The notes beneath the pieces were generated by a model. That model was not told the DNA's origin. It saw nothing but the letters and a program-made list of their open reading frames with translations, and did not search any database. 64,000 bases of DNA from a virus (Duplodnaviria; Caudoviricetes): the IMG/VR virus record IMGVR_UViG_3300010348_001841; one strand, 5' to 3'. This document shows, one piece after another, positions 1-64,000 of the stretch. A program made the translations under genes and the position numbers. Positions within the stretch are counted from its first letter, which is position 1. Every line of letters starts with the position of its first letter.

Positions 1-704
1 GCCTGGCCGGTGACGCCTTGGCAGTAGAAGACCGTGACTGCTGAATTAGGTCCAGCCCTAAAAGAATATGTTCTGGTTGTTGTTGATCCACTTGGAGCGG
101 TTACTACCATACAGTAATTGTTACCATCACCTGTATCTGTTGTGAATCCTAGCATCTGTGATCCAATATTTGTTGTTCCTGAAAATATTGCACCCGAAGT
201 AAACACATTGCTTGCAGAGTTCACGGTAAAAAATGAACTTACGGTAATAACAATTGTGCTATCAGCAGAAATAGGTGTAAACGATTGAGACCACAATTGA
301 ACACCTTCTGTACTTAATGGTGTTGTGTTGTCAAAGGGTATCTGCAGATTCGAAGATGTTGACGAAATAGTACCGACGACAGTCTGCAGAACTTTTCCTG
401 TTGCTAACCATGCTGTACCATTATAGTATTCAAGGGCCGATAGGGTAGAATTGAATCGTGTCATGCCGGCGGCTGGCGAACCAGGGCGCTGCGCGGTAGT
501 TCCAATGGGAAGTGTAAGTGATGCAGTGCCGGGTGCTATAAGATTATCGGCAAGCCCAACGGTTAATGATGGCAACGAACCTGTCACTGATGTTTGATTT
601 GCGACACCAGAAACGGCATTAATGCCAGTTGTGGCTGTGAGGACAAGTACACCATTTACATCAGGTGTATCAAGAAAAGATAATGAACCAAGGACTTCTG
701 CCAT
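1..704 (-). CDS. Fibre/virion structural protein, truncated by the window edge
   Basis: Not in the ORF track. ATG at 704 reads MAEVLGSLSFLDTPDVNG...LTLPIGTTAQRPGSPAAGMTRFNSTLSALEYYNGTAW and stays open to the window start. The LPxGTTxQRP..G..R(Y/F)N..EYYNG..W motif is shared with neighbouring genes. Confidence 0.8.
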   Translation of the reverse strand, partial: MAEVLGSLSFLDTPDVNGVLVLTATTGINAVSGVANQTSVTGSLPSLTVGLADNLIAPGTASLTLPIGTTAQRPGSPAAGMTRFNSTLSALEYYNGTAWLATGKVLQTVVGTISSTSSNLQIPFDNTTPLSTEGVQLWSQSFTPISADSTIVITVSSFFTVNSASNVFTSGAIFSGTTNIGSQMLGFTTDTGDGNNYCMVVTAPSGSTTTRTYSFRAGPNSAVTVFYCQGVTGQ

Positions 705-705
705 A

Positions 706-1419
706 TTATTGTACCGGCCTTATATTTGAGTTTGCTATGGTGCTTGCATAATTGTATGTCAATGCTGTTCCTGCACCAGTATTTAGTAATGTATTTCCGT
801 TGCCACTTACATCAGCACAAGAAACAACTGTTGAACCTTGTGCTAATTCATCAAATTCATATGATGCTAGAAGCCCATACGTGATTCCGTGACGGGCACC
901 AAATGCAAGATATATAGATTGAATTTCTGGCTGTGTCAGTGCTCTTCCATAGTATCCATACCAATCTACCTGATATGCGGTTGTTTCATTTGTGGTTCCA
1001 GTAGGTGGATAACCATTTATATATACCTGTGTGAATGCATTTTCATTTACGGGTGCAACTACTGATGTCGCCAATAATGTATCATTTCTATATATCCTGC
1101 TTGTTGTTCCATCAAAGGTATATGTAACAAGAATCCATGTATTATCATAAGCGCCCATTGTGGCAGGACTATTCACGATAACAGAACCACCATACGTCCA
1201 AATAGATAAAATGTTTGCTCCGCGGGCGCCTATCTGAAGCCCGACAGTCGGTGTGCCCGTCTCCGGAACACCATCATAGAGTCCGACGAAACTATAGGTA
1301 TTTCCACTTGACCATACCGCATTTATCCATACCGATATTGAATACGGAAGACCTGCAGACCTGAAATTTGTTCCGGTGCAATATAAATGACGATTTGATG
1401 CATTACACTGTATTGCCAT
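706..1419 (-). CDS. LamG/concanavalin-A-like lectin-fold virion protein
   Basis: YSISVWI, WILVTYTFDGTTSRIYRND and YGRALTQPEIQSIY match the Laminin_G_3 pattern. Confidence 0.75.
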   Translation of the reverse strand: MAIQCNASNRHLYCTGTNFRSAGLPYSISVWINAVWSSGNTYSFVGLYDGVPETGTPTVGLQIGARGANILSIWTYGGSVIVNSPATMGAYDNTWILVTYTFDGTTSRIYRNDTLLATSVVAPVNENAFTQVYINGYPPTGTTNETTAYQVDWYGYYGRALTQPEIQSIYLAFGARHGITYGLLASYEFDELAQGSTVVSCADVSGNGNTLLNTGAGTALTYNYASTIANSNIRPVQ

Positions 1420-2594
1420 TATGAAAATTCCACTGTTAATTCAACCATTAAGAAATTGGCCGCCAAGTTTGTGCCGGTAACACCAGAAACTCTTCTTGTA
1501 AGTTCAAATTGATATGTATTACCGGCAGTTAATCCAGCTGATGCCAATGTACTCGATGTCTGATAATATTGAAAATTAGCATTTGTAGGTATCGAGATGT
1601 TTGCCAATTCGGTGGCAGCCGACCATGCACCTACTGCTGCATTATTGGGTATTAATCTTGAATATATACGCGGCTGAACTACTGATGCAACGCCAGGCGC
1701 TGTTTGCGCTCTGCCTCGAATTTTATAGGTAACCGTGGTTGCACCTGTAGGAATTGAAACCATAAAACCAACACCTTGTTCGACTGTGTTACTAAACAAA
1801 CGAACATTCAGCGATGCATATGTAGGATCTGTCGCTACAGGTGCAATGGCATTTATTGCGAAATCCGAATTTGTCGGTGTGTCTAACGAATTTGCAAAAT
1901 AAGTGAAGCGCGAACCAATTGTAATATTTGTTGTACCCGACCCTGCATCAACTACACCAACTGCTTGACCGGAAAAGTTTAGTTTTGTTGCTGCGGCCGA
2001 AATTGTTACACCATCTTTAGCGGTAATAACCGATGATGGGGTTGATCCACCAGCGACAATCGACTGCCCATTAGCAATAACGACAACCTTTAATGTCCTG
2101 GTATTACCAGTGACTGTAATTCTTACTGTGTTTGCATCTGTGGTTACGACATTATTTGCGGTCACAATTGCATTCGTGTTCGTATCCCACAGTGTCACTA
2201 CGACATTTGTGGTACCTAAATTATGTACGAAATCAGCCCTGTATGAACTACCGGAAATTAATGTCCAGGCAGTTCCGCCGCCGCTCGGAGAAACACCAAT
2301 GTTACCGGCAGCATTTGCACCCATAACATTTGTGTTTACCCAATTTGTTCCATTATATGCAACAACCTGGGAAGCGGTCGGCGATGTTAGTACAACCGGT
2401 AGAAAATTTACCCATGTTGATTGATAAAATTCAATCTGTGCGGTTGTAGAATTATATCTTAGAAGTCCGGTAACAGGTGAACCCGGTCTCTGCCCGGTCG
2501 AGCCGGTAGGTAATACTAAACCACCTGTTCCCCCTATTGTTAAAGAGGATGTGGTGATTGGCGTAATTGTTTCAAGGCTGGTATCAAAATCCAT
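1419..2594 (-). CDS. Fibre/decoration protein (MDFD paralogue)
   Basis: N-terminus MDFDTSLETITP with LPTGSTGQRP..GLLRYN motif; HNLGT..VVVTLWD repeat typical of phage fibres. Confidence 0.7.
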   Translation of the reverse strand: MDFDTSLETITPITTSSLTIGGTGGLVLPTGSTGQRPGSPVTGLLRYNSTTAQIEFYQSTWVNFLPVVLTSPTASQVVAYNGTNWVNTNVMGANAAGNIGVSPSGGGTAWTLISGSSYRADFVHNLGTTNVVVTLWDTNTNAIVTANNVVTTDANTVRITVTGNTRTLKVVVIANGQSIVAGGSTPSSVITAKDGVTISAAATKLNFSGQAVGVVDAGSGTTNITIGSRFTYFANSLDTPTNSDFAINAIAPVATDPTYASLNVRLFSNTVEQGVGFMVSIPTGATTVTYKIRGRAQTAPGVASVVQPRIYSRLIPNNAAVGAWSAATELANISIPTNANFQYYQTSSTLASAGLTAGNTYQFELTRRVSGVTGTNLAANFLMVELTVEFS

Positions 2595-2618
2595 TAGATA
2601 ACCTTCTGCTAATTACAC

Positions 2619-2626
2619 TATTTATC
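2619..2626 (-). promoter_or_regulatory. T4-like late promoter GATAAATA
   Basis: TATTTATC on the + strand, 25 bp upstream of the 2594 start; the motif recurs before most structural genes. Confidence 0.7.
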
Positions 2627-2645
2627 ACATTCCATATATAAAGAG

Positions 2646-2670
2646 AAAAGCCCGGAATTTTCCGGGCTTT
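2646..2670 (-). terminator. Rho-independent terminator
   Basis: AAAAGCCCGGA-ATTT-TCCGGGCTTT inverted repeat after the 850-aa gene. Confidence 0.8.
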
Positions 2671-2685
2671 ATTGGTAATTAGATA

Positions 2686-5238
2686 TTAGTTGGTTACCTG
2701 AGTCAAATAGCAGGTTGCAACCCAGCGATAGGTTTGTGCATTGTTACCTGTAACACGAACCCTTAATGATCCATTTGTTGTATCATTACCAACTACAGGA
2801 TCATTGCCTGCAACAATACTACCGATACGTGCGACAGTAGTTTTGGATGTTCCAGAAATTGTTGTAGTTCCTGCTGTTGCATCTTTGTAGATCAATCCTT
2901 GGAAAATCCACGAACCAAGACTGCCGGTTGCGTCAGTTCTACGAGCAACAATCTTTAATGTGAATGTCCAGGCAGAGTTATTAGGAAGAACGAGCCTTTG
3001 TGTTGCACCAGTACCATCAAGGAACAATTCAGTCTGTGTGTTATTGGTTGTGGTATTTCGAAGAACACCAATGACCTCTTGTGCATCACCGGCAGTGGCG
3101 GTATTACCGTTTGCAATTGCCTTTGTGCCGAAAATATTTGCACTGGTGCCTTGACCTAAACCAATTGCGTTCGTGCCGCTGGCTGCTGATCCATTTCCGA
3201 TAGCCACAGCGTTTGTACCTGTAGCCGATGGGGTAGTTGGTGTAGATGGATTTTCTCTATATAATGAAAGTCCACCATTAGTTAATGTTACCCATGTTGG
3301 TGCTGCGGCACCATTAGATTGTAGATATTGCCCGGAAGTTCCAGCAGCAGTGATAGCCATTGCTGTACCTGAACTGTATACCACACCTCCATTTACCGCT
3401 GTTAAACTAGCATTTGTTCCACCATTTGCAAGTGCAAGTGTACCTGCGACAGTCACTGCACCTGTTGTTGCGGTGTTTGGTGTTAAACCTGTGGTTCCAA
3501 AAGAAATGCTTGTTACACCGGCATTTGCAACAGTAATTGAGCCAGAACCGTTGGTAATAGTAATACCTGAACCTTGTGTAAGGGTAGTTCTTGTAAATCC
3601 AGTTCCATTACCAATATCAATCTGACCGTTTGTTGGTGTACTTGTTAGTCCAGTTCCACCGTTTGCTACAGCAAGTGTTCCAGCAAGTGTGATTGCACCC
3701 GAAGTTGCGGCTGCTGGGGTAAGACCGGTAGTTCCGCCTGCAAAAGTAGTAACTGCTACAGATGAAAGTGCTGTCGGTGCATATGATGTACCTGCGGTCG
3801 AGTATAAGAATTGTCCGGCCGATGGTGCTGTTGTTGTGCCCGAACCGCCCAGTGTTGCAGAAACAGGACTTGTAAGTGAAAATTGATTGCCTGTGAGTGT
3901 TAGGCCAGTTCCTGCTGTATAGGATCCCGAACCTGAGAATTGTGCCCAAACAATGTTTGTTGAACCAATAGTTATAGGTGCGGCAGTTGTTTGTGTCCAA
4001 CCTGTATCAGCATTTGCTGTACCTTGATCGACATAAACAGATGCACCAACTAATTCTGTGCCGGTGTCAGCATCACTGGAACGAACAGGGGCGCCCGAGG
4101 CTTGAACAATATAGATACCGTTTTCAGTCGGTGTTGTCTGATTCTTAATAAGAATTCTATCGCCTGTTGCAAGTGTCACGCCGTCGATTGTCTGGCCATT
4201 TGCAAATGCTGTAGCAAGAGTTCCGTTGGTAGTAGTTGCTGCACGAACAGCCTGTTTCCAAGATAGGCCTGCGATAGCCGCATCCACATAATTTTTTGTG
4301 GCCGCATCAGTGCCTGCCGATGGTGTATTAGAAATTGTAACACTGGCAAATGTAGGCGATGAGGATGTTGCAATATTCTGTGGCAAAGATAATGTTACCG
4401 CGCCTGTTGATGCTGAAACGTTTACTTGGTTTGCAGTACCTGTCAACGATGTTACGCCGGTGTTAGTAATTGTGACTGCGCCGGTTGCACCAGATACCGA
4501 AATACCTGTGCCTGCTACATTGCTTGTTACACCTGTATTATTAATCTGAAATGTGCCAGAACCTGTAGTAGTCGAAATACCAGTGCCCGAGGTAACTGTG
4601 AAAGGTACATATGTGCCACCAGTCTGACCGACAAGTAATTGACCAGCCGTAGGCGCGGTAGTTGTTCCTGTGCCGCCCGATGTGGCACCTAATGTACCTG
4701 CTAATGTTATTGCACCCGTTGTCGCCGTGGAAGGCGTCAGTCCCGATAATGAAGTCTGAAATGATGTTACAGAAACACCTGATAATGTTCCCCACGAAGG
4801 TGCTGAACCTGTTGTGGCAATAAGGACTTGACCGGTAGTTCCTGCGGCAGTCGATCCTACTGCACTTGTACTGTTACCATACAGAACTCCATTTTGTGTT
4901 AGTGTTGTTGCACCTGTACCACCGTTTGCTACAGCAAGCGTTCCTGTTAATGTTAGAGTACCACTTGTTGTAATTGGACCACCACTAAATGTTAGTCCTG
5001 TAGTACCACCAGACGCATTCACAGAAGTTACAGATCCACCAAAATTAGACCAGGCAGACCCATTATAATACTCCATTTGTGTGGCGGTTGTATTCCAACG
5101 CATAGCACCGGCGGCAAGGCCCGATACCGGCTGCTGGCCTGTAGTGCCTGATGGTAACTCAAGGGCACCTGTACCACCAATTGTAAGTATATTCGTACTG
5201 TCCGGTGTTATCGTTTCCGTGGTAAAATCAAAATCCAT
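2686..5238 (-). CDS. Long Gly/Thr-rich fibre protein (850 aa)
   Basis: MDFDF start; repeated GTLAVANGGTG and AGTGIS/TNTGVTS units; DAATKNYVD..GLSWKQAVRAAT..ENGIY block; YadA-head-like ATGTNAVAIG near the C-terminus. Confidence 0.75.
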   Translation of the reverse strand: MDFDFTTETITPDSTNILTIGGTGALELPSGTTGQQPVSGLAAGAMRWNTTATQMEYYNGSAWSNFGGSVTSVNASGGTTGLTFSGGPITTSGTLTLTGTLAVANGGTGATTLTQNGVLYGNSTSAVGSTAAGTTGQVLIATTGSAPSWGTLSGVSVTSFQTSLSGLTPSTATTGAITLAGTLGATSGGTGTTTAPTAGQLLVGQTGGTYVPFTVTSGTGISTTTGSGTFQINNTGVTSNVAGTGISVSGATGAVTITNTGVTSLTGTANQVNVSASTGAVTLSLPQNIATSSSPTFASVTISNTPSAGTDAATKNYVDAAIAGLSWKQAVRAATTTNGTLATAFANGQTIDGVTLATGDRILIKNQTTPTENGIYIVQASGAPVRSSDADTGTELVGASVYVDQGTANADTGWTQTTAAPITIGSTNIVWAQFSGSGSYTAGTGLTLTGNQFSLTSPVSATLGGSGTTTAPSAGQFLYSTAGTSYAPTALSSVAVTTFAGGTTGLTPAAATSGAITLAGTLAVANGGTGLTSTPTNGQIDIGNGTGFTRTTLTQGSGITITNGSGSITVANAGVTSISFGTTGLTPNTATTGAVTVAGTLALANGGTNASLTAVNGGVVYSSGTAMAITAAGTSGQYLQSNGAAAPTWVTLTNGGLSLYRENPSTPTTPSATGTNAVAIGNGSAASGTNAIGLGQGTSANIFGTKAIANGNTATAGDAQEVIGVLRNTTTNNTQTELFLDGTGATQRLVLPNNSAWTFTLKIVARRTDATGSLGSWIFQGLIYKDATAGTTTISGTSKTTVARIGSIVAGNDPVVGNDTTNGSLRVRVTGNNAQTYRWVATCYLTQVTN

Positions 5239-5292
5239 AATTTATTGTCCTCTATGCAAAATTCTTATTTCTATTATTTATGCACATTAATA

Positions 5293-5318
5293 AAAATACC
5301 CGGCTTGCCGGGTATTTT
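5293..5318 (-). terminator. Rho-independent terminator, followed by late promoter CATAAATA at 5275-5282
   Basis: AAAATACCCGGC-TT-GCCGGGTATTTT inverted repeat. Confidence 0.8.
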
Positions 5319-5332
5319 CAGTGTAGTTATAA

Positions 5333-7996
5333 TTAGTTAGTTACTTCTGTTGTCTGTACTGTTGCAACCCAACGAATTGTTTTAGCATTTTCGCCAGTTA
5401 CACGAACACGGAATGCACCAGTTGCGGTATCAACTGATACTGCGGCATCCCATGCTGCATTTGTTTCTCCAAGAACTGTCTTTGAAGGTGTTCCCACAAA
5501 AGTAACAGATCCTGCAGTTGCATCCTTCTTTACAACACCAACAAAGCGATAACCTGCGCCACCGCCAGTTGCATCTGTACGACGACCTGCAACAAGAATA
5601 TCAAAGGTAAACAATGCGTTATCTGGAACAACAATTTGCTCTGACGTACCATTAATAAACAATTCAGTTAGGACGTTTGTAGTTGTTGTATTTCTTACAA
5701 CATAAACACCGTGCTGGGCAGAACCAGGAGTTGTGCTGAATTGGCCATTTGCATATGCCTTCATTCCGGTAATTCTTGCATCTGTTCCATTGCCTACTGC
5801 AAAACCATCAGTAGCTGATGCTTGTGATGCACTGCCAATTGCTACGGCATTATTGCCGGTTGCGACAGGTGTGGTTGGTGTAACTGCATTTTCGGTATAT
5901 AGCTGAAGTGCGCCCGACAGGTCATTGAACACCAAGCCACGGAATGTTGGTTGTGCTGCTCCACCAGATGCAGGACCTGCAAATACTAGATTAGCAGATT
6001 GTGTATTTAAGGTAATTGTGGCAGCTACAGAACCAGTTGTAGTTGTGGTAGGTGTTACTGTGTAGATTGGTGTTGTTGAATTGTCATTCAACGAGAATCC
6101 AGTTACACCAGTGTTCGCAATTGTTAGAACGTTTGCACCTGGTGTTACAGAAATGCCAGCACCGGCCGAAACTGTCTTGTATTCAAGTCCTGTAGCACCT
6201 GTATTGACTGCTAAGAATTGGTTAGCTGTTCCGATGGATGTTAGTCCTGTACCACCATTTGTTGTTGCAAGAGTTCCGGCAAGTGTTACCGCACCTGTTG
6301 TGGCAGTGTTTGGTGTCAATCCTGTTGTGCCTGCGTTGAAACTTGTAACTACTTCGGTGTTATCGATATCAATTGTGATTGATCCAGCACCATTTGTTAC
6401 TGTAATACCTGTGCCGCCAGTGACTGTTCCAGCAACTGGAGGGTTTCCTGTAGAACCAATAAGAATCTGACCGTTTGTTAGCGCACCGGTTGATGTTACA
6501 AGACCACCTGTACCAGCATATAGAGCACCATTAGGTGTTAGAGTATCAACAGTCAACGATGTTGTTACTTCAACCGAACCTGGAGCAATAAATGTCGATG
6601 GAACACTTAATGTTACTGCGCCTGTCGAAGCTGAGACAGAAACTTGATTAGCTGTGCCAGTTAATGAGGTTACGCCTGTATTCGAAATAGTAATCGAGCC
6701 GGCACCATTGGCTACAGAAATACCAGTTCCTGTGCTTAGAGTTGCTAGTGTGTAATCAACACCGTTACCAATTAGAATCTGTCCATTTGTTGGTGTAGAT
6801 GTTGTGCCTGTACCACCATTTGTTGGAGAAACAGGTGTAGTTAGGGAAAACTGATTACCAGTTAGTGTAAGTCCGTTTCCTGCTGTATATGCACCTGCAC
6901 CTGCAAATTGCACGAATTGCAATGGGTCTGTGCCTAATGTCTGCACATCGTCAATCTGTACCCATGCTGTATCAGCATTTGCTGTACCCTGCTCAACGAA
7001 TACGGCAGCGCCGTTAATTTCGTTAATCGGTGTTGTTGAATCCATGTCTGTGGATCTTGTTGGGGCACCAGAAACATTAACAGTATAGATACCATTTTCT
7101 GATTGAGTTGTTTGGTTCTTAATAAGGATACGCATGCCGGTTACTAATGTAACACCGTCAATGACATCTCCATTTTCAAACGATGTGGCAAGAGTTCCAG
7201 GGCCAGTTGTGGCAGCGACCACAGACTGTTTCCATGAAAGTCCATTTGCAAGAGCATCGGCATAATCTTTGTTAACTGCATCGCTGCCATTAACAGGAGC
7301 AGCAAGACCAGTTACAGTGTTTGTGCCACCCATATTTAGGTCACCGGTCATTGTATCGCCGGCTACGTTTACGTAGACGCTGTCAACAAGTGAAGTGATA
7401 TCCGATTGAACTACTGCCGTATTTCCTGTTACACGACCAAAACCATCTAATGTAACCTTAACAAAATTACCTGTATTTGCTTGCGTGACCGATGCAAGAT
7501 CGATAGTTGGATCTGCTGCAATACCATCACCGTTTGTTACTGAAATATTTCCAGATGTGCCCTGAATTGTTCTTGAAGCCCATGTATTTGTGCCTGTAGC
7601 CACAAGAACACCAGTTGTGTTGAAAGTGCCTAATGCTTGTAGACCGGCATCAAGCGTAAAGGTGAAAGTGCCCGCAGATGTGATTGGGGAACCAGTGACT
7701 GTTAGGCTTGATGAATTCGAAACTGCTGCAACAGATGTAACAGTGCTTGAAGATGTGGAAAGTGGTGACCATAGTGTACCGTTCCAGTATTCCAACAATG
7801 TTGTTTCTGTGTTATAGCGGAACATACCTGTATCAGGTGTGCCTGGTTGTTCAGCAGTAGTTCCCTTAGGTACGGTAATAGCACCATTACCGATGACAGT
7901 TAAGACACCTGCTGTGCCACCCAATGGTGGTAAGGTTGTTACATCAAGGGTTTGAAGTCCACCAAAAATCGCACCCGTATCAAAATTGAAATCCAT
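5333..7996 (-). CDS. Long fibre protein, paralogue of 2686..5238
   Basis: Same architecture: MDFNF start, DAVNKDYAD..GLSWKQSV..ENGIY, LYTEN..ATGNNAVAIG, C-terminal RWVATVQTTEVTN. Confidence 0.75.
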   Translation of the reverse strand: MDFNFDTGAIFGGLQTLDVTTLPPLGGTAGVLTVIGNGAITVPKGTTAEQPGTPDTGMFRYNTETTLLEYWNGTLWSPLSTSSSTVTSVAAVSNSSSLTVTGSPITSAGTFTFTLDAGLQALGTFNTTGVLVATGTNTWASRTIQGTSGNISVTNGDGIAADPTIDLASVTQANTGNFVKVTLDGFGRVTGNTAVVQSDITSLVDSVYVNVAGDTMTGDLNMGGTNTVTGLAAPVNGSDAVNKDYADALANGLSWKQSVVAATTGPGTLATSFENGDVIDGVTLVTGMRILIKNQTTQSENGIYTVNVSGAPTRSTDMDSTTPINEINGAAVFVEQGTANADTAWVQIDDVQTLGTDPLQFVQFAGAGAYTAGNGLTLTGNQFSLTTPVSPTNGGTGTTSTPTNGQILIGNGVDYTLATLSTGTGISVANGAGSITISNTGVTSLTGTANQVSVSASTGAVTLSVPSTFIAPGSVEVTTSLTVDTLTPNGALYAGTGGLVTSTGALTNGQILIGSTGNPPVAGTVTGGTGITVTNGAGSITIDIDNTEVVTSFNAGTTGLTPNTATTGAVTLAGTLATTNGGTGLTSIGTANQFLAVNTGATGLEYKTVSAGAGISVTPGANVLTIANTGVTGFSLNDNSTTPIYTVTPTTTTTGSVAATITLNTQSANLVFAGPASGGAAQPTFRGLVFNDLSGALQLYTENAVTPTTPVATGNNAVAIGSASQASATDGFAVGNGTDARITGMKAYANGQFSTTPGSAQHGVYVVRNTTTTNVLTELFINGTSEQIVVPDNALFTFDILVAGRRTDATGGGAGYRFVGVVKKDATAGSVTFVGTPSKTVLGETNAAWDAAVSVDTATGAFRVRVTGENAKTIRWVATVQTTEVTN

Positions 7997-8010
7997 TTAT
8001 AATTGTTCCT

Positions 8011-9192
8011 TTAGTTTGTGACTTCGACTGTCTCGACCAATGCGACCCATCGTATAATTTTGCCATTTTCGCCCGTCACAGAAATTTTTAGCGAACCATT
8101 TATGGCATCTGCAGATATATTTATATCCCAACTTGGATTAGATTCAGCTAACACCGTCTTTTGAATCGATCCCTGAATTCCTGTAGTAGAAACACCAGAT
8201 CCACGATAGATCACGCCTGCTGCTGTATACCCTGCATGACCGTCACCTAGATCTGTTCTGTGTGCTGTGACTGTGATCTTGAAAGTCCAGGTTGAATTAT
8301 CCGGTAATACTACTCTAACCGAACCGCCCGTACCATCAACAAAAAGTTCTTGTGGGGCATTATTAATTGTTGTGCCCCTAACCATATAACGACCTACTTG
8401 TGCATCGCCGTTATTCGAAAATCTGCCACTTGCTTGTACAACTCCGCCTGGAATTCTAGCCAGAGATTGAAGACCGATGGCTAAAGAATTATTTGCCCCC
8501 GTCTGAGTTTCTGCGCCAGAACCAATGGCAACAGAATCAAGGGCTTGTGCTACGGGTGCGGTAAAACCATTAACCTTTTCACTATAAAGATTAGGTTTTG
8601 TTGCAATTACATTCCAACTTGAACCGTTATATCTATAGATTGCATTCCCATTTGTGACTGCCTGGTCAATATAGATAGCGCCTAGTGATGCTACGCCAAC
8701 CGGTGCCCCAGTACCTTCTTGCATACTAGGCGCGCCGCCGGCGTTAATTACTTGTAGTTGATTTGTAACATTTCCAAGGCCGGCTTGTGCAGGCGTAATA
8801 GAAATTGGTGCATTTGTTGCTGAGGTTATCTGGCCTTTAGAATTTACAGTGAAAGCGCCGACAATTGATGAGGAACCGTATGTTCCTGCAATTACCCCAG
8901 TTGGAGAAATAGTTGTTGTTACAGGAGATAAACCGCTGCCTGTAACATCGCCTATAAGTGTTATCGATCCTGCTGATGGATTCTGCCAAGATAAAATTCC
9001 GGCGCCATTTGTTGTCAGCACTTGGCCAGAAGTTCCAGATGTTATTGGATAACTATTTCCTGTAATTACTACAGGATTACCGCCGTTGCTTATTGGAAAA
9101 TTATTTGTATTTAGTGGACCACCGAGTGAGGGCGAGGTATCATCTACGACAAGAGTATTATGTGCTAATAACGAACTGACTTTGATAACCAT
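8011..9192 (-). CDS. Short fibre protein sharing the C-terminal domain of the two long fibres
   Basis: DTSPSLGGPL, GTSGQVLTTNG, LYSEK..SVAIG, ELFVDG..VVLPDNSTWTF, RWVALVETVEVTN. Late promoter at 9223-9230. Confidence 0.75.
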   Translation of the reverse strand: MVIKVSSLLAHNTLVVDDTSPSLGGPLNTNNFPISNGGNPVVITGNSYPITSGTSGQVLTTNGAGILSWQNPSAGSITLIGDVTGSGLSPVTTTISPTGVIAGTYGSSSIVGAFTVNSKGQITSATNAPISITPAQAGLGNVTNQLQVINAGGAPSMQEGTGAPVGVASLGAIYIDQAVTNGNAIYRYNGSSWNVIATKPNLYSEKVNGFTAPVAQALDSVAIGSGAETQTGANNSLAIGLQSLARIPGGVVQASGRFSNNGDAQVGRYMVRGTTINNAPQELFVDGTGGSVRVVLPDNSTWTFKITVTAHRTDLGDGHAGYTAAGVIYRGSGVSTTGIQGSIQKTVLAESNPSWDINISADAINGSLKISVTGENGKIIRWVALVETVEVTN

Positions 9193-9259
9193 AATGAATT
9201 CCCGTTACCCCGGTGTTTTCATTATTTATCACATTTTCAATAATTTATAACCAAGGAGT

Positions 9260-10138
9260 TTATACCAATGGAACACCTCTCCAGGCCCCATTTATGTAGA
9301 TATATAATGTGGACTCCGAGGTGTCAACGTACATCGGTACCATACCGGGTATGGAATCGGGAGTACCAGATGGTGCGCCACCGGTAGATGCTGGTATATA
9401 TATAAATCCGGCAGTCGAGGAATTTGTTATTGTCTGACTACCTACTGCCACACTTCCGTTTGCTGAAGTTAGAAATAAATTGGTATCGCCATCAACTGTA
9501 AGTGTTTGCCCAATCTCTGAAGAAATAAGACCGGGGACCGCTGTTCCTAGAGTTAGTGTTGACGTAATAGAATCATAGACAAAATTTGCACTCGATGTAA
9601 CAGTTCCGGGCGATGTATCACCAAACACAACTTGTGTAGGGCTCACTGGCAACGGACCCGAACCACCACCTCCCATAATTCTCCATGTTGATGGTGCAAC
9701 ACATTCATATATAACTGTCGGCCCCACTACTCGCTGACCTGGTTGAATTGTAGGATATGCTGCATTCAGCTGTGGAACTGTCAGGGCATCATTTGCGGTA
9801 AAGTCAAGAGTAAATGGATAATATTCAAGAACATTTAGTGCAGAAGCACCGATATACATTCCAACATCCGGGGTCACTAGGCCTGACGGCCATGCAGCAT
9901 TATTGATGAGTAGGACACCACCCGACGATACTGCAAGTTCAAGATTTCCGCCTGTGCCGGGAATAACATTTAGATCAATACCGGTAGGTGTAGTTATATT
10001 TCCTGCTGCAAGAGGGTCGTCACCGATATTCAATTGTCTTGAAACATTTGCTTGTCCGATAATACTAAAGTCCACAAATAAAGTGGGATCTGTAGCAGTA
10101 TATCTAATTACACCATCTTGAACTTTTACTTTTTGCAT
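9260..10138 (-). CDS. Hypothetical virion protein
   Basis: 292-aa ORF in the fibre cluster; late promoter TATTTATC at 10160-10167. Confidence 0.6.
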   Translation of the reverse strand: MQKVKVQDGVIRYTATDPTLFVDFSIIGQANVSRQLNIGDDPLAAGNITTPTGIDLNVIPGTGGNLELAVSSGGVLLINNAAWPSGLVTPDVGMYIGASALNVLEYYPFTLDFTANDALTVPQLNAAYPTIQPGQRVVGPTVIYECVAPSTWRIMGGGGSGPLPVSPTQVVFGDTSPGTVTSSANFVYDSITSTLTLGTAVPGLISSEIGQTLTVDGDTNLFLTSANGSVAVGSQTITNSSTAGFIYIPASTGGAPSGTPDSIPGMVPMYVDTSESTLYIYINGAWRGVPLV

Positions 10139-10233
10139 AGAAGTACCTACCGTTTTCTATATTTATCAGAATTTTATAAAGTGCGATAGGCAATAAAATT
10201 CTAATAAATATGTAATAGAACTTCAGACTTATT

Positions 10234-10890
10234 ATGAACTACAAAAAATTATATGAACAGATAATCAACGTTGCTAGAGAAAGATCTCTATTACCCGGTA
10301 TATATTTTGAAACTCATCATATAGTTCCTAAGTCACTAGGTGGTAGTGATTCTGCATCTAACCTGGTAAAACTTACCGCTAAAGAACACTTTGTTGCACA
10401 TCACCTTCTATGGAAAATTTATAGAAATAAAGAAATGACTCATGCATTTATGTTGATGTGTAACACTAAAAGAGGCGGTGAAAAGTTCAAAATCAATGCA
10501 AAAGAATATCAGCTACTAAAAGAAGACAATCGTAAGTTTAGAAGTGAATTTATGAATGGCAGACCTGGTAATAATTTAGGTAAGACATTGCCACAGGAAT
10601 GGCGCGATAATATTTCTAAGGGGCAAAAAGGCAAACCTAAGAAAAAAGGAAATCCTTCTCCGTTCAAAGGAAAAACACACACAATTGAAACTAAAAGAAA
10701 GATTAGTGAAAAACGTAAAGGTATAGCAACTAGAACTGGTATTCCTTTTTCAGAAGAAACTAAGAAGATGATGTCTGAGAATAGAAAAGGTAAAACAAAA
10801 CAACCCTGGTCGGAAGAACGAAAAGCTGCCAGATCAGAAATGATGCGAGAGTTACATAAGAAACGTAAACAAGAAAAAAGCCCCGAATAA
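10234..10890 (+). mobile_element. Free-standing HNH homing endonuclease with NUMOD3-like repeats
   Basis: ETHHIVPKSLGGSDSASNLVKLTAKEHFVAHHLL; C-terminal KGKTHTIETKRKISE and SEETKKMMSE. Late promoter AATAAATA at 10203-10210. Confidence 0.9.
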
Positions 10891-10901
10891 CGGGGCTTTT
10901 T
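10874..10901. terminator. Bidirectional terminator between the HNH gene and the major capsid gene
   Basis: AAAAAAGCCCCG-AATAA-CGGGGCTTTTT. Confidence 0.85.
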
Positions 10902-10931
10902 AGTTTGTACCTTATAGTACCAATCTTTCGA

Positions 10932-12104
10932 TCAGTAAAATTTCAAGGTGGTCGAGTCGATACCAACCTTCGACAAGTAATCCGCTGCGTTACCGAACGA
11001 ATTAGCTGTGTTGGTTAGCTCTAGATAGCCGTAACGTGTCATGAACGAAACGACTGGCTCGAATGTTTGTGGATCCATAACAGGACCAACGCTCATCAAT
11101 GGGATGTATGGGCAGTAGTAAGCTGCGGCGTCAGTTTCTGTAGGTCCCTTGTATCCGATAAGAACTGGATCTGCATCGCTTGCGTATTGGTTAACATAAA
11201 CACGCATTGTGCTGTTCAATGTACCAACAAACTTTGTGTTTGTAGGTGCTTCGAATGTACCTTCTGTTGTACGTGCGAACGAAGATGTTGTTGCAGACTG
11301 AAGAATTGTCAACGCTGTTGGCGAAACAACTGCCCAGTTAGCAGCACCACGACGTGTACGTGCAGCGATAAGGTTAGCTTGCTGGTTGATCATAACTGCT
11401 AGAGCAGCCATTTCGTCACCAACGTATGTAGCTGTACCAGAAACCGCAGCTTGGTTGAATGTTGTCGGAGCAACAGGAACCAACGAACCAAGCTTGAATA
11501 GCATTTCTTGGTCGATTTCAACTGTAATTTCTTGTGCAAGAGCTTGCATGATTTCTGCTTCGATGTCGATACCGTGGATTGCGTTAGCATCTTGAGCAGC
11601 TTCGAAAGTCCAGCGAGCTGACAACTTACGTGTCTTAGCTTCAACTGTTTCCTTCAAAATTTGGATGCTCAACTTGTTACCTGGAACGCCTTCCATACGT
11701 GCTGTTGATGCTGCACCTGGGTCAGCAACAACTTCGTTACCCGAATATGCCTTAGCAATTTCGAATGGACCAAGTGCTTCTGTACCAGCTGTTACACCAG
11801 CGGCTGTGTTAGCGTAGCGAACACGTAGAGTGTGGATCTGTCCTACTGGACCTGTAATAGGCTGAACACCCATGATTTCGTTAGCGATAACTGTAGGCAT
11901 AACACGACGGATTAGGGGTAGCATTACCTTGTTTAGAACTGCAATGTTACCAGCTTGTGTTGCACCTGCTGTTGCCGATTCAGCCAAGTAACGACGTGTA
12001 TTTTCAAATACAACGTCCATCGACTGACGACGTGTGCCTGATAGGCCTTCTAGAAGGGCTTCTTTTGTTGCGCCCCAGTTTGATTCAAATAGCTTAGTTG
12101 CCAT
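10932..12104 (-). CDS. gp23: Major capsid protein (T4 gp23-like)
   Basis: LIRRVMPTVIANEIMGVQP.TGPVGQIHTLR, VEAKTRKLSARWTFEAAQD, YYCPYIPL, FEPVVSFMTRYG. Confidence 0.97.
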   Translation of the reverse strand: MATKLFESNWGATKEALLEGLSGTRRQSMDVVFENTRRYLAESATAGATQAGNIAVLNKVMLPLIRRVMPTVIANEIMGVQPITGPVGQIHTLRVRYANTAAGVTAGTEALGPFEIAKAYSGNEVVADPGAASTARMEGVPGNKLSIQILKETVEAKTRKLSARWTFEAAQDANAIHGIDIEAEIMQALAQEITVEIDQEMLFKLGSLVPVAPTTFNQAAVSGTATYVGDEMAALAVMINQQANLIAARTRRGAANWAVVSPTALTILQSATTSSFARTTEGTFEAPTNTKFVGTLNSTMRVYVNQYASDADPVLIGYKGPTETDAAAYYCPYIPLMSVGPVMDPQTFEPVVSFMTRYGYLELTNTANSFGNAADYLSKVGIDSTTLKFY

Positions 12105-12120
12105 TATAATTTCTCCTAAA

Positions 12121-13236
12121 TTACTTTCTGCCGGCTAGGGCTAAAATTCTTGCGAGATCCAACGATTCTTCTGTATCGCTGGGTTGAGCGACCTCCGCTC
12201 TGTTACCTGTTTTTGCAGACAATGTAGCTTCGTTCAACTGAGCCTTTGCAGGTGCAGGTTTACGGTCTGTAGCTTCATTTAGAACGCTTGGTAGATACTT
12301 GTTGTATGCACCTTGCAGATTCTTTGTCTGAACTGATTCAAGTAATTCTTTCATAACCCCCTGCTTGTCCTTCGACAATGGTGCAAGAAGTTCATTCATA
12401 ACCTTTTGTCTTTCGAGAAGGTCTTGGGATGTCTTGATTTTTGCATCCATTGATTCAACGATTCTCTGGCTCTTCTGGACTGTTTCCTTTAGGGCCTTCA
12501 TTTCTTGATCCTTGGACTCAAGCATCTTCTGCATCTTCTTGATTTCTGTACCTTCATTTAGGTACGAAGTCATGAATTCAGCTGCAACGCTTTCAAAAAT
12601 CTTACGACCAAAATCGTTTTCACGGGCGATACGAATATCTTCCTTGAACTGTGTGATTTCGGAACGCAGAGTCTTCTCAATGTTAGACTCGATAATCTTA
12701 GCGGCGCGCTTTACAAATTGTGCCTTTGTTTCTTGTAGCTTTGCCTTTCCTTCTGCAACCATCTTAACCTTCTGCTCAACAAGAGACTTCTTGTCTGCGC
12801 GGAATTCGCGGATTTCTTCCGCTAGCTGCTTCAATAGGAAATTCTCAAGCTTAGAGAAGTTTTCCTTCATAGCCTTCTTCTCGGCATGGAATTCTTTCAT
12901 CTCTTTTGCTACTGCTTCTGTAATGAACTTGTTTAGAAGTCCTGTGTGTTCAGTTAGCTTGCTCTTGTAGGCAATGCGTTCTGCGACAAGTTGTCTCTTG
13001 TCTTCGGCGAATTCTTCGAGTTCAGCGCGGACTTTTTCTGTTAGAAAACGGTCCATTGATTCTACTAAGGTGCCTTTATCGTGTTCGAATTTACGTGCAA
13101 ATTCCTCGCGGAGTGTTGCAGCTACTTCTTCACGTGCTTCAGCAATCTTAGCTTCCCAAAGACCAACAATCTGGCCCCTAGTCTCTTCGGACAGTCCAAT
13201 GCTTTCACTCAAGATCTCATCAATTTTCTTTGCCAT
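12121..13236 (-). CDS. gp22: Prohead core scaffold protein (gp22-like)
   Basis: Long Glu/Lys coiled coil located between the protease and the major capsid gene. Confidence 0.85.
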   Translation of the reverse strand: MAKKIDEILSESIGLSEETRGQIVGLWEAKIAEAREEVAATLREEFARKFEHDKGTLVESMDRFLTEKVRAELEEFAEDKRQLVAERIAYKSKLTEHTGLLNKFITEAVAKEMKEFHAEKKAMKENFSKLENFLLKQLAEEIREFRADKKSLVEQKVKMVAEGKAKLQETKAQFVKRAAKIIESNIEKTLRSEITQFKEDIRIARENDFGRKIFESVAAEFMTSYLNEGTEIKKMQKMLESKDQEMKALKETVQKSQRIVESMDAKIKTSQDLLERQKVMNELLAPLSKDKQGVMKELLESVQTKNLQGAYNKYLPSVLNEATDRKPAPAKAQLNEATLSAKTGNRAEVAQPSDTEESLDLARILALAGRK

Positions 13237-13248
13237 CTTGAGTTCTCC

Positions 13249-13893
13249 TTAAATTTTCAACTCGTTGATCAACTTCTGAACGTCTTTAAACAACTGTTTC
13301 TGGGCTGAAGCTTCGTACAGGGCACTTTTTGCAGTATCCATGACTCGGGCTCCACCCTTCATGTTGTATAGACTTTCATAGATTGTCCTAGGAAACGCAT
13401 TAGGAGCACTTGGTTGCGCAACAATGTCAACAGTCACGATTTCAAACTCTGAAACACGACCGCCGTCATCAACGTTTCCAGAACCACGGGATGAAACACC
13501 CAACTTTGCGCCCGACATCAACATTGTCTTTACAATGCTACCCATCGGAGTTGGAATAATTTTCAACTTACCGTATCCGTCTGCACCTTCCATCCACATT
13601 TCTGTGATGAGGTGGCTAACGCGGTCAAGATTGATAGAAAGCTCTTCCGGGTGGTCAAGCTCTCCCATAACACTCTGTCCCGCTGCTAATTTTTCAGTAA
13701 TGGAATTTACAGCCCTAGCAATTTCACGAACTGGATAAACACGTTGGTTCTGGTTTCTTACGTCACCCTGAATAAAGATCCCCTTCATGCAGAGATCTTT
13801 ACCACCTGTCATCTTGTTATCTTCTTCGAAGAGCGTTGCATGAGCTCTGTCGAATGCGACAAATTCGTAAAGTTTATTTGACATGGCTATCAT
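13249..13893 (-). CDS. gp21: Prohead protease (gp21-like)
   Basis: GIFIQG..RNQNQRVYP, GELDHP, INLDRVSH, LGVSSRGSG, DIVAQPSAPNA. Confidence 0.95.
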   Translation of the reverse strand: MIAMSNKLYEFVAFDRAHATLFEEDNKMTGGKDLCMKGIFIQGDVRNQNQRVYPVREIARAVNSITEKLAAGQSVMGELDHPEELSINLDRVSHLITEMWMEGADGYGKLKIIPTPMGSIVKTMLMSGAKLGVSSRGSGNVDDGGRVSEFEIVTVDIVAQPSAPNAFPRTIYESLYNMKGGARVMDTAKSALYEASAQKQLFKDVQKLINELKI

Positions 13894-13901
13894 TTAAATC
13901 C

Positions 13902-14867
13902 TTACGCTGGCTTCTTGGTAAGTGGTGACTTTGTGAAGCCCTCACCGGATGCCTTGCCGCCTGTCCACTTTGCAGTAGTATCGGCCTTAACACCAGATGT
14001 CTTTGGCTTTACATTTACGTTGTCAGTAGGAGTGTCGTCCTTAGCTGAATCACCGTTGTACTTTCCATACTCACCGCCGGTTGCCTTGCTTCCCAATAGA
14101 TTGTCTGGCTTTCCACCGTAGTCCTTCTTAGAAGGAGCTCTTGTGAATACTGACTTATCTTGTTCTGCACCAAGTGGAGTATCCTTACCAGTACCAACTA
14201 GACCTGCCTTACCCTTCTGACCGGTATCGCCTGTCTTGTTCAAGAACTTAGTTTCTTCATCCATCTTAGCCTTCTTGTCCATTTCTCCCTTCTTCTTCTC
14301 AGGAGCCTTGTCAAGCTTGCCGTCTTTCTTCTTCTCGTGCATTACTGCTACAACTTCACCGACAACTTGTTCGGTTCCGTCCATTGCAGGACCAGCTTCG
14401 GCGTCCATGCCGTCATCGCCAAAATCAGCAGCTAGATCAGCATGCTGTGGCTCTTGCATTTCTTCGCCCATTAGTGCATCAAATTCTGCACGAAGTTCAG
14501 CTAGTTGAGCTTCGAGGTCGTCGATGCGTTCTTCTGTACCTTCTTCACCAGAAGCAACTTCGTCGCCTACTTCATCTTCTGCTTCAGCGTCGTCGTCTTC
14601 GGCTTCGCCGTCGGCTTCTTCATCTGAGGCAATTTCTTCTTTGTCTGTTGCGATTTCGTCTGTGAAATCTTTATTTGGTTCTCCGCCAACTTCGTCGGAT
14701 TCGTCGATCTTTTCATCATCAGTCTCGTCGACTTCTTCGTCAACGATACCTTCATAAATGACACGAGCTTTTTCAACGATAATTTGATGGAGAAGTTCAG
14801 CAGCTTGGTCTGACTCTTCCGATAGAAGTAAGTCCAGAACCTGTTCAAGCTTTTGTTGTTGTGACAT
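13902..14867 (-). CDS. Acidic prohead core/internal protein (gp67/68 position)
   Basis: Very D/E-rich N-half and K/G/T-rich C-half; syntenic position between portal and protease. Confidence 0.6.
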   Translation of the reverse strand: MSQQQKLEQVLDLLLSEESDQAAELLHQIIVEKARVIYEGIVDEEVDETDDEKIDESDEVGGEPNKDFTDEIATDKEEIASDEEADGEAEDDDAEAEDEVGDEVASGEEGTEERIDDLEAQLAELRAEFDALMGEEMQEPQHADLAADFGDDGMDAEAGPAMDGTEQVVGEVVAVMHEKKKDGKLDKAPEKKKGEMDKKAKMDEETKFLNKTGDTGQKGKAGLVGTGKDTPLGAEQDKSVFTRAPSKKDYGGKPDNLLGSKATGGEYGKYNGDSAKDDTPTDNVNVKPKTSGVKADTTAKWTGGKASGEGFTKSPLTKKPA

Positions 14868-15038
14868 GCCAATCTCCTTGATTAGTATAAAGTTCCAAAA
14901 TCCATGATTTCATGGTATTCTAGGTATTTAACTCGGAGACGGTTTATATAGGGGGAAATGGCCATAAAAGAGGCCATTTTTGAGTTTTGGGAAAGGCAGC
15001 TTTATTTAGTCTCGGTCAGGTCGAGATAAAAAACCGCT

Positions 15039-15257
15039 TTATAGGCCACCTTGATCTGGCGGCGGAACCTGACCATACATGTCTGGCAAGAAATTTAAAT
15101 GTTGAGCTTTTTCATACTTTTCGGCATCGCGTGCCTTCCTCAACTTCTGAAGGTGGGTCATAGTTAGGCGAGGACGACGAGTATCATCCATTCTAGCTAT
15201 GCCCAACTGGTCATCAGCTGGGTCATAAAATTCAACAAGTAAGTCTTTTGCTTTCAT
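15039..15257 (-). CDS. Small head-module protein
   Basis: 72 aa with DTRRPRLT..LQKLRK..MYG; late promoter AATAAATA at 15263-15270 lies 5 nt before the ATG. Confidence 0.7.
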   Translation of the reverse strand: MKAKDLLVEFYDPADDQLGIARMDDTRRPRLTMTHLQKLRKARDAEKYEKAQHLNFLPDMYGQVPPPDQGGL

Positions 15258-15268
15258 GTATGTATTTA

Positions 15269-16978
15269 TTATTGTTGACCAAAATTATCAATTTCGGAAT
15301 CAGAAACACCCGGACCGCCATCGCTTGCAGGCATTTCTTCTTCAGCATCAGGCACCATTCCTTCAATGCCCGAACTTGTGATACCCACATCAGAAAGTCC
15401 TGCTGCTGGGCTGCTACCCGAGGTTTCTGGCGCAAAGGTCTTAGTAAGTCTGCTACGCTCTTCTTTCCACATGCGCTCGTTTTTCTCTAATTGAGCTTCG
15501 GTCCAACCTAAATATTCTGTAAGAATGTATCTCTTAGATACAAACGGAACGTCGAGCAATGCAGTGAAAGTGTTAATTCTTGCAGAGTCTAGTTCTAGCT
15601 TTCTATAATCTGAGAAAGATTGTGCTGGAGTAAATTTCAGGTTAAAGAGACTATTGTCAATTGTAATTCCACGACGCTTTAAGAAAAGCTTAAATTCTTC
15701 GTCAAGCGGTTCTACAACCTTATCTTGGTATCTTGTCACAACCTTTGAAAAACGATATTCCTGCATGTATGCAGTGCCAAGTCTACCATCGTTTACTGTG
15801 GCTGTTCCATCCTCAGGGCCGGTCGGCAAATAAGAACTCGGTACACCGAGGGCACGAAGCATCTTATTATTGAAATAGCGTAGATCGTCGATGTCTCCAA
15901 GATTTTCACCACCCGGAAGAACTTCAACCTTAGATCCACGCCCCTCGCTTGTTACAGCAAAGAAATAATCTTCAAGAATTGACATAGGATTATATGTCGA
16001 ATCAACAATGTTTGCGCCACCACCGGTTCTGCTTGGAATACGTTTTTGTTGAACTTCATAACGAATACGTTCAAGGTACTGTTGAGCCTTGTTAGGAGGC
16101 ATTGTACCGACGTCGATAAAGAAAACACGGCGTTCCGGAGCACGGTGTACACGATAAATCAAAATAGAATCTTCAAGCAATTCTTTTTGTTTGTAAACCT
16201 TGTAAATCTGTTCAAGGATACTCAAGCCAAATGGCCAAGCAGCATTCATTCCATCTGTAAGGGAAAGATGAACAATGTGTTCAGCATCGACTGCCATTGC
16301 TCCACCATCTTGATAGTTTGCTGTTCCTGCACCACCATAACCACCGGAAACATAATTCATATTTCCTTGCATAGGTGGAGAAAATACAATGCTGTTAGAA
16401 CCAAATGCTTCGTTTGAAAGCTTGTTCAACTGGTTAGTTGCAACAAGGCTTTTCATGTTTAGATCAACATCCTTGATAAAATAACTTTCAATTTTTTTAC
16501 CGTCGGACTCATTGACAATAACTTTTTCAACCTTAGCCGGATCTATCCAGTAAAGTTCAAAAGTTTGCGGATCTCTTAGGAAAAACTGGTCTCCGTAAAC
16601 CAATGTAGACCTAAACATTCCCCACAAACGCTTTGTTAGTTTGTTTAGTCTAATCCATTGCCCTAAAGATTTTTCAAGAATCTGAATTTCTGATGGTGTA
16701 GGTTCGTCGTTATATTCAATAACAAGTGGTAACTTTGTTGTTTCGTCTAATTCGGTACCAAAGTCAGCAATTGTATCAAGGGCAGCGTGAATTTCATGAT
16801 CAAAATTCATTTGATCATAAACTGCATATCGCTGTAATCTGTCGGGTGGGCCGGAATACACCTCCGGTAGCCAGTTGCTATATTTTGCAATAGATGCATA
16901 GGCAGATGTACTATCCACCACTCTCTGTTGCACTGGTAGAACCGAATTTACCGGCTTGAAGAATTTTTTCCAGCTCAT
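15269..16978 (-). CDS. gp20: Portal vertex protein (gp20-like)
   Basis: LEDSILIYRVHRAPERRVFFIDVG.MP..KAQQY, LEDYFF, GRGSKVEVLPGGENLGDIDDLRYF..K..RALGVP.S. Confidence 0.97.
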   Translation of the reverse strand: MSWKKFFKPVNSVLPVQQRVVDSTSAYASIAKYSNWLPEVYSGPPDRLQRYAVYDQMNFDHEIHAALDTIADFGTELDETTKLPLVIEYNDEPTPSEIQILEKSLGQWIRLNKLTKRLWGMFRSTLVYGDQFFLRDPQTFELYWIDPAKVEKVIVNESDGKKIESYFIKDVDLNMKSLVATNQLNKLSNEAFGSNSIVFSPPMQGNMNYVSGGYGGAGTANYQDGGAMAVDAEHIVHLSLTDGMNAAWPFGLSILEQIYKVYKQKELLEDSILIYRVHRAPERRVFFIDVGTMPPNKAQQYLERIRYEVQQKRIPSRTGGGANIVDSTYNPMSILEDYFFAVTSEGRGSKVEVLPGGENLGDIDDLRYFNNKMLRALGVPSSYLPTGPEDGTATVNDGRLGTAYMQEYRFSKVVTRYQDKVVEPLDEEFKLFLKRRGITIDNSLFNLKFTPAQSFSDYRKLELDSARINTFTALLDVPFVSKRYILTEYLGWTEAQLEKNERMWKEERSRLTKTFAPETSGSSPAAGLSDVGITSSGIEGMVPDAEEEMPASDGGPGVSDSEIDNFGQQ

Positions 16979-19047
16979 GTTTGATTTCTTGTATATTTTA
17001 GAATGTCACTATTGACAGATACTAATTTGTTGGTTGCAAGTAAAAGTTGCTCTGTGAGAGCATTCTGAAACGCTAACATGCTATTTATGTCAGAGTTCTT
17101 AGGTGGTTTCTCTATTCCGGGACCTACAGGGGTCGATGGTGTTTCGGCTACTCCTGCCGATGTATCAGCTTGTTGTGCAGGTGTAGCTGGTACAGCAGAT
17201 GGACTGTTTATAGTCGTCTGAGCTGGAGATTTAGGTACAGAAATTTTAGTAGAGCCAGTGATTTCTGCATCGGGAAAAAGTTTTTCTTTTAGACTATATA
17301 GAGCTGTTCCTAAAGTTTCACCCTTAGTACCTGTTATAGATTCCATAAGTTCATTTATTTTAGGATTTATAATTTTGTCACCAAACTCAAACCCTGCGAC
17401 ACCCGACGCTGCAAAACCCCCAGCAACACCGAGGAATCTAAGCAGACCACCCAAAGATGGTAAAATTCTACCAAACGCACCAGCTGTATTTGAAACAATA
17501 CCCGCTAGTTTTGTGCCGGCGTTACCGAATAAACTTGTAAACGTAGAAATGCCCTTTATTGCACCTAATAAAGTCGCACCAAATCCCGTAATTATTAGAC
17601 CTGTACCGATCCAACTTCTTGTTGATCCCGATATGTTTTCGACACCAAATTTTACAGCACTATTGAAAGCTTCAATAGAAGTTGTTACTGCATTCAATTG
17701 TGCTTCGAGCGGATAAAATACTTTCTGTGTTGTGGCGGCAGCACTTTCCATTGCTGATTGCAATTTTGCAATAGAAGCCTGCGATTTGATTGCCGCATCG
17801 GTTTGCTCAGACGTTGCTTGAGATACAGGGCGACTTGCCTGATATAATTCATTTATAAGTTCAAGCGATTTACCAGCACTTGCATTACCTGCCTGAGCCT
17901 GTAATCTTAGAACCTTTAGTTGCTGATCAGATACGTTTTGCATAATCTGATCTAACTGTTTTCTTGCTTCAACTGGATCAAGCTCAGGCAGTTTTCTTGA
18001 AAAATTCAAGAGTTGATTACCAAATGTTCCTAAACCAGATTTTGCCAAATCTTGAAATGTTGAGTTCAATGCAGGCACTGTGTCAGATGCCATTGCTGTA
18101 AATTGTCTTCCAAGATCTTGATTTTTGAATGCACTTGCAAATGCGGTTAGACGTTCGGCGCCTTCTTTTCCGTATTTTGCTGCCACAATTGCAATATCTG
18201 TACTAGAAGAAATTGCTTTATTGTTGGCTAATAGTTGTTCCCTTGACATACCTACAGTCAAAGAAAGCTTTGTCATCATTGTGCCGAATCTTAGTGCATC
18301 ATCAGCAAGTTCTTTTTCTGAACGCCTTCTAAGATCACTGTATCCTTGTGCAGACTCTGTATACGCACCGAGTAACTCTGCAGATTGCTTAGATGAATAT
18401 CCTACCTCAGCAAGATTTTTTTGCGCCATTCCAAGAGATTTTGCAAATTTTGTAAATCCTACCGCATTTATACTACCTGAATACTTTTGCGCAACCTCTT
18501 GAAGATTTTCTAATCTAATACCGGTTAGATTTACGACCTGGTTCAAGGATTCCATGCTCTCGCGAGTAGAGTTGTTTCCAGAAAGTAAATTTACACCAGA
18601 TTGAAATAATTCATCAGAAGTTTTGATATATTGTTTGTCAACCTCTAATACGTGCTGACCTATCTTAGCAAGACCGCCAAGAACATATAAAACTTTTTCA
18701 GTGACACCCTGAAGCTTTTTACCTCTTACAAGACTTTTTTCATCTTCTTTATCGATGTCTTTTCTTTTCTTTCCTCTTTTTGTTTCTTCTTCGTTTGTCT
18801 TTGCAATTGTTCTAAACAACTTATCAAGAGCATCTTGATTTTTCTTTTGACTACCTGTACCTTTACCTGCATTTCCAAAGTCATCAATTGCATCAAGCAT
18901 TTCTTTTTGCAATTCAACACTCTTGGTAAGCAATTTAGCTATTTGTGCGGCGGTTTTCTGAGTAGCCCATGGCGGAATACCGTCAAGTGCATCCTTGAGT
19001 GCTCCGGATTCTGCCCCGGTAATATGTACTTGATTGATATCAGCCAT
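16975..19047 (-). CDS. Probable tape-measure/baseplate-hub (gp29-like) protein
   Basis: 690-aa Ala/Gly/Leu-rich helical protein with a hydrophobic Gly-rich segment; divergent from gp26. Confidence 0.6.
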   Translation of the reverse strand: MADINQVHITGAESGALKDALDGIPPWATQKTAAQIAKLLTKSVELQKEMLDAIDDFGNAGKGTGSQKKNQDALDKLFRTIAKTNEEETKRGKKRKDIDKEDEKSLVRGKKLQGVTEKVLYVLGGLAKIGQHVLEVDKQYIKTSDELFQSGVNLLSGNNSTRESMESLNQVVNLTGIRLENLQEVAQKYSGSINAVGFTKFAKSLGMAQKNLAEVGYSSKQSAELLGAYTESAQGYSDLRRRSEKELADDALRFGTMMTKLSLTVGMSREQLLANNKAISSSTDIAIVAAKYGKEGAERLTAFASAFKNQDLGRQFTAMASDTVPALNSTFQDLAKSGLGTFGNQLLNFSRKLPELDPVEARKQLDQIMQNVSDQQLKVLRLQAQAGNASAGKSLELINELYQASRPVSQATSEQTDAAIKSQASIAKLQSAMESAAATTQKVFYPLEAQLNAVTTSIEAFNSAVKFGVENISGSTRSWIGTGLIITGFGATLLGAIKGISTFTSLFGNAGTKLAGIVSNTAGAFGRILPSLGGLLRFLGVAGGFAASGVAGFEFGDKIINPKINELMESITGTKGETLGTALYSLKEKLFPDAEITGSTKISVPKSPAQTTINSPSAVPATPAQQADTSAGVAETPSTPVGPGIEKPPKNSDINSMLAFQNALTEQLLLATNKLVSVNSDILKYTRNQT

Positions 19048-19069
19048 AAATTTCTTGATTATGTCCCGT

Positions 19070-19104
19070 GATAAATAAAAGAAACAATAGTATGACTATT
19101 TATC
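19070..19104. promoter_or_regulatory. Pair of oppositely oriented late promoters
   Basis: GATAAATA at 19070-19077 (+) and TATTTATC at 19097-19104 (-). Confidence 0.7.
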
Positions 19105-19126
19105 AAAATATTTTCAGAGGTAATCC

Positions 19127-19972
19127 ATGGAACAAAATTTACAGCAAAATCCACTGAAGCAATATTTCAGAGCGTTCAAAATTTGGATGAGATTGCCAAG
19201 CGGTACATCATATTACCCGGAAGGTTCAATTGCATTCTCTGAAAAAGGCGAAATTGGCATTATGCAGATGACTGGTAAAGACGAACTTATCTTGCAGAAT
19301 CCTGATGCATTGCTAAACGGAGAATCACTAATCGAGGTTATTCAAAGTTGTGTACCTGCAGTAAAAAATCCAAGAATACTTCTAAGTAACGACATTGATG
19401 CATTGATTACTGCTATTAGATATTGCACATACAACGATAGTCTTGAAACAAACTTAATCTGTCCTTCTTGTGGCACCGAAAATACCTTCAAACTCAATTT
19501 GCAACATGCTCTCGATCATATGGAATATTTAGAGCCAGAATATGTTGTAAATCTCGACACCGGTGTTAGTGTTTTTGTAAGACCTTATGCATTTCCAGAA
19601 ATTCTCGAAGGACTTCAGGTAAGATTCGAGCAGACAAAAATTACAAGAGCAATGGAAAGCTCAAATATGTCAGACTCACAGAAGTCAGCAATATTCAACA
19701 CCACCTTCAAGAAGATTGCCGAGACTACGTTCAACCTAATGGCGAACTCTGTTATAAAAGTTGTCGATGAATCAAGAAATATAAATGTTACCGACAAGAA
19801 ATTTATCAAAGAATTTCTTTATAACATTGATAAAGGCAGTGTTGATAAAATTAGTGATCTAATCAAAGAAATCAACGACATTGGAATAAAGAGAACATTC
19901 ACAGCCAAATGTACAAAATGTGAGCATGAATGGGAAAGTGAAATTGACTTCAATCCGGTAAATTTTTCGTAA
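19127..19972 (+). CDS. gp26: Baseplate hub assembly protein (gp26-like)
   Basis: NPLKQYFR..LPSG, MTGKDELIL..PDALLNG, DIDALITAIR, two CxxC pairs, ends FNPVNFS. Confidence 0.85.
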   Translation: MEQNLQQNPLKQYFRAFKIWMRLPSGTSYYPEGSIAFSEKGEIGIMQMTGKDELILQNPDALLNGESLIEVIQSCVPAVKNPRILLSNDIDALITAIRYCTYNDSLETNLICPSCGTENTFKLNLQHALDHMEYLEPEYVVNLDTGVSVFVRPYAFPEILEGLQVRFEQTKITRAMESSNMSDSQKSAIFNTTFKKIAETTFNLMANSVIKVVDESRNINVTDKKFIKEFLYNIDKGSVDKISDLIKEINDIGIKRTFTAKCTKCEHEWESEIDFNPVNFS

Positions 19973-20199
19973 GGTCGCTAATCACGCTGCCTCCCGAAGA
20001 GTTAGCCGACCTAATTGACAAATACGGGAAAGACTCTCAAGCCCTAAAAAAGCAGATTGCAGAAATTTGTCTATATATGGAAGGCGGAGTCGAATGGAAT
20101 ACAGCCTGGGGTCTAAGTTACGAAGATAGAGAAATTTTAGTAAAGGTAATCAACGCTAAACTAAAAGCTGAGAACCCTGGCGCTAAGGAATATATGTAA
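19966..20199 (+). CDS. gp51-like baseplate assembly chaperone frame, probably expressed by -1 frameshift from gp26
   Basis: 77 open codons (FVRSLITLPPEE...YMEGGVEWNTAWGLSYEDREILVKVIN...) in the -1 frame right after the slippery site A AAT TTT (19960-19966); no ATG/GTG/TTG at its 5' end. Confidence 0.7.
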   Translation, partial: FVRSLITLPPEELADLIDKYGKDSQALKKQIAEICLYMEGGVEWNTAWGLSYEDREILVKVINAKLKAENPGAKEYM

Positions 20200-20209
20200 G
20201 AGGTAGATT

Positions 20210-20782
20210 ATGCATAAAAAGACTGATATCCAAGATTTAGACATCCCTAAGGATGATATTGAATGCTGGGAAAGATATCCTAAACATCATTGGGTATACG
20301 ATCTTTCAAGATTGCTCGATGCTCAAAATATAAAATGGAGTCCTTATGAGACTGAATCTCTGCCTGATAGAGAACTAAACATGAGCTTAGAGACATCACA
20401 GACATGTGTTCGTCAGCCCGGTTATATCTTTGTAAAAAAGCCAAATTTAGAGGCAACTATAACAGAAGTGTATGTTACAAAGGGGGAGATAAAACTCATG
20501 CGTCATATCGATTCTCTTACACGAAAAGAGTTACCCGGAATCAATGGCGAAATAGAACTACGCATTAGCGCATTTGTCACAATTTATTTTCAGAAGTTCA
20601 CAGGAGTCATCTCAGTAGAGTCATTGGGATCTGATATCTATTCAATGCGCCTAAAGCCATACTCAGACCTATCCCAAGAAACAAATGCAGAAGTTATAAA
20701 ACTCATAAAGCGCATGTTCAAGAAGACTGAAACAGTAATCGGTCTGAAAGACCGAGCCCTTCATGAATCACTCGCTTCGTAA
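20210..20782 (+). CDS. Hypothetical protein
   Basis: 190-aa ORF with SD GAGG; IPKDDIECWERYPKHHWVY resembles phage ATP-grasp-like proteins (weak). Confidence 0.6.
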   Translation: MHKKTDIQDLDIPKDDIECWERYPKHHWVYDLSRLLDAQNIKWSPYETESLPDRELNMSLETSQTCVRQPGYIFVKKPNLEATITEVYVTKGEIKLMRHIDSLTRKELPGINGEIELRISAFVTIYFQKFTGVISVESLGSDIYSMRLKPYSDLSQETNAEVIKLIKRMFKKTETVIGLKDRALHESLAS

Positions 20783-21275
20783 ACTACGCTCGCAATTCAT
20801 TTCGTGCTGTTTAGGAGAAAGAGAAGTTTTTTAGAAAATAATATTGACGGTGGAGTCAGAGAAAGGGTATCGTAGCAAAGCCTAAAAAGACAGTGCTACG
20901 ATACCCTTCATCTTAGATACTTGACAGCATCATCAGAGACTGAAACAGACTATTTTAGAAGCATTGGATTGATTATGTCAGCTTCTCGCTATTAGCGGCC
21001 TGTTAGGGGGACGAGTAAGACTACTTACACAAATCCTCGTGGTATATCGCAATTCCTCTTCAGCCAGTAATTGCACCACCTGCGGGCCATACCTTTCTTT
21101 CACATACCCACAGCAAATTTCATTTCACTTCACTTACGTAGGATGCATGGTACAGCCTGGTCAAGGGTCCGTCCTATTTCTTTGAAGTTTGCCATTGCAC
21201 ACCCAATGGACCTGGCTGTTGCGCTCCATTCCGAACGACACGCCGGCGAAATTATTACCTTGGCTCGCCAACCTT
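20763..21275 (-). ncRNA. Candidate large structured ncRNA or replication-origin RNA
   Basis: No credible ORF; at least eight hand-identified helices, several with G-U pairs that only form on the minus strand. Boundaries are approximate. Confidence 0.55.
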
Positions 21276-21454
21276 TATTGTGATTTAGTAATTAGAAAAA
21301 TTTGGATTTTATTTTTGAGACTTGGGTTTTGTGTATATAGAAAATTTTTGTGTAAACCTATACGCTGATGTCCTTGTACGTTCACGGGTCGCGTCACTCC
21401 CGCTATCTATTTTGAGTTATTGTGCTTGAACAACTTTTTGTTGTTACACTATTT

Positions 21455-21510
21455 TAGCCCTGCGAGCAAGACAGGGCTAATAATTTTGGTCACAGCATTG
21501 CACTGTGACT
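21455..21510 (-). terminator. Two hairpins downstream of the endolysin
   Basis: TAGCCCTG...CAGGGCTA (about 21455-21479) and GTCACAG...CTGTGAC (about 21489-21509). Confidence 0.55.
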
Positions 21511-22091
21511 TAGAACTCTCTTGTAGGATCTGAAACAAATGCTCGAAGTTCGTTTACGCGCCTCATCCAGCCATTGATAAATCTAGACTGCGAAGGATCC
21601 TTTGCTACAATGTTATTGTAGAATTGTTCACGTTGGAGACATACAGACTCACAAAGAAGAAAAACATCAGCTTCGTTTGCTGCTTTGAGCGTTACAGGAC
21701 CGATAGAACCATCGTCTGTTAGTCCAAGGGCACGCTGCAAGAATTTTGCTGCTCTACCAGGGCCGCTATTCACTGCAATATCAAAATGTAGTGCTGCATA
21801 ACGACCGGGCAATTGGTCACACTTTGATGCAAGCCAGTATTTCTTGTAATAGACATCTTTTGCTTCTGCCCATGTAAGATTTGTAATATCTAACTCTGGA
21901 TTTGCATTTTTTGCAACACCAAATTTAGTTTCACCGCCACGATCGAGTGGGTCGTTAACATATCCTACGGCTTTTTTCTGTGCAGGTGTGGAGATTAGAC
22001 CGGCCTCAACCTCTGGTGTTAATTTCCAGAAGCCACCGACTTCATACAACATTGCATGATCTACTGCTTTTTCGAATGCGGCTGAATACAT
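21510..22091 (-). CDS. Endolysin, glycoside hydrolase family 108 with peptidoglycan-binding domain
   Basis: EVGG...GYVNDPLDRGGETKFGV, YYKKYW, FDIAVNSGPGRA, LQRALG..DDG.IGP.TL, FINGWMRR. Confidence 0.9.
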   Translation of the reverse strand: MYSAAFEKAVDHAMLYEVGGFWKLTPEVEAGLISTPAQKKAVGYVNDPLDRGGETKFGVAKNANPELDITNLTWAEAKDVYYKKYWLASKCDQLPGRYAALHFDIAVNSGPGRAAKFLQRALGLTDDGSIGPVTLKAANEADVFLLCESVCLQREQFYNNIVAKDPSQSRFINGWMRRVNELRAFVSDPTREF

Positions 22092-22153
22092 CTTATTCTC
22101 CTTTGTTTCTACCTATTTATGGACCTAGATAAATAATGAAAACAGGGGTTATA

Positions 22154-22720
22154 ATGCCATCAAAAAGTAAAGCAAAAGGTAATGCATGGGAATTAGAAGT
22201 TTCTAAATTTCTAACAGACACCTATGGTGAGACGTTTATCAGAATACCGTCATCTGGTGCGTTTGTGGGTGGCAAGAATAATGTTCGAAAAGAGATGTTA
22301 GGCGACGCGCAACTACAGAGCAAGAAGGGTGATATTCATCCACCACAAGATTGGAAACACTGGAATATAGAATGTAAAAGCTATGCCGATTTCCCATTTC
22401 ATCAACTTTGGTATGCAGATGTAAAAATCCTCGACGCCTGGATTCAACAACAGAAGGACGTCGAGGATGAGGGGGATCTAAACTTGATCCTGATAAAAAT
22501 TACTCGAAAAGAAAAGTGGATTGTGTTCCCGGCAACTCTAGAATTTCAAACTTCTCGCTCATTTCTATATAAGGGTTGGCAATTTGTTCATTGGGAAGAT
22601 TTTTGGTCTCGTCCACAAAATCTGGCATTGGTGAAAAAATATTCGGTAGAAGGTGTGGATTTAACTGATAAAATTTCTCATCAGTCATCTGAGACAATTC
22701 ATCAAATGAGTCCAGCCTAA
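22154..22720 (+). CDS. Holliday-junction resolvase (PD-(D/E)XK)
   Basis: SKAKGNAWE, RIPSSGAFVGG, GDI..P, IECK.Y. Start moved to ATG 22154 (SD AGGGG; late promoter at 22128-22135). Confidence 0.8.
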   Translation: MPSKSKAKGNAWELEVSKFLTDTYGETFIRIPSSGAFVGGKNNVRKEMLGDAQLQSKKGDIHPPQDWKHWNIECKSYADFPFHQLWYADVKILDAWIQQQKDVEDEGDLNLILIKITRKEKWIVFPATLEFQTSRSFLYKGWQFVHWEDFWSRPQNLALVKKYSVEGVDLTDKISHQSSETIHQMSPA

Positions 22721-23216
22721 ACTTTTCAAACTGGTTAAAGTATCCAATCTTTGAATCTTTATATTTCTTTGGGCGCTTTTTACTCCAGGTAATAATGTAG
22801 CGTTTCTTACCTGCATTTTGCCCATAGCATTCTCTTGCCATGGACTTAGCATAATATTCTGGCAGATATAAAAAGGAAACCGCTTCGGGAGAAATAGGAT
22901 TAAAAATAGTTAATCTAATAGATCCCATTTTACCTTCTACATTTCCAATTTCAGCCTTGCCTGTTTTTATATTGACAGTTCCTGTCTTTGAATCCGAATT
23001 ATCGATATCATTGAAGTCGCGACCAGCTTCGTCAACAAAATCAAATTTTCCAGATTTAGCAATACTATGCTCTATGAGATTTTCTACATCTAATGCCTTA
23101 GGATAATTTTCTAATATTTTCAATGCACATTCCTGCATTAATATATCTTTAAAAATATCGAGCTTCTTAAAGATAATCTCGCGCATTAGTATTTGATGTT
23201 TTGTTGTATTATTCAT
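22500..23216 (-). CDS. Hypothetical protein, possibly nuclease-like
   Basis: 238-aa ORF coupled to the end of gp46; VENLIE...DFNDIDNSDSKT suggests a divergent PD-(D/E)XK core. Confidence 0.6.
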   Translation of the reverse strand: MNNTTKHQILMREIIFKKLDIFKDILMQECALKILENYPKALDVENLIEHSIAKSGKFDFVDEAGRDFNDIDNSDSKTGTVNIKTGKAEIGNVEGKMGSIRLTIFNPISPEAVSFLYLPEYYAKSMARECYGQNAGKKRYIITWSKKRPKKYKDSKIGYFNQFEKFRLDSFDELSQMTDEKFYQLNPHLLPNIFSPMPDFVDETKNLPNEQIANPYIEMSEKFEILELPGTQSTFLFE

Positions 23217-24987
23217 TTGTTTCTGTATTCTCGAGGCTTGTGAAACCGCCTTCCTTAACTACTTTCAGCACATTAGAAACTCTACCCACAAGTTCATCTC
23301 TGTGAGAGATTAAGAAAATATTTCTCTTATGCTCTCTACCCATCTTCTTCAAAATAGCCAGAGCCGATTCGACACCACTGGAATCAAGTCCAGAGTCAAT
23401 AAGTTCGTCAATGAATAACAGATTGATTTTATCATTCATTGATTCAAACACATCGCGGAACGACCAAGACAGTGATAGAATTAATCTTGTGCGTTCCCCT
23501 CTGCTTAGATTATCAAAGTCAAACTCTTTACCGTACATTGTGATTTCTACTTCTAGGTCAGATTTGAACTTCACTGCGTGAGGTAGACCAATGTCTAGCA
23601 GATAATGTGCTAGTCTGTGATTTAGATAGGCTAGGTTTTGATCAATGATCTTCTTACGAATAAAGCTATCTTTGTTGGTTAGTAACTTCAATAGGAATTC
23701 TTGATGATCCCTAAGTTTTACCAATTCATTAAGCTTTGTAAAATCAATTTCTTGTAGACCGTTTTTCTGTAAGGATTCAATTTGATCTACAAATGGATTT
23801 AGTGTAGATAATTCCTGTTCAAGGCTATTGCCCAGGGTGCTGAGCGTACTCTTATGATTGTATGCCTCATCGAGAGTTTCATAGAAAGTGTCCGGCATTG
23901 TAGGAATCATTGATTTTACAGACTCCACTAATGTCTTTACTTCATCCCTCTTTGCAATTTTTTCAGCAAGCTTTCTTGCTTCCTCTTCTTGTTGCTTTAG
24001 ATACTCGTCATGAACTGCCTTATGAGTATCCTTATCCATTTCTTGACTACATGTAGGACAGATTTTTTGAACAGAGGATGTGAGCAACCTTGCAATCTTT
24101 GCATTATTTTTGGTTGAACTTTCGACATCTTTTTCGAGTGCGGCAAGTTCTTTTGCCAGCGAGCGATATTCTGATGTTAAGTCCTCAATGTCTTTCTTAG
24201 ACTTGTGAGATTGAATTTCAACATCAATGTCTAACGAGAGTAACTCTGTAATAGACGCCCGGAGTTTATTGATTTTCTGTTCCTTGGACCTATCCCACGC
24301 CGATGACTTTGTAACCAGGCTTTGAATATTTGCCTCGATTCGCTTATTTGCCTCAGTGGCTGCAGAAATTCTAAACTCTTCCTCTTTAATCTCGTCTCGT
24401 GTAATCTTTGCTTCATCCTTTAGCTTTTCAGCTTTCTCAGAGAGTTTCGTAATACCGAGTAGTTGCTCAATAATCACACGCTGATCATTTGTCTTTAATG
24501 CAAGAAATGGCTCAACATAGGTATTCAATGCAAGAATGTGTTTGAACATGTCATGCGAAATACCGATAGTTCTCTCAATTTCTTCTTGGGTATGACGATT
24601 TTCGCCCTGTGCATCGTCAGTTTCGCCGGTAGTGTCGTCTTCTTTTTCTTCGCCGACAATGAACCTAAAGATACCGGGTTTGCGTCCGCGCTCAATTTTG
24701 TAAGATTGACCATTAATTTCAAACGTAAGGGTGACCAACATGTGCTTCATGTTGGACTTATTGATTAGGTTATCTTTCTTGATGTTGGTGAGCGCAGATC
24801 CAAACAATGCATAACTTAATGCATTTACAATTGTGGATTTACCTACGCCGTTTCTGTTATCATTGCCACCAAGGTCAAGATTTTCACCAAGTACAAGAAC
24901 AAGATCATCTTTACTGAAATTTATAGACTGAGTAACGTTACCGATACTCATGAAGTTTTTTATTGTTAACCCATTCAGTTTAATCAT
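23209..24987 (-). CDS. gp46: SbcC/Rad50-like recombination ATPase (gp46)
   Basis: IKNFMSIGN, Walker A NGVGKS, zinc hook CPTC, signature LSRGE, Walker B LLFIDE, ISH. Confidence 0.95.
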   Translation of the reverse strand: MIKLNGLTIKNFMSIGNVTQSINFSKDDLVLVLGENLDLGGNDNRNGVGKSTIVNALSYALFGSALTNIKKDNLINKSNMKHMLVTLTFEINGQSYKIERGRKPGIFRFIVGEEKEDDTTGETDDAQGENRHTQEEIERTIGISHDMFKHILALNTYVEPFLALKTNDQRVIIEQLLGITKLSEKAEKLKDEAKITRDEIKEEEFRISAATEANKRIEANIQSLVTKSSAWDRSKEQKINKLRASITELLSLDIDVEIQSHKSKKDIEDLTSEYRSLAKELAALEKDVESSTKNNAKIARLLTSSVQKICPTCSQEMDKDTHKAVHDEYLKQQEEEARKLAEKIAKRDEVKTLVESVKSMIPTMPDTFYETLDEAYNHKSTLSTLGNSLEQELSTLNPFVDQIESLQKNGLQEIDFTKLNELVKLRDHQEFLLKLLTNKDSFIRKKIIDQNLAYLNHRLAHYLLDIGLPHAVKFKSDLEVEITMYGKEFDFDNLSRGERTRLILSLSWSFRDVFESMNDKINLLFIDELIDSGLDSSGVESALAILKKMGREHKRNIFLISHRDELVGRVSNVLKVVKEGGFTSLENTETNE

Positions 24988-24990
24988 GCA

Positions 24991-26007
24991 TTATAGCCTG
25001 TCGTAAATTTCTATCAGTTTATTTGTATCAAAAGAATCACTATCAATGTTTGTTAACTGTTCAATAACAATTTGATCAACGGTTTGAAAAGTAATATCTC
25101 CGGAATAATCTTTCTCGAGTTCGTCTTCTTGATTGCGAATTAACTTAAATTCACGAACATCATATTGCTCAACAAATGTCTCTCTAAGAAATGTGGCCTC
25201 TTCGTAGGTAATATCTAAATCAAGCATTACCTGAAGGTATGTTTTGGGCTTTAGATATATCTCTGGATTTTCGAGAAGAGCTGATAGATTTATGTTGATG
25301 AATCGCGGACCATTTTCATAGTTCACGTATTCTGGTTCTTTATCCCATTCAAGGAACATTGCACCTCTATCAAAGTCCCAGACGTCAGAAAAGTTATGAC
25401 CAAAGGGATTACCGATATATTCGATATTTGATTTATTTTGTCTCTTATGAAAGTGTCCAGAAAAGACATAGTCCTGATGCTTAAAGTGAGATGTATTTAA
25501 TGCACCATGGTCAGGCATTTCTACCATAGCATTCATTTTGAAGCCGGGTAATTCAAGGTGTCCAAATAGATATTTGGTCTTAATCTCAGCCACTTCCTTC
25601 CATTCTTCATCTACGAGCCAAGGGATAAGTGCTACATCACCCTCAATGAATGGCTTATCAACAAGAACAATGTTTGGGAATTCGCTACCCACAACCATAG
25701 AGTGAATGTCACGCTTTTCTCTATAGAAAAGATCATGGTTCCCCACCATGACGTATGTTTTCTTAAAGCCGGCATTAAGCTTTCGCAGTGCCTGCATCGT
25801 ATAGTCGAGTGTAAGAATATTGATGTTTGATCGGTGATGGTGCCAGTCACCTAAAAAGAGGCACGTTTCCGCACCCCTTGCTTTTGCTTCTGCAATCAGC
25901 CAGTCAATAAAATCAAGGCAATCTTGATTATGCTGCTTCGAATTGTGTCTCAATCCAAAGTGTATATCGCTGAAGCATGCTACCTTCTGAAATAGATTAG
26001 TTGTCAT
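24991..26007 (-). CDS. gp47: SbcD/Mre11-like nuclease (gp47)
   Basis: SDIHFG, GDWHH, GNHD, GHLE, SGHFH metallophosphoesterase motifs. Confidence 0.95.
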   Translation of the reverse strand: MTTNLFQKVACFSDIHFGLRHNSKQHNQDCLDFIDWLIAEAKARGAETCLFLGDWHHHRSNINILTLDYTMQALRKLNAGFKKTYVMVGNHDLFYREKRDIHSMVVGSEFPNIVLVDKPFIEGDVALIPWLVDEEWKEVAEIKTKYLFGHLELPGFKMNAMVEMPDHGALNTSHFKHQDYVFSGHFHKRQNKSNIEYIGNPFGHNFSDVWDFDRGAMFLEWDKEPEYVNYENGPRFININLSALLENPEIYLKPKTYLQVMLDLDITYEEATFLRETFVEQYDVREFKLIRNQEDELEKDYSGDITFQTVDQIVIEQLTNIDSDSFDTNKLIEIYDRL

Positions 26008-26950
26008 CTCTTACGGAATCCTGTGCATCTTCACGAAGTCTTCTAATTTCTTCTTCAATTGCAAGTTGACGCGAGAAGCTCGGGCTTGCGCCACTGTCGA
26101 TTAATAGATCATCGCGTAGATCTTGATTCCTTTTTTCAAGGTTAAGAACTCTGGTAAAACTGTTAGAAACACTTGCTGTATAGTACGAGAATGGATTATC
26201 TGATTTATATTCATCAAACTGTAGACCCATCTGTGCAAGTTGTAGCAATGCCTGACCCTTCATTTCTTCAAGATATGTATAGCCACGCCAGTTACTTCTT
26301 TGAGCATACTTATTGACCATAAGTATGAACATTTTTGCAAGCTTGTTAGTAATAGATCCGCGTTCGAGATTGAATTTGCCATTCTTAGAATGCGATCTAC
26401 CAACTTCCTTAGCTACTCCATTCTCAATGATATAGTGCTTGAATGGTGCAAAATTTAGCTTCATGTAATTATCTGCTTCACTCTTTGGATTCTTTTTTCT
26501 TCCAGGCGCCAAAGGAATGTGCTCAAATGTTAAGACTCTGAAAACTAAATCATCAACTGAGATAGTCTCGGGTTTAATTTTAAATTCAGCCAAGCGCGGC
26601 TTATCGGCCTTTGTTGTGATAACAGTATTGGCCAAGGCTGCCTCGAAAGCCAAAACTGCCAGACGCGATGCCCTTGATGCTTTTGCTTCTTCTTGCTTCT
26701 CGGGGACAAAAATATCCTCAAGCTTCTCTACAATCAAGTCATAGTCGCCGTACTTCGGATCAATATATTCACTAAAAGAATTTTTACTTTTATGAATTTC
26801 GCGGAGCATGTCCTTGTTATTAAGATAATTGATCTTCTTTACAGGAGCAGCTATGACAACCTCTGGTTCAATTTCAGGCTCAATATCTTTGTCTTCTTCA
26901 ATATCCTCAATAATATCAAGGATATCTTCATCGTTCTCATTGTCAATCAT
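25997..26950 (-). CDS. gp55: Late-transcription sigma factor (gp55-like)
   Basis: NYLNNKDML.EI, NWRGYTY.EEM, FDEYKSDNPFSYYT..NSF.RVL..EK; upstream of gp47/gp46 as in T4. Confidence 0.85.
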   Translation of the reverse strand: MIDNENDEDILDIIEDIEEDKDIEPEIEPEVVIAAPVKKINYLNNKDMLREIHKSKNSFSEYIDPKYGDYDLIVEKLEDIFVPEKQEEAKASRASRLAVLAFEAALANTVITTKADKPRLAEFKIKPETISVDDLVFRVLTFEHIPLAPGRKKNPKSEADNYMKLNFAPFKHYIIENGVAKEVGRSHSKNGKFNLERGSITNKLAKMFILMVNKYAQRSNWRGYTYLEEMKGQALLQLAQMGLQFDEYKSDNPFSYYTASVSNSFTRVLNLEKRNQDLRDDLLIDSGASPSFSRQLAIEEEIRRLREDAQDSVRDDN

Positions 26951-26979
26951 TTAGAAATTCTCCAGAAATAGTTTTCGTT

Positions 26980-27008
26980 AGTATAGACGGTCTGTAACAA
27001 TTCGTCAA
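26980..27008 (-). promoter_or_regulatory. sigma70-type promoter of the gp55-47-46 operon
   Basis: TTGACG-17 bp-TATACT on the minus strand. Confidence 0.7.
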
Positions 27009-27067
27009 GGGTTTCAGGATAAAACCCTGTTTTATAAACCAAGATAAATAAGCAAAAGGAGACAAGC

Positions 27068-27751
27068 ATGCCACAACAAGACTTCCGTGCCCGCTTACAG
27101 CCAAAAGATATAAATTCTGCACAAGACATTCTTGGACCAAGGGATCCTTCTAACCTCCTGTTTCCTTTGTATCAAACAAATGGTGTCCTATTTCCTTATA
27201 CACCATCAGTGACAACTGGTAACGTCGCCGAATACGATCCGTCAAGCTTCATTCATTCGAACTACGGATACAATGCATATGTGAGATCATATCCTAAGCC
27301 AATCAGTATAACCGCCGAATTTACAGCGCAGACAAATGAAGAGGCCCTTTATTTATTGGCGGTCTTGCATTTCTTCCGATCCGTTACGAAATCTTATTTT
27401 GGTATTAATCCATATAATAAGGCAGGAACACCTCCCCCTGTTTTAATATTCAACTACCTCGGTGATTATCAATTTAATAATGTGCCGGTACTTGTAAAAT
27501 ATTTTGATTATACCTATGAAGCTAATATCGACTATGTTGCTGTGAACACATCTACGACAGGTGCAACGACTATTGTCGAAAATCGCCGTGTAAGTCTTCC
27601 ACCAGGTTCGTCGTCCGGATGGACTTATGTGCCGACACATATTACAGTTTCATTAGAATTAGATACTCAATATATTCCTATTCAGTTACGAAATGAATTT
27701 AATCTAGATGAATTTAGGACAGGCAAACTTATAAACAAAGGATATATTTAA
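27068..27751 (+). CDS. Baseplate/tail-tube initiator-like protein
   Basis: FPYTP, HSNY, GTPPPVL.FN..G..FNNVPV. First gene of the baseplate operon, late promoter at 27043-27050. Confidence 0.65.
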   Translation: MPQQDFRARLQPKDINSAQDILGPRDPSNLLFPLYQTNGVLFPYTPSVTTGNVAEYDPSSFIHSNYGYNAYVRSYPKPISITAEFTAQTNEEALYLLAVLHFFRSVTKSYFGINPYNKAGTPPPVLIFNYLGDYQFNNVPVLVKYFDYTYEANIDYVAVNTSTTGATTIVENRRVSLPPGSSSGWTYVPTHITVSLELDTQYIPIQLRNEFNLDEFRTGKLINKGYI

Positions 27752-28038
27752 TGGCACAAAATTCAAAAGATACAAGTCAATATCTCTTGACGCCAATTCG
27801 CGACTGGTATCTTGATGTTTGGGTTCCGCGAAATGTGCCTAAAAGTGACTTTGATAAGATAATTAGAATTCCACCGGAATTCAATCAACGCCCAGATCTT
27901 TTAAGTCAACAAGAATACGGAACACCGAGGTTGTGGTGGGTATTTTGCATGAGAAATCCGGATCTGATGAACGACCCAATTGAAGATTTTCTAGCCGGTC
28001 TTGAAATTTATATTCCTACAAATATTCTAAAGCAATAA
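27751..28038 (+). CDS. gp53: Baseplate wedge subunit, LysM-like (gp53-like)
   Basis: RPDLLS..EYGTPRLWWVF..RN..DPI.DF..G..IYIP. Confidence 0.85.
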   Translation: MAQNSKDTSQYLLTPIRDWYLDVWVPRNVPKSDFDKIIRIPPEFNQRPDLLSQQEYGTPRLWWVFCMRNPDLMNDPIEDFLAGLEIYIPTNILKQ

Positions 28039-28039
28039 C

Positions 28040-30730
28040 ATGGCTAACGATAAATCATTTATGAAGCCCGGCGGAGCAAGAAGGGGCGGAAGTGCTACTG
28101 AGCAACGCCTCAGTGCAAGAGTGGCCACAAGCGATGGCGCACCCAATGCGGCAGGATACGGCAGAGGATCCTATGTCGGATATAAGCCGCCGCAGGATAG
28201 CAACGAAACTAACGTTTACTCACACGAGGGTAAAAATTACAAAGACAATCCAGTAGAAGATACAGAAAAAATCATTATTGATTTCCAGCCTAATATTCTT
28301 GATCACTTTGATGCTGTAACATATCATTGGAAACTTTTTATTGTTTCGCCCGCAGCAGCATCAACAGGTGCTATTTTTACCAATACTAATCAAATTGTAA
28401 TTGCTGAAAGCGGTGTATCGGACCTGACCATCGATAAAGTAGAGATGAGGGGTGTGGCAGTACCATCGCTTGAAGCTGGCACTGGAACCCAGACAACATT
28501 CAAGTTTGAAATTGTTGAACCATCCGGCGCAGGCCTTATGGATAAAATTTTCTATGAGTCAGTCTCATTAGGAATTGGAAACTGGCTCGTAATGCCTTTG
28601 TATTTACAATTAGAATTTAGGGCAAGAACTCCGGACACATCGAATGCTGTAACAGATGGCGCACCTAGTGCCATAAGTGGAAAAAGATGGCTTTGGCCAA
28701 TAAAGATGACTGGCACAAAGGCCAACGTTACAACAGTCGGTACACGATATGAATTCGAAGCAGTATCCTACAACGAATACGGCCAGAGTAATACTAACTT
28801 CTCAATTCAACATAACGTTACTTTAACAAGAATTGACACCTTTGGTAATGCCATGGAGGAGCTACAGAAAAAGCTTAACCAAGATCAATACCTAAAGCTC
28901 ATCGATAACTACAGTATTCCTAACCAATATCGAATTGTTGTTGACCCTAGCCTACAGAACGAACCCATCACCCCTGTCAATAACAAACAAAACTCTATTC
29001 GTAGTAATTCATTTAGCACCTTTAGTGAAAAGTCGGCTACATTTAATAGTAGTACAGGTATAGATAAAATTATCGATACCCTTCTTGCGACAACAAAAAA
29101 GTATCAAGAAGAACTCCTTGGCGCAAGCACACCCGGTGCGGAAGGATTGCCATTGAATGCCGAAACTAGTCAGATGAAAAAGTTTTGGAGAATTGTTACT
29201 GAAACTCGACCTATTGGGTACGATAAAAGACGCGAAGATAATGCTATTGAAATTATTATCTATGTTATTCCGTATAACATTGGAATTCTTGATTCTAATA
29301 CATTTCAAAATGCCCAGCCACCGTTTACTGACGTTGCAAGCCTTAGGCGTTTCAAGACATATGTTAAAAATAACATTCTAAAGAAGAAATATAATTATAT
29401 CTTTACTGGCCTAAATGATCAGATTATTTCCTTTGATCTAAATTTGAATTTCGCATTTGCATCAGCAGTATCGAGATACGGTGGTATTTACTTAAACTCG
29501 GCAACAGCTGACAAAGGTGTCGTTACTCAAGATAACTCTGAAACAGAAAGACAAATTACTGAAAAGCTAAGAAAAGCCCTATCGTTTATTTTTGATCCAC
29601 AGTCAACATCTTTCAGGACTGGTGAAAAAGCAATTGCTGATGCACAAGAGGCAATTAATAATTCAGATCTGTCACCTGAATTGAAAAATAGATATACTCA
29701 AATTTTAACTCATGCAAAGGCGCCGGACAAATTAGTTAATGCAACAGTTCAGGCAAATAAGCAGAGCAATGACGGGACCCTATCGGGATATTCAAAGCTT
29801 GCTAATTCCTTGGCCCAACCCCTAGGCGACAATATCCCGGCATTTGTATCAGATGTAAATCTAACATCGGCTGCAACCGCCGATGCATATAATGAATTCT
29901 TAGAAAATACAAAAACAAAAATCAGACCCATCGCACACCTTGAACAAGTTCATGAAAAGTCGGTAGGTCAAGGCATTGAGGCAAATAGTAATTCTGGAAT
30001 TTCAAAACTTGCTACCATGTTCTCAGTCGCCCTGCACTCGTCGCTTGATGCTAACCTGCAATCCATTAAGATGCAGATTAAGGGTGATCCTTTTTGGATT
30101 TTCCCGGGCCTTGTTGATAATACAAAAAATTCTATCTATATTTCCTCTTCGTTGTCTGACAGCGAGGCGTTAGATTATCTAAAGAACTATCATAATTTAG
30201 TACCAGACAGTGCTAATTATTATGGCACAGACAATTTCATGGTATTAAGATTTAGGACACCGAGAATCTATAATCTTGAAACAAATGACGGAAATCTTGA
30301 TCCCTATACACAGGTAGAAACATTTAGTGGTGTCTACAAGGTTGTAATGGTAAACAGCAGATTTGAAATGGGCAAATTTGTTCAGGAACTTGAATGTATT
30401 CTTGACCCTGTTATTAATATTTCCGATATATCGAGGTATATTGAGGAAGAAGCAAAGAATCCACAAATTATTACAATTGAAAAGAATAGCACAGGGCTAG
30501 TGCCTATTACCTCAGAGAAAACTGATAGATTATCAGTAAAATTACCAAGTCCTCCGGGCATCGTAAATACAATCAGAGACCAGGCAGGAAAAGCAGTCGA
30601 ACTAGGTAAGGCAGCAATAGGTAGTGCTGATAGGGCATTATCGAATATTCCCGCGCCTTCAAGTTTATCACCAGACGAAATTATTCTCAGGAGAAAAGCC
30701 GAGTTTACTAAGTCAAGGACATCTTCATGA
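28040..30730 (+). CDS. Baseplate hub protein (gp27-like)
   Basis: Between gp53 and gp5; KKYNYIFTGLN, MQIKGDPFW, SGVYKV..V.SRF..GKF.QEL. Confidence 0.6.
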   Translation: MANDKSFMKPGGARRGGSATEQRLSARVATSDGAPNAAGYGRGSYVGYKPPQDSNETNVYSHEGKNYKDNPVEDTEKIIIDFQPNILDHFDAVTYHWKLFIVSPAAASTGAIFTNTNQIVIAESGVSDLTIDKVEMRGVAVPSLEAGTGTQTTFKFEIVEPSGAGLMDKIFYESVSLGIGNWLVMPLYLQLEFRARTPDTSNAVTDGAPSAISGKRWLWPIKMTGTKANVTTVGTRYEFEAVSYNEYGQSNTNFSIQHNVTLTRIDTFGNAMEELQKKLNQDQYLKLIDNYSIPNQYRIVVDPSLQNEPITPVNNKQNSIRSNSFSTFSEKSATFNSSTGIDKIIDTLLATTKKYQEELLGASTPGAEGLPLNAETSQMKKFWRIVTETRPIGYDKRREDNAIEIIIYVIPYNIGILDSNTFQNAQPPFTDVASLRRFKTYVKNNILKKKYNYIFTGLNDQIISFDLNLNFAFASAVSRYGGIYLNSATADKGVVTQDNSETERQITEKLRKALSFIFDPQSTSFRTGEKAIADAQEAINNSDLSPELKNRYTQILTHAKAPDKLVNATVQANKQSNDGTLSGYSKLANSLAQPLGDNIPAFVSDVNLTSAATADAYNEFLENTKTKIRPIAHLEQVHEKSVGQGIEANSNSGISKLATMFSVALHSSLDANLQSIKMQIKGDPFWIFPGLVDNTKNSIYISSSLSDSEALDYLKNYHNLVPDSANYYGTDNFMVLRFRTPRIYNLETNDGNLDPYTQVETFSGVYKVVMVNSRFEMGKFVQELECILDPVINISDISRYIEEEAKNPQIITIEKNSTGLVPITSEKTDRLSVKLPSPPGIVNTIRDQAGKAVELGKAAIGSADRALSNIPAPSSLSPDEIILRRKAEFTKSRTSS

Positions 30731-33027
30731 CATATTTGAATTCTAATTCGCGTACCGTTTCGACGCCGTTAAATGAGAAATTGCAACCAATTGGCCGCAA
30801 TCCTTCTCTACATGGTGTTTTTCTTGGTTATGTGAAGAAGGCAGATGATATTCAAACTATGGGAAGACTTATGGTCTGGATTCCAGAATTTGGATCTGCG
30901 CCAGAGGAAGAAGCCGGTTGGATTACCGTAAACTATTGCTCACCTTTTGCAGGCGCAACAAACGTCGAAACAATTAGTAAATCCGAAATTCAGAAGTTCG
31001 AGGGTACACAAACCTCTTATGGAATGTGGATGGTACCACCGGATATAAACAACCAAGTCCTGGTAATGTTCATCAACGGCGATCCTGCGCGCGGAGTGTG
31101 GATTGGATCATTGTTTAACCAGTTTATGAATAACATGGTACCTGGAATGGCCGCAAGTACCAATAACTATCAGTACCAAGGAAAATATATACCTGTTGCT
31201 GAATACAATAAATGGGACACCAGGGTAACACTACCCGACCAGGCTACAAAGCCATATCAGGCAACAAAATTTAAAGGTCTCGGGAATCAGGGACTAATTA
31301 CAGATCCTAACAGAGGTGTGACAGATTCAAGTGCTAGAAGAGAAGCACCTAGCCAGGTCTATGGAATTATTACACCGGGTCCACCAATTGTTAATGATGT
31401 TGATGCAAATAAGGTGCGCAGAAAAGGTGGCTCGTCATTCATCATGGATGATGCTGTGGGAAGTGAATATATTCAATTAGCTACCAAGTCGGGCGCACAG
31501 ATTAACATAAATGAAACTTCGGGGTTCATATATCTAATAAACCGTGACGGTACAGCATGGGTTGAAATGGATAAGAAGGGCAACGTGAATATCTTTGGTG
31601 CAACCAACGTATCAATGCGTGCGCAGAGAGATATTAACCTTAGGGCTGACAGAAATATTAATATCGAAGCCGGTCAGAATATCTACATGAAGGCAGCTAA
31701 AGATACAATTGAGTCTACAACCACTTTCACATATGATGTAAATAATGTTCCGCAAAATTCAACAATTCCCTATTGGAAATATGTTGGCGAAGGCGCCGGA
31801 GAAGGCGGAAATATTGTACTCCAATCACTAAACAATTTACATACCACTGCACAAAAGAATATGTACCTAACAGTCAAGGAAAATAATCTTGAATTAAATG
31901 TTAAGGGGACCATTGATATAAGTGCAGAAGGTGAATATAATCTAACCGCACCATCAATTAAGAATGTCGGCTCTGTTAAGATTAGGGGCCCATTAGATGT
32001 AACCTCAGCGGTGCAATTTGGTAATTCCTTAAATGTCAGAAATGATATTCACGGAGCAAACGGTAGCTTCTCTGGTCAGGTTAGCGGATCAAATGCAAGC
32101 TTTGCCGGAAGTGTCTTTGGATTTTTCCAAGGAGTTCAAAGTGGTAATGGTGCAGGTGTTACTGGTCCGGCCGGAACCAACGGTCCTGCAATTAGCATTC
32201 CTGTTGCACCAGATGTAATAAAGGCAGAAATTAAGCCAATGCTCAACAAGATGAATATATTGGCAACTTGGGCTGATCCAGAATCAAAATTCAAAAGAAA
32301 TTCTGAATCGGTTGAAACAACTGTTACAACATTCCCTACATATGAACCTTGTCCAGAACATGAGGCATTTACCTACAAGAGTATCTCTGGATATGTGCCT
32401 AAGCAAAACGAAGGCGATAAGACCTACGAAGGTTCGGGCGGTGCAGGCAATGAACAAAAGACAACACCTCCCACAAATACTACACCGGGTGCAAATAATA
32501 CAGAAATAAAACAAGAGCCACCATCGGCAAGCATTGTTACGAAAGATTTCAATATGAATGCCTATGAATGCCAATTAAAAATTCACGAAGGTGTAAAATA
32601 TGTGTCATACCTTGACAGTCTCGGATTGCCGACAGGCGGTATCGGTCACCTGTTAAGAGCAAATGAAATTACTCAGTATCCTGTCCCCACACCAATTTCC
32701 GTAGAAACTGTATCAACATGGTTCAAGGAAGATGCACAGACATCCATTAAGGCTGCACAGGTATTGCTAGGAATAGATGTCTGGGGAGATTTGAGCGATG
32801 TCAGAAAAAGAGCCGTTGCCGATCTCGCATATAATTTAGGACAAGGAAGACTTGCTAAGTTTGTGCGTTTCCTTGCTGCCATGAAGGCAGGGGATTACAA
32901 TGCGGCTGGAGAATCTTTAAGAAATTCAAAATGGTTCACCCAGGTAGCAAGGCGCGGTCCTAATATCATCACCATGGTTGTACAGAATGTCGACCCGTTA
33001 GGATGCGATAAGAAATTCCCAGCATAA
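30727..33027 (+). CDS. gp5: Baseplate spike/hub with C-terminal T4-type lysozyme (gp5-like)
   Basis: OB fold GRLMVWIP..SYGMWMVPPD..VLVMF; beta-helix repeats; C-terminal HEG..YLDSLGLPTGGIGHL..LAYNLG..SKWFTQV..RG. Confidence 0.9.
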   Translation: MTYLNSNSRTVSTPLNEKLQPIGRNPSLHGVFLGYVKKADDIQTMGRLMVWIPEFGSAPEEEAGWITVNYCSPFAGATNVETISKSEIQKFEGTQTSYGMWMVPPDINNQVLVMFINGDPARGVWIGSLFNQFMNNMVPGMAASTNNYQYQGKYIPVAEYNKWDTRVTLPDQATKPYQATKFKGLGNQGLITDPNRGVTDSSARREAPSQVYGIITPGPPIVNDVDANKVRRKGGSSFIMDDAVGSEYIQLATKSGAQININETSGFIYLINRDGTAWVEMDKKGNVNIFGATNVSMRAQRDINLRADRNINIEAGQNIYMKAAKDTIESTTTFTYDVNNVPQNSTIPYWKYVGEGAGEGGNIVLQSLNNLHTTAQKNMYLTVKENNLELNVKGTIDISAEGEYNLTAPSIKNVGSVKIRGPLDVTSAVQFGNSLNVRNDIHGANGSFSGQVSGSNASFAGSVFGFFQGVQSGNGAGVTGPAGTNGPAISIPVAPDVIKAEIKPMLNKMNILATWADPESKFKRNSESVETTVTTFPTYEPCPEHEAFTYKSISGYVPKQNEGDKTYEGSGGAGNEQKTTPPTNTTPGANNTEIKQEPPSASIVTKDFNMNAYECQLKIHEGVKYVSYLDSLGLPTGGIGHLLRANEITQYPVPTPISVETVSTWFKEDAQTSIKAAQVLLGIDVWGDLSDVRKRAVADLAYNLGQGRLAKFVRFLAAMKAGDYNAAGESLRNSKWFTQVARRGPNIITMVVQNVDPLGCDKKFPA

Positions 33028-33071
33028 AAGTCCTATATAATTTTCTTGATAAATAACAAAAAGGGAATTAT

Positions 33072-33491
33072 ATGGCAACAAATCAAAATGGTCTTGTTAA
33101 ACAGGCTTTAAAACCAAGGAAGCCCTATTTTGTTGGATTCAATACAGTAGGGCAGCCTAATCCGCCTTATTCTCTTACCAATATTGAACTGGTAAAGAGG
33201 GATATCAATAACCATTTTGCAACACCGATAGGTTCTAGAGTAATGCTACCAACATTCGGTACAAATATCTACAACTATCTCTTTGATCCGTTTGACGAAT
33301 ATACAAAGAATGCCATTGTTGAAGATGCTGTAAGAGTAATTCAGTCTGAGCCGCGAGTAGAATTGGTAACTATTGATGTATTTCAAGAAGATCAGGCATT
33401 AACCGTTGCAATGGTGCTATTGTTTAAGCCCGAATCAGTTACAGATAATCTATTTGTTACATTTTCATTGAAGGATCGTGAGACTTTCTAA
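33072..33491 (+). CDS. gp25: Baseplate wedge/sheath initiator (gp25-like)
   Basis: LVKRDI.NHF.T..GSRVM.PTFGT.I..YLFDP..EPRV. Late promoter at 33048-33055. Confidence 0.92.
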   Translation: MATNQNGLVKQALKPRKPYFVGFNTVGQPNPPYSLTNIELVKRDINNHFATPIGSRVMLPTFGTNIYNYLFDPFDEYTKNAIVEDAVRVIQSEPRVELVTIDVFQEDQALTVAMVLLFKPESVTDNLFVTFSLKDRETF

Positions 33492-33493
33492 AT

Positions 33494-34078
33494 ATGACAT
33501 TTTATGCATACATTTACTACGATCCCTCTCGAAATAATGAACCCATATATGTGGGTAAGGGAAAAAATAATAGAGCTTGGAAACATTTGAAATCAAAGAA
33601 AAAGCATCCATTTATACAGAGATTACAATCGATGTCAAAGGAAAATGTAGAGCCTATAATAGGACTTTATTCTGGGCTTGATGAAGAAATGGCGTTATTA
33701 CTTGAGCAAGAACTTATTTCTAAAATTGGAAGAAAAGATTTAGGTAAAGGGCCATTACTGAATCTTACCGATGGCGGTGAGCAAGGTGCAAATAAGTCTT
33801 TAGAGACAAGAAGAAAAATGTCTAAAAATAATTTAGGAAAAGTCTTATCTCAGGCAACAAAAGATAAAATGAGTATTTCAAGGAAAGGGCACAAAACATC
33901 TTTAGAAACAAGAAAAAAAATTTCTATCGCCCAAAAAGGATGTATAGGTCACATGACTGGGAAAACTCAGACAGAGGAAACTAAACTAAAAATATCAATT
34001 GCCCAAAAAGGTAAACCGCGAGGAAAACGTTTCTATAAAGAGGACGGTTCGTGGATTATGATAAAGGCAGGAGTCTAA
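33494..34078 (+). mobile_element. Free-standing GIY-YIG-type homing endonuclease with NUMOD3-like repeats
   Basis: YAYIYYDP..PIYVGKG..RA..H, E..LI..IGR...GPLLNLTDGG; repeated SLETRRKMS units. Inserted between gp25 and gp6. Confidence 0.85.
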
Positions 34079-34079
34079 A

Positions 34080-37000
34080 ATGTCAGAATCAATCCGCCAA
34101 TCAAATTTATTTGCTGCTGAAGATTACAAGAAAGTCTTCAAAGCTTTCCAGTTTATTGATTACACTGCCTACGATTTCGATACACTGAAGCAGGCAATGA
34201 TCAATTATATTCAAACATATTATCCAGAAGATTTCAACGACTATATTGAAAGTTCGGAATTTATTGCAATTATTGAATTACTTGCATATTTTGGTACAAG
34301 TCTTGCATTTAGAACAGATCTAAATAGTCGTGAAAACTTTATTGATACTGCGGAAAGGCGCGAAAGTATTATTCGTCTTGCGCAGATGGTAAACTATGTT
34401 CCTCGCAGAAATATTCCTGCAAGTGGGCTATTCAAGATTGCATCGGTACAAACAAATCAGCCACTAGTTGATGCTAATGGTGTAAACATCAACGACTTGA
34501 CAATTTTTTGGAATGATCCAAACAATCCCGATTGGTTCGATCAATTCATTCAAATTTGCAATGCAGCGTTCAGTCCGTTGAACCCCTTTGGACGCCCAAC
34601 AAAGAGCGGTACTATTGGATCAATACCGACAGATTTATATCAGTTGAATAATATTCTTCGACTAAATGTTACGTATCCAACATCCGTTACAATCAATGGA
34701 CAACAATATCCAATTGATATTTGTAATCCAGATTTCGTAACAAATCAAACTATCTTTGAAAGAGATCCCGATCCTGCAAATGCTTTCAATTTTGTTTATA
34801 GAAACGATAGCCTTGGTGTAGGATCTTCGAATACAGGCTTTTTCTTGTATTTCAAACAAGGTTCATTGATCAATGTTGATACAAATTTTGAATTTCCTGT
34901 GCCTAACAGACTCTTCCCTGTAACAATTCAAAACATAAACCAGGACGATGTTTATGTTCAAGAAACTGACCAGTCAGGTAATGTTATCACAAAATGGAAA
35001 AAAGTACCTGCACTAGCCGGTGAAAATATTATCTATAATAGTATTCAGTTTGGTGAAAGAAACATTTTTGATGTAATTTCCGGAGCCAATGACACTATTA
35101 CAATTCGATTTGCGGATGGTAATTTCGGCAATGTACCAACAGGACTTTTCAGAACATGGATGAGAACAAGTGCAAATCAAGCACTTGTAATTAGACCCGA
35201 TAATGCCCAAGGCCTGCAAATCAATATTCCATATATCGGTGCAGATCAGCAAGAGTATACACTAAGAATTACATTCAATCTCGAAACTACTATCGGCAAT
35301 GCGGCCGCTAGCGAGACAAATGAGCAAATAAAGCTAAGAGCGCCTGAAGTATTTTCAACTCAGTCAAGAATGGTAAATGGTAGCGACTATAATGTTCTAC
35401 CACTAGTCTACGGAAACCAAATTGCTAAGATACAAGCAATTGACAGAACATACAGCGGACAGAGTCGTTACATCGATCTAAACGATCCGACAGGATTTCA
35501 CAGAGATCTTATTATATTCGGAGAAGACGGTGCCTTGTATAGAGACAACCAAAATGTCCTTGAGGAAGTAATAAAAGATTCTTCCAATTCGTCTACAATT
35601 GAAACAATTCTTATAAACACTATTCAGGAGATGTTGAGGAATCCCAACGTTTCTTCATTCTTCTACGACGAATACCTTGCACAGTTTGAACAAACAATTA
35701 GAGTAAATCCAACTATATCTGCACCTAATGGATATTCTTTACTTGACCTAAATAATCCGTCAACTCTTCCGTTGTTCTGGAAAACAAGTCCTGCAAAGTT
35801 CAAGAACGATACAGGTTATTTTATCAACACAAAGAGTTCTGCAGCACCAGCAGTTGCACTTGAAAATTCATTTACGACAAATAATATACCACTTGGTACA
35901 TATGAGCCATGGGGTTTCATTACTACCGGTTCCGTGCTACAACTTGCAAATTCCACACTAGTAGGACCAAATTGGGTATTTGATCCTGCAACTCTAAACA
36001 GTGCCTCAGTCAATAGTGTCATTCAGGCTGGTTTACCACTAATTGTAAACCCGCAGAATCCTAGTGCAAACGTGGGCCCTGTCGAATTAGGAAAAGAAGA
36101 ACAGAACTATTATCAGGCAATTAAGGTATTCCCTGCATTCAGGAATGATCTGACAACCACTGAAATTTCTAATATAGTGGCGGCTATTAACGCTGGTATT
36201 TCTTTCTGGCTGTATTATGATTTATTGACAGACTCTTGGGGAGTATCTACAACCGCAACACCTGGAATTTCAGATCAATCTCAGCAGCCGTTCCAGTATG
36301 CACCGCCAATTAATGTTTCACCTGGACTAGATCAAATTTATTCAAATTGGGCACAATATCCTGCAAGTGGACTTCTATATGTGAATATTGCAAGTGATAA
36401 CCAGCTAGGTACCACCACATATGATTTAACAGCCAGAGGTCGTGTCTATGTATTCGAATCATATCGAGATGTTAGATTCTATTGGGAACCTAATCAGGTA
36501 GTGATTGATAACACCACCGGATTAGCATTGCAAGATACTGTTGAAATTATGCCATTTGTCAACACAAATGAAAGCATTGATAATAATTTGCCTGTGATTG
36601 TTGATCCAAGCACTTCATTCCTCAGAGTACCGGTGGATTTCAATATCACTGGTGTATTTGTTCAAGATGATGGCTATCTCGATAACTCAAAGGTAGAAGT
36701 ATCACTGGTTGACATCGACGGTGACGGTGTGCCAGATGATCCCGACGGATTTGATAAAATTGTGACACCAGAGGATAGAATTGTTTTTGAATTCTATAAC
36801 AACGAGGTTGTCGGTTATCAGAGTACAAGACCATGGATTTGTCGTTGGGGCACATTGCTATCTAACCTGTCTGGTAATTTGTATGTTTATTTCCCTGTAG
36901 ATCCATTGGACAATACAAAACTCTACAGCTCACCTTACATATCAAATACAATTGTTTCCGATCCTTTAGACCCAAGTTCTACTGTTGGTGCAATTTTTGA

Positions 37001-38024
37001 ATATCTTGATGAATTTGATTTAATCTTCATCAACAATCTTGCACAGATTGAATTTGATGCAATTAATCCGGTAATTTCTATCTCTAATCAAGTTACTGCA
37101 TTTTTCAATAATATCAATAACACGACCAATACTGCATTGGGTGCGACATATCCTTGGCTGCAAGGTACACAATTTGTGAATGATAAGATTGATATAGTCA
37201 ATAACTATTTTGCCAATAAGTCTTTCTTAATTTCATCAATTAGTCCTCCGGGATTTGGTGTTTATAATATTCTTGAATTCCAGCCAACATCTAACCTCGG
37301 TGATTATCCTGCCGCTCAACTTATTGTTTCGGATCTAGACAAATATCACTTTGATAAAAATGGTAAGGTGTTTACTCAGAATACAACAATACCAGAAGGT
37401 GCTAGATTACCTCTATATTTCAAATGGAGTCATTATTCTCCAGTTGACCAGAGAGTTGACCCATCTCCTTCAAATATTATCGATATGATTGTTATCACCG
37501 ATAGCTATTATAGAGATATGGTAATTTGGAAAAATTCTAATGGAACAATTGCAACATTGCCTGCAGCACCTACAACTGAAGATCTAAGAATTCAGTTCCA
37601 GGATCTTGATCAATATAAGATGGTTAGTGATGCAATGATTTGGAATTCGGGTACATTTAAGATTCTCTTCGGATCGCAGGCTGAGCCAGAATTGCAGGCA
37701 ACCTTTAAGGTAGTAAAGGCTCCCTCGTCTAGCATCAGCGATAACGAAGTGAAGACAAAAGTTATTCAGGCAATCGATACCTATTTTGATATCAGAAACT
37801 GGGACTTTGGTGAGAAATTCTTCTATACTGAATTGGCGGCATTTATTCACCAGCAACTTTCACGAGTTATTAGCTCTGTGGTTATTGTACCTAATAATGC
37901 TGATTCGCAATTCGGTAATTTGTTCGAAATCGTCGCAGGGCCTACAGAATTGTTCCTGTCAACTGCTACAGTGAACAATGTGCAGATTGTTGCCAACCTA
38001 ACAGACCAAAATCTCCGAGTTTAA
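34080..38024 (+). CDS. gp6: Baseplate wedge protein (gp6-like)
   Basis: YDFDTLK..Y..DFNDY.ESSE, RENFIDTAERRES, FADGNFGNVP, ETNEQIK.RAP..FSTQ.RMV..DY. Confidence 0.9.
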   Translation: MSESIRQSNLFAAEDYKKVFKAFQFIDYTAYDFDTLKQAMINYIQTYYPEDFNDYIESSEFIAIIELLAYFGTSLAFRTDLNSRENFIDTAERRESIIRLAQMVNYVPRRNIPASGLFKIASVQTNQPLVDANGVNINDLTIFWNDPNNPDWFDQFIQICNAAFSPLNPFGRPTKSGTIGSIPTDLYQLNNILRLNVTYPTSVTINGQQYPIDICNPDFVTNQTIFERDPDPANAFNFVYRNDSLGVGSSNTGFFLYFKQGSLINVDTNFEFPVPNRLFPVTIQNINQDDVYVQETDQSGNVITKWKKVPALAGENIIYNSIQFGERNIFDVISGANDTITIRFADGNFGNVPTGLFRTWMRTSANQALVIRPDNAQGLQINIPYIGADQQEYTLRITFNLETTIGNAAASETNEQIKLRAPEVFSTQSRMVNGSDYNVLPLVYGNQIAKIQAIDRTYSGQSRYIDLNDPTGFHRDLIIFGEDGALYRDNQNVLEEVIKDSSNSSTIETILINTIQEMLRNPNVSSFFYDEYLAQFEQTIRVNPTISAPNGYSLLDLNNPSTLPLFWKTSPAKFKNDTGYFINTKSSAAPAVALENSFTTNNIPLGTYEPWGFITTGSVLQLANSTLVGPNWVFDPATLNSASVNSVIQAGLPLIVNPQNPSANVGPVELGKEEQNYYQAIKVFPAFRNDLTTTEISNIVAAINAGISFWLYYDLLTDSWGVSTTATPGISDQSQQPFQYAPPINVSPGLDQIYSNWAQYPASGLLYVNIASDNQLGTTTYDLTARGRVYVFESYRDVRFYWEPNQVVIDNTTGLALQDTVEIMPFVNTNESIDNNLPVIVDPSTSFLRVPVDFNITGVFVQDDGYLDNSKVEVSLVDIDGDGVPDDPDGFDKIVTPEDRIVFEFYNNEVVGYQSTRPWICRWGTLLSNLSGNLYVYFPVDPLDNTKLYSSPYISNTIVSDPLDPSSTVGAIFEYLDEFDLIFINNLAQIEFDAINPVISISNQVTAFFNNINNTTNTALGATYPWLQGTQFVNDKIDIVNNYFANKSFLISSISPPGFGVYNILEFQPTSNLGDYPAAQLIVSDLDKYHFDKNGKVFTQNTTIPEGARLPLYFKWSHYSPVDQRVDPSPSNIIDMIVITDSYYRDMVIWKNSNGTIATLPAAPTTEDLRIQFQDLDQYKMVSDAMIWNSGTFKILFGSQAEPELQATFKVVKAPSSSISDNEVKTKVIQAIDTYFDIRNWDFGEKFFYTELAAFIHQQLSRVISSVVIVPNNADSQFGNLFEIVAGPTELFLSTATVNNVQIVANLTDQNLRV

Positions 38025-38026
38025 GT

Positions 38027-38089
38027 ATGTAGATAATTTTCCGGATAAATAGTAGATTGTAAACAATTTACTATTCCGGAAATCTACAT
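38027..38089 (+). promoter_or_regulatory. Late promoter embedded in a start-codon-sequestering hairpin
   Basis: ATGTAGAT..TTCCGGA.ATAGTAGATTG-TAAA-CAATTTACTAT.TCCGGAA.ATCTACAT; GATAAATA at 38044-38051; ATG at 38088. Confidence 0.7.
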
Positions 38090-41000
38090 GACTCAGTTCG
38101 TAAAAAAGCTACCGGCGGTATTCCAAACCGTTACAGAGAAGAAATTCTTTGACGCCACCTTTGACCAAATATTTTCTAAGAAAGACAGTGACCTTCTTTC
38201 GGGATATCTAGGTCGTAGAGTTCCTGGCCAATATAAGCCTATCACAGATTTTTATTTGCCCGAACCAAGTAAGGACAGAACCTGGTGGCAACTCGAAGCT
38301 ACTGCTTTTGCACGAGACGAAGATACTACCAAGACAAACATCCTATTCTATCAGGACCTGTTGAATAGAATCGAATACTATGGCGGTAATACATTAAATC
38401 AAGATAGACTTTTCGAATCCGAATACTATAGCTGGGCACCGCCTATTGATTTTGATATGTTTATTAACTATCAGAATTATTACTGGATCGAACAGGGTCT
38501 TGTTACAATCACAATTACTGGTGTTATGGGTTCCGATATTATCGGTCAACCATCTTATACCACCCCGGGTACTGCGACACCGGCTAACCTTACCCTAACA
38601 ACAGGTATGAAGATTATCCTTACAGATGATCCAGCATATCAAGAACCACATACAGTCGAGAACATTGGAAATTGCATTGGTATTCGCTTGGTACCGCAGT
38701 TTCCGGATTTTACCGCAGGCACAATTTTTGAATTCTTGCCATGGGACGGAACTCTTGAGCTTGCTAACGGCCGCACAATTATCAATACCAACTGGGACGT
38801 TCAATCCTGGGATACGCAAGCTCAGCCAGGTAATGCAGATTACATTACCATCGAACGCGGTTCTGTAGATAGAAATCCATGGTCTCGCACAAATAAATGG
38901 TTCCACATTGAAGCAATTAACGCAACAGTTCAGGCAACTGGAACGCCTTTCCCAACAAACGCATCAAGAGCCCTAAGACCTATTATTCAGTTTACTGCTG
39001 ATCTAGAATTATATAAATCAGGTACGCAATTTCTGTCTAACATCTCTTACGGTATTCGTGATGATGTTTTTGGAAATCCTATTCTACTATCAACATACCA
39101 GGGGCAAACCGTTAACTTTGTTGATGCCGGGTTAGACATCAGCATACAAGATGGTGATCTTGTTGTGTTCATGAATGATGAAACTCTTAGCGGAAACCCA
39201 CCATACCTTGTAAATCAATATGTTTATTTGGTAAGCATTTCTGCAGGCATTGTTACATTCTCACCATACACTTCTTTTGCTACACCTGTTGTAGATGGTG
39301 ACATTGTTTTTGTTCAATTTGATGCAGGGTTTGACGGCACACAAAGAGGACAGACATGGTATTATGATAACGCTGTATGGCAGCAGGCATATAACGATAA
39401 GGTTTCAACAAATCAACCACCATTGTTTCAGCTTTATGACCATAGCGAAATTCCATTAGATGATCCTATAAAATACCCTAATAGCAATTTCCGTGGAAAT
39501 AAGATATTCTCTTATAAGGTTAATGATGAACCGGGCGCAACAGTCGACCCTGTTCTAAAATTTCCACTTGTCTATACATCTTTAGGTCAGGCCTCTGATA
39601 TTGTATTCCAGAACAACCTTATCACAGATAGATACGTTTACGGAAATAATTTATTGCCTATTGACGGATACTATTACTATACTAATTATGAAGGTATTGT
39701 CTACTACAATAGCTGGAATTTGTATTCACCATGCCCTTGCGATGACATTGTTCCACCTCCACCATGCAACTGCCTTGAAACAAGTAAGCAGAGAGTTATT
39801 GATAGGTATGTTGTAGGTTATGGTGCATCGTATCAATTTAAGCTAAGTGTCGAACCATATGGATATCCAGCAAGTCCAGATCTCATTGTATCTGTAAACA
39901 GTACAGAAATTAAGAGTGCTGCTGAACAAGTTAACGGATATACATTTGTGGTTATCAACAACAGTATCTATGTTGACCTTTCAGCATATCTATCAAATCT
40001 TTTATTGACGACACAATCTCAGCCACCTGTGGTTGAAATTGCAACATATACTCAAGGATTGCTTGATCCAGCGGCCACCGGTTACTACGAAATCCCTCAG
40101 CAACTAGAGGCAAATCCTTCTAATGAAGAAATTGGTGAAATCAGTGCAAGTAACCTAATTGAGCAATTCTCTTCTATCATTTCAAATCAAATTGGATTTA
40201 CAGGTTCCCCATTTGGCGGTGGCAACAATTACAGGGATTCAAGAAAGAACAGATCTCTGGGAGCCTTTATTCTACAGAATACTGCACCTTTACTAAAGAC
40301 AATGCTAATTTCATCCTCAGATGATTTAGACTTCATTGCAGGTGTAAGATTCAGCCAAGATGAATATACAAAATTCAAGAACAAATATGCAAGGACTGCA
40401 CTTCAGTTAATCAATCAGGGATTCAATCCTGTACAGTATCAAAATAACACAATTGTAGTTAGTGCGTGGGTTGAAGAAATTCTAAAGATTGTAAATGTAT
40501 CAAAGGAATTTTCAAACGCCTTTGCGTATTCCTACATGATTGCAAATGGCTCATCATTTGCAAACGAAACCCTGACTGTGCCGTTGTCGGGATTGGTGAC
40601 ATTAACAAACTATGTAGATCTTGCCGATCCAAAGAATGCACTATATATCTATGACCAGACTGGGCAAGAAAGATTGCTACTAATTGGTGTTGACTACGAA
40701 ATTGTATCAACTAATTTAAGTATTGATATTCAATTTAATATTGGTACAAATGTAAACGTTGGTGATACCATATTTGTTGCATTCTATAAGAATCCACTAC
40801 CTGCATACATTCCTTCAACACCTACAAAAGTAGGTGCGTATGGTGCATATATTCCAAGAATTGAACTCGATGAATCATACGCTATTCCGACAAATGTTAT
40901 CATCGGACACGATGGCTCGAAAACCATTGCATATGGAGACTATAGAGATCAACTTATCCTAGAACTCGAGAAAAGAATTTATAATCTTTTGCAATATAGA

Positions 41001-44000
41001 TTCCGCAATCAATATGCATTACCTCTACGCCTTGAATCTGTAAAATCGGGCTATTTTAGACAGACAAGATATTCAATTGAAGAATTTCTTGATATTACTG
41101 AATCTTATATTAACAAATGGTCTGCAAAAAATAAAGCAAATTACAGAGTAAATGAATTTGCTAAATTTGCACCTACAACGCCGTTATCGGAGTTGTGGAA
41201 ACTCTACAACTATACAGATGCAGAAGACGTAAACGGAAATAAACTAAATCTTCCCGGTAACTGGAAAGGCATTTTCCAATATTACTACGATACCTATTCT
41301 CCCGATACTCGTCCGTGGGAAATGCTTGGATTTAGCCAAGAACCATCTTGGTGGGTTTCTCAGTACGGCACAAATTGGTCATCAACAAATGCTGCACTAT
41401 GGGCAGACCTTGAGGCAGGTATTATCCGTCAAGGACCATCGGCAATTTTTGATCCAATTACCTTGCAACCACAACCTCAGGAAATGTGGGCTCGCCCTGG
41501 ATTGTCGGCAATTATTCCTGTCGATGCTCTTGGACAGATTATTCCTGTTACAACACTATTTGGTGTTGCCACATCGGGTAATCCGTATGCACCGTTTGAT
41601 GGATTTGATAAAGACTGGGTTTACGGTGACGGTGGGCCAGTTGAACAAGTTTGGATGTCGTCTTCTGCATATCCATTTAGTGTGCAAGAATTCTTATATC
41701 TAATGAGACCGGGCCCATTTGGTGAATATCTCTGGGATACAATCGGTACTGAGCTCTCGCCTGGTATGCTAACAGTGCCCGGCGTGGATAGCCCTGTACA
41801 ATCAAATACAAACTGGCAATATGTTCAAAATGACAATTATACAAATTCAGATCCATTCTTTGCATGGATGCGTCCAAAGAATGCCGATCAGGTAGTTCAT
41901 GCCGAATCTATTGATGGAGAAATTCAAGTAAAATTTGGATATCAACGCTGGATCAGTGATAGAATTTTATTCTTAGGGAAAGACGTTGGTACTACATTCG
42001 GCCAGAAGGTAAGGACCTTAGAAGTAAATCTAGCAAATAAATTAGCAGGCTTTACAAATAAAGACACAACCAACATCTATATTGAATCGGTAACACCGGG
42101 TGCCAGCACGTCAAATCTTATTGTTCCTACAAACAATTTTGATGTGAAACTATATAAGGGACAGCCTGTCAAGACATACGCATACAGCGGCGTAGTAATT
42201 AGGGCGCTAGTTGACGGAACTTTTGCTGTCTATGGATACGATTTACTGAATTCTGAATTTATTGTACTAGACAGATCTAACGAAAAGAATATTGACGTTA
42301 CAATCGGCGGAACACCTGCTGAGTTTCAATATTTTACACCTGGACAGACCTATAACCCCGGCGATATTGTTCGATACAACGGCGTTTATTATCTAAGTCA
42401 GGGTACACAGACTCCTCAAAAATTTGATCCTGCTGCTTGGCAGAAGCTAAAGGCATTACCAATAATCGGTGGTATTTCTGTAAACTACAGACCAGTTTCT
42501 CTAGAATCCTATACAAAAGTGCCTTACGGAACAATTCTCAAGTCGCCTCAAGAAGTGTTTGACCTTCTTATTGGTTGGGGTGCATACCTCGAAACACAAG
42601 GTTGGAAATTTGAGGATGTAAATACCGATACAAATCAAATTAGCGATTGGCTATATTCTGCAAAACAATTCCTATTCTGGCTAAACACAAATTGGGCGCC
42701 GGATGCATCTATACAGTTGAGCCCGGCAGCCAACAGATGCACACTTGTTGTTGAAGCAGGATACCCCGATGATGTCGAATCTATTTCAAATGGCGTCTAC
42801 AGTATTCTTGACAAATACGGCGTTGCAATAGCACCTAACAACACCATGACTGATAGAGATGGCCCTGCCATTTCTGTCGAACCAAGTAATTTGGCCGCCG
42901 GTGGAATTTATTTCTTGCAGGTAAATGCATCAGAGACGGAACACGTATTGATTTTTGATAATGTCACAAGTTTCAATGATGTGCTTTATAGCCCATTGTT
43001 GCGTGCAAGGCAACAACGCTTGCGTTTCTATGGATTTAGAAGCAATGGCTGGTATGGAAAAATGGAAGCACCTGGTTATCTAATTATCGATAATCAGCTT
43101 GTACCAAACTTCGATACAATTGTCGACGAAATGCGTTATTACTACGATCCGGACGTAACAATTGATAACCCAAGTCTTGAAGACCTCGGTAGACACCTCA
43201 TTGGTTACGAAAGCAAAAACTATCTCGATAACCTGCAGGTATCAAACGATGTACAATACCTATTCTACCAAGGTGCAATAAGACAGAAGGGAACTATTCA
43301 GGCACTTGATAAGTTGTTTAGATCTACAAAGGTACAAAGCAACGAAACAATTCAGGTATTTGAAGAGTGGGCACTAAAATTAGGCGATTTCGGTAATACA
43401 GTCGAACAGGTGTCAACTGAATTTATTTTGCGTCCGGAACAAAATGCCGGTGAAGTAATTGTTTCTAGATTGAATTTTGTTCCATCGCCAATTGGATTTG
43501 TAAAACAGATCAATATCTTGAATTCTGAAAACACATATCAAAATGTGCCTAAAGTCGTAATTTCAATGCCAGATGTTGATCCGTTGGATCCAAATTTGAC
43601 AGATATACCGAGAATAGCAAAAGCATATGCAGTGCTGGATGCATTAGGCCGTGTTTCGAGAATTGATATAACTGATCCGGGGTATGGTTACACATCGGCA
43701 CCAAGCGTAACGCTAGACTCGGGTGCTGAGCCTAATAACCTTGACAAATTCTATGCAGTATGGCAGGGCTCTATTGTAAGAGATCCTACACTCGAAAATA
43801 TTGTAGAAATTGATATTGACGATACAGAAAAATGGATTGTTAGACCAACTGATCCAGAATTTTCTCTAGAATTTCCTACAACAAATCTAATCGATTATCC
43901 GATGCCTAACGCCGGATATATAAATTTCAACGATGTAGATTGGTATTCGTTCGATGTTGATCAAACAGTCCTTTCCTGGGGAAATACTTCTCTAAATCCT

Positions 44001-47000
44001 ATCAAGGATCAATCAGTTTGGATTGCAAAAACATGGACAGAAGATTGGGCAGTTTACAAAATGTTCGACGTCACATCTTCTTCTGGCTTTGATGTCATTG
44101 AGGGTGCAAATGGTCTACAACTAAGAACAGACCCTTCGTATCTCATCACTCCGGAATTTTCAACAAGCGGAAATACAACAGATTTTGGAAATCTTATTAC
44201 ATTGTACATCAATGAAGCACAGGCTACAGCAACGGTTTCGGCAGGAAGTGTCTCATCCTTGACTATTACAAAGACAGGTATAAATTATTCTTCTGTCCCC
44301 GAAGTAACAATTACAGGAGATGGTATTGGTGCAACAGCAATTGCGCTTATTGCTGGCGGTCAAGTTTCTGATCTCATCATCACAAATCCGGGTTCCGGAT
44401 ATACATTTGCAAATGTGACAATCACACCACCGGGCTCTGTGTTGGGAGAAGGAAATTATTGTGTTGCATTTGAGTTCAATCAAAATGATACAAATACAGA
44501 TCCTACACATAATTATTATGATTTGTTGACATTAGACGGAACACCAATTTCGGCAACAGATATTTCTAACTACCCAAATTTTACAAATCTCTGTTTGTTC
44601 AAGACGCTAAGATTCGAAACTGAGCCTGCACCTGGCACACCTTCGTATGTGACCGTAGGTGATCGTATCTGGGTCGATAATGTTTCGAATAAATGGGAAG
44701 TTTTTGATGTAATTACACCTACAATTTCTATCCCATCGGGTCACCAACCACTACGTGTACAGGGCCCGATGATTGATACCTTCTTATTCCAGAGTGCAGA
44801 AGTATTCAACGCTAGAACAAGAACCGAGCTTGTAAGATTGCCTGTCTATGACCCATTCAAGGATATACTACCGGGACTTGCAAAACAGAATATCACATAT
44901 ATTTCTATGCAGGATCCTGCACGTTATAATGTGTCTGGTAATACAAGACTATTCAGTGAAAATATTACCTTTGGAGAAGCACAGGTAGGTAAACTCTGGT
45001 GGGATACATCAAACACCAGATATGTATATTACGAACAACCACAGGCGCTAAATGGCTCCGAAACTTCTACAGACAATCTTGTTTACAGAAGAGATCATTG
45101 GGGTCAACTATTCCCCGGTAGTGCTGTAGAAATTTATGAGTGGACAAAGAGTTCTGTGCCACCTGCTGAATATACAGGTACCGGGACACCACGTAGTACA
45201 ACCGAATATGTTCAAATTGTAACCTCTAACAGATTCACGAACATACAAGAAGTGAATTACTATTTCTGGGTCCTGACCCCTACCGATAAACCTAATATCG
45301 AAAATAGGACAATGGCGGCGCTTGATGTTGCAAGACTGTTGCAGAATCCTAAGGGACAAGGATTTGCATTCTTTGCGCCAATACAACAAACCAGTAATAA
45401 TAATTCATACATGTTCTACAATGTGCAAGAAATTCTTGCATATCAGGGCGACAACATTCAAATCAAATATCGCATTGGCCTCAGAGACGACCAAGAGCAT
45501 ACTCAATGGAAATTTTTCAGAGAGGGTGATCCTGCATCAATTGTTACCGATCAATATTGGAATAAACTTGTCGATAGCTTGTGCGGATATACAAAGGTAT
45601 TGCCACCAAGTAATGAATGGAGCAACAGTATCTTTGTAGGTAGCGATTTGCCGTGGGACATCTATGGCTGGGACATTGCACCATGGGACGATGCAACTGA
45701 TACAAATTCGGCCATTTACGGTGAAATTTTACCAGTGCCAGATCCTGCCCTAAGCAGCGCCGAGAAGTATGGTATTCAATATCGTCCAAGACAGGGGATG
45801 TTTGTAGATATCTATGCGGCAAGAAAAATCTTTGTTCAAGCCGGAAATAGCTTGTTGAAGCACATTCCTATTAGGGATGATAACCCAAGTTGGAATACAG
45901 GTGTTTCGACAGACATCTATTGGACCTATACCACATGGTATGAAGTGGGTTACGAAAATGTTACACCTACTGTTGTATTTGCAACATTGAGTGCAGCAAA
46001 TGCAGCACTTGTCGCAGGAGAACTAACCAACGGCACAATAGTACAGGTAACCAACGGAACACCGGATAATAGATTTGTAATGTATGCAGTCGAACAATTG
46101 AACCCAAATATTCCTACACAAAGTTTCAAGGAAGTGGCAATTGAGAACAGCGCAATCAAATTGCTTGATACAATCTATACCACAAAAAATCTATATGGAT
46201 TATCTGTAGAAATACGAGAACTTATGAATGCCTTTAGGACTCAGGTATTCATCAATGACAACATTGTTGATCAGAATGAATTGTATTTCTCAATGCTCAA
46301 TTATGTTTTGAGTGAACAGAAAGATCCTGACTGGGTATTCAAATCTTCATATATCTATGTCAAGGAAAATAATATTCCGTTGACACAAGATCCGTTGTAT
46401 ATTCCAGATCAAATCGACAATATCATCGAGTACATTATGGATGCAAAACCATATCATACTCAGATCCGTGATTATACAAGTACATACCTGACATCGGATA
46501 TCGCTATAGGTACAGCATCTGATTCTTACCTTGGTAAATTTACACTAACCTTTGGCCCTCAAACCTTTACCGGCCCGGATTATGAAGAAAATCTCCTTGA
46601 TGCGATGGCTGGCTGGGATTTGAATCAAGGTCAATTCACATCACCGTGGGATACCTTCAATTGGGACACATACAATATTGCCGATGTAATAGACCAATTT
46701 ATTTCAAGAAATCCTGTATTGCCTGCCTATAGTCCAGGTGTAGGAAATCCATGGCCGGATACCTATACCGTGCCATTGACTTTCTTTGACGTAAGCAAGA
46801 TTGGATATTCTCAATTGTATCCTTATACATTTGACTTCAACAGCCTAAATCTTGATAATCCACAGTCGTTTATTACACCTGCGAATATTGTTGCAATTCA
46901 GGTAGGATCTAATGTTCTTTATTATGGACAAGATTACTACGTCGAATATAACAACGATACCACCTACACTGTCTATTTCTACCAAGATCCGGGCTCGTCG

Positions 47001-47873
47001 CCAACTCCGGTTGCATTTGTATGGTGGGACGGCGGTAATATCATGAATGTAGATTTCAATACCTACAGGAATGAAATAGCACTAGGTTATGCATTCGATG
47101 ATCTAGTCATCAATGTCGATACTAAGTTGCCAGTCAACAATAACGACGGCAATCTCGAACCATATGTGGGTTGGGGAGAAATTTGGGAAGCGGTACCGGA
47201 CCCTGTAGCACAGGCTCTTATAGATAATGGTGGTTCTCCAGAGATCAGCTGGGACGCACCTTTGAACGCAGAACTGTTGCCTAATACAATCAGCTTCAAG
47301 CAAAATACAAACGACGAAGGTTCGGAATTCTATAGAAATGCAGAATTCTTTAGCGGAGAATTGGTTGTAGATTTACCTGCGCCTACTCAGGCAACAGAAA
47401 ATCTCGATGTTATTAGAGTCCTTATCCGTCCCGAAGCTCATCCTATCACTACTGATATACTCCCTGAGCCGGGCCCGGGTTCAATCCCTGGAGTCATCTG
47501 GATCGGTGGCGAAAGAATTGAATATCGTCAGAAAACACCGTATGCAGCAAATATATGGGATCTTACACTAGTAAGAAGAGGAACGATGGGAACAGCACCT
47601 ACAAATCATCCTGCAATGATTCCAAGTCTTGCTGATCCGTTGATTCTTGTTCCAAATCCTGTATGGATCGAAAAGGATAATGTATTGCCACCTGTAGCAA
47701 TTGATACAGTATGGAATGTATTTCCTCCTACATCGGCTGATCCGACAACAGAAACACCGCCTGCCTCAAATGAATACACTAGTGTCGAAAATGTGGCCAT
47801 TGGTGGACTTTGGTATGCCGAAACTGCGCAGGCTAATTTCATAAAAGAACAACAAGGTAAGAGCATTCCCTAA
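38088..47873 (+). CDS. Giant baseplate wedge/structural protein (3261 aa, gp7 position)
   Basis: Uninterrupted ORF after gp6; LPAVFQT..KKFF.AT.DQ start; KPYHTQIR near the C-terminus; internal G.GYT.AP.V Ig-like repeats. Confidence 0.75.
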   Translation: MTQFVKKLPAVFQTVTEKKFFDATFDQIFSKKDSDLLSGYLGRRVPGQYKPITDFYLPEPSKDRTWWQLEATAFARDEDTTKTNILFYQDLLNRIEYYGGNTLNQDRLFESEYYSWAPPIDFDMFINYQNYYWIEQGLVTITITGVMGSDIIGQPSYTTPGTATPANLTLTTGMKIILTDDPAYQEPHTVENIGNCIGIRLVPQFPDFTAGTIFEFLPWDGTLELANGRTIINTNWDVQSWDTQAQPGNADYITIERGSVDRNPWSRTNKWFHIEAINATVQATGTPFPTNASRALRPIIQFTADLELYKSGTQFLSNISYGIRDDVFGNPILLSTYQGQTVNFVDAGLDISIQDGDLVVFMNDETLSGNPPYLVNQYVYLVSISAGIVTFSPYTSFATPVVDGDIVFVQFDAGFDGTQRGQTWYYDNAVWQQAYNDKVSTNQPPLFQLYDHSEIPLDDPIKYPNSNFRGNKIFSYKVNDEPGATVDPVLKFPLVYTSLGQASDIVFQNNLITDRYVYGNNLLPIDGYYYYTNYEGIVYYNSWNLYSPCPCDDIVPPPPCNCLETSKQRVIDRYVVGYGASYQFKLSVEPYGYPASPDLIVSVNSTEIKSAAEQVNGYTFVVINNSIYVDLSAYLSNLLLTTQSQPPVVEIATYTQGLLDPAATGYYEIPQQLEANPSNEEIGEISASNLIEQFSSIISNQIGFTGSPFGGGNNYRDSRKNRSLGAFILQNTAPLLKTMLISSSDDLDFIAGVRFSQDEYTKFKNKYARTALQLINQGFNPVQYQNNTIVVSAWVEEILKIVNVSKEFSNAFAYSYMIANGSSFANETLTVPLSGLVTLTNYVDLADPKNALYIYDQTGQERLLLIGVDYEIVSTNLSIDIQFNIGTNVNVGDTIFVAFYKNPLPAYIPSTPTKVGAYGAYIPRIELDESYAIPTNVIIGHDGSKTIAYGDYRDQLILELEKRIYNLLQYRFRNQYALPLRLESVKSGYFRQTRYSIEEFLDITESYINKWSAKNKANYRVNEFAKFAPTTPLSELWKLYNYTDAEDVNGNKLNLPGNWKGIFQYYYDTYSPDTRPWEMLGFSQEPSWWVSQYGTNWSSTNAALWADLEAGIIRQGPSAIFDPITLQPQPQEMWARPGLSAIIPVDALGQIIPVTTLFGVATSGNPYAPFDGFDKDWVYGDGGPVEQVWMSSSAYPFSVQEFLYLMRPGPFGEYLWDTIGTELSPGMLTVPGVDSPVQSNTNWQYVQNDNYTNSDPFFAWMRPKNADQVVHAESIDGEIQVKFGYQRWISDRILFLGKDVGTTFGQKVRTLEVNLANKLAGFTNKDTTNIYIESVTPGASTSNLIVPTNNFDVKLYKGQPVKTYAYSGVVIRALVDGTFAVYGYDLLNSEFIVLDRSNEKNIDVTIGGTPAEFQYFTPGQTYNPGDIVRYNGVYYLSQGTQTPQKFDPAAWQKLKALPIIGGISVNYRPVSLESYTKVPYGTILKSPQEVFDLLIGWGAYLETQGWKFEDVNTDTNQISDWLYSAKQFLFWLNTNWAPDASIQLSPAANRCTLVVEAGYPDDVESISNGVYSILDKYGVAIAPNNTMTDRDGPAISVEPSNLAAGGIYFLQVNASETEHVLIFDNVTSFNDVLYSPLLRARQQRLRFYGFRSNGWYGKMEAPGYLIIDNQLVPNFDTIVDEMRYYYDPDVTIDNPSLEDLGRHLIGYESKNYLDNLQVSNDVQYLFYQGAIRQKGTIQALDKLFRSTKVQSNETIQVFEEWALKLGDFGNTVEQVSTEFILRPEQNAGEVIVSRLNFVPSPIGFVKQINILNSENTYQNVPKVVISMPDVDPLDPNLTDIPRIAKAYAVLDALGRVSRIDITDPGYGYTSAPSVTLDSGAEPNNLDKFYAVWQGSIVRDPTLENIVEIDIDDTEKWIVRPTDPEFSLEFPTTNLIDYPMPNAGYINFNDVDWYSFDVDQTVLSWGNTSLNPIKDQSVWIAKTWTEDWAVYKMFDVTSSSGFDVIEGANGLQLRTDPSYLITPEFSTSGNTTDFGNLITLYINEAQATATVSAGSVSSLTITKTGINYSSVPEVTITGDGIGATAIALIAGGQVSDLIITNPGSGYTFANVTITPPGSVLGEGNYCVAFEFNQNDTNTDPTHNYYDLLTLDGTPISATDISNYPNFTNLCLFKTLRFETEPAPGTPSYVTVGDRIWVDNVSNKWEVFDVITPTISIPSGHQPLRVQGPMIDTFLFQSAEVFNARTRTELVRLPVYDPFKDILPGLAKQNITYISMQDPARYNVSGNTRLFSENITFGEAQVGKLWWDTSNTRYVYYEQPQALNGSETSTDNLVYRRDHWGQLFPGSAVEIYEWTKSSVPPAEYTGTGTPRSTTEYVQIVTSNRFTNIQEVNYYFWVLTPTDKPNIENRTMAALDVARLLQNPKGQGFAFFAPIQQTSNNNSYMFYNVQEILAYQGDNIQIKYRIGLRDDQEHTQWKFFREGDPASIVTDQYWNKLVDSLCGYTKVLPPSNEWSNSIFVGSDLPWDIYGWDIAPWDDATDTNSAIYGEILPVPDPALSSAEKYGIQYRPRQGMFVDIYAARKIFVQAGNSLLKHIPIRDDNPSWNTGVSTDIYWTYTTWYEVGYENVTPTVVFATLSAANAALVAGELTNGTIVQVTNGTPDNRFVMYAVEQLNPNIPTQSFKEVAIENSAIKLLDTIYTTKNLYGLSVEIRELMNAFRTQVFINDNIVDQNELYFSMLNYVLSEQKDPDWVFKSSYIYVKENNIPLTQDPLYIPDQIDNIIEYIMDAKPYHTQIRDYTSTYLTSDIAIGTASDSYLGKFTLTFGPQTFTGPDYEENLLDAMAGWDLNQGQFTSPWDTFNWDTYNIADVIDQFISRNPVLPAYSPGVGNPWPDTYTVPLTFFDVSKIGYSQLYPYTFDFNSLNLDNPQSFITPANIVAIQVGSNVLYYGQDYYVEYNNDTTYTVYFYQDPGSSPTPVAFVWWDGGNIMNVDFNTYRNEIALGYAFDDLVINVDTKLPVNNNDGNLEPYVGWGEIWEAVPDPVAQALIDNGGSPEISWDAPLNAELLPNTISFKQNTNDEGSEFYRNAEFFSGELVVDLPAPTQATENLDVIRVLIRPEAHPITTDILPEPGPGSIPGVIWIGGERIEYRQKTPYAANIWDLTLVRRGTMGTAPTNHPAMIPSLADPLILVPNPVWIEKDNVLPPVAIDTVWNVFPPTSADPTTETPPASNEYTSVENVAIGGLWYAETAQANFIKEQQGKSIP

Positions 47874-47896
47874 TATAAAATAGGTACATAATTATC

Positions 47897-48046
47897 ATGA
47901 TAAATAAAGAAAACAAAGACAATCAAACCTCAACAGAACCTAAGAAAGATTCGGGTTTTGTTGATGTTGCAAAAATGGATGTGCAATGTCATGTCCTTAT
48001 AAAAGATAAAGACACAGGCAAAGTTCTTGTGAATAAAAGGGGCTAA
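47897..48046 (+). CDS. Small virion protein (49 aa), not in the ORF track
   Basis: MINKENK...DVQCHVLIKDKDTGKVLVNKRG resembles the N-terminus of the next gene (VQGFVKILDSDTREILVDTHN). Confidence 0.6.
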   Translation: MINKENKDNQTSTEPKKDSGFVDVAKMDVQCHVLIKDKDTGKVLVNKRG

Positions 48047-48047
48047 G

Positions 48048-48809
48048 ATGTTCGATAAAATTCCATGTTCGGTACAGGGATTCGTGAAGATACTCGACAG
48101 TGACACTCGTGAAATCCTAGTCGATACTCATAACGACGTCCTTTACGGAAATATGTCAGCCGCTTTAGCCCATGCGCTAATAGGCAATTCAAATAGTTTT
48201 CTTTATTATATGGCATTCGGTAATGGTGGTGCTTATGTAGGACCTACCGGTACTATTTCTTATAAACCATCACTTGGTGGTGCCGGAAGTCTTATAAAGA
48301 ATCCTACCGCCAATCTTTACAATACAATTTATGTGAAGAAATTGTCTAACGATGCAACAGACAATCCTAGCTATGATCAGTTGTCAAAGGCTTATATCCC
48401 AAATGAAAACTTTGCTACAAACTACGAAGACATCATAGTCGATGTAACGTTGAATTATAGCGAACCCCCAACAGGAATTACTTCTTCTACAACAATTCAG
48501 CAACTACCACTTGATAATTCGAGTTTTGTAGGAACAGCATCATCCACTACCGGTGCATTTGATCCTAATACTTTGGTATTCAATGAAATTGGATTATTTG
48601 CAGGTTCAAATAATTTGTTTACCGGTGGTTTTACATCAACCACAACAGATGTTGAAAATTTTGTTACACAAGGTGTAAATTTTTCTAATACACCTGGTGC
48701 CAAATCTAAGCTTATGCTTACTCATGTTATTTTTCACCCGGTTCAGAAATCCGCAAATAGGTCACTTGAGATCATCTATACTCTAAGAGTTCAGATGGGT
48801 GCAGCCTGA
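48048..48809 (+). CDS. Baseplate/tail-fibre attachment structural protein
   Basis: MAFGNGG, FNEIGL, LTHVIFHPVQKSANR.LEI.YTLRVQ. Confidence 0.65.
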   Translation: MFDKIPCSVQGFVKILDSDTREILVDTHNDVLYGNMSAALAHALIGNSNSFLYYMAFGNGGAYVGPTGTISYKPSLGGAGSLIKNPTANLYNTIYVKKLSNDATDNPSYDQLSKAYIPNENFATNYEDIIVDVTLNYSEPPTGITSSTTIQQLPLDNSSFVGTASSTTGAFDPNTLVFNEIGLFAGSNNLFTGGFTSTTTDVENFVTQGVNFSNTPGAKSKLMLTHVIFHPVQKSANRSLEIIYTLRVQMGAA

Positions 48810-48837
48810 TAAATAACAGAAACTAAGGAATTTTATA

Positions 48838-50112
48838 ATGCCATATACCATTTACAAATCAGACGGAACGGCTGTAACAGTACCGGATAATTCAATTGAT
48901 GTAGCATTTTATAACCCAACTGGCGGTTCAACTGGTAACGGTCTCGGAACTCAGCTAGTAGGCAGAAATGCAATCAATTACGGTGCTCCGATTGCCCAGA
49001 ACTTCTTGCAAATGACTGAAAATTTTGCAAGTAATGTTGTTCCTAGCGATACCACTTCTTTGCAAGGTCAGTTGTGGTTTGAGAAAACCTCTAATACAAC
49101 AGGAAATCTGTATGTCAGAATGACAAATAACAATTCCGGTGGTATTCTAAACTGGTCACAGCTACTTACAAGCACTTCTGGAAATGCTGTAACTGCATCA
49201 CAATTGCTAAATGCAAGAACAATATCAGCAACAGGTGATGCAACATGGAGCGTAAGCTTCAATGGTTCTGCAAACGTATCGGGTGCATTGACACTCTCGA
49301 ACACCGGTGCTACAGCAGGAACATATGGTAGCTCGTCTCTTATTCCTGTTGTCACGGTTGATTCTAAGGGTCGAGTAACAAGCATTTCGAGCGTTGCAGT
49401 TTCGAGTTCGGGATCCGTAACTTCGGTTGCCGCATCGGGTTCGCAAGGTGTTACTGTTTCTGGCTCGCCTATCACATCATCGGGAACTCTTGCAATCGGA
49501 CTTGGTGCAATCACACCAACAAGTGTTACATGTTCAACAGGCCCAATTACTTGCACAGCAGGTTCTGTTATTTCTGGTAACTCCGGAACAACAGGAACAG
49601 CACAACTAAATGTCGGAACAGGTTCTGCTTCTGGTTTAGTTTCGTTCTTTAGTGCTGCCGGTACACGCCAGGGATACATCGGTGCATCGACAACAACCGC
49701 AGCCCTAGATGCCGGTACCATTCCTTATGTTGCAGCATCACATGCATTTACCGGAGCAATTACTGCAACAGGAAACGTAACAGCATACGCATCTGATGCA
49801 AGATTGAAAACTAACGTCAAAGTTATTGACAATGCTATCGACAAGGTAATGTCGATAAATGGTTACACTTATCAATGGGATTCGGCAAAATGTGATGAAC
49901 TTGGTTTTATTCCTTCGAGTTTTGTTGAACACGGTCTTCTTGCACAAGAAGTTGAAACAATTATGCCAGATGTGGTTGCCCCAGCACCTTTCAATAGTGA
50001 ATATAAAACAATTCGCTATGAAAGAATTGTTTCATTGCTTGTAGCTGCACTCAAAGAGCAACAACAAGAAATCGAAACATTGAAAGCACAGGTTGCAGGA
50101 TTACTAAAATAA
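48838..50112 (+). CDS. Tail fibre with C-terminal intramolecular chaperone (peptidase S74; gp37-like)
   Basis: GNVTAYA-SDARLKTN..I.NA.DKV..INGY.Y.W..GLLAQEVE..PD.V..Y..I.LLV.ALKE coiled coil. Late promoter at 48808-48815. Confidence 0.85.
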   Translation: MPYTIYKSDGTAVTVPDNSIDVAFYNPTGGSTGNGLGTQLVGRNAINYGAPIAQNFLQMTENFASNVVPSDTTSLQGQLWFEKTSNTTGNLYVRMTNNNSGGILNWSQLLTSTSGNAVTASQLLNARTISATGDATWSVSFNGSANVSGALTLSNTGATAGTYGSSSLIPVVTVDSKGRVTSISSVAVSSSGSVTSVAASGSQGVTVSGSPITSSGTLAIGLGAITPTSVTCSTGPITCTAGSVISGNSGTTGTAQLNVGTGSASGLVSFFSAAGTRQGYIGASTTTAALDAGTIPYVAASHAFTGAITATGNVTAYASDARLKTNVKVIDNAIDKVMSINGYTYQWDSAKCDELGFIPSSFVEHGLLAQEVETIMPDVVAPAPFNSEYKTIRYERIVSLLVAALKEQQQEIETLKAQVAGLLK

Positions 50113-52236
50113 ATGACATTACCTACCTCAAACATTAGTATCTTAGACATGAAAAATGAGGCAACAGTCGGTGCCTCATCTAGAATAACTTATGTCTTTA
50201 CATCCACATCGACCTTCACTGTGCCAGCAGGCGTGACAAGTGTCAACATTTCTGCAATCGGTGGAGGCGGTGGCGGCGGTGGAACTCAATTATCGGGCGA
50301 TTCGCACACTGGTGGTGGAGGTGGTGCAGGTGGTGTTGATTTACAAACATCTGTCTCAGTAATTCCGGGTGAAATTCTGCAAATACAGGTCGGTGCCGGC
50401 GGGACTGCCGCATCGACTATCGGTGTTGGTACCTGTGTAGGTAACGGAACAGTAAATGGCGGACAAGGCGGTGTATCTAGAGTTTACCGTGCTGCTTCGC
50501 CAGGAATTAGTCTTGCATTGGCAAACGGTGGTTACGGCGGTAACGGTGCCGTAGGAGATAATGACCCACCAAGTGATGCAAATCACCTAAATGGTTCTGG
50601 TAACACAGGGACTCCTACTGTTGTATCTAACCCTCCACTTCCATGGAAGGCAAGAAATAGTTATTATTATACTGATGGTGCCTCAAATGATACAGGCTTT
50701 GGTATCGGTGGTGATAGTGTCGGATTTGTTTTTGATGTAAGATGCCCAACACCCGGCACATCTGGTGCTGTAATGATTTCTTACACAATTACAGGCTCCG
50801 GTGGTTCCGGTGGTGATGCGCTGGGTGATTACTATGCAGGTGGTGCCCTAGTACCTAATCCTCCTCCAACAAGTATCTATCAGACAGCTCCTATTCCTAC
50901 ATCTGGCCCTATTGAGATGGGAAGTTTTCTTGGAGTTACACTTGTAGGCATTGAAGATCAAATTGACCAAACATTGGCAAACAGTCTATCTGCAACAGGC
51001 TATGTTGTTTCATCAAGAGCATCGTCTCTGGGTTGGAATGGTGTTTCCCCACTCAGAATGAAGATTACTGTACAGACCGGCGTAGTGTTGACCAATACCA
51101 CTGGTGGCTACGCATTTACACTCGGTAGCCTACCATCGGGTTCCTATATAGAACTAATCAATAACGGAAACATTGTCGGTAAGGGAGGCAATGGCGGGGT
51201 AGGCGGAAGCGTTAGCGGAAATTATTTGTCGCCAACATCATCTAATGGAGGAAACGGATTTGCCGGTGGCCCGGCAATGTCTCTTTCCTATGCTATTACT
51301 ATAACCAACAATGGCCTTATTGGCGGTGGTGGTGGTGGTGGCGGGGGTGGTGCCGCCGCGTATGACTGGTTCGACGATGGACTTGGGAACATTACTGCAT
51401 ATGGAGATGGCGGTGGCCCAGGAGGTGGCGGCGCCGGCGGATTCGGAAATCCGGGATCTGTTGGAACTGCAAATATTTCGGGCGGACTTTTCAACAATAA
51501 CACCAACGGAAGAGCAGGTAGTTCCGGTACAGGTGCTGCGCCTGGATTTAGGGGATATAACGGATCTTTCGATGTAAACGGATTGGGCCTTGCAGGCTGG
51601 GGAGGCATCGGTGGCGGATTCGGACAGGCCGGATATAGCGGAACTAATGCATTTTCGGGAACACAGGTAGGTACATCAGGTTCCGGTGGCAATGGTGGAT
51701 TATCTATCCTCGGTGGTGCCAATATTAGTTGGTTGAAATATGGTTCAGTAGTCGGAAATATTGATAACTGGAGTACATGGACTGGTGGCGGAACAAATAA
51801 TTCTGCACTAATGACATCTGTTACTCTTGCAAAAGAAACATATATGAATGCTGGTTGGACCATGAAACTTGACGATCGTTGGTACTGGAGTGTTGCAAAT
51901 TCTGGCCAAGTTGGTGTCCCAGCAGCTACAGTTACATTTTCGTTTATCTATGCTAATACAACAGGCAGTAATGTAACTGCACATCTATATGGCGCAGTCG
52001 ACAACCAAATGAATAGTATTACTATAAATGGTGTGGCCGGTTCGGTTGGTACTTTCCCTGCAGGAAATGCATATACTGGACAATATAGCACAGGTAACTT
52101 TATTCTTGTACCGGGCTCTAACGTTATCAAGGTAACACTTCAAAATACAGCATTGGGTGTAGCAGGATTCAATTTGAGATTGCGTAGAACAAGCGATAAT
52201 GCAGTTCTTGCAGGCCCATTAGGTTGGTATTTCTAA
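50113..52236 (+). CDS. Glycine-rich tail-tip adhesin (T-even gp38-like)
   Basis: INNGNIVGKGGNGG...GGPAM..ITITNNGLIGGGGGGGGGG polyglycine signature; immediately follows the S74 fibre. Confidence 0.7.
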   Translation: MTLPTSNISILDMKNEATVGASSRITYVFTSTSTFTVPAGVTSVNISAIGGGGGGGGTQLSGDSHTGGGGGAGGVDLQTSVSVIPGEILQIQVGAGGTAASTIGVGTCVGNGTVNGGQGGVSRVYRAASPGISLALANGGYGGNGAVGDNDPPSDANHLNGSGNTGTPTVVSNPPLPWKARNSYYYTDGASNDTGFGIGGDSVGFVFDVRCPTPGTSGAVMISYTITGSGGSGGDALGDYYAGGALVPNPPPTSIYQTAPIPTSGPIEMGSFLGVTLVGIEDQIDQTLANSLSATGYVVSSRASSLGWNGVSPLRMKITVQTGVVLTNTTGGYAFTLGSLPSGSYIELINNGNIVGKGGNGGVGGSVSGNYLSPTSSNGGNGFAGGPAMSLSYAITITNNGLIGGGGGGGGGGAAAYDWFDDGLGNITAYGDGGGPGGGGAGGFGNPGSVGTANISGGLFNNNTNGRAGSSGTGAAPGFRGYNGSFDVNGLGLAGWGGIGGGFGQAGYSGTNAFSGTQVGTSGSGGNGGLSILGGANISWLKYGSVVGNIDNWSTWTGGGTNNSALMTSVTLAKETYMNAGWTMKLDDRWYWSVANSGQVGVPAATVTFSFIYANTTGSNVTAHLYGAVDNQMNSITINGVAGSVGTFPAGNAYTGQYSTGNFILVPGSNVIKVTLQNTALGVAGFNLRLRRTSDNAVLAGPLGWYF

Positions 52237-52244
52237 GGAGATTT

Positions 52245-52598
52245 ATGATTTCATTCAATCTTGCATGGCTTTTGGTTCAATGGGGTGTTGGACTAACCGC
52301 AGCACTTTGGTTATTATTTCTTGCGGTTATGGCATTAAAAACAGCAAGGGATAATGGTTCTTTGCCAAAGGTAGTCCTGCCCTTTGCCTATATCATTCTC
52401 TACGTGGGATTATTAGTCGACTTCGTTGTAAATATTACCGTAGCAACGGTATTATTTCTTGAACTACCGAAAGAAGGCACTGTTACATCTCGTGTATCGC
52501 GCCATCTGAAGGAAGAAGACGGATGGAGGAAAAAATTAGCGAAATTTATTTGCGGTAATTTTTTAGATCCGTTTGAGATAGGCGGACATTGTAAATGA
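52245..52598 (+). CDS. Small membrane protein
   Basis: Two hydrophobic helices, TVTSRVSRH..LDPF..GHC. Start moved to ATG 52245 (SD AAGGAG). Confidence 0.65.
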   Translation: MISFNLAWLLVQWGVGLTAALWLLFLAVMALKTARDNGSLPKVVLPFAYIILYVGLLVDFVVNITVATVLFLELPKEGTVTSRVSRHLKEEDGWRKKLAKFICGNFLDPFEIGGHCK

Positions 52599-52622
52599 AA
52601 AACCGGGCAAATGCCCGGTTTT
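52598..52622. terminator. Bidirectional terminator closing the late structural operon
   Basis: AAAAACCGGGCA-AA-TGCCCGGTTTT between convergent genes. Confidence 0.85.
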
Positions 52623-52875
52623 ATTTTTCCTTTACATCAGTCGGTTCGTCGACAAAATCCATATTATCAACAAAATGACATAGCATTTTCTTAACAAATT
52701 CCCGGCTCATACATTCACTATTGCATGTCCATCTATTTGTTTCTAAATCTCGAAAGAAACTAAATTCCCCAAAACCTACATTCTGTGCGGTCCAATCAAA
52801 ACAGACACCCATATATGGTGCAGAAATAACCTTGGTGATATAACATTCATCTTCTAAATTTTTAAGCATGTCCAT
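52621..52875 (-). CDS. Hypothetical protein
   Basis: 84-aa ORF coupled to the upstream gene (TAATG). Confidence 0.6.
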   Translation of the reverse strand: MDMLKNLEDECYITKVISAPYMGVCFDWTAQNVGFGEFSFFRDLETNRWTCNSECMSREFVKKMLCHFVDNMDFVDEPTDVKEK

Positions 52876-53357
52876 TATCGTCTCATCCTGGAAATATCAA
52901 TTGCCTCTTCGTCACTGAAGATGGGCACTGCATTACTTTTATGCATGGTACCAATGCCCTTTACTTTCGTGCCCGTATAGATTGGCGACGGTTTAGAGGA
53001 GACTGGCCCGGTAATCCATGGTTTGTTCTGCGACGAAATGGCCAACACCAATTCGGTGGCTTCAAGGCCTTGGTCGCTATTGTTATTTGTCTGTACAGGA
53101 CTTGAAATGACCGAAGATACATTGGTAGGGGTCTTCGTAATGATTGCTTTGGAGACCTTTTGCGTCTTCGTTTTTTTGCCGCGCCCATAAACCCAATCTA
53201 AGTATTCTTCAAAAGTTTCTTTAGGGAGATTCATTTCCCGTAAACGCACATTACGTTCACGCCATCCGCGTTCTAACTCTTCTCGTTTTGCTTTTGTGAG
53301 TTTATCTTTAGGTTTCTTGTAAGAAGTTGTTGTCAGATACGGACCAACAAGGTGCAT
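52875..53357 (-). CDS. Conserved T4-like phage hypothetical protein
   Basis: C-terminal YTG.K.KGIGTMHKSNAVPIF..EEA.DISRMRR motif, common in T4-like phages. Confidence 0.75.
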   Translation of the reverse strand: MHLVGPYLTTTSYKKPKDKLTKAKREELERGWRERNVRLREMNLPKETFEEYLDWVYGRGKKTKTQKVSKAIITKTPTNVSSVISSPVQTNNNSDQGLEATELVLAISSQNKPWITGPVSSKPSPIYTGTKVKGIGTMHKSNAVPIFSDEEAIDISRMRR

Positions 53358-53383
53358 TTTATCAACCTTTTGATAAATAGTTT

Positions 53384-54025
53384 ATGTTTTTGCAAAATAA
53401 ATATACTAAATGGTATTATAATATAATCATGACTAAATTGTCAAAGGCTAATAATTTATATACTGAAAAACATCATATTATTCCTAAGTCATTAGGTGGA
53501 ACAGATAATAAAAGTAATATCTGCTATCTTAGTGGTCGCGAACATTTTTTGTGCCACTGGTTACTTACAAAAATGACAGCCGGACAAGAAAGACAAAAAA
53601 TGATGTATGCATTAAGGATGATGAAAAGTCAGAATAAAGGCCAGCAAAGATATTCGTCAAAAATAACAGCAAGGGTGTATGAAAAACTCAAGATTGAATA
53701 TTCGGAGATTTTAAGTCAAACACATAAAGGTAAGATACCATGGAATAAGGGTAAGAAACAGACAGCAGAACATAATCAAAAAATATCTTTATCACTTACG
53801 GGTATAAAGAGGTCTACCGAATCTAAAAAGAAAAATTCGTTATCCCATATAGGTAAACCAGGTACCTTTATTAATAAAAATCATTCATTAGAATCTATTG
53901 AGAAAATTAGAGCGGCAAATATTTCAAGGCCTAAGGTTTCTTGTATATATTGTAAAAAATTCGGTGATATTACTGCATTCAAACATTGGCATTTTGAAAA
54001 TTGCAAATTATTCAGAGAATTATAG
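53384..54025 (+). mobile_element. Free-standing HNH homing endonuclease
   Basis: NKYTKWY..I, EKHHIIPKSLGG.D...N...LSGREHFLCHWLL; NUMOD3-like PWNKGKK; C-terminal CxxC..H..C. Confidence 0.9.
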
Positions 54026-54340
54026 GTATCGATCAAAGGAAAAAGTGTTTGTATAATTTACTGATGCACGGGTTGGGCAATGTTTTTCCCTAAGTTGTAA
54101 AGCTTTGATTGCCCATTTTTCCGATACAGGCATCGGGCCAGATTCCCTTAGGTGCAATATACTATGAGTTCTTGTAAGAAAATGTATAGGTGCATATTTC
54201 TTATTCTTTTTTCTAACTGCCCTAGCAGAAATAGAATAGTTACCACCCATGACTTTGCCGTGAATCTTTACAAATTTACGACGTGACCGTAGTAGCCATT
54301 TTTTGGAAATAACTATTTTCCTAAACTTGATAGCGCCCAT
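54020..54340 (-). CDS. Basic hypothetical protein
   Basis: Likely start MGAIKFRK at 54340; the longer track ORF overlaps the upstream gene. Confidence 0.5.
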   Translation of the reverse strand: MGAIKFRKIVISKKWLLRSRRKFVKIHGKVMGGNYSISARAVRKKNKKYAPIHFLTRTHSILHLRESGPMPVSEKWAIKALQLREKHCPTRASVNYTNTFSFDRYL

Positions 54341-54617
54341 TTCCGAAATTCTTTCCGAAAGAACGAATAGCTTCAGCAGAATCATGGCAACCCCTGCCCT
54401 CTGCATTCTCACCAGTATAACTGCGAGCCTGCATCTCTGCAATCTTTGCGCATTCTTCCACAATCAACTCAAAGAAAGGCATAAGGCTAAATTCTGTATG
54501 AGCAAATGCATCATCGTCGAATCCTACCTGTCTGGCAAGATAATCTAATGCATCATACCTATTCTTTAGGAAGACTTGCTCTTCTGTCTGTTCTTTCATT
54601 TTATCTCTAATTTTCAT
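54321..54617 (-). CDS. Hypothetical protein
   Basis: FFELIVEECAKIA-type small phage protein. Confidence 0.6.
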   Translation of the reverse strand: MKIRDKMKEQTEEQVFLKNRYDALDYLARQVGFDDDAFAHTEFSLMPFFELIVEECAKIAEMQARSYTGENAEGRGCHDSAEAIRSFGKNFGNGRYQV

Positions 54618-55126
54618 TTTTTCAACATCTTGAACATTTTGAGTAATGCTTCAGCATTACCCTTCGCATCATCCACGGGGTGATGGGTATGTTTAGTTTC
54701 ACGAAGGTGTTTGAATGTACTGTACATGTCCTTATCTAGTCCCTTATAGAAGGAACCAAGATTCTGGGAAGACCATCCAAACGGATTGCGGTTTAATTGT
54801 TGCCAGAAATAATAATTGATGAATGCAAAATCATATCCATTATTATCTGACCAGAAGATAGGGCGTTTACCGGGAATTTCTTTCTGCAACCAAATTTCGA
54901 AATTTTGCATTGCATCACGTGGGTCTGGAAACTTTAGTGTCTCCTCACGAGTGAATCCACTAACTGCAAGTGCCTCGGGAATATAAATTTCTGAGATGGG
55001 CTTTAGTTGTGCGTAGAAAGTTCTTTGAAGTCCTGGTTCAACAATCACAGCACCGAAACAAATCATACTGTGCATTCCAGGGCAGGGTCCGTCGGATTCG
55101 ACGTCAACCATTACGTTTTGTTGCAT
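54614..55126 (-). CDS. DEDD-family 3'-5' exonuclease
   Basis: VDVESDG (ExoI), NNGYDF (ExoII), HHPVDDA (ExoIII). Confidence 0.85.
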   Translation of the reverse strand: MQQNVMVDVESDGPCPGMHSMICFGAVIVEPGLQRTFYAQLKPISEIYIPEALAVSGFTREETLKFPDPRDAMQNFEIWLQKEIPGKRPIFWSDNNGYDFAFINYYFWQQLNRNPFGWSSQNLGSFYKGLDKDMYSTFKHLRETKHTHHPVDDAKGNAEALLKMFKMLKK

Positions 55127-55147
55127 TATAATATCCTTTTATGTTGT

Positions 55148-55176
55148 ATTTTACAACACTATAGACATTTTGTCAA
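55148..55176 (-). promoter_or_regulatory. sigma70-type promoter
   Basis: TTGACA-17 bp-TAAAAT. Confidence 0.75.
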
Positions 55177-55535
55177 GGAATAACGGTACCCTGTGTAAAG
55201 CTTGAAAGTGGAAGTTGTGGGAGAATCAACCATTGTAGGTCGATCTGGCTCCTTGGAAAAGGCTGAAATAATACCTGTCTGATGGTTGCCGCTGATCCAT
55301 AACGAACCATGAAACTAGCGAGTCCTAACTGAGTATCCTTATCAAAAATTGTGTATACAAGATTGCCCAATCCATTATTGAATGTTTGAAAATAGTATAC
55401 ATTGGGTCCACCGTAATCGCCGTATGGAACCACTGATTTTGAATTAATTGCGTTTACAACTGCCTGGACATTAGCATCAAGTGCTATTGTATTTTCAGGC
55501 GTGCATACTGCATAATTTGGATATGGATATTGCAT
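55173..55535 (-). CDS. Hypothetical late protein
   Basis: GATAAATA (55540-55547) lies 4 nt before the ATG at 55535. Confidence 0.6.
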   Translation of the reverse strand: MQYPYPNYAVCTPENTIALDANVQAVVNAINSKSVVPYGDYGGPNVYYFQTFNNGLGNLVYTIFDKDTQLGLASFMVRYGSAATIRQVLFQPFPRSQIDLQWLILPQLPLSSFTQGTVIP

Positions 55536-55545
55536 CAATTATTTA

Positions 55546-56253
55546 TCACAAATCGGATTCGTATATTTCGCCTTTGAGCTTCGAAAACTCCAATAGTTCA
55601 AAAAACACATCTGGATGATATAGATAATGACATCCAATCTGCTCCTCGAGGATGTCCCTGGGAATTCTATCAAGAAAAGAAGATTCGCGTATAGATTCCA
55701 TGTAGGAAATAAATGCATCAGCTAACCTTACCGGATCATTTCTGCAATCTTTAAAATACTCAAATCTATAACGATCATTGCGTATCATCGAATGCTGTTT
55801 GAAAATCTTATGCTCGGAAATAAATTTTATTACGGCTATTTGAAAATCAATTAGATCATTATTGAAGAGTATTAGACTGTACAGACTCATATCATCATAA
55901 TATGTTCTTTCAAATATATTCAATGGCACAAATCCTATCCAACTACAGCGAAGATCCGAGACCATTGTACCTACTGCTGTGTTGAAATTTGGTAATACCT
56001 CTTGCTCACAATCATGCATTATTTCTTTGAATAATCCGTCAGTCTCAAAGCTCCATCCAAAATTTACACGTAAGGAAGAATTTTTATCTATTATCATTTT
56101 TATTGCTTCGGGTCTGCCTGGATCGGCAGAATTGGAACGTATAAAAAGACGACGCCTATTGAGTTGTGGCTCAATAGGCTTCAGGATGTTTAGATTAACG
56201 TGTTCTTGGAATCCAATAGTACAGAGATCCTCTCCAATAACAAATCTTTTCAT
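55546..56253 (-). CDS. Hypothetical protein under late promoter/hairpin control
   Basis: 235-aa ORF; upstream sequence GATAAATAGTCCGAAAGGACTATTATG. Confidence 0.65.
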   Translation of the reverse strand: MKRFVIGEDLCTIGFQEHVNLNILKPIEPQLNRRRLFIRSNSADPGRPEAIKMIIDKNSSLRVNFGWSFETDGLFKEIMHDCEQEVLPNFNTAVGTMVSDLRCSWIGFVPLNIFERTYYDDMSLYSLILFNNDLIDFQIAVIKFISEHKIFKQHSMIRNDRYRFEYFKDCRNDPVRLADAFISYMESIRESSFLDRIPRDILEEQIGCHYLYHPDVFFELLEFSKLKGEIYESDL

Positions 56254-56275
56254 AATAGTCCTTTCGGACTATTTA

Positions 56276-56632
56276 TCAGCTCTGTAAAATATTCTCTACC
56301 TCGGTATAATCTTCTAGCGCCCATTTGGCAGTTTTTAATGTCTGCCAATATGCATAGGCCTCACGAAGTGGTTGGGTTGAGAGTGCCATAAGCATTAAAG
56401 GAAACATGATCAGGTTACTTAATCCCAACAAGAATGCTAGGACTGTAAGGCCCACACCAATCATAAATGCCGCTCCAATTGCTACTGTAATTGTGGCCTG
56501 TGTTTCGGCACGAGCCTGCAGATTCTGAATCATGAATACACGCAGTTCCGGATTAGTCACCGCAGCCTGCAGATCGATGTCGTCTTTATTCATTGTTTGC
56601 CTTTGTAATGGTGGCCTCGAGATTCTCATCAA
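56276..56632 (-). CDS. Membrane protein
   Basis: Two adjacent hydrophobic helices; the true start may be the downstream MNKDD. Confidence 0.6.
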   Translation of the reverse strand: MMRISRPPLQRQTMNKDDIDLQAAVTNPELRVFMIQNLQARAETQATITVAIGAAFMIGVGLTVLAFLLGLSNLIMFPLMLMALSTQPLREAYAYWQTLKTAKWALEDYTEVENILQS

Positions 56633-56837
56633 TTTGGAGTCTACAATTCTTGAATTTAATAGACCCTTTGGTTGTTGGATTATCAGGAGTCTCTTTCGTG
56701 CTCCACGGACAATCCGCAGTTAGGTGGTTGATGTAATACGTTTCTCCCTTGGTTTTAATAACCCACATCGGGATAGACGGATCAGCCAGATGGCCCTTGT
56801 TGAAGTGAAAGATAGCTTCTTTAGTGATAATATCCAA
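56586..56837 (-). CDS. Hypothetical protein
   Basis: FHFNK.HL.DP.IPMWV.K.KGETYY..PWSTKETPDN; start uncertain. Confidence 0.65.
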   Translation of the reverse strand: MDIITKEAIFHFNKGHLADPSIPMWVIKTKGETYYINHLTADCPWSTKETPDNPTTKGSIKFKNCRLQIDENLEATITKANNE

Positions 56838-56848
56838 AACCTATTTCA

Positions 56849-57121
56849 TTATAAATCCTCTTCGTTAATTGAGTCGCCAATAGAAACGACACGGTTATAT
56901 GCAGGTTGACAAATTTTACTAAGCCCCGGAACCTTGCAACCGAGGTATAGTGTGATTCTAACTGCTAGATAAGGTAATAGCAATAGAATAATAAAAAATA
57001 TCATACATCCGTCAACGAATGTACTATTATTAGATCCCGGATTGGCACCGCCTAGTCCAACTGCCAATAATTGACAGAGGACAAATAAGAAGATGACTAA
57101 TGAGGTAATCGTAATCCACAT
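56849..57121 (-). CDS. Membrane protein
   Basis: Two hydrophobic segments. Confidence 0.55.
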   Translation of the reverse strand: MWITITSLVIFLFVLCQLLAVGLGGANPGSNNSTFVDGCMIFFIILLLLPYLAVRITLYLGCKVPGLSKICQPAYNRVVSIGDSINEEDL

Positions 57122-57122
57122 A

Positions 57123-57338
57123 TCAGCGATCTTCGATTCCTACACCAGAACCATACGGACCATAATCATCACGGGCTGCAGATCCGGATTCTCTACGAAT
57201 ATTCTCGAGTTCTACTCCGAGTTCGCTTAGTCCTCTTGAAAGATCTGTCGGCCATTGTCTACCTGCACGGTAATCTGCTGCTAAGATCTTAGCCTTAGCG
57301 GCAATCAAATCCAGACGTGCAGCAATGATTTCGTTCAT
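57123..57338 (-). CDS. Hypothetical protein
   Basis: 71-aa ORF coupled to the upstream gene. Confidence 0.55.
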   Translation of the reverse strand: MNEIIAARLDLIAAKAKILAADYRAGRQWPTDLSRGLSELGVELENIRRESGSAARDDYGPYGSGVGIEDR

Positions 57339-57847
57339 TATTTTCTCCCAAAATTTGGATCGGTATCAGCAAATGCAGGATCTACAGTGTTAAATTCACT
57401 GAAGATGCTATCTCGTTCAGGAATACCTGCACGCCTAGAAAGAGACATACCCAGGATATGGCGCTTCCGTTCAACTTTAATAGCCGGTGCAATACCTTGA
57501 GAAATCAACGCAATAGTCTGCTTCTGTTCTTCTGTGAGTTTACCGCGACCATCCGCAGTATCATCAATTAGGTCATCAAACCCTGTATCAAACAGGATAG
57601 GCCTTACATCGACTCCACCTACATTAAGATGTGTGGAAGGAAGTTCGTAGACGCCCTGTTCGCGTTGACGTGCAAGTTCCGCGGCCTTCTCAACGGCACG
57701 CAGCTCAGCGCGTTCCTTAGCAAGGTCAACAAGCTTACGACTCTTCTCGGTTTTTCTGATAGCAAACCAGCCCACACCAAGTGCAGCAATTCCTGCAACA
57801 CCAAGTGCAATATGAATAGTGATAGGTTCCATTTGTGTGCCTGTCAA
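57338..57847 (-). CDS. Membrane-anchored hypothetical protein
   Basis: N-terminal transmembrane helix then coiled coil; sigma70 promoter TTGACT-17-TAATAT just upstream (about 57859-57887). Confidence 0.6.
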   Translation of the reverse strand: MTGTQMEPITIHIALGVAGIAALGVGWFAIRKTEKSRKLVDLAKERAELRAVEKAAELARQREQGVYELPSTHLNVGGVDVRPILFDTGFDDLIDDTADGRGKLTEEQKQTIALISQGIAPAIKVERKRHILGMSLSRRAGIPERDSIFSEFNTVDPAFADTDPNFGRK

Positions 57848-57897
57848 AAGTTAGAGCTATATTAACAAAGAGCTACACTCTAGTCAAACGGATGATT

Positions 57898-59616
57898 TCA
57901 ATTTGAGTTACCGAGTCCTTCATAATCGGTCTTAGGTTCCCTAACATCTAGCTCGCCAAAGGTAAGGCGCAATAATAGATAATGTTCCTCTGTGTCAATC
58001 CAGATCCCATGAGGGAATGTCTTTCCTATAATATATTCCCATCGCCAACTCTCATCAAATGCACCAACTGTTAACAATAACCAACTATTGACTTGATAAT
58101 ACAGGTCCCACAGCCTACTTGGTTCTGTCCTTGCTAATGTTCTATCTAGATCAATAAAGTAGTATTTAAGTGTCACACTGGAAACTTTAGCCGGAAGGCA
58201 GTAGCATCCTCTTTTGACCTAAAAATAATGCGTCCGGGAATATCAACCCCTCGGACGCATATTGTGGATGAATAATCAAATCTCCATCGCTCTCTTGGTA
58301 TGTGCTCGAAGCACCATTCTTCTACCAACCTATAAATGTCAAATGCATTAGTATCATTCTTCAATACATCAATCATTTTATAGTCCGGCATTGGGTACCT
58401 CACATAATTCGATTATTTATCTCCCATCGCCTATATCAAAACGTAAACGAAATGCTACCGCATCCTCATCTCGTGTAAAATAGATTCCGCGTGGTACGCC
58501 ATCACTAGAATATCTTGTCAGTGACCAAGCCCAATCTTTGACTTCGAGACTCTTTCTTGCATCATATTCTTCCCCGACATTAGCCAATAACCAATCCTTA
58601 AAAACTTTTTGCAGTTCGAATTGTTGCTTGGTACCGGTTACCTCATTATACAGGGAATTAAGATACTGGAACTTCATCCTTCCACTCCTCTGCTATGGTG
58701 CCACCAAATGTCAACATAAACATTAGGTCCAGTCCCTTCGGTAAGGCCACAAGAGTTAAATTACACAATCCGTATGCCTTTAAATCTTCATCAGTGAAGG
58801 GATTATATCCTTGAGACCTGCACCATGCGACATATTTCTTATAATTCAATGGCTCCGACAGCCCTGTAGTATCAATTCTTGTTAGCATTTTATAGAAGTT
58901 CAAATTTTAGGAGTGCAATTGCTGCATCTTCACGTTCAAGAATAATTCCACAAATATAATTATATGCCGCCGAACGCATCCAATCAAAGAGAATGTCATT
59001 CTCTTTGCACCACATGGCCAGCCCACCGATATCAGGATCGATTGTCTTGAACTTTATCTTCACAGGATCCTTGAAGCAGTCCTCGATTTTATATGCCATT
59101 AATGGATCAATCTTCATGTGCAACACAATTTGAAAAGTAGTAGATCTTCCTCATACCTAAAACAGATATCGAAAGGAGTTTCAGTATATTCACCGTAGTA
59201 ACGCCAATTATTTGCACCAACGTGCTTATTACACCAATCTATCAGTTCGCGAACCTTCCTCCAACGCTCGACTCCAGCACTATAATGTTCTAAAACCAAA
59301 TTGGTTCGATAGAGCATCATGATAGTTCCCTAAACATCAAAACAAACATGAGTGCATCCTCTTCAGACATAGTTACACCGACAATATAGTCATTGTAATC
59401 GGGGTCGTCAATTGATCTATAACCTAAATAAGAAACATTGTATTCGTACAGTTCGCAATTCTGTTCTATCCAGGGCCTAAACCTATCTATATACTGTCTG
59501 CGCTCAGTAAATTCAAATTTGGTAAAGGAAACATACTTAAAATCGGGTCGGCGGTAGAGCGGTTCCCTAGTCGGAGGCGTAGCCGACGCGCCGAAAAGCA
59601 CATTTTCTTTATTCAT
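57898..59616 (-). CDS. Seven tandem small paralogues of the EDA-F-L family: 57898-58176, 58173-58403, 58417-58677, 58658-58903, 58890-59126, 59114-59320, 59317-59616
   Basis: Each has a central helix with a Trp (WL, WC, WI) and a C-terminal motif such as FRSKEDATAFRLKF, FTRDEDAVAFRLRF or FRYEEDLLLFKL. Confidence 0.75.
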
Positions 59617-59626
59617 TTATCTACGT

Positions 59627-60016
59627 CTATAATTTCATATCATCGGGCAAATCAGGATTAAATTTACTTTCTAATGCCTCTACCTTCTGTAATAGACTTT
59701 CCATTAATTCCTCATCACCTCTTACTACATCATCAGCAATACCAGTATCGTAATTCAAACAAGGTAAGCCAAGATAATCAAAATCCAAGATACCTAATTC
59801 ATATTTAGGAATTTCTAGCTTAAACAAATTTTTCAATGTAGACGATGTCTCAATAATACTTGCACCGTATCCGTTTTTAAACTTAAAGGTGTAACGCCTC
59901 TTACCCAGGAGTTCGTTATTAAATTCAGCGTACTGATATTTACGGTTTATCAAGAATACAGGAGTACCGGAAAGCCTGGCATAGATTCTGTCTTCGTCGG
60001 TAATTTCTTTTGTCAT
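59627..60016 (-). CDS. Hypothetical protein (FKNGYGASII family) interrupting the array
   Basis: 129 aa; lacks the array motif. Confidence 0.65.
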   Translation of the reverse strand: MTKEITDEDRIYARLSGTPVFLINRKYQYAEFNNELLGKRRYTFKFKNGYGASIIETSSTLKNLFKLEIPKYELGILDFDYLGLPCLNYDTGIADDVVRGDEELMESLLQKVEALESKFNPDLPDDMKL

Positions 60017-62320
60017 ATCAATCTATCACTAAACTTAATTAAAAAGGCTAGGTAATCCTCTTCTTTTCTAAATTTAACCGTGTAACTCTTATTAATTCCA
60101 GAACTAATGCCAAACATCGAAATGTAATCAGTATTCTCAAGTTTAGCATTCTTAGCCCAATCCCAGAGTTCCTCTATCTCTACTCTAACCCTAGAAGAAT
60201 AGGGATACTGCGGATATTGTAAATGGCTACTCATAGTCCAAACCTTAACTTAAAAGCAAGAGCTAATTCCGGATCGACAAAATCGTAGTAAGGTAATTTC
60301 AGAATATAATTTACTACGGTGGAACCATGATTGCCGACATTATCAGTATGCTGTGCAGATGTCTGTAGCTCACCCGGAAAATATTTGTAATCTAGATTTG
60401 CTTCAATATTGTTTTCCTTAAACCAGCCGATGTATTCTGCCTGGTTCGTGTCCTCTTTTTCCAACCAATAGAATGTAAAAGGTAGATATATTCTTGTCAT
60501 ATTTTATGCTTCAGTTTAAAGGCTACAGCATCTTCAGGATGTTCAAATTCGATTCGGTAACTAAAAATAGTTAGACCATTAAGTCTGTGTGGTATCCCAT
60601 CCTCAAGTAACTCTGCACAGAAATCTTCCATTATATTCTGTTCTTCTTCTAATGTACGAGTTTGGTTATTACCTAAATTCCTAAAGTAATCAAAGAACCT
60701 AACCTCTACCATATTATAAACCAAAAGTTAACCTAAATGCCAGGGCATCGGCGGGATCATCAAAAAGAATATAATTAGAATTTATATTCCAACTCCCCGG
60801 AACATTATTTCTTTTTAACCATCCCTCCCAATCCGTTAAGTACATAATATGCCCAGGAAGGATAATAAAACACTGTGTATCCATTATAGTCCAAACGTCA
60901 ACCTAAACAATACCGCTATCTCAGGATTTTCAATGTGTATGGCAATAGGGGTCTTAATAGTTGCACCTTCGTTATCATATTCATTATCATATTCGATATA
61001 ATAATTTTCAAAGACCGGTAACTCTTCTAACCAGATCTCCATATCCCTTATCGTGCTAAAGTATTCTCCCCAAGGCAATCGCGTAATACCTGCATTGTTG
61101 TAAAGCTTTATTACGGGCATATTCAAAACCTAATATGTCCTGTATATCCAGTCTTAGCATACTGCGAGTTTATAGAAAACCTAAGTACAAAAGCAGTCAT
61201 ATCCTCTATATTCTTAAATAGGATAGCAGCACTAAAACTATTGGTAATTGGTTTATCCATAAGCCCCGCAACAACATGCACAATAGATTTCAAATCAGTT
61301 AGTTCTGTCTTCTCATCCGACCAACAAAAATCTACCTTATTGTCTTGTAACCATACAAGCATTTCAGTAATAATCTTCCTAATTTCTAAATTGCCAAGGC
61401 TCTTAGCACAATACATATCAGTAAGATAAAAACAACAATGCGGATAATCCTGACTAAAGTATAACGAATTATTCATCTATACCATTCGTATGTTGTAGTG
61501 TTGAATGCATAAATTTTGAAAGGGGATGCAAGCTTGAAGGCTAGATATGAAGCTTCATTAGGTAATGTAAATCCTACAATAAGATAATTTCTCATCGTAT
61601 CATAAATGTAATCTACTTCGGTGTTGAGATTTCTTCTTACCCAATCGTATACAAATACACCGAATGAATGTGAGATCTTTTCAGCATCATAACTAGGTGG
61701 AATGAATGATTCTATATCTAATTCCATTGAGTTCTGATATACTTGTATCACCATAGCCCCATCCTAATCTCACCGTAATCCACTATAGCTCCGCTGCTCC
61801 GTGAGCCGAAAATTTTAACTTTAAGATCGTATAATCTTCCTCAGTATATACTGCTATACATACAATGTCTTTATTACCATATTGTTCCCACGTTAGATTA
61901 TATCTACCTTTACCGAAAGTATTCAAGAGCTCATCATGCAATTTACCAATGTTTGGAAGAATTCCATTAGCATAGATATCAGTAAAAGTTAGATCGTGAC
62001 GCAGGATAGTATAATTGTAATTCATAATCTGAGATTGTTATTTAAGTACGTAAGGATGAGTTTTGTAAATATTTTCCATACTTCAGTCTTAGCAATGTAG
62101 CATCCTCTTCTGAAGGAACGAATATAACAAGTAGTTCGTTTATTCCAACTGACTCCCAAGCTTCTTGAAATTCCGGAACAGTTTCCTTTAGCTCGGCGAT
62201 GAAGTTTTGGTATTCTTTCTTAAACGTGTCTCTGAAGGCCCCGTAATAATTCTGCATGCAGTAATAGCGAACGAAGTATTTGAATACTACGTAGTACGGA
62301 TATTTTTGTATGTATGCCAT
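60013..62320 (-). CDS. Nine further tandem EDA-F-L paralogues: 60013-60234, 60231-60500, 60497-60712, 60714-60884, 60884-61126, 61123-61476, 61473-61754, 61783-62025, 62042-62320
   Basis: C-termini FRKEEDYLAFLIKF, FVDPELALAFKLRF, FEHPEDAVAFKLK, FDDPADALAFRLTF (56-aa ORF absent from the track), IENPEIAVLFRLTF, FKNIEDMTAFVLRF, LPNEASYLAFKL, YTEEDYTILKLKF, PSEEDATLLRLKY. Confidence 0.75.
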
Positions 62321-62345
62321 TTTGGAATTATTGTGCAGGCGGAAA

Positions 62346-62420
62346 AGTTGCAGAAAAAGTGGCCCTATAGGATAGCCCGGAATAGTTGCAGAAAAATGGC
62401 CCTATAGGATAGCCCGGAAT
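62346..62420. repeat. Tandem direct repeat, 2 x 37-38 bp
   Basis: AGTTGCAGAAAAA(G)TGGCCCTATAGGATAGCCCGGAAT at 62346-62383 and 62384-62420. Confidence 0.95.
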
Positions 62421-62468
62421 TTTTTAGTTGCGGCTTGCCCGCGGTCATTCAGATCCCACCTCCTAAAA

Positions 62469-62531
62469 ATTATACAGGCTGACTGGGATTTGCGCAACCT
62501 TTATTACATCATTTACATTTTGTTACATCTC
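62469..62531 (-). promoter_or_regulatory. Early sigma70 promoter cassette 1, pointing into the paralogue array
   Basis: TTGCGC-17-TATAAT with upstream GAGATGTAACAAAATGTAAATGATGTAA. Confidence 0.8.
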
Positions 62532-62562
62532 AGCTTCTACCTCACTGTGTGTAACAAGATGT

Positions 62563-62580
62563 AAAGGGGCTTGCGCCCCT
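62563..62580 (-). terminator. Terminator hairpin at the GC boundary
   Basis: AGGGGC-GCAA-GCCCCT-TT on the minus strand. Confidence 0.6.
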
Positions 62581-62592
62581 CCGTGTTCTGTG

Positions 62593-62805
62593 TTAGTTCA
62601 CGTAGTCGTTGACGAGTTCCTCCAGCTCACCAATGCTGTCACGCACCACGCCGCACACGTCCGTGACCCCGTGCTCCGTGTATGCCCCCACCGTCTCCAG
62701 CACCTCCGTTGCGTCCGCCATCAGCGCACCCACTTGGTCCAGCAGGGCCCGCGCCGCTTGCAGCTTTGCGAGGGCTTCTTGCTTCTTGCTTTGCACGTTG
62801 CTCAT
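62593..62805 (-). CDS. Small early helical protein
   Basis: Start MSNVQSKK at 62805, after cassette 2; GC-rich codon usage. Confidence 0.65.
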   Translation of the reverse strand: MSNVQSKKQEALAKLQAARALLDQVGALMADATEVLETVGAYTEHGVTDVCGVVRDSIGELEELVNDYVN

Positions 62806-62816
62806 GTTGCGCTTTC

Positions 62817-62889
62817 GTTGTGTTGCAGTGTCTATATAATAGCGCAATGGAGCTCACTGTGCAAGCACATTTACATTTTGTTACATCTC
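62817..62889 (-). promoter_or_regulatory. Early promoter cassette 2
   Basis: GAGATGTAACAAAATGTAAA..TTGCAC-17-TATTAT..ACACTGCAACACAAC. Confidence 0.8.
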
Positions 62890-62991
62890 TCCGGGGAGTG
62901 GTTGAACATTGGTTAGAAGCCCTGTACGCTGTCGCTTCCGTGGGTCGCTACTCTGGTAGCAGGGCTTCTCCGTTTGCTTGCTGTAGGGCCC

Positions 62992-63159
62992 TTACGGGGC
63001 TTCGCTGAACCCCTTGCACCAGCCCAGGCCCCACAGGGTGTGCAGGCGGGTCTTCTCAGGGTACGGGTTCCGCAGGAAGCCTGAGCAGTCAGGCGACTTG
63101 GCACCAATGGCCTCGCCCTTCTGATAGGCCTCCTTCTCCCCTGGGGTTTGCGCTTGCAT
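62992..63159 (-). CDS. Rmf (ribosome modulation factor)-like small protein, 55 aa
   Basis: MQAQTPGEKEAYQKGEAIGAKSPDCSGFLRNPYPEKTRLHTLWGLGWCKGFSEAP contains AY..G...G...NPY...W..GW..G. Below the ORF track's length cut-off. Confidence 0.6.
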   Translation of the reverse strand: MQAQTPGEKEAYQKGEAIGAKSPDCSGFLRNPYPEKTRLHTLWGLGWCKGFSEAP

Positions 63160-63175
63160 GTTGGTGTGCCCTTAC

Positions 63176-63424
63176 TTAGAAGGCGTTCGCCTTCTCGATG
63201 CGCTTCAGCACATCAGCCTTGGTCACGTCCTGGACTTCCTTGGCGCCCAGCATGGCAGTGACTTCCTCCATGGCCTTGGAGATGGCCTCGTTGGCCAGGC
63301 TGCTGAGCGTCACGTAGCGCACCATCGTCTTCTGCGACAGGGCTGCTTCGAAGCCCGCGATGAGCATGAAGCCACGGTTGCGAGCTTGCGGGATGACGCG
63401 GGTGAACAGGGTTCCGATTTGCAT
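63176..63424 (-). CDS. Small early protein
   Basis: Start MQIGTLF at 63424 with SD GGAG, after cassette 3. Confidence 0.65.
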   Translation of the reverse strand: MQIGTLFTRVIPQARNRGFMLIAGFEAALSQKTMVRYVTLSSLANEAISKAMEEVTAMLGAKEVQDVTKADVLKRIEKANAF

Positions 63425-63435
63425 TTCGTTGCTCC

Positions 63436-63498
63436 GTTGTGTTGCAGTGTTGTTACTATAGCGCAGGTTGGATACTGCGTCTACCACTGTTACATCTC
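63436..63498 (-). promoter_or_regulatory. Early promoter cassette 3
   Basis: GAGATGTAACAGTGG-TAGACG-17-TATAGT-AACAACACTGCAACACAAC. Confidence 0.8.
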
Positions 63499-63757
63499 AC
63501 CACACCTCGCACATGTTGGGGAACCGATCCAGGGCCTGGAGGGTGTCCAGGGCGCGATCCGCCGCAGCGTAGGCTTCCGCTTCGCTGTTGAACAAGGGCG
63601 CGCTGCCGCACGTGAAAGCCTTGTACTCGTCGCCCGGGACGCCGCGCCACGTCTCGAAGCACGCAGACCACTTGCCGCTGTTCTTGTCGAACTCCGGGGC
63701 GGCGATGCAGGTGCGGCTGGGGGTACGACCTTGGTGATGCACGTTGCGCTCGATCAT
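63497..63757 (-). CDS. Small early protein
   Basis: 86 aa with SD AAGGAG, after cassette 4. Confidence 0.7.
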   Translation of the reverse strand: MIERNVHHQGRTPSRTCIAAPEFDKNSGKWSACFETWRGVPGDEYKAFTCGSAPLFNSEAEAYAAADRALDTLQALDRFPNMCEVW

Positions 63758-63767
63758 CTTGGGCTCC

Positions 63768-63827
63768 TTGTTGCAGTGTCGTTACTATAGCAAGAAGGAG
63801 TCCTCCTGTCGACCACTGTTACATCTC
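63768..63827 (-). promoter_or_regulatory. Early promoter cassette 4
   Basis: GAGATGTAACAGTGG-TCGACA-17-TATAGT-AACGACACTGCAACAA. Confidence 0.8.
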
Positions 63828-63926
63828 GCGGCCCATGCAGAACATCTCCGCGAAGTCCCACAGGGACCCGTTGTGGCCCTTATACTCATCGAGCAGGGCC
63901 TGCGACCAGGCGTTGTGGAATTCCAT
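63819..63926 (-). CDS. 35-aa early micro-ORF
   Basis: MEFHNAWSQALLDEYKGHNGSLWDFAEMFCMGREM; its stop codon lies inside the GAGATGTAAC box. It follows a partial ORF ending at 63929. Confidence 0.45.
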   Translation of the reverse strand: MEFHNAWSQALLDEYKGHNGSLWDFAEMFCMGREM

Positions 63927-64000
63927 GATCAGCTCAGGCAGTAGTCGACCAGGTCGTAGAAGGTGTCGTACACTTCGCCCGGGCCTTCGATGGCCCCGTC

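Follow-up and report, generated by a model that had tools for sequence, protein, structure and literature searches.

What occupies the 727 bp that separate two convergent gene stops at positions 20783-21509 of the 64-kb window (i.e., the whole stretch of phage DNA that was analyzed)? A preliminary description had reported a gap of ~730 bp free of ORFs at this site, and the gap proved to be real: the longest ORF inside it reaches 70 aa and none of its ORFs is conserved. On one side it is bordered by the stop of a plus-strand gene for a protein of 190 aa (20210-20782), which lies directly after a gp26-like baseplate hub gene, served as our synteny anchor and could be assigned to no family, its product having no Pfam or PHROG match. 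On the other side, and on the minus strand, lies a gene for a GH108 endolysin with a peptidoglycan-binding domain (21510-22091; PF05838, PF09374, PHROG 315), which is located upstream of the RNA described below and on the same strand. Since the two flanking genes converge, the gap is not the promoter region of either. The genes of the window include those for a T4-type portal (PF07230), the gp26-like baseplate hub and gp46/gp47-like recombination nuclease subunits. The nearest cultured relative of the portal is that of Pseudomonas phage PA5oct (58% amino-acid identity), and the source of the DNA is a T4-like jumbo phage.

Querying IMG/VR with the 190-aa protein retrieved 21 loci, in which an ORF-free stretch follows the gene wherever the contig goes on. 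Seventeen of them extend to a minus-strand endolysin-like gene, with gaps of 620-960 bp. Across the 21 loci, the main aligned stretch of the gap shares 65-79% nucleotide identity with the window, whereas the flanking protein is only 48-65% identical. The gap is thus better kept than the protein next to it, which is the opposite of how a spacer behaves. The best-conserved stretch (the apical loop of helix P16, see below) provided a 23-nt pattern that recovered 40 further viral loci, and a 21-nt version of it recovered 67 metagenome loci. After duplicates and eight chance matches were dropped, 58 distinct full-length homologues from viral and metagenome contigs remained, with a mean pairwise identity of 66% and a minimum of 43%. 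In one lineage (L005, L006, and L008), ~250 additional bases are found between the 190-aa gene and the 3' end of the RNA (e.g., L006:4579-4827), and the gap measures 960 bp. These bases hold an 82-aa minus-strand ORF downstream of the RNA 3' end.

A protein-coding gene or a set of small ORFs was rejected, as there is no conserved open frame and indels are mostly out of frame. Specifically, the longest ORF of each homologue ranges from 36 to 121 aa, at scattered positions and on both strands; all six frames carry 9.5-12.4 stops per frame; and 549 of the 601 indels in the homologue alignment are out of frame (52 are multiples of three).

On the other hand, the gap folds. Its minus strand had been proposed to form a large multi-helix RNA, and the folding energy agrees with this, with z = -4.2 for the minus strand and -2.2 for the plus strand (20 shuffles each). 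For 30 sequences, RNAalifold gave 74 pairs, of which 48 show compensatory changes, and the top pairs in a mutual-information scan of the 58-sequence alignment were all Watson-Crick, with 3-5 pair types. On the basis of these two analyses and of reading the alignment, we built by hand a model that has 21 helix segments with 87 pairs in all and includes two pseudoknots. Among the 4954 cells of alignment A2 that fall in these pairs, 93.0% form a standard pair, as compared to 35-42% when the partners are slid by 1-3 columns and 78% in shuffles. Changes on both sides were observed in 76 of the 87 pairs (30-43 when slid), and compensatory cells numbered 716 (74-145 when slid). None of 500 shuffles reached the observed value for any of these three measures. 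This is a structured RNA whose pairs are kept by compensatory change above the register-shift controls, with the reservation that covariation does not formally separate RNA structure from single-stranded DNA structure. Helices P10, P11, P13, and P16 are among those with 99-100% of their cells paired, with up to five pair types per position. Since G-U cells (338) outnumber A-C cells (93), the folded strand is the minus strand, an argument that had already been made from the window and that holds in the alignment. Taken over the family, the covariation establishes a conserved predicted architecture of at least 20 helices and at least two pseudoknots.

The whole conserved RNA at this locus (type 1) covers ~600 nt of the minus strand (20843-21447), as delimited by a family-profile nhmmer match (21462-20834), alignments A1 and A2, and covariation, and its ends were set at the limits of conservation. 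It is preceded by an upstream conserved block (21451-21489, minus strand; A1 columns 30-75) that consists of a TCAAGATTGT-like sequence (the window has CCAAAATTAT), a hairpin that varies and is often a palindrome, and then GCTAAAATAG. The 5' domain (21325-21445, minus strand; helices 1-6 of the model) is missing from the type-2 paralogues described below. It begins with the P1 hairpin (21429-21445), followed by an H-type pseudoknot in which the loop (21391-21394) of helix P2 (21384-21403) pairs with 21362-21365 to form PK1. The latter covaries from ACGC/GCGU to AUGC/GCAU and ACUC/GAGU. What had been noted as a GC-rich block is indeed present, and is more precisely this pseudoknot (P2 and PK1). 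The "A-rich spacer" reported next to it is in part paired, as P3 (21354-21358 with 21325-21329) covaries from GGUUU/AAACC to GAUUU/AAAUC, a G-C to A-U change seen in 12 sequences. An A/C-rich linker that varies in both length and sequence (21275-21324, minus strand; A2 columns ~324-420) leads to the core.

The core (20945-21274, minus strand) extends from a second H-type pseudoknot to the P14-P16 junction. In this pseudoknot (21246-21274; helices 7-8), S1 (GG/CC plus one pair) is interleaved with S2 (GCGA/UCGC). The first S2 pair shows double changes in 16 sequences, and A2 contains the variant AGGA/UCCU together with GUGC/GCAC. Of the longer stem GUUGGCGAG/UUCGCCGGC proposed previously, just the inner part survived, as S2, which covaries in the 58 homologues. 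Next comes a branched domain, P5-P9 (21127-21244; helices 9-14), in which the window's subgroup has an insertion (21144-21171). P7 and P8 both have 4-5 pair types at every position, and P7 corresponds to the CCAUUG/CAAUGG pairing of the preliminary description, which covaries in the 58 homologues. The helix that was supposed to enclose it (ACAGCC-A-GGUC/GACC-A-GGCUGU) was abandoned, since it needs an insertion present in few sequences and clashes with the covarying P5. In the P6 loop, positions 231 and 236 (21227-21232) switch jointly between G/G (43 sequences) and A/A (15 sequences), a covariation outside the Watson-Crick rules, suggestive of a conserved tertiary motif.

The following segment (21009-21113; helices 15-18) comprises P10, the stacked P11 and P12, an invariant GA, and P13. 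P10 consists of 7 bp, all of which covary and are paired in 100% of cells, and is capped by an invariant GGUAU. Two of the stems read from the window fall here and covary in the 58 homologues, namely CUGUGGG/CCCGCAG (P10) and GUGGU-GCAAUU/AAUUGC..ACCAC (P11 and P12), while ACGAG/CUCGU had to be given up for its clash with P11 and P13. An invariant CCC then opens a junction in which P14 surrounds the hairpins P15 and P16 (20945-21008; helices 19-21). P14 reads ACAGGC/GUCUGU in the window and CCGAAA/UUUCGG in most sequences. The previously noted (A)GAAGC/GCUUC(U) is P16, which likewise covaries in the 58 homologues and carries an 18-nt apical loop (20963-20980) that is nearly unchanged in the 58 sequences (UGACAUAAUCAAUCCAAU in the window, UGACAUAAUCAAUCCAAC in most).

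The 3' domain (20843-20944, minus strand) contains the hairpin P18 (20916-20931, with variable stems), one long or two short hairpins, a conserved GAUACCCUU(GG)UCUGACUCC, and a tail. The long hairpin is the 15-bp perfect stem AAGGGUAUCGUAGCA/UGCUACGAUACCCUU (20863-20908), with an invariant AUACCCU in its 3' arm. It had been described from the window and holds for the 15 sequences of the window's subgroup, including the second-locus copies. In the main group it is replaced by two overlapping and mutually exclusive short hairpins (GUAUC/GAUAC and CAAGG/CCUUG), both with compensatory changes. The UGCUGU/ACAGCA stem that was thought to close this domain extends past the conserved 3' end and was discarded. 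AUACC is complementary to the GGUAU at 21089-21093, a candidate long-range pairing in which both partners are invariant across the family.

Rfam 15 (4227 models, including GOLLD, ROOL, OLE, HEARO, raiA, RNase P, tmRNA, group I/II introns, self-cleaving ribozymes, 6S, and riboswitches) gave no match at or above the family gathering scores, either in the 64-kb window or among nine homologous loci, in agreement with the initial impression that the fold matches no recognizable tRNA, tmRNA, RNase P, or intron core. In sensitive mode (E up to 10) the gap region returned noise only (BTnc049 at 16 bits vs 82 required, mir-43 at 15 vs 90), and ARAGORN found no tRNA or tmRNA genes in the window. Further candidates were tried and rejected. 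Resemblances to universal 16S motifs such as GAUACCCU and GAGCGCAAC are at chance level, and neither the best local alignment scores nor shared 8-/9-mers with a real 16S sequence were higher than those of dinucleotide shuffles, which speaks against 16S rRNA mimicry. A hammerhead core was dismissed, as the CUGAUGA of the window is CUGGUGA or CUGGCGA in homologues and is therefore not conserved. The RNA of a retron, a DGR, or a group II intron was dismissed on the basis of four complete genomes, from which the reverse transcriptase (PF00078) is missing in searches with positive controls. Because strong covariation is combined with the lack of an Rfam match and of a conserved ORF, a large and previously undescribed phage ncRNA, encoded on the minus strand, is well supported. 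The preliminary proposal was thus right as to novelty and strand and fell short as to length, which is ~600 rather than ~500 nt.

Outside of the viral and metagenomic contigs, the family was searched for in prokaryotes and cultured phages. The 21-nt loop pattern had 5 matches in 185,579 prokaryote genomes, for ~4 expected by chance, and none of them showed similarity to the family. Among cultured phages, blastn with the window copy and with a main-group copy returned nothing meaningful, and tblastn with the flanking 190-aa protein returned no match. The core covariance model (R1) reached only E = 0.57 as its best match on the whole genomes of PA5oct, Atu_ph07, Vibrio phage 2.275.O, and Phosso. 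A 663-bp unannotated gap by the portal gene of PA5oct was considered as a counterpart and turned out to be unrelated AT-rich sequence. Within these searches, the family is restricted to T4-like jumbo phages (~365-385 kb) that have not been cultivated.

Of the four complete genomes with terminal repeats, three (364.6, 369.1, and 385.4 kb) carry a second copy (type 2) at a distance of 182-196 kb from type 1, and the fourth (G001, 362.8 kb) carries type 1 only. One copy is present in the 64-kb window. In a 369-kb genome that was read through (G003), both copies are encoded on the main coding strand, at 123.5 and 319 kb. The type-2 copies form a diverged subgroup (L044, L098, L100, and L110) in which the 5' domain is missing and the P5-P7 region differs, while the 20-nt top of the P16 hairpin (UUGACAUAAUCAAUCCAACA) stays identical and the other invariant blocks are retained. 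Type 1 is located between baseplate-hub genes on one side and the endolysin gene on the other, and type 2 follows a nucleotidase- or kinase-like gene and is convergent with PhoH, with a clamp loader nearby. At one type-2 locus, the gp44-like clamp-loader gene (L110:4594-7086, minus strand) contains an intein (830 aa vs 311 aa in L044 and L100; Intein_splicing match). In the 385-kb genome, the type-2 neighbourhood is flanked by two NUMOD3-domain proteins (L044:6845-7447 and L044:11050-11787, both minus strand), which are probably homing endonucleases. G003 (L142-L160) also has 47 tRNA genes, in the stretches 45.8-50.3 kb and 226.5-277.1 kb, together with a tmRNA of permuted (two-piece) form at 261189-261528 with the tag ANDSFYTEALAA; this form may hint at the host lineage. 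Its two RNA copies are far from the tRNA clusters and do not adjoin the permuted tmRNA.

In our reading, this RNA founds a new class of large ncRNAs in phages, which would work as folded RNAs. The probability that the gap is the gene for a conserved minus-strand ncRNA of ~600 nt acting, by inference, as a folded molecule in its own right can be put at roughly 0.7. A size of this order, pseudoknots, and unpaired nucleotides that never vary are characteristic of RNAs whose fold carries their function, which makes a trans-acting folded RNA the likeliest reading. Such an RNA might act as the scaffold of a ribonucleoprotein, as an RNA-only scaffold, or as a ribozyme-like machine. Its working centre would be formed by the nucleotides that never change, i.e., the P16 apical loop, GGUAU, GA, CCC, and AUACCCU.

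A further clue comes from the 7-nt element CNGUCAA, which is present twice, in the loop of P18 (20927-20921) and in the 3' tail (20850-20844, as CCGUCAA), where conservation ends. The core of the first copy is in a hairpin loop in 55 of the 58 sequences. Across the family the element varies (GUCA, GUUA, GGCA, GGUA/GGUG, CCCA, GUCAU, and GUCAG), and the two copies almost always have the same letters (at position 5, CC in 46 sequences, UU in 10, and GG in 1); for five of the seven positions, an identity this high was reached in none of 2000 shuffles. No third segment consistently complementary to both copies was found, nor did a partner protein or a target for them turn up. A 3'-end hairpin (UGAC/GUCA) is possible in most sequences and was rejected, being uncompensated in the variants. 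As the copies are identical rather than complementary, they suggest that one common partner (a protein, another nucleic acid, or a catalytic core) recognizes both, and they would then be two equivalent docking or processing sites. Covariation between identical letters in a loop and in a 3' tail is unusual, and any mechanism proposed for this RNA must account for it.

The repeats also bear on the alternatives. We rank a processed or self-processing RNA first among them, ahead of a 3'-UTR element, a transcript from an origin, and a promoter nested within the gene. In the first of these, the CNGUCAA elements would be cleaved by one core or nuclease, freeing a 3' module of ~80-115 nt (a hairpin plus GAUACCCUUGGUCUGACUCC). 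Such cleavage would fit with the identity of the two elements through independent changes (GUCA, GUUA, GGCA, GGUA/GGUG, and CCCA) and with the most conserved 3' segment being bracketed by them. Moreover, a large RNA that is rich in pseudoknots and invariant unpaired nucleotides often proves to be a ribozyme (RNase P, group I/II introns). We nevertheless consider it unlikely, as known self-cleaving motifs are unmatched in the Rfam search, a search for an internal guide sequence that could pair with the sites was negative, and the two copies stand in different structural settings (a hairpin loop for one, the tail for the other). The closest parallel is found in the ToxI RNAs of type III toxin-antitoxin systems, whose direct repeats are cut at identical sites by one endoribonuclease. 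The likeness lies in identical short sequences that recur within one transcript and suggest a single recognizing partner. Unlike ToxI, the present RNA has two 7-nt copies only, in different structural settings, with no tandem array and no adjacent toxin gene.

How the RNA is transcribed is relevant to the next alternative. The late-promoter motif of the phage, GATAAATA, was counted 16 times in the window and immediately precedes many genes, but it was found neither in the gap nor before the endolysin gene. From its absence in the gap, the RNA is probably made before the late phase. Sigma-70-like sites are no commoner in the region than in shuffles, and no convincing promoter or terminator was recognized there, so that both the 5' and the 3' end were placed by conservation. 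The spacing within the upstream block at 21451-21489 is unlike that of a sigma-70 -35/-10 pair, and no further instance of its composite motif was found in the window or in G003; the block might be a promoter or an operator, or it might hold the actual 5' end of the RNA. Several relatives have the stop of the endolysin gene just 4 nt from the first conserved block, and the RNA could be released from the endolysin mRNA instead of being separately transcribed. Accordingly, it might be a cis-acting end-of-operon element, i.e., the 3' UTR of the endolysin mRNA (type 1) or of the nucleotidase/kinase mRNA (type 2), which would serve as a stabilizer, an exonuclease block, or an insulator of convergent units. 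Each paralogue does lie directly downstream of a same-strand gene and faces a convergent gene, and the short distance from the endolysin stop and the failure to recognize a separate promoter point in the same direction. Yet a clear intrinsic terminator stands between the endolysin gene and the upstream block in many relatives (a few are without it), which argues for a separate transcript. Furthermore, the genes upstream of the two loci are unrelated, and a 600-nt fold with pseudoknots and an invariant loop goes far beyond the needs of known 3'-end stabilizers. An end-of-operon role is thus decidedly unlikely.

The preliminary description had suggested a replication primer or R-loop RNA. The analogy has its source in ColE1 RNA II, a structured RNA of ~550 nt, and in the primer transcripts of T4 oriF and oriG; the present RNA would likewise prime replication through an R-loop, with the two copies marking two origins. 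The size and structure of RNA II apart, the only hint in favour is that the copies are 182-196 kb apart in genomes of 365-385 kb, or about half a genome. In G003, however, the cumulative GC skew tracks the orientation of the genes without an inflection at either RNA locus (123.5 and 319 kb), a test that has little power in T4-like phages. Downstream of the RNA there is neither a conserved AT-rich unwinding element nor a conserved repeat array, one complete genome has a single copy, and T4 origins require just a promoter and an unwinding element, with no elaborate fold. The primer suggestion is therefore one that we regard as very improbable. Least probable of all, and only a slim chance, is a DNA-level signal in which the invariant "loop" is a promoter, with TTGACA, an 18-bp spacer, and an A/T-rich -10, for a nested short transcript of the 3' domain: a perfect TTGACA is present in the hairpin top of 55 of 58 sequences (CTGACA in the window, with TAAAAT 18 bp on, a 10/12 consensus match), but the entire 18-bp spacer is invariant as well, which promoters do not need, the -10 position is poorly kept among homologues, the flanking P16 stem covaries as RNA, and promoter-like matches in the region are at chance level.

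A folded RNA acting in trans therefore remains our preferred reading. Its fullest form would be a jumbo-phage-specific large RNA of a new class, namely a ribozyme or an RNA-only/RNP machine built around the invariant loop, with two specialized paralogues per genome and two 7-nt docking or cleavage sites. We propose this form tentatively, at somewhat less than even odds. The nearest known relatives in kind are GOLLD (RF01998) and ROOL (RF03087), large ornate RNAs that are often found on phages and prophages, whose function is not established and which often adjoin tRNA genes. The present RNA is, in G003, far from the tRNA clusters. Cryo-EM has shown that GOLLD and ROOL form RNA-only multimeric assemblies (10.1101/2024.12.08.627333). 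They share with the RNA described here the size class (~600-800 nt), many helices and pseudoknots, a link to phages, and the lack of an associated protein gene. On the other hand, our RNA has no sequence or structure match to either covariance model, and its carriers are virulent-type T4-like jumbo phages, in contrast to the Firmicutes prophages that carry GOLLD and ROOL. Paired RNA elements at two loci of one phage genome are known from HK022 (putL/putR) and lambda (nutL/nutR), where they act in cis. These resemble the present case in that two related RNA elements occupy fixed positions of one genome on the main transcription strand. They differ in that they measure 30-70 nt and stand at the start of long operons, whereas the RNAs described here are ~500-600 nt and stand at the ends of transcription units, facing convergent genes.

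New classes of large and highly structured RNAs of bacteria and phages are rare, and the few known large classes (RNase P, group I/II introns, OLE, GOLLD, ROOL, and HEARO) have all proved to be ribozymes, guide RNAs, or RNA assemblies of an unexpected kind. Considering that the carrier phages possess 47 tRNAs and a tmRNA beside an RNA of this complexity, the RNA likely marks an unrecognized step of jumbo-phage infection. With the alignment and the fold supplied here, it is directly open to experiment.

Some additional features of these genomes were observed. Positions 20763-20800 of the window hold the conserved C-terminal codons and the stop of the 190-aa gene (minus reading AGTTTACGAAGCGAGTG) and align as coding across relatives, a conservation for which an origin signal need not be invoked. 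Beyond the endolysin gene, a PDDEXK/RusA-like nuclease ORF (22136-22720, plus strand) and a 238-aa ORF (22500-23216, minus strand) overlap by ~220 bp, and one of the start or stop calls involved is probably wrong. The GC content rises to 0.47-0.61 at the right end of the window (62000-64000). Likewise, both ends of G003 (0-35 kb and 360-369 kb) have a GC content of 0.51-0.57 and few long ORFs, compared with ~0.40-0.44 in the remaining genome, and these GC-rich ends may represent a terminal-repeat-proximal region of different origin.
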